Shown here: positions 1-8,290 of the stretch, one piece after another
How the letters are laid out: the number at the start of each line of letters is the position of its first letter
Position numbering within the stretch: the first letter of the stretch is position 1
Assembly: GCA_964565125.1 (NCBI GenBank)
Contig: CAZMCX010000016.1
Location: 3,196-11,485 of the forward strand
Source: an uncultured archaeon
GTDB taxonomy: Archaea > Iainarchaeota > Iainarchaeia > Iainarchaeales > 0-14-0-20-30-16
Length of the DNA: 8,290 nt
Reading direction: 5' to 3'
Position numbers and translations under genes: made by a program
The notes under the pieces: generated by a model
What the model saw: only the letters and a program-made list of their open reading frames with translations
What the model was told of the DNA's origin: nothing
Database searches by the model: none

Positions 1-53
1 TATCAGTAGAGGCTCTGGACCTCTAAACCTGGGTTCAAATCCCGGCGGGGCTA
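1..53 (+). tRNA. tRNA-Gln (anticodon CUG), 3' portion; the 5' part lies upstream of the window
   Basis: Anticodon arm: stem AGAGG (8-12) / CCTCT (20-24), 7-nt loop CTCTGGA with T33 and anticodon CTG (15-17). T arm: CTGGG (29-33) / CCCGG (41-45) around the canonical loop TTCAAAT. The 7-nt acceptor 3' strand CGGGGCT (46-52) is followed by discriminator A53. CCA is not encoded in register. Confidence 0.75.
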
Positions 54-58
54 TCACC

Positions 59-77
59 AGGCTTTTACAAAAAGCCT
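59..77 (+). other. Perfect stem-loop 6 nt after the tRNA end (AGGCTTTT / ACA / AAAAGCCT). It contains a T4 run and may act in tRNA 3' processing or termination.
   Basis: 8 consecutive Watson-Crick pairs (59-66 with 70-77) and a 3-nt loop, read directly from the sequence. The function is inferred. Confidence 0.45.
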
Positions 78-92
78 AGGTTTGCCAAAAGT

Positions 93-119
93 GTATGTTG
101 AGCTGATGCTCAAGCATAC
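93..119 (+). other. Stem-loop (GTATGTTGAGC / TGAT / GCTCAAGCATAC)
   Basis: 11 base pairs with one bulged G (114) and a 4-nt loop (104-107), read directly. Function unknown. Confidence 0.4.
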
Positions 120-136
120 TTAATATTTGACATTTA

Positions 137-160
137 TTGTCTTGAGTTAGAACAAGACAA
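137..160 (+). other. Stem-loop (TTGTCTTG / AGTTAGAA / CAAGACAA)
   Basis: 8 perfect base pairs (137-144 with 153-160) and an 8-nt loop, read directly. Function unknown. Confidence 0.4.
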
Positions 161-215
161 AAAACAAGCGAAAAGGACGGATAAGCAAAACCAATGCAAG
201 TAAAAGGCAGGTTAA

Positions 216-223
216 TCTTATAA
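216..223 (+). promoter_or_regulatory. Candidate archaeal TATA box (TCTTATAA) for the rio1-top6A operon
   Basis: This AT-rich octamer lies 23 nt upstream of ATG 247. The clearer deaminase promoter in this window has nearly the same spacing (21 nt). That geometry implies a leaderless transcript starting at or near 247. The match to the TTTAWATA consensus is weak. Confidence 0.3.
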
Positions 224-237
224 CCTTACAAAATGAT

Positions 238-990
238 GTGATAAATATGGATATTTCAAAGTTATTTGGGGAAAAGTTCAAAACCAGCCTAAATAATTTT
301 GAAAAAAATAGAAAGATCTATCACGAAGTCTTTGACAATCGACTTTACAACTCAATTTCTAAATTGTATTCTAAAAAAGTATTAGATACAATGGAGGGCC
401 TAATTTCAACAGGAAAAGAAGCAAATATTTTCTTGGCTCACAAAAACGATAAGAAGATTGTACTGAAAATATTCCGGAGAGAGACAACGTCTTTTTCTAA
501 ATTTTTAGAATATGTTGAAAGTGACCCCCGATTTCCAGTAATTAAAAAAAATAGAGCAATGATTTCTAATCTAATGGCACAAAAAGAATTTAGAAATTTA
601 AAATTGGCAGAAAGGTTTGGGTGTCTGGCCCCAAAATCAATCAAATTTATTGATAATATTGTAGTAATGGACTGCATTGGAGATCCGGAAGTAACATTAG
701 ATAAATTAAACAAGTCAGAAATTGAGGCAAATAAAGAAAAAATTTTTAAAGGTATTGAAGACAATATGAAAGCCCTAAAAAAAGGCAGACTTGTGCACGG
801 AGATTTGTCTGAGTATAATATTATATTCAGCAAAGATGTTTATTTTATAGATATGTCCCAGTCAACAACTTATGATAATCCACGGGCAAAAAAATTTTAT
901 TTAAAAGATTTACAAAACATAAAAAAGTTATTTGAAAGATATAAATACAACTCAGAATTCGTAGAAAAAGAGATAGAGGGACTAATATGA
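238..990 (+). CDS. rio1: RIO-type serine/threonine protein kinase, Rio1-like (no N-terminal wHTH)
   Basis: RIO signature motifs are present: P-loop-like STGKEANIF, Lys in VLKIFR, catalytic loop LVHGDLSEYNI and metal-binding FIDMSQS. The size (~247-250 aa) fits archaeal Rio1. The track start at 238 is GTG. The in-frame ATG at 247 is the more likely start (see promoter geometry). Confidence 0.88.
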   Translation: MINMDISKLFGEKFKTSLNNFEKNRKIYHEVFDNRLYNSISKLYSKKVLDTMEGLISTGKEANIFLAHKNDKKIVLKIFRRETTSFSKFLEYVESDPRFPVIKKNRAMISNLMAQKEFRNLKLAERFGCLAPKSIKFIDNIVVMDCIGDPEVTLDKLNKSEIEANKEKIFKGIEDNMKALKKGRLVHGDLSEYNIIFSKDVYFIDMSQSTTYDNPRAKKFYLKDLQNIKKLFERYKYNSEFVEKEIEGLI

Positions 991-1508
991 ATACTTACCT
1001 AAAAATACCTATGGACCGAGTTCCAATTCTAATTGGAAAAAAAGGAGAAACAAGAAAAAGATTAGAAGAAATTACGCTTGCAAAAATTGAAGTAGATAGC
1101 CAAACTGGGGATGTTAATCTAGAAAAAAAGGAAGCAAATCCATTAACTTTTTATAAACTAGAAAGTGTAATAAAAGCAATTGGAAGGGGTTTCTCTCCAG
1201 ACCATGCACTTTATTTATTAGATGATAATTATGTTCTGTGGTTAACAGACTTAACAGAATATGCAAAATCAGAAAAATCTAGGGAGACGAAGAGATCAAG
1301 AATCATAGGTACAAAAGGAGCAGTAAGGCAGTACATTGAAGATTCAACTTCTTGTTTTATTTCGGTGCAAGGAAAAACAGTTGCAATAATTGGAAAAGAA
1401 CCAACCTTGTCAATTGCAATCGATTCCGTCAGCCGGCTCTTACAAGGTTCTGAAATACAAGCAGTAAAAACATTTGTAAAAAAAGCGATATTAAAACAGA
1501 AGAGTTGA
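987..1508 (+). CDS. KH-domain RNA-binding protein, archaeal Dim2/Pno1-like (small-subunit ribosome biogenesis factor)
   Basis: There are two KH-like segments (VPILIGKKGETRKRLEE and RIIGTKGAVRQYIED, both with the IGxxG-type loop). The 173-aa size fits, and it sits directly downstream of rio1, a conserved archaeal pairing. Its ATG overlaps the rio1 stop (ATGA, 987-990). A GAGGG SD-like motif (976-980) lies 6 nt upstream. Confidence 0.7.
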   Translation: MNTYLKIPMDRVPILIGKKGETRKRLEEITLAKIEVDSQTGDVNLEKKEANPLTFYKLESVIKAIGRGFSPDHALYLLDDNYVLWLTDLTEYAKSEKSRETKRSRIIGTKGAVRQYIEDSTSCFISVQGKTVAIIGKEPTLSIAIDSVSRLLQGSEIQAVKTFVKKAILKQKS

Positions 1509-1512
1509 TATA

Positions 1513-4500
1513 ATGCCTAATGATAAATTTTCTGCAAGTTTTAAGGAAAGTTCTGTTGCCGAATTCTTTAAAAGAAACAGGCAAATGCTAGGTTTATACG
1601 GAAAAATTAGGTCTCTTACAACAGTAATTGCAGAATATGTTTGTAATTCATTAGATGCTTGTGAAGAAGCAGGCATACTCCCAGAAATTATAATAAAAAT
1701 ATCGCCTTTGGGCGAAGGGCACTATGAAGTCCATGTTATTGATAATGGCCCAGGAATTCCCAGAGACAAAATAGGTAAGGCTTTGGGTAAACTTTTAGCA
1801 GGAACTAAATTTCATAGACTAATACAATCACTAACTGCTGATGAATTAATGGTGTACAAACAAAATGATAAAATTCAACTAGAACCTATAGGAATATTCG
1901 TGGATAAATTTTTAGAATCGAATGAATACGAAAAAGATATTTCCAAATTAAATATTAGTGTTCCTTGTTTTGATCATATTAAATATCTATACACTTTCAG
2001 AAAAATTAAAGATGTTATAAGACATCCCAGAGAAAATGAGATTTATGAAATCAAGACAAAGTATAATAAAAAAATTAAAGTAACTGGATGTCACAGTGTA
2101 TTTTCTTTAGATAAAGGGGGTTTAATAAAAGAAACTGAAGCCAGAAACTTATCAAAAGGTGATTATGTTGCTTGCCCAAATAAACTTCCAGAAACAAAAA
2201 TAATACATAAAATTAATTGTTTAGATTACTTAGATGATAAAACTGTTGGAGAAAGATGGTTTTGCTATGGCATTGATAACAAAATAATTTCTAGTTTATT
2301 TAAAAAGGCAAAATTAACTAAAAAGAGAGACAAAACAGGCAGATTAAGAGAATATTTCCAACTCAAAGATAAAAACAAAACTGAATTATTAGTACTAAAA
2401 GAATCTATCCAATCTAATTATCTAAAAAACCATTTCTTGCCTGTTAATATAATACTAAGAATGGGTCTAAACAACAAAGTAAAAAACGGAACAATAAGAA
2501 GCTATATTCATGGAAATATTATAGATATACCTGTAGAATGGAATTTAACTCCAGAATTTGTCAGATTCTTAGGATTATATGTTGCAGAAGGCCATTCAGA
2601 CAAAAGACAAATAGGATTTACTTTTGGCAAACATGAACAGAAATATGTAACTGAAATTAAATCTTTTGCAAAATCAAAAGGCATACACACCACATTGGAA
2701 GAGAGAACTGCATCTTTAAGACTAAAAGTATTCGGGGGCATCATTTCTAATCTTATGAAAAATTGGTGCGGACATCTTGCTAAAAACAAAAAAATACCTG
2801 AATTTATTTTTTCTGTAGATTATAAATTAAGACAACATTTTTTGGATGCCCTATATCAGGGTGATGGGCACAACACAAAAAACAGAAATCAATTAATGTA
2901 TGTTACAGTAAGTGAAACGCTCGCACACCAATTGCAATATTTGTGGTTATTACAGGGTGTGATAACTGCTAAAAATGAAAAAATAAACAAAGGTATTGGA
3001 AAAACGCCATCAACAGCATATATTACCACAACTTATGGAAAAGATATAAATAAATCTAATGTCTTCTCCACAAATACGAAGTATAGAATACAGGAACACA
3101 AATTATTACCTATTCAAATACTTAATGAATTTAAACACAAAAAAGCAAGCCAAATTAATCCAACCATACACAGCATTTTTAGAGTTTTAAATTTAGGAGA
3201 TACAAAAATACAAATAAACAAATATATCACGATATTTGATAAATTATTTAAAGGTAAATCCATTACTAACATAAATAAACACAAATTTAAGCATTTATTA
3301 AATTTAGGATTCATTGACAACAATTATGAACCAACAAAACTGGTTGAATTATTAAAAAATAAATTACAAAAAATCAAAACAATAACTGAATCCAACCTAA
3401 GTTTACTAAGAATTATAGATATTAAAAAGATCACTACTGGTTTTAAGCAAGTTTATGACATTTCTGTTCCGGGGTATGAAAATTTTGTTGCAGGCAGTGG
3501 AGGAATTGCATGCCATAACACAAGAGGACAGCAAGGAATCGGAGCAAGTGGATGTATTCTATTAAGCCAAGTAACTACTGGAAAGCCTTCAAAGATAATC
3601 TCTGGAACTGGTGGCAAACCACTATATATGGAATTAGAAATAGATACTGCAAAAAACGAGCCAAAAATAAAGCTACAAAAAGAACTTGATTATGACTACA
3701 AAGGTATTGCAATAAAATCAGAATTCAAAGAAGTGAATTACCAAAACAGCAGCCAGAATGCTTTAGAATATCTTAAAAGAACTGCAATTGCAAACCCGCA
3801 TGCAACAATAAAATACACAGACCCTTTCAACAACACTTACATCTTTGAAAGGTCGAGTGGCTATATCCCTAAGACCCCAAAAGAAATAAAACCACATATA
3901 AAATGCATAACTGTGGATGGCCTAAAAACCCTTGCAAAAGATAATTCTAAAAAAACCATTGCTGGTTTATTCAAACAAGAATTTGACAGAGTTGGAGACA
4001 AGGTTATTAAAGACATAAATTCTCTTTTAGATTTCGATATTTCAAGAGTAACTATGGGCAAATCAACATGGGAAATGTTTGAAAAAGTTGTTAAAGCAAT
4101 TGATAAAACAAAAACTTTTGCCCCAAGGCTTGACACCTTGATCCCAATAGAAAAAAAATACTTAGAAGAATCACTAAGAAAAATCATAAAACCAGAATTC
4201 TTATCAGTTTTATCCAGAAAACCAACAGTATATCATGGTGGCTATCCAATACAAATAGAAGTTGCTATTGCTTATGGCGGAGATGCTGGCCAAGCCTTAG
4301 CAAACAACGAAAGAAAGTTAGAATTAATGCGTTTTGCCAATAGGGCGCCTTTGCTTTTTGACAACGGTGCCTGTGGAATCACAAAAGCAGTAAATTCAAT
4401 AGATTGGAAAAGGTATGGTTTAAGAGACATCGACAATCTTCCACTCACAATCCTAGTAAATCTCTCTTCTGTTCATATTCCATATATAAGCGCAGGAAAG

Positions 4501-4866
4501 CAAGCAATAGCGGAAGAGGAAGAAATTGTAGAAGAAATACGAAAAGCATTAATGACTGCAGCAAGATCTCTTGGTATACACCTATCCAAGAAAAAGCATT
4601 TAGAAACAAAAATGAAAAAAAGGGGAATATTTTTAAACTACGCCAAAGAAGTTGCTGAGGGTTTGCACCTACTAACCGACAGAAATAAAAAAGAGCTTAT
4701 AGACAAGCTAGAAGATATTATTACTAAGAAACTCCAAATAGAAGAGCAGAATGATAAAGAAAATCTTGAAGTTCCAGAAGAAAATCAGGAAGAAGTAGAA
4801 AAGGTTGGCAAGAAAAAAGATAAAATAACTGATTACTTCGAAGTGGATGGTGATCACGATGAGTGA
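1513..4866 (+). CDS. top6B: DNA topoisomerase VI subunit B (GHKL ATPase), intein-containing precursor (1117 aa; 553 aa after splicing)
   Basis: Bergerat-fold motifs: N box EYVCNSLDA, G1 box VIDNGPGIP and G2/ATP-lid TRGQQGIGASG. The last lies after the insert. The segment from 3520 onward is assigned as the H2TH and transducer region by family architecture (e.g. RFANRAPLLFD, VHIPYISAGKQAI); no motif was checked for H2TH. There is an acidic C-terminal tail. Confidence 0.92.
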   Translation: MPNDKFSASFKESSVAEFFKRNRQMLGLYGKIRSLTTVIAEYVCNSLDACEEAGILPEIIIKISPLGEGHYEVHVIDNGPGIPRDKIGKALGKLLAGTKFHRLIQSLTADELMVYKQNDKIQLEPIGIFVDKFLESNEYEKDISKLNISVPCFDHIKYLYTFRKIKDVIRHPRENEIYEIKTKYNKKIKVTGCHSVFSLDKGGLIKETEARNLSKGDYVACPNKLPETKIIHKINCLDYLDDKTVGERWFCYGIDNKIISSLFKKAKLTKKRDKTGRLREYFQLKDKNKTELLVLKESIQSNYLKNHFLPVNIILRMGLNNKVKNGTIRSYIHGNIIDIPVEWNLTPEFVRFLGLYVAEGHSDKRQIGFTFGKHEQKYVTEIKSFAKSKGIHTTLEERTASLRLKVFGGIISNLMKNWCGHLAKNKKIPEFIFSVDYKLRQHFLDALYQGDGHNTKNRNQLMYVTVSETLAHQLQYLWLLQGVITAKNEKINKGIGKTPSTAYITTTYGKDINKSNVFSTNTKYRIQEHKLLPIQILNEFKHKKASQINPTIHSIFRVLNLGDTKIQINKYITIFDKLFKGKSITNINKHKFKHLLNLGFIDNNYEPTKLVELLKNKLQKIKTITESNLSLLRIIDIKKITTGFKQVYDISVPGYENFVAGSGGIACHNTRGQQGIGASGCILLSQVTTGKPSKIISGTGGKPLYMELEIDTAKNEPKIKLQKELDYDYKGIAIKSEFKEVNYQNSSQNALEYLKRTAIANPHATIKYTDPFNNTYIFERSSGYIPKTPKEIKPHIKCITVDGLKTLAKDNSKKTIAGLFKQEFDRVGDKVIKDINSLLDFDISRVTMGKSTWEMFEKVVKAIDKTKTFAPRLDTLIPIEKKYLEESLRKIIKPEFLSVLSRKPTVYHGGYPIQIEVAIAYGGDAGQALANNERKLELMRFANRAPLLFDNGACGITKAVNSIDWKRYGLRDIDNLPLTILVNLSSVHIPYISAGKQAIAEEEEIVEEIRKALMTAARSLGIHLSKKKHLETKMKKRGIFLNYAKEVAEGLHLLTDRNKKELIDKLEDIITKKLQIEEQNDKENLEVPEENQEEVEKVGKKKDKITDYFEVDGDHDE
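1828..3519 (+). mobile_element. Intein (564 aa) with LAGLIDADG homing-endonuclease domain, inserted in Top6B between ...KFHRLIQ and TRGQQGIG...
   Basis: Block A is SLTADELMV (Ser1). Block B is KVTGCHSVF (TxxH). The LAGLIDADG motifs are FLGLYVAEGH (2566-2595) and FLDALYQGDGH (2839-2871). Blocks F/G are VYDISVPGYENFVAGSGGIACHN, ending in His-Asn and followed by Thr+1 (3520). Excision rejoins the conserved Top6B FHxxxQ-[S/T]RGQQGIG motif. Confidence 0.88.
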
Positions 4867-7555
4867 TACTATAAAAAAAATTGAAAAAATGGGCACAGAA
4901 ATTGCTAAACAAATTGATGACGGAAAAGAGCCTAATTATTCTATTCCGGTAAGGTCTTTGGGAAATGTTTATTATGATAAAGTTTCTAAAACAATTAAAC
5001 TTGGAGACAAAGAAAGTAAAAGGCATTTTTTAAATATTGGGCATGCAAGAAAATTTATGCAAACAATTCTTGTTGCCTCAGAAGTAAAAAATCTAATAAA
5101 GCATGGGGCAACAACCTCAATTAGGGATCTGTACTATGCCCTTAAGCACACTATTGGGGGCACAAAAGAGAACGTTTTTGAAAATCAGGCAGAATCTATT
5201 TGCCCAGACGAAACAGTCTTAGTAAGAATAGCAGGCATAATGAAAATCACAACAGTTGATGAAGTCGTAAACTATGTTAAAAAGCAGGGAAAATTAGAGA
5301 TTAATGACACTAAACATAAGGTATATTCTACAAAAGATATTTCTGTTGTAGGTTTTGACAAAAACCAAAAAATAAAAGAAAATCCAGTAAATTGTATAAT
5401 TATTCACCCTCCAAATAAAGTTAAAAAAATAACTACATCATCAGGCAGGATAGTAAAGACAACATTAGATCATAATCTTTTTACTATAAAAAACGGCGAG
5501 ATAATAAATATTACTACAAAAAATTTAAAACAAGGGGATTATATAGCAATTGCCCGAAAAATAAAAATAAAAGAAAATAAAAAAGAGATTAATTTAGTAA
5601 CTAATATAATTAATAACGCCCCCCCGGAAGTAATAAAAAAAATATATCTTAAGGGAGATAAAAAAGTAATATTTGATATTTTAGACAGCATCCCCAGAAT
5701 TAAAATAAAAAAATATCTTGAACAAAATAAACTGAAACTAAAACATAATTATGCTATGGGTAATTGGAAACATTGGCAAACAATACCTCTATCTTTGATC
5801 AAGTTTACTAATTTAGATCTAAAAAACAATTACAAAAAATTGTTTCTCTTTGCAAAAGGTGGCAAGCATAAATACAAAACTATAATTAAAAAAGATAAAA
5901 ACTTAGGATTAATCTTTGGTAGTTTACTTAGTGAGGGCTGTTTAAATATTGTAACAAGAAAAAAGAGGGAATATAGAATATCTATATGTAATAAATCTCA
6001 AAAATTTTTAAATAAATTTATTAATTCTTTGGAAAATACTTTGGGCAATTGTTCTTCAACAAAGCCCTTACCTAAAAAAGATGGCACATATAATTTAAAT
6101 GTAGGTTATGATTTACTTGCAAAAATACTAGAATATGGATTAGGCATGAATTTTTATAAATCTTGGGACAAAGAAATTCCTTATTGCTTATTAGATGCCC
6201 CAATAAATTGTGTTGATTCTTTTTTAGATAGTTTTAGACAGGGGGATGGAAGCAGGGGTCCAAGGTATGAAATAAGATACCACACTACAAGTGTTAACTT
6301 GGTAAATGGTATTTCTTTTTTATTACTTAGAAAGGGGCTGTTTTCAAATATTTACGAATACAAAAAAAGGTCATTAAATCATCATGTTGCTTATGAAATA
6401 AGAGTAGGAAATAGAGATTATTCCTGTGAATTAAGCCAAATTACTGAAAAAAATAAGTTCTCGACCAAAAATACCAAACATTCTAGTGACAGAATTCCGG
6501 GTTTAGAAAACATTATTAACCTTGCAAGAAAAGAGAAAAAAATACCACAGGAAGTTTATAAAAAAATAGACTTTTACCACTTTAAAAATAGTAGGGCAAT
6601 TAGTAGAATTATGTTAAAAAAAATATTAAAATATTTCAAAGACTCAAAATACAAGAAATTATTAGAGCTTAACCTTAACTCTAATATTTATTGGGATACA
6701 GTAAAATCCATAGAAACTATAAAAACACCCAAATACACTATGGATTTTAATGTAAAACCAATTCAAAACTTTATTGCTGGAAGAGGGCATCTGTTATTAC
6801 ATAACTCAGATCCTCTGATAGAAGACTTAGAGGCTTCTCTTGGGCTATTAAGAGAAGAACTTCACCTGACTGCATCTACAAAAGGAATAATTGCTGGGAA
6901 GATGACAGTAAAAGACGGAAAGGATACTATTGATTTGTCAAGAATGGGTTCTGGCGGTTGGGGAGTTCCATCCAATGTAGAACCTGAAAAAATTGAGATA
7001 AAAGATTTAGATGCAGAGTACATATTATTTATCGAAAAAGATGCTGTATGGAAAAGGTTTAACGAGGACCAATTCTGGAAAAAGCACAGGTGTATTATAA
7101 TCACTGGAAAAGGCCAGCCCGCAAGAGCAGAAAGAAGGCTTGTTCAGAGGTTAAACAAGGAATATAATCTTCCTGTTTATGCCCTGATGGATGCAGATCC
7201 GTGGGGAATGTATATTTATTCAGTAATAAAGCAAGGATCCATTTCTCTAAGTTATTCTGAAGAGAAATTGGCAACCCCGGATACAAAATATCTTGGACTA
7301 ACAATCTCTGATGTTGACAAGTTCAAGATCCCAAGTAATGTAACAATCAAGCTTAATATGCAAGACATAAAGAGAATAAAAGAAATGAAGGAATATCCTT
7401 GGTTTAAGAAGGACAAAGGCTGGCAGAAAGAGTTTGATTTGATGAAACAGAGAAACTACAAGCTAGAATTGGAAGCCCTAAGTAGAAAAGGGATTAGGTT
7501 CATAACTGAAGAGTATTTGCCAAGAAAGATAGAAACCAAAGACTTTTTAGGATAA
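4847..7555 (+). CDS. top6A: DNA topoisomerase VI subunit A (Spo11 family), intein-containing precursor (902 aa; 367 aa after splicing)
   Basis: The 5Y-CAP motif SIRDLYYALK carries the catalytic Tyr (Y97, 5135-5137). The spliced form reads FENQAESI-SDPLIEDLEASLGLLREELHL. Toprim motifs are LFIEKDAV (E730) and MDADPWG (DxD). The alternative start ATG 4859 is preceded by the SD-like GGTGATC (4849-4855) and may be the true start. It overlaps the top6B stop as ATGAGTGA. Confidence 0.92.
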   Translation: MVITMSDTIKKIEKMGTEIAKQIDDGKEPNYSIPVRSLGNVYYDKVSKTIKLGDKESKRHFLNIGHARKFMQTILVASEVKNLIKHGATTSIRDLYYALKHTIGGTKENVFENQAESICPDETVLVRIAGIMKITTVDEVVNYVKKQGKLEINDTKHKVYSTKDISVVGFDKNQKIKENPVNCIIIHPPNKVKKITTSSGRIVKTTLDHNLFTIKNGEIINITTKNLKQGDYIAIARKIKIKENKKEINLVTNIINNAPPEVIKKIYLKGDKKVIFDILDSIPRIKIKKYLEQNKLKLKHNYAMGNWKHWQTIPLSLIKFTNLDLKNNYKKLFLFAKGGKHKYKTIIKKDKNLGLIFGSLLSEGCLNIVTRKKREYRISICNKSQKFLNKFINSLENTLGNCSSTKPLPKKDGTYNLNVGYDLLAKILEYGLGMNFYKSWDKEIPYCLLDAPINCVDSFLDSFRQGDGSRGPRYEIRYHTTSVNLVNGISFLLLRKGLFSNIYEYKKRSLNHHVAYEIRVGNRDYSCELSQITEKNKFSTKNTKHSSDRIPGLENIINLARKEKKIPQEVYKKIDFYHFKNSRAISRIMLKKILKYFKDSKYKKLLELNLNSNIYWDTVKSIETIKTPKYTMDFNVKPIQNFIAGRGHLLLHNSDPLIEDLEASLGLLREELHLTASTKGIIAGKMTVKDGKDTIDLSRMGSGGWGVPSNVEPEKIEIKDLDAEYILFIEKDAVWKRFNEDQFWKKHRCIIITGKGQPARAERRLVQRLNKEYNLPVYALMDADPWGMYIYSVIKQGSISLSYSEEKLATPDTKYLGLTISDVDKFKIPSNVTIKLNMQDIKRIKEMKEYPWFKKDKGWQKEFDLMKQRNYKLELEALSRKGIRFITEEYLPRKIETKDFLG
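5201..6805 (+). mobile_element. Intein (535 aa) with LAGLIDADG homing-endonuclease domain, inserted in Top6A between ...NQAESI and SDPLIEDLE...
   Basis: Block A is CPDETVLV (Cys1). Block B is VKTTLDHNLF (TxxH). The LAGLIDADG motifs are LGLIFGSLLSEGC (5903-5941) and FLDSFRQGDGS (6221-6253). Blocks F/G are TMDFNVKPIQNFIAGRGHLLLHN, ending in His-Asn and followed by Ser+1 (6806). Confidence 0.88.
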
Positions 7556-7647
7556 TCGCATTTAAAAGTAATTGGCAAGAGTGGTAAGTCTCCAGAAGAA
7601 TACTACTTTTATGAACTGAACCGCAGATAGGCAAAATCTTGGGGGCT

Positions 7648-8085
7648 TTATTTCTTTGTATATCTTTTGATTTTTAAACAGTCATTTTCCAAAAAATTTC
7701 CAAAAATTTCTATTTTTTTCTTTGCGGTTTTAAGTATTACCTTGGGGTCTATATTTAGTTTCCCCCAAGTATGTCTTCCATCCCAACCCCAAACGATTCC
7801 TTTGGCTTCAGCCCAAACAATTAAGGAAGTACACATTGGACACGGTATTTGGGTAGAATAAATCCAACAATTCTTTAGATGGTAATTCTTTTGTTTTCTA
7901 CAGATCTTTCTTACGGCATTCATTTCACCATGTGCTGTCGGATCTTTGTATTCTTCAACTGTAGAGATTGCTTTAGAAATAATTTTATCGCCCTTTACAA
8001 TAAAACAACCAGTCCTCTGTCCATCTGATTTTTTCAATGTATAAGCAATAAGTTTTCTCATTATTTTTTCGTTAGGGTGTTTCAT
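7648..8085 (-). CDS. CMP/dCMP-type (CDA superfamily) zinc-dependent nucleoside/base deaminase, COG0590-like
   Basis: The zinc and catalytic motifs are HGE (TAHGEMNAV) and PCPMC (PCxxC), with typical spacing. The 145-aa size fits free-standing CDA-fold deaminases. Substrate cannot be assigned from sequence alone. Confidence 0.8.
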   Translation of the reverse strand: MKHPNEKIMRKLIAYTLKKSDGQRTGCFIVKGDKIISKAISTVEEYKDPTAHGEMNAVRKICRKQKNYHLKNCWIYSTQIPCPMCTSLIVWAEAKGIVWGWDGRHTWGKLNIDPKVILKTAKKKIEIFGNFLENDCLKIKRYTKK

Positions 8086-8106
8086 AAAGATATTAACTTT
8101 CTATTA

Positions 8107-8114
8107 TATATAAA
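8107..8114 (-). promoter_or_regulatory. Archaeal TATA box (TTTATATA on the minus strand) for the deaminase gene; leaderless geometry
   Basis: The minus strand reads GTTAGA-TTTATATA-(21 nt)-ATG. This is an exact match to the TTTAWATA consensus. The spacing places the predicted transcription start at about the A of the start codon (8085). Confidence 0.55.
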
Positions 8115-8174
8115 TCTAACTATTATCTGCCTTACCCCAATTAGATATTTTTATAATTTCTTCCTGCCTAAAAT

Positions 8175-8290
8175 ATATTAGGTGTTATTTATGGATCAAG
8201 AAAGTAATTTGCTTAAACGCAAATTATTTCAGGCCCCATAAAATATTAGGTGTTATTTATGGATCAAGAAAGTAATTTGCTTAAACGCAA
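8175..8290 (+). repeat. Tandem direct duplication, period 68 bp. Copies 8175-8222 and 8243-8290 are identical over 48 nt; the second is truncated by the window end.
   Basis: ATATTAGGTGTTATTTATGGATCAAGAAAGTAATTTGCTTAAACGCAA occurs twice, read directly. The flanks upstream of each copy are degenerately similar (AATTTCTTCCTGCCTAAAAT vs TATTTCAGGCCCCATAAAAT). Each copy contains an ATG (8191, 8259). Confidence 0.85.

Follow-up and report, generated by a model that had tools for sequence, protein, structure and literature searches.

Both topoisomerase VI subunit genes of an uncultured Iainarchaeota archaeon carry full-length homing-endonuclease inteins

A small uncultured archaeon of the Iainarchaeota (DPANN) carries adjacent genes for the two subunits of topoisomerase VI, and each gene is interrupted in frame by a long insert. 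We sought to establish what these inserts are, where exactly they begin and end, and whether they are elements that simply have to be spliced out or a device that controls the assembly of the enzyme. All coordinates refer to the window, which is the whole stretch of 8,290 nucleotides that was analyzed, and all features described lie on its forward (+) strand. A slash within a sequence marks a splice junction or an insertion point.

The topoisomerase VI genes and their neighborhood

The top6B precursor gene (1513..4866) encodes 1,117 aa with intein-interrupted GHKL ATPase and transducer domains, and the top6A precursor gene (4847..7555) encodes 902 aa from the ATG at 4847 or 898 aa from the ATG at 4859. 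Both extents, with 902 aa for Top6A, are those given in the initial annotation of this DNA. The last 20 nt or 8 nt of top6B also belong to top6A, depending on which of the two ATG codons is used. Public gene calls place the Top6A start at M5 (nt 4859; P0001), and an exact-sequence look-up of public records therefore found the 898-aa form but not the 902-aa form.

Profile HMMs assign both products to topoisomerase VI (type IIB). The Top6B precursor matches TIGR01052 (565 bits, E = 7e-170) and PF09239, and the Top6A precursor matches NF003333 (515 bits, E = 7e-155), PF04406, PF20768, and PF21180. The equivalog HMMs for both subunits exceed their cut-offs, and alignments to PDB sequences agree with the assignment: the spliced form of Top6B aligns with 2q2e_B over residues 9-489 (E = 3e-94), and that of Top6A aligns with 2zbk_A (E = 1e-86). 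Top6B contains EYVCNSLDA, DNGPGI, and TRGQQGIG, which are the N-box, G1, and G2 boxes of the GHKL ATPase, as well as the transducer domain. Top6A contains RDLYY of the 5Y-CAP domain with the catalytic tyrosine, and FIEKDAV and LMDADPWG with the Toprim Glu and DxD. The catalytic-tyrosine motif IRDLYYALK (5120..5146) aligns to TIRDLYYRGKH of 2zbk_A.

Upstream of top6B lie the genes for a RIO-type kinase (238..990; PF01163, E = 7e-43) and a KH-domain protein (Dim2/Pno1/KRR1-like; 987..1508; PF00013 and PF21800). The RIO-type kinase gene is also found upstream of top6B in two related loci (L002 and L003), and the neighborhood of the KH-domain gene is kept in relatives. Searches of the window with Rfam and ARAGORN yielded neither RNA genes nor structured RNAs.

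Within DPANN, gyrase is reported to occur in only five named lineages, i.e., Micrarchaeota, Woesearchaeota, Pacearchaeota, UBA583, and sporadically Altiarchaeota, and to be lacking in all other phyla (PMC9348778). Because Iainarchaeota are not listed among these exceptions, it is plausible that topoisomerase VI is the main type II enzyme in this archaeon, as the initial annotation had stated for many archaea.

Identity and boundaries of the two inteins

The Top6B intein (1828..3519; 564 aa) begins with Ser1 and ends in HN, with Thr as the +1 residue at 3520. It separates Q105 from TRGQQGIG at the ATP lid/G2 box and directly precedes the GxxGxG/ATP-lid motif of the GHKL ATPase. The precursor matches Intein_splicing PF14890 (E = 3e-21), LAGLIDADG_3 PF14528, and TIGR01445, and the model of the intein C-terminal region, TIGR01443, is matched by Top6B only, not by Top6A. 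Removal of the intein leaves a 553-aa protein that aligns without a gap over the junction to 2q2e_B and 2zbk_B, and the junction (KFHRLIQ/TRGQQGIG) is identical to that of the intein-free allele in the relative L005, so that the coordinates and product size first proposed for this intein hold. The intein starts with SLTADE, where S1 is the nucleophilic residue of block A, and its block B, KIKVTGCHSVFSL (2071..2109), contains the TxxH motif (VTGCH) and aligns to block B of PI-PkoII. The first LAGLIDADG motif, FVRFLGLYVAEGHS (2557..2598), contains the putative catalytic Glu254 and aligns to LLGYYVSEG of PI-PkoII, and the second, LRQHFLDALYQGDGH (2827..2871), contains the putative catalytic Asp346 and aligns to FLEGYFIGDG. 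Among 17 homologues, the first motif (YVAEG) keeps E254 in at least 90% and G255 throughout, and G345-D346-G347 of the second (YQGDG) are all invariant. Blocks F and G, QVYDISVPGYENFVAG SGGIACHN (3448..3519), are matched by TIGR01443, and the C-terminus, which reads ...ENFVAGSGGIACHN/T with the terminal His-Asn followed by the +1 Thr, aligns to the ends of PI-PkoII and TFIIB mini-inteins.

The Top6A intein (5195..6805; 537 aa) also begins with Ser1 and ends in HN, with Ser as the +1 residue at 6806. It splits the 5Y-CAP domain after E116 and before SDPLIEDLE, 20 residues downstream of the catalytic-tyrosine motif RDLYY, and the precursor matches PF14890 (E = 6e-22), PF14528, and TIGR01445. Block B, RIVKTTLDHNLFTI (5447..5488), aligns to that of PI-PkoII and contains T90 and H93 (TTLDH); in the aligned homologues, H93 never varies and T90 is kept in at least 90%. 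The first LAGLIDADG motif, LGLIFGSLLSEGCL (5903..5944), contains LLSEG with the putative catalytic Glu247, and S246-E247-G248 are invariant in 23 sequences. The second motif, CVDSFLDSFRQGDGS (6209..6253), contains RQGDG with the putative catalytic Asp351 and aligns to the second motif of PI-PkoII; all aligned homologues share D351-G352-S353. Blocks F and G, YTMDFNVKPIQNFIAG RGHLLLHN (6734..6805), align to the C-termini of PI-PkoII and the TFIIB mini-intein, and the terminus reads ...QNFIAGRGHLLLHN/S with His-Asn followed by the +1 Ser. No variation is seen among the aligned homologues at D517, F526, G529, H536, and N537. The insertion site of this intein is shared by at least 24 relatives in the databases. 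One homologue, P0007, terminates in PN rather than HN.

The initial annotation had placed the start of the Top6A intein at Cys119 (nt 5201), which gave a product of 367 aa. We moved this start two codons upstream to Ser117 (nt 5195), which makes the spliced Top6A 365 aa long (361 aa from M5), with the junction FENQAE/SDPLIEDLE. The Ser117 column is invariant in the aligned Top6A-intein homologues, whereas the column of the supposed C1 can hold C, T, S, D, or H. Position 4 of TIGR01445 falls on Top6A residue 120, S1-I2 of the intein (start SICPDE) aligns with S1-I2 of the crystallized PI-PkoII, and excision from C119 forces a two-residue gap against the Top6A sequences in the PDB. Furthermore, E/SDP is read in 57 of 57 intein-free Top6A relatives. 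"Non-canonical" Top6A inteins with Thr1, Asp1, or His1 are an artefact of the wrong boundary. With the corrected start, the two inteins together span 3,303 nt, or 39.8% of the window, instead of the 3,297 nt counted before. Of the splicing features assigned at first sight, blocks A, B, F, and G, the terminal HN, and the +1 residues all stand, and only the nucleophile of the Top6A intein changes, from Cys to Ser. Neither intein therefore has a catalytic Cys, the pairs being S1/T+1 in Top6B and S1/S+1 in Top6A.

Predicted structures extend these assignments. The AF2 model of the Top6B intein (pLDDT 86.6) has PI-PkoII (2cw7) as its best Foldseek match (TM 0.63, E = 2e-30), and so does that of the Top6A intein (pLDDT 90, pTM 0.90; TM 0.75, E = 1e-34). 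For both, the TliVMA and PI-PfuI inteins follow after PI-PkoII. The Hint fold matches the full-length inteins 2cw7, 7qss, and 1dq3 and mini-inteins such as 5o9i (rmsd 1.5 A over 121 columns). The endonuclease is predicted to have the pseudo-dimeric alpha-beta-beta-alpha-beta-beta-alpha fold, for which Foldseek matches I-DmoI (e.g., 2vs7 and 4ut0; TM to target 0.6-0.7) as well as the intein endonucleases. Judged from sequence and predicted fold, both inserts are full-length class-1 Hint inteins with a LAGLIDADG homing endonuclease of the monomeric two-motif type. The two LAGLIDADG motifs proposed for each insert are borne out by the PF14528 matches and the conserved Glu and Asp, and the adjacent, overlapping top6B and top6A genes indeed both hold homing-endonuclease inteins. 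Recent copying of one intein from the other is ruled out by their identity of 23%.

Distribution, selection, and transfer

The closest species-level relative, L005, is intein-free in both genes, with exteins that are 92% and 96% identical to those of the window. Empty sites of the L005 type read ...CTAATACAA/ACAAGAGGACAG... and ...CAGTCAGAA/TCAGACCCTCTT..., and at the Top6A site (FEDQSE/SDPLIEDLE) the residues at the insertion point match the predicted splice product. Among 51 species-level relatives in which both genes are complete, 42 have no intein, seven have one or more inteins in Top6B only, one has an intein in Top6A only, and one has inteins in both; the loci surveyed come from metagenome-assembled genomes, and an absence in a few of them could mean that a minor allele was assembled. 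All four kinds of presence and absence occur: neither intein in L005, the Top6B intein only in L004, the Top6A intein only in L002 and L063, and both in the window, L064, and L003. Top6B itself has two inteins in L003 and L058, and topoisomerase VI of L003 has three in total. The invasion of both subunits is an ordinary pattern of selfish elements that is not unique to this locus, as it recurs in L064 and L003.

With the whole Top6A precursor as query, a word-index search of proteins returned intein-containing relatives only, and the intein-free alleles were retrieved by searching genome contigs with the spliced extein. We examined 57 intein-free Top6A and 46 intein-free Top6B sequences. The +1 position of Top6B is Met, Gln, or Leu in 36 of these 46 relatives. 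Of the checks suggested with the initial annotation, those on sequence came out in its favor: the spliced forms align cleanly to the solved intein-free subunits (2q2e_B, 2zbk_B, and 2zbk_A), both precursors match Hint and LAGLIDADG profile HMMs, and many relatives are empty at both sites, L005 being the nearest.

We compared the divergence of the inteins with that of their host genes using NG86, by which dS is a crude measure in a 31% GC genome. The Top6B inteins of the window and L004 are 88.4% identical at the nucleotide level (dS 0.46), whereas the exteins on either side share 72-77% (dS of 1.7 or more, or saturated), and the intein has therefore been shared more recently than the host gene. 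This pattern points to recent horizontal homing of the Top6B intein. In a check for a co-conversion tract beside it, the 35 codons upstream came out somewhat closer (83% nucleotide identity, dS 0.97) than the distal extein; they also form the most conserved region. For the Top6A intein dS is saturated, so that recent mobility is shown for the Top6B intein only, and the evidence for mobility of the Top6A intein is its sporadic distribution. Omega is 0.135 for the whole Top6B intein and 0.095 for the whole Top6A intein, with 0.16 and 0.09 for the respective endonuclease cores; these low values across element and core mean that each element is under purifying selection as a whole. For the endonuclease, such selection would equally fit a role that benefits the host.

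Selfish elements and alternative readings

We consider it probable, at roughly 86%, that the locus holds two independent, distantly related selfish inteins of the PI-PkoII type, one in each subunit gene, with a normal enzyme after splicing. In each, a LAGLIDADG homing endonuclease and accessory helical domains accompany the class-1 Hint splicing domain. The whole precursor would be translated first, after which the intein would excise itself autocatalytically and presumably constitutively. Ser1 would undergo an N-O acyl shift, trans-esterification to the +1 residue (Thr in Top6B, Ser in Top6A) would follow, and the terminal Asn would cyclize before a final O-N shift. The resulting 553-aa Top6B and 365-aa (or 361-aa) Top6A would assemble into a normal A2B2 topoisomerase VI. 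The freed inteins would act as homing endonucleases that cleave intein-free alleles at the same conserved sites, where repair copies them in, and homing into empty alleles would explain their patchy, horizontally mixed distribution. They would reside in catalytic motifs because such motifs are conserved targets from which imprecise loss is lethal, and not for the regulation of the enzyme.

Both inteins interrupt catalytic motifs, and it is reasonable to infer that both must go before the enzyme is active. The initial annotation went on to propose, as speculation, a two-key post-translational gate on chromosome decatenation. In a fuller form of this idea, both inteins would have been co-opted as conditional protein-splicing switches: active topoisomerase VI would form only under an environmental or cellular signal that lets both precursors splice, and decatenation and replication would be tied to that signal. 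Conditional splicing is documented for archaeal replication and repair inteins such as RadA in Pyrococcus and Thermococcus (PMC4513877, PMC5790916, and PMC11409957), the enzyme is probably essential with gyrase reported absent from most DPANN phyla (PMC9348778), and both inteins are under purifying selection. Against this, neither intein is present in 42 of the 51 related species, and the closest relative lacks both, so that the conservation of the inteins that would mark a conditional switch is not observed; a conserved regulatory device would not be so dispensable, and the proposed gate is unsupported. Co-occurrence in one of 51 species is indistinguishable from independence, with counts that are very small, and the recent horizontal transfer of the Top6B intein is the signature of a selfish element. 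With Ser1 and Ser/Thr+1 in both inteins, the known cysteine-based redox or disulfide switches cannot apply, and no sensor is marked in the sequence. Ser1 inteins with Thr+1 or Ser+1 can be slow or condition-dependent. We regard co-option as very unlikely, and likewise an AND gate on topoisomerase VI assembly set, for instance, by temperature, pH, substrate DNA, or the partner subunit; if it were true, selfish elements would serve the cell of a genome-reduced DPANN archaeon as a checkpoint on chromosome decatenation through its only type II topoisomerase. The patchy distribution favors two independent selfish elements that merely have to splice.

It is also improbable that the inteins are immobile relics that splice but have dead endonucleases and vertical inheritance, awaiting deletion at a late stage of the homing cycle. 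The Top6A intein is no closer to its nearest relative than the host gene is (dS ~1.7, saturated), the PN terminus of P0007 hints at decay in that lineage, and in Haloquadratum top6B inteins the endonuclease region has visibly decayed, all of which would fit such relics. However, the catalytic acidic residues of both LAGLIDADG motifs, Glu and Asp, show little or no variation among 23 and 17 homologues, omega of the endonuclease cores (0.09-0.16) is not above that of the splicing domains, the Top6B intein is far younger than the divergence of the host gene from L004, and a full four-domain architecture like that of PI-PkoII is predicted with high confidence. As the metagenomic contig that holds the window is short (~9.6 kb), one might suspect a chimeric or mis-joined contig, or lineage-specific domains of topoisomerase VI that are never excised. 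This is effectively refuted by a separately recorded public contig that is 99.6% identical over 8,187 nt with the same structure, and by dozens of homologous precursors from unrelated samples with identical insertion sites; in addition, the inserts are in frame with exact intein termini at both ends and are precisely missing from most orthologues.

Among known inteins, PI-PkoII (PI-TkoII, the Pol-2 intein of Thermococcus kodakarensis; 2cw7) is the best match of both elements in sequence and fold. It shares the Ser1 start (SILPEE versus SICPDE and SLTADE), the terminal HN, the multi-domain layout, and a nearly equal length (537 aa), but its host is DNA polymerase B, its identity to them is only ~20%, and the target DNA specificity must differ. 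A haloarchaeal "top6B" intein allele was published by Soucy et al. (2014; PMC4071816), and Novikova et al. (2016; PMC4760082) list Top6B as one of the 15 archaeal proteins richest in inteins. The haloarchaeal intein occupies the same site (...SRFHAREQ/SLTPDQ... versus ...TKFHRLIQ/SLTADE... in the window), following the shared pattern ...[KR]FH..xQ/SLT[AP]D... before [ST]RGQQGIG. It also has two LAGLIDADG motifs and a similar length (~569 versus 564 aa), and the Halorhabdus tiamatea top6B intein is 31% identical to that of the window from end to end (1-564 versus 1-569, E = 2e-102). In contrast, the window intein ends in HN/T and the haloarchaeal one in KN/S, they diverge by ~70%, and the host phylum is Iainarchaeota/DPANN, not Halobacteria. 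Closer relatives (35-48% identity), which share the site and are homologous over the full length, are found in Top6B of Nanoarchaeota and Woesearchaeota.

For Top6A, public proteins such as P0004 (Diapherotrites MAG, GCA_040755695.1) have an intein at the same 5Y-CAP site with the same domain set, and P0020 is labeled "DNA topoisomerase VI subunit A/intein/homing endonuclease" by JGI. These database inteins share the site pattern E/S[IV]xP[DN]E ... HN/S[DN] and a length of 532-546 aa, with 37 to 76% identity over the whole precursor and annotations that are automatic only; other Top6A inteins are located elsewhere, at the Toprim Glu and DxD motifs. In the searchable literature, Top6A inteins are mentioned only as sequences "removed manually" (PMC9348778), no paper describing the 5Y-CAP intein or its insertion site was found, and nothing specific was found on inteins in Iainarchaeota. 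Haloarchaeal MCM, with four intein sites (PMC10643990), likewise has several independent inteins at catalytic or nucleotide-binding motifs of one essential machine that are sporadic in relatives, but the inteins of the window are split over two subunits of one heterotetramer and not placed in one polypeptide. The RadA inteins (PMC4513877, PMC5790916, and PMC11409957) similarly interrupt the core ATPase domain of a protein of archaeal DNA metabolism, where an intein could in principle serve as a switch, whereas the inteins of the window are unrelated in sequence and dispensable in most relatives, and conditionality is unsupported here.

The locus by itself raises no new biological question, and its value lies mainly in annotation: the two genes are best annotated as coding for precursors that contain inteins and mature to 553 aa and 365 aa, and extein alignments gain two spurious residues if the Ser117 correction is not made. 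It adds a member from Iainarchaeota to the known top6B intein allele and documents the 5Y-CAP intein site of Top6A, which public databases already contain with automatic annotation. Two full-length Ser1 inteins without catalytic Cys from a mesophilic, low-GC archaeon might interest protein engineers. Together with its relatives, the locus provides a natural series for the study of homing dynamics in DPANN, with empty, single, double, and triple topoisomerase VI operons in one phylum.

Two inteins in the topoisomerase VI genes

The window contains four closely packed genes on the + strand: a RIO-type kinase gene (238..990) and a KH-domain Dim2/Pno1-like gene (987..1508), both identified by profile search, and the genes for the topoisomerase VI subunit precursors, Top6B (1513..4866, a 1117-aa ORF; TIGR01052, 565 bits, E 7e-170; PF09239) and Top6A (4847..7555, a 902-aa ORF; NF003333, 515 bits, E 7e-155; PF04406, PF20768 and PF21180). 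A cytidine/dCMP-deaminase-family gene was found by profile search on the - strand (7648..8085). The start of the Top6A ORF overlaps the Top6B stop, with two candidate starts at ATG 4847 (20-nt overlap) and ATG 4859 (ATGAGTGA, 8-nt overlap). In public gene calls Top6A starts from the second ATG (P0001, 898 aa), and the longer form would also be possible, since the closest species-level relative (L005) has MVITMSD as well.

In both ORFs the host-protein match comes in two parts, N-terminal and C-terminal, between which lie matches to Intein_splicing (PF14890, E about 1e-21), LAGLIDADG_3 (PF14528) and a TIGR intein N-terminal model; a TIGR intein C-terminal model also matches the Top6B insert. 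These intein and LAGLIDADG matches in each insert confirm the proposal of the initial annotation that both are full-length homing-endonuclease inteins. Its coordinates for the Top6B intein (1828..3519) are right: the element is 564 aa long, starts with SLTADE, ends with ACHN and is followed by Thr, and the spliced 553-aa Top6B aligns without gaps over KFHRLIQ/TRGQQGIG (slashes mark splice junctions) with the Top6B structures of M. mazei and S. shibatae. The Top6A intein had been started at C119 (nt 5201), which is two codons late, and five lines of evidence concur on this. Among 24 homologous Top6A precursors, the column of C119 holds C, T, S, D or H, while the Ser two residues before it is invariant and followed by Ile or Val. 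Position 4 of TIGR01445 falls on residue 120 of the Top6A ORF, and the model of the intein-containing RpoA'' enters both inserts at one and the same model position, corresponding to Top6B residue 106 and Top6A residue 117. The S1-I2-x-P-D/E-E start of the Top6A intein aligns with S1-I2-L-P-E-E of the crystallised PI-PkoII intein. Finally, the splice product from C119 aligns with the two solved Top6A sequences only if a gap of two residues is opened, and the E/SDP junction is found in every intein-free Top6A relative. Together these place the Top6A intein at 5195..6805 (537 aa, from S1 to LLLHN, with a +1 Ser) and a mature Top6A of 365 aa (361 from M5) with the junction FENQAE/SDPLIEDLE. The two inteins occupy 3303 nt, 39.8% of the window.

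Both inteins have the full class-1 residue set. The Top6B intein has Ser1, VTGCH as block B (TxxH), the block F Asp, a C-terminal HN and a +1 Thr, and the Top6A intein has Ser1, TTLDH, the block F Asp, HN and a +1 Ser. The LAGLIDADG acidic residues (E254 and D346 in the Top6B intein, E247 and D351 in the Top6A intein) are invariant or nearly so in family alignments. AlphaFold models built on these alignments are confident for the Top6A (pLDDT 90.0, pTM 0.90) and Top6B (pLDDT 86.6, pTM 0.83) inteins, and both have PI-PkoII, an intein endonuclease of 537 aa, as their best PDB match (2cw7; E 1e-34 and TM 0.75 for Top6A, E 2e-30 and TM 0.63 for Top6B). The TliVMA and PI-PfuI inteins follow, and then come mini-inteins, which match the Hint part, and I-DmoI, which matches the endonuclease part. 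With just 23% identity between them, the two inteins are independent elements of one broad class.

The penultimate His is variable in these families, since it gives way to Pro in one Top6A-intein homologue (P0007, with a final PN) and to Lys in the published haloarchaeal top6B inteins (final KN), whereas both window inteins end in HN. The endonuclease region has degenerated in the Haloquadratum top6B inteins. The AT content of the window inteins is markedly higher than that of their exteins (GC 0.28 vs 0.35 for Top6B, 0.27 vs 0.36 for Top6A), which is compatible with a foreign origin or a weaker compositional constraint.

Insertion sites and known alleles

In Top6B the intein separates Q105 from the TRGQQGIG motif, in the G2/ATP-lid region of the GHKL fold; the N-box (EYVCNSLDA) and the G1 box (DNGPGI) are upstream of it. 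The insertion point in Top6A is in the 5Y-CAP domain, immediately before the conserved SDPxIxDhE motif and 20 residues past the catalytic-tyrosine motif RDLYY. It is reasonable to expect that the unspliced precursors are inactive.

Three Top6B intein sites were found in the surveyed loci: the N-box (HEYxTN/SVT...LHN/SLDACE), the ATP lid, as in the window, and the G2 box (RGQQGIGA/CMK...CHN/SG). Inteins at the two other sites occur in L003 (3093-8000), L058 (2086-6975), L007, L012, L013, L042, L048 and L064, and L003 and L058 carry both in one Top6B gene (1635 and about 1630 aa). The 5Y-CAP site of Top6A is occupied in 24 protein clusters from Diapherotrites, Aenigmatarchaeota and Altiarchaeales. 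Further Top6A sites lie at the Toprim Glu motif (VL/CLP...HN/CVEK and AIE/CLD...HN/CGGMF), at the DxD motif (IF/SVD...HN/TDGD and LTD/SVPP...HN/SDPYG) and beyond, including one after KSGS, and Top6A is thus a multi-site intein host. Public proteins of 750-950 aa with inteins at such other sites are P0025, P0056-P0058, P0064, P0066, P0068, P0069, P0075, P0111, P0117, P0137, P0165 and P0171. A statement that Top6A hosts inteins at multiple sites was not found in the searched literature.

Top6B is listed, with 15 inteins, among the 15 archaeal proteins that most often bear inteins (PMC4760082), and a top6B allele is known from Halobacteria (PMC4071816). The haloarchaeal intein occupies exactly the same site as that of the window (...SRFHAREQ/SLTPDQ...; supplementary alignments of PMC4071816), and the two align end to end (31% identity, E 2e-102), so the window Top6B intein is a new, distant member of the published allele. 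Top6B inteins of Nanoarchaeota and Woesearchaeota are closer members than the haloarchaeal ones. We found Top6A inteins mentioned in a single paper, whose authors "removed manually" the inteins in their Top6A/Top6B data sets (PMC9348778); a paper describing the Top6A site of the window was not found in the searchable literature, and such proteins already appear in public records under the label "DNA topoisomerase VI subunit A/intein/homing endonuclease".

Neighbourhood of the operon

The RIO kinase and KH genes form a same-strand pair upstream of the top6B-top6A genes, which they adjoin in the window (238-1508) and L003 (612-3062); in L002 (3271-4654) the pair is two genes away. The eIF-2beta, DUF424 and eIF-1A genes precede the pair in L003. 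Translation and ribosome-biogenesis genes beside topoisomerase VI are a conserved neighbourhood in the phylum.

A separately recorded public contig (L001; ENA ERZ27293347 k141_192190) matches the window at 99.6% identity across 8187 nt. An intergenic direct duplication with 68-nt spacing (CCTAAAATATATTAGGTGTTATTTATGGATCA...) lies downstream of the deaminase gene (window 8167-8290, L001 8088-8187). Its second copy extends further in the window than in L001, showing that the repeat content here differs among strains. The duplication includes the ATG opening a small hydrophobic ORF in L001, where the next gene, just past the window (L001 8403-9587), encodes a 394-aa PD-(D/E)XK nuclease-family protein (PF12705).

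Distribution, homing and the regulatory reading

We scanned the spliced Top6A against one genome per GTDB species and obtained 63 loci, those with a given taxon being mostly Candidatus Iainarchaeum or Diapherotrites (phylum Iainarchaeota, DPANN). In L005 (Ca. ainarchaeum sp. STB_43), whose exteins are 96% and 92% identical to those of the window, both subunits are intein-free, and its sequences match the predicted splice products, being identical over the Top6B junction and at the Top6A insertion point. L004 (Top6A 90% identical) has the same-site Top6B intein (88% aa identity) and an intein-free Top6A, while L002 has the Top6A intein (74%) and an intein-free Top6B. L063 has an intein in Top6A only, L064 has inteins in both subunits, and L003 (GCA_040755695.1) has three, two in Top6B and one in Top6A. 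Among the 51 loci with both genes complete, 42 have no intein, seven have Top6B intein(s) only, one has a Top6A intein only and one has inteins in both subunits; there is no sign of linkage between the two inteins across these loci, where the counts are very small.

Nei-Gojobori estimates show that the Top6B intein differs little between the window and L004 (nt identity 88.4%, dS 0.46, omega 0.135), whereas the N-extein (77%, dS about 2.8) and the C-extein (72%, dS saturated) differ greatly; in a genome this AT-rich dS is only approximate, but this contrast is large. The divergence of the host genes is thus much older than the sharing of the Top6B intein, which is the pattern expected of homing between lineages. 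For the Top6A intein, compared with L002, dS is about 1.7 (saturated) and omega is 0.095. Together with the low omega of the endonuclease cores (0.16 in Top6B, 0.09 in Top6A), these values indicate purifying selection on the whole elements, endonucleases included.

At the +1 site (window 3520-3522 equivalent), 46 intein-free Iainarchaeota Top6B genes have Met (28), Gln (5), Leu (2) or Ala (1), and only 10 have Ser or Thr, among them the closest relatives L005 (T) and L002 (S). The majority of relatives would therefore be unable to splice the Top6B intein unless the +1 codon is co-converted, a constraint that perhaps limits its spread. The +1 Ser of the Top6A site is present in 57/57 intein-free sequences.

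The initial annotation had also suggested that the inteins jointly gate topoisomerase VI, which would be active only when both splice. Such an idea is legitimate, since conditional protein splicing is real and has been studied in archaeal RadA (PMC4513877, PMC5790916, PMC11409957) and other proteins. However, the inteins are missing from most relatives, the nearest included, they occur independently of one another, that of Top6B has spread horizontally in recent times, and neither has a catalytic cysteine, which excludes redox or disulfide control on sequence grounds. The proposed gate finds no support in these data, and we consider it very improbable. The accompanying view that the locus is probably essential is plausible from the literature, which names topoisomerase VI as the one archaeal enzyme with a known ability to relax positive supercoils (PMC2643942) and reports gyrase as found in only five named DPANN lineages, this phylum not among them, and as missing in the other six DPANN phyla (PMC9348778). 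Yet it is their very essentiality that turns such genes into safe havens for selfish inteins.

Apart from the one wrong boundary, the locus had been well described: the topoisomerase VI operon of this member of Iainarchaeota carries two independent homing inteins of the PI-PkoII type, which are real but ordinary. The Top6B intein belongs to a published allele, and the Top6A intein occupies a site that is known in databases and apparently undescribed.

Follow-up and report, generated by a model that had tools for sequence, protein, structure and literature searches.

Which part of the interrupted topoisomerase VI subunit A (Top6A) gene in this archaeal DNA is intein, and might the inserted element still splice and move? 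We analyzed the whole stretch of 8,290 nucleotides (the window) and are confident that positions 5195-6805 of the forward strand encode a canonical class-1 intein with a serine as first residue, a Hint domain and a nested LAGLIDADG homing endonuclease, which would splice and could home. That Top6A holds a genuine intein of full length, LAGLIDADG endonuclease included, had been predicted originally and is borne out by Pfam, AF2, Foldseek and the motif residues.

The host gene is an open reading frame on the forward strand (4847-7555) that runs uninterrupted for 902 amino acids from the ATG at 4847 and overlaps the stop codon of Top6B (4864-4866); the public gene call starts at the ATG at 4859 and gives 898 amino acids. 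The precursor matches NCBIfam NF003333 in two stretches (515 bits, cut-off 465) and the Top6A protein of S. shibatae (PDB 2zbk, E = 2.3e-88), and its exteins match the Pfam domains TOP6A Toprim (E = 2.4e-64) and TP6A_N (E = 1.2e-12), far beyond chance. The residues that define the Top6A/Spo11 family are present, that is, the tyrosine Y97 within R-D/E-x-Y-Y, the Toprim glutamate E730 (7034-7036) and the DxD motif D782/D784 (7190-7198), the latter two in the C-extein. The N-extein (residues 1-116, 4847-5194) ends with ENQAE and holds the motif RDLYY. The codon of Tyr97, the putative catalytic tyrosine, lies at 5135-5137, exactly where it had been placed. Tyr97 aligns with Y106 of the S. shibatae protein, which we take to be the catalytic tyrosine; the counterpart of Tyr97 in M. 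jannaschii Top6A (PDB 1d3y) is chain residue 35, presumably Y103 if a numbering offset of +68 is assumed. The C-extein (residues 654-902, 6806-7552) begins with SDPLIEDLE and its Ser654. Both extein limits follow from the comparison with empty sites given below. The insert splits the TP6A_N profile at position 42 of 62, and the tyrosine-bearing TP6A_N/5Y-CAP part is indeed bisected in the precursor, as had been proposed. It could be argued that the insertion does not splice at all and that Top6A has been disrupted into a pseudogene or misassembled, the genome being a fragmented MAG of 131 contigs and 82% completeness. Against this stand the clean frame of 902 codons in what is the sole Top6A copy of the genome, the recurrence of the same architecture in about 19 independent protein clusters and in several assemblies, and strong purifying selection. 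We regard the probability of a pseudogene or artefact as negligible.

Where does the intein begin? Two genomes of the same genus, G001 and G002, carry Top6A genes without the intein, and their proteins are 96% and 90% identical to the exteins. Both genes are uninterrupted and encode about 365 amino acids (open frames of 371 and 375 amino acids). At the empty site they read FEDQSE/SDPLIEDLE (G001) and FENQGE/SDPLIEDLE (G002). Because these alleles read E/SDPLIEDLE, the inserted DNA is 5195-6805 (TCT ATT TGC ... CAT AAC, 537 codons), flanked by Glu116 and Ser654, and the intein extends from Ser117 to Asn653 of the precursor. In-frame removal of the insert joins E116 to S654 and gives ...NQAESDPLIEDLE..., which aligns without gaps with ...DQSESDPLIEDLE... 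of G001; the predicted spliced protein reads ...ENQAESDPLIEDLEASLG... across the junction. The AF2 model and the Foldseek matches support this delineation, as does the sequence alignment with the 537 amino acid intein PI-PkoII (PDB 2cw7), which runs from 1-1 (SILPEE against SICPDE) to 537-537. Position 4 of the profile TIGR01445 (intein_Nterm) falls on residue 120, which puts position 1 on Ser117. The serine is invariant in the 17 homologues with an intein at the same site and in four further loci.

Of the span 5201-6805 given in the original prediction the end therefore stands, as Asn653 ends at 6805, Ser654 starts at 6806 and the C-extein resumes as in the intein-free alleles. The start has to be moved from 5201 to 5195 on the evidence of G001 and G002, and Glu116, the last residue of the N-extein, lies 19 and not 21 residues past Tyr97. 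An intein from Cys119 to Asn653, starting with CPDETVLV and leaving the product ...AESI-SDP..., with splicing possibly sensitive to redox state or zinc, is tempting at first sight. Cysteine is the commonest first residue of inteins, the sequence CPDETVLV superficially resembles block A, and from the window alone the preceding Ser-Ile passes as extein. The Cys1 product would, however, be two residues longer than all Top6A proteins seen without the intein (G001, G002, G005, G037, P0020-P0026 and three PDB proteins). Moreover, the position of Cys119 is occupied by Cys, Thr, Ser, Asp or His across the 17 same-site homologues whereas Ser117 does not vary, and both PI-PkoII and the TIGR01445 register place residue 1 at Ser117. 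The call of a cysteine as residue-1 nucleophile is thus refuted because the true junction differs, and we consider a Cys1 intein extremely improbable. Since Cys119 is only residue 3, the idea of redox or metal sensitivity falls as well. The distinction drawn from a Ser1 neighbour is also baseless; the neighbouring Top6B intein (1828-3519), which has a LAGLIDADG endonuclease, begins with serine, as does the Top6A intein.

Is the insert equipped for splicing? Hint homology, the lack of which would have spoken against an intein, is clearly present (Pfam Intein_splicing, E = 5.6e-22; match to PI-PkoII). Block A is SICPDETVLVRIA (5195-5233) with the nucleophile Ser117 encoded by TCT at 5195-5197 and the cysteine codon at 5201-5203. 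Block B is GRIVKTTLDHNLFT (5444-5485) and contains the TxxH motif as T206-L-D-H209 (5462-5464 and 5471-5473; T90 and H93 of the intein), in which the histidine is invariant and the threonine is found in at least 90% of the homologues, with one serine. Blocks F and G, PKYTMDFNVKPIQNFIAG and RGHLLLHN (6728-6805), provide Asp633 (6743-6745) and the terminal His652-Asn653 (6800-6805). The aspartate and the asparagine are invariant, and the penultimate histidine is kept in every homologue except P0007, which has a proline. The +1 nucleophile is Ser654 (6806-6808), a serine which is also conserved in intein-free Top6A. All these features lie on the forward strand. In intein numbering H93, E247, D351, D517 and N537 are invariant among homologues of 36-74% intein identity, and T90 and H536 nearly so.

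From sequence and models we infer that splicing proceeds in the following steps. The Hint domain of the 902 amino acid precursor would fold first. Then Ser117, aided by Thr206 and His209 of block B, would convert the Glu116-Ser117 bond into an ester by an N-O acyl shift, and attack of Ser654 on this ester would give a branched intermediate. Cyclization of Asn653, aided by His652 and Asp633 of block F, would release the intein and an O-N shift would finally create a native Glu-Ser bond. The predicted product is a Top6A protein of about 365 amino acids, ...NQAE-SDPLIEDLE..., in a register identical to the intein-free orthologues.

It is conceivable that splicing awaits a signal and that the intein acts as a conditional switch which keeps topoisomerase VI cleavage off, perhaps coordinated with the intein in Top6B. 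The insertion divides the tyrosine-bearing domain and the precursor is likely inactive, inteins sit in both subunits, and it has been argued that some inteins may have an important function (Novikova 2016, PMC4760082). In the AF2 model of the precursor the intein is confident and the flanking residues 87-115 and 654-676 have pLDDT values below 50, although the low values in the split 5Y-CAP domain may reflect a shallow alignment without intein-free rows. On account of this possible alignment effect we dropped them as proof of an unfolded precursor. However, the intein shows no sensor feature, its catalytic residues are standard, and serines at positions 1 and +1 rule out trapping by a disulfide or by redox state. 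Genomes of the same genus manage well with neither intein, and the inteins of the two subunits, which are 22% identical (E = 2e-8), vary independently. A regulatory switch is in our view very unlikely.

The second part of the question concerns the endonuclease. The canonical intein proposed here carries two LAGLIDADG motifs on the forward strand, which are recognizable by sequence and by acidic residues that are invariant in homologues. Motif 1, LGLIFGSLLSEG (5903-5938), contains LGLIFGSLLSEG with the catalytic Glu363 (5933-5935), and motif 2, VDSFLDSFRQGDG (6212-6250), contains VDSFLDSFRQGDG with Asp467 (6245-6247) and is also covered by Pfam; LAGLIDADG_3 matches the intein with E = 8e-8. The two acidic residues had been called from LSEG and QGDG, and both are present and invariant in 18 diverged homologues. 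The AF2 model of the intein (pLDDT 88.3, pTM 0.89) has the Hint fold, and Foldseek finds PI-PkoII as best match, followed by TliVMA, PI-PfuI and PhoVMA, as well as many mini-inteins with rmsd values of 1.4-3 Å. The model also contains the pseudo-dimeric alpha-beta-beta-alpha-beta-beta-alpha core, as compared with I-DmoI (E about 2.5e-4, TMt 0.6-0.7), and matches the endonuclease domains of PI-PkoII and PI-PfuI. The free intein would probably be a single-chain LAGLIDADG endonuclease with a metal bound by Glu363 and Asp467. It is predicted to cut intein-less Top6A alleles around GAA/TCAGAYCC, and the intein would be copied into the cut allele during recombinational repair. The corrected junction also changes the expected homing substrate, which becomes 5165-5194 fused to 6806-6835 instead of the originally given fusion of 5171-5200 with the same downstream piece.

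Is such an endonuclease kept intact by selection? Measured against the nearest allele (L011), the whole intein has a dN/dS of 0.095 and its endonuclease part one of 0.10, rough values and a qualitative sign of constraint since dS is saturated (pS 0.64-0.80). The intein, endonuclease included, is under purifying selection with dN/dS about 0.1.

The allele is rare and patchy within the phylum. It is carried by G000, G006, G130, G132 and probably G124, thus by four to five of the 208 species genomes with Top6A, and the same allele is present in about 19 public protein clusters and in Aenigmatarchaeota. Presence and absence vary inside the genera g1 and g42, and among the relatives all four combinations of Top6A and Top6B inteins are found. 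In the extein tree carriers are interleaved with intein-free sisters; the window sequence groups with the intein-free G001 and P0002 with the intein-free G005, each with 99% support. The intein tree broadly parallels the host tree. The path from the window sequence to P0002 is 0.38 in the intein tree and 0.37 in the extein tree, whereas that to P0003 is about 1.09 against 0.44 (branches summed by hand), in quick trees of 18-22 rows with some long branches. This comparison suggests horizontal transfer of the intein but falls short of proof. The distribution would be explained equally well by long vertical inheritance during which the intein was precisely lost several times, and there is no direct sign of very recent transfer, as the nearest intein relative is just 74% identical and the trees run in parallel. 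The GC content is 0.27 for the intein and 0.33 and 0.37 for the exteins.

That the endonuclease retains its activity and that the element is now homing among closely related populations of Iainarchaeota/Diapherotrites (DPANN) is a reasonable possibility, which we put somewhat below an even chance. The intein may instead splice while its endonuclease no longer cuts, either as a vertically inherited resident on its way to degeneration or loss, or with a domain that persists for the sake of folding or some other function. Many full-length inteins carry inactive endonucleases, the homing cycle being known for this, and the parallel trees and the distance to the nearest relative fit such a state, and homing depends on an exchange of DNA between cells for which DPANN archaea are not known to have a route. 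The invariant catalytic acids, a dN/dS as low in the endonuclease region as in the splicing domain, an allele family of 535-548 amino acids without deletions and the varying presence within g1 and g42 speak against decay, and the tree paths to P0002 and P0003 hint that the ancestor of the two inteins compared is younger than that of their hosts. We judge an inactive endonuclease to be rather unlikely.

If homing is active, the four combinations of Top6A and Top6B inteins among congeneric genomes would bear witness to recent exchange of DNA, and to homologous recombination, between tiny host-dependent archaea. The independent presence and absence of two topoisomerase VI inteins in near-identical host genes is in any case a tidy marker of gene flow in a DPANN lineage. 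An active enzyme would moreover be a new rare-cutting meganuclease with specificity for a conserved Top6A/Spo11 sequence and a possible tool. The significance is modest, with the tyrosine-bearing domain of Top6A, the Spo11 homologue, being added to the insertion sites of inteins. The correction of the junction changes the predicted nucleophile from cysteine to serine, leaves a redox or zinc switch without foundation and alters the substrate for a homing assay.

The allele had been considered possibly new. We found no Top6A intein in the papers searched; the surveys among them list Top6B, TopA, GyrA/B and reverse gyrase as intein hosts but not Top6A, and the main text of Novikova (2016, PMC4760082) has no Top6A entry. 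Some of the public entries, on the other hand, are automatically annotated as "DNA topoisomerase VI subunit A/intein/homing endonuclease". The Top6A intein is thus an ordinary element at a site which none of the searched papers describes, but its allele is present in public databases.

Public data also hold Top6A alleles with inteins elsewhere. In P0020 the intein precedes the Toprim glutamate, in P0023, G027 and G046 it precedes TDGD, and in P0026-P0030 from Thermoprotei it interrupts the DxD motif. These alleles share the host protein, all lie at catalytic motifs and mostly have LAGLIDADG domains. However, their sites are in the Toprim domain and not in the tyrosine-bearing domain, and their intein sequences are unrelated or distant, with the BLAST coverage of our query confined to the exteins. 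Top6B inteins have been published for Haloarchaea and other archaea (Soucy 2014, PMC4071816; Novikova 2016, PMC4760082). They are the same kind of element in the same complex but in a different subunit and at a different site; a recent paralogous origin of the two inteins of the window was rejected in view of their low similarity. TliVMA and PhoVMA (PDB 7qss, 7qst) and PI-PfuI (1dq3) have the same architecture of intein and LAGLIDADG endonuclease (Foldseek E = 8e-24 to 2e-17), but start with cysteine, reside in V-ATPase or RNR and are only 13-17% identical to the Top6A intein. The closest system is PI-PkoII, the Pol-2 intein of the Thermococcus kodakarensis DNA polymerase (PDB 2cw7/2cw8), together with related Thermococcales Pol inteins. 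PI-PkoII is the best match both by sequence (E = 4.7e-17) and by structure (E = 1.1e-31, TM 0.75) and has in common with the Top6A intein the length of 537 amino acids, Ser1, the type of block A, the HN end, the Hint domain with a nested two-motif LAGLIDADG endonuclease, and extra DNA-binding parts. Yet their identity in the structural alignment is only about 19%, and PI-PkoII occupies another site, in a family B polymerase of a hyperthermophile, whereas the Top6A intein resides in a mesophile-like, AT-rich DPANN genome.

The forward strand of the window carries genes for a RIO-type kinase (238-990), a KH-domain protein (987-1508), Top6B (1513-4866) and Top6A (4847-7555). A 145-aa open reading frame on the reverse strand (7648-8085) is convergent with the 3′ end of Top6A; from its HxE and CxxC motifs we would guess a candidate CMP/dCMP-type deaminase. 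In-frame ATGs of Top6A lie at 4847 and 4859, both kept in the related genome G001 (MVITMSD); the public gene call uses the second of them. Counted from the first, the gene shares 20 nt with the end of Top6B, up to and including its TGA stop codon (4864-4866), an overlap suggestive of translational coupling.

Both topoisomerase VI genes are much longer than normal. Pfam places Intein_splicing and LAGLIDADG_3 matches within each of them, with the expected topoisomerase VI domains on either side. For Top6A a chance match is excluded by the E-values of Intein_splicing (5.6e-22) and the Toprim domain (2.4e-64). In the RDLYY motif, Y97 (5135-5137) corresponds in alignments to the catalytic tyrosine of S. 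shibatae Top6A, Y106, and to residue 35 of the M. jannaschii Top6A chain in 1d3y, presumably Y103 if the construct begins at residue 69, as we assume.

The boundaries of the insert were determined with the spliced Top6A extein as query against 60 related genomes. Top6A is uninterrupted in two congeneric genomes, with 96% (G001, open frame 371 aa) and 90% (G002, open frame 375 aa) identity to the window extein. With a slash at the junction, their empty sites read FEDQSE/SDPLIEDLEASLG and FENQGE/SDPLIEDLEAALG, and the occupied site of the window reads FENQAE-SICPDE...LLLHN-SDPLIEDLEASLG. The DNA is ...CAG xxx GAA/TCA GAC CC... at the empty site and ...GCA GAA/TCT ATT TGC...CAT AAC/TCA GAT CC... 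in the window. Thus, the intein spans 5195-6805 (forward strand, 537 codons), begins with Ser117 and leaves no extra residues after splicing. A start at Cys119 would leave behind the residues SI, which are absent from all intein-free Top6A proteins examined, three crystallised ones included.

Sequence comparisons independent of the empty sites agree on Ser117. PI-PkoII (PDB 2cw7, 537 aa) aligns from 1 to 1 (SILPEEW versus SICPDET) and from 537 to 537 (E = 4.7e-17). The NCBIfam model of the intein N-terminal region, TIGR01445, puts its position 4 on residue 120 and hence position 1 on Ser117. Ser1 is also invariant in 17 public homologues with an intein at this position and in the related loci L006-L009, L013 and L014 (L006 and L013 being one contig), and the position of Cys119 varies between C, T, S, D and H. 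The original prediction of a Cys1 intein at 5201-6805 was right about the intein, its C-terminal boundary and the endonuclease residues (E363 in LSEG, D467 in QGDG), as well as in its coordinates for Y97, Cys119 (5201-5203), the end of Asn653 (6805) and Ser654 (from 6806). Its N-terminal junction was off by two codons and its nucleophile was the wrong one. Since the residues concerned are Ser1 and Ser+1, the redox or metal sensitivity which it proposed, a thiol-based switch, is without basis.

The intein comprises block A (S117-ICPDETVLV), block B (T206-L-D-H209), the LAGLIDADG motifs LGLIFGSLLSE363G and VDSFLDSFRQGD467G, block F (YTMD633F...NFIAG) and block G (LLLH652-N653, then S654). Across 10-row and 18-row homologue alignments (intein identity 36-74%) no substitution occurs at the block B His, at either endonuclease acid, at the block F Asp or at the terminal Asn; Thr in block B and the penultimate His are nearly invariant. 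The public homologue P0007 ends in ...MMLLPN/S, with Pro at the penultimate His, and its near-identical genome copy (L006/L013, genome G130) in ...MMLLHN/S; the Pro is either a sequencing error or a true variant that lacks His in block G.

An AlphaFold2 model of the intein from the 10-row alignment (pLDDT 88.3, pTM 0.89) has PI-PkoII as its top Foldseek match (E = 1.1e-31, TM 0.75 both ways), followed by TliVMA, PI-PfuI and PhoVMA. The Hint part resembles mini-inteins and the endonuclease part I-DmoI. In a model of the whole precursor the intein has the Tyr helix (92-99) before it and the next extein helix (658-665) after it. The intein and Toprim domains are confident; the halves of the split Tyr domain (87-115 and 654-676) have pLDDT <50, which would be compatible with an inactive precursor, the alignment being shallow and free of intein-free rows.

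Best supported is standard class-1 protein splicing, in which Ser117 would start the reaction and Ser654 and Asn653 would complete it. The product would be Top6A in the same register as its intein-free orthologues, and the freed 537-aa protein would then be a LAGLIDADG homing endonuclease that targets alleles without the intein. The analysis shows the sequence features of the element, its predicted fold, constraint and patchy distribution; splicing chemistry, cleavage and homing are inferred. This overall reading, a class-1 splicing intein with a homing endonuclease in Top6A, we hold to be very probable; for an endonuclease active at present we see slightly better than even chances. Against the closest allele, that of P0002 (locus L011; intein 74%, extein 78% identical), the whole intein has a dN/dS of 0.095; its middle, with the endonuclease and DNA-binding segments, has 0.10, and the Hint parts have 0.07-0.08. 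By these figures, which are rough as dS is saturated, constraint on the endonuclease equals that on the splicing domain.

The Top6B intein lies at 1828-3519. Since it is only 22% identical to the Top6A intein, neither is a recent copy of the other. GC content is 0.27 in the Top6A intein versus 0.33 and 0.37 in its exteins, and 0.28 versus 0.35 for Top6B, a deficit of 6-10 points in both inteins. The two vary independently among relatives: the source genome has both, G001 neither, G002 only that of Top6B (1118 aa, with Intein_splicing and LAGLIDADG_3 matches) and L011 only that of Top6A. Top6B without intein has an open frame of 563 aa in G001 and 577 aa in the P0002 genome. G006, from the same order, has three inteins in its topoisomerase VI genes, one in Top6A (901 aa) and two in Top6B (L003:3530-8443, reverse strand, 1638 aa, two Intein_splicing and two LAGLIDADG_3 stretches). 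The source assembly (838 kb, 131 contigs, 82% complete), of the DPANN lineage Iainarchaeota/Diapherotrites, has Intein_splicing matches in about nine open frames, on contigs C1, C13, C16, C17, C39, C53 and C108, several of them in one 1714-aa frame on C1. This intein load is unusually high for so small a genome.

Top6A is found in 208 of the 214 species-level genomes of the phylum. The present site is occupied in four (the source, G006, G130 and G132) and probably also in the contig-truncated G124. An intein sits at a second site, just N-terminal of the TDGD motif of Toprim, in at least six genomes (G016, G027, G044, G046, G050 and G052). A collection of 5.8 billion proteins holds about 19 clusters with the same-site allele, and also Top6A clusters whose intein precedes the Glu of Toprim (P0020) or lies within the DxD motif (P0026-P0030, one named Thermoprotei). 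Locus L008, occupied at the present site, is from Candidatus Aenigmatarchaeota. Five intein-free homologues from high-GC organisms (P0021, P0022, P0024, P0025 and P0031) are fused to a C-terminal part of Top6B, a beta-lactamase-like domain or long Arg/Pro-rich tails and look like frameshifted or mis-called genes.

In the extein tree the window pairs with intein-free G001 (99%) and P0002 with intein-free G005 (99%); the intein tree joins the window and P0002 as sisters (100%). The path between these two is 0.38 for the intein and 0.37 for the extein, and that from the window to homologue P0003 about 1.09 versus 0.44 (extein branches summed by hand). These quick trees with few rows hint, without proof, that the inteins of the window and P0002 may share a younger ancestor than their hosts.

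Among published inteins are those of Top6B, TopA, GyrA/B and reverse gyrase (Novikova 2016, PMC4760082; Soucy 2014, PMC4071816). The suggestion that the Top6A allele may be new holds in part: we found no description of a Top6A intein in the literature on inteins with Top6A, Spo11 or DPANN, but public clusters exist, and automatic annotation at JGI already labels proteins of this sort "DNA topoisomerase VI subunit A/intein/homing endonuclease". Useful products of this analysis are the corrected junction, the sequence of the empty site for use in assays and the record of presence and absence in close relatives. The Top6A intein is no new kind of element and belongs to a well-known one; like PI-PkoII, it has 537 aa and begins with Ser1.
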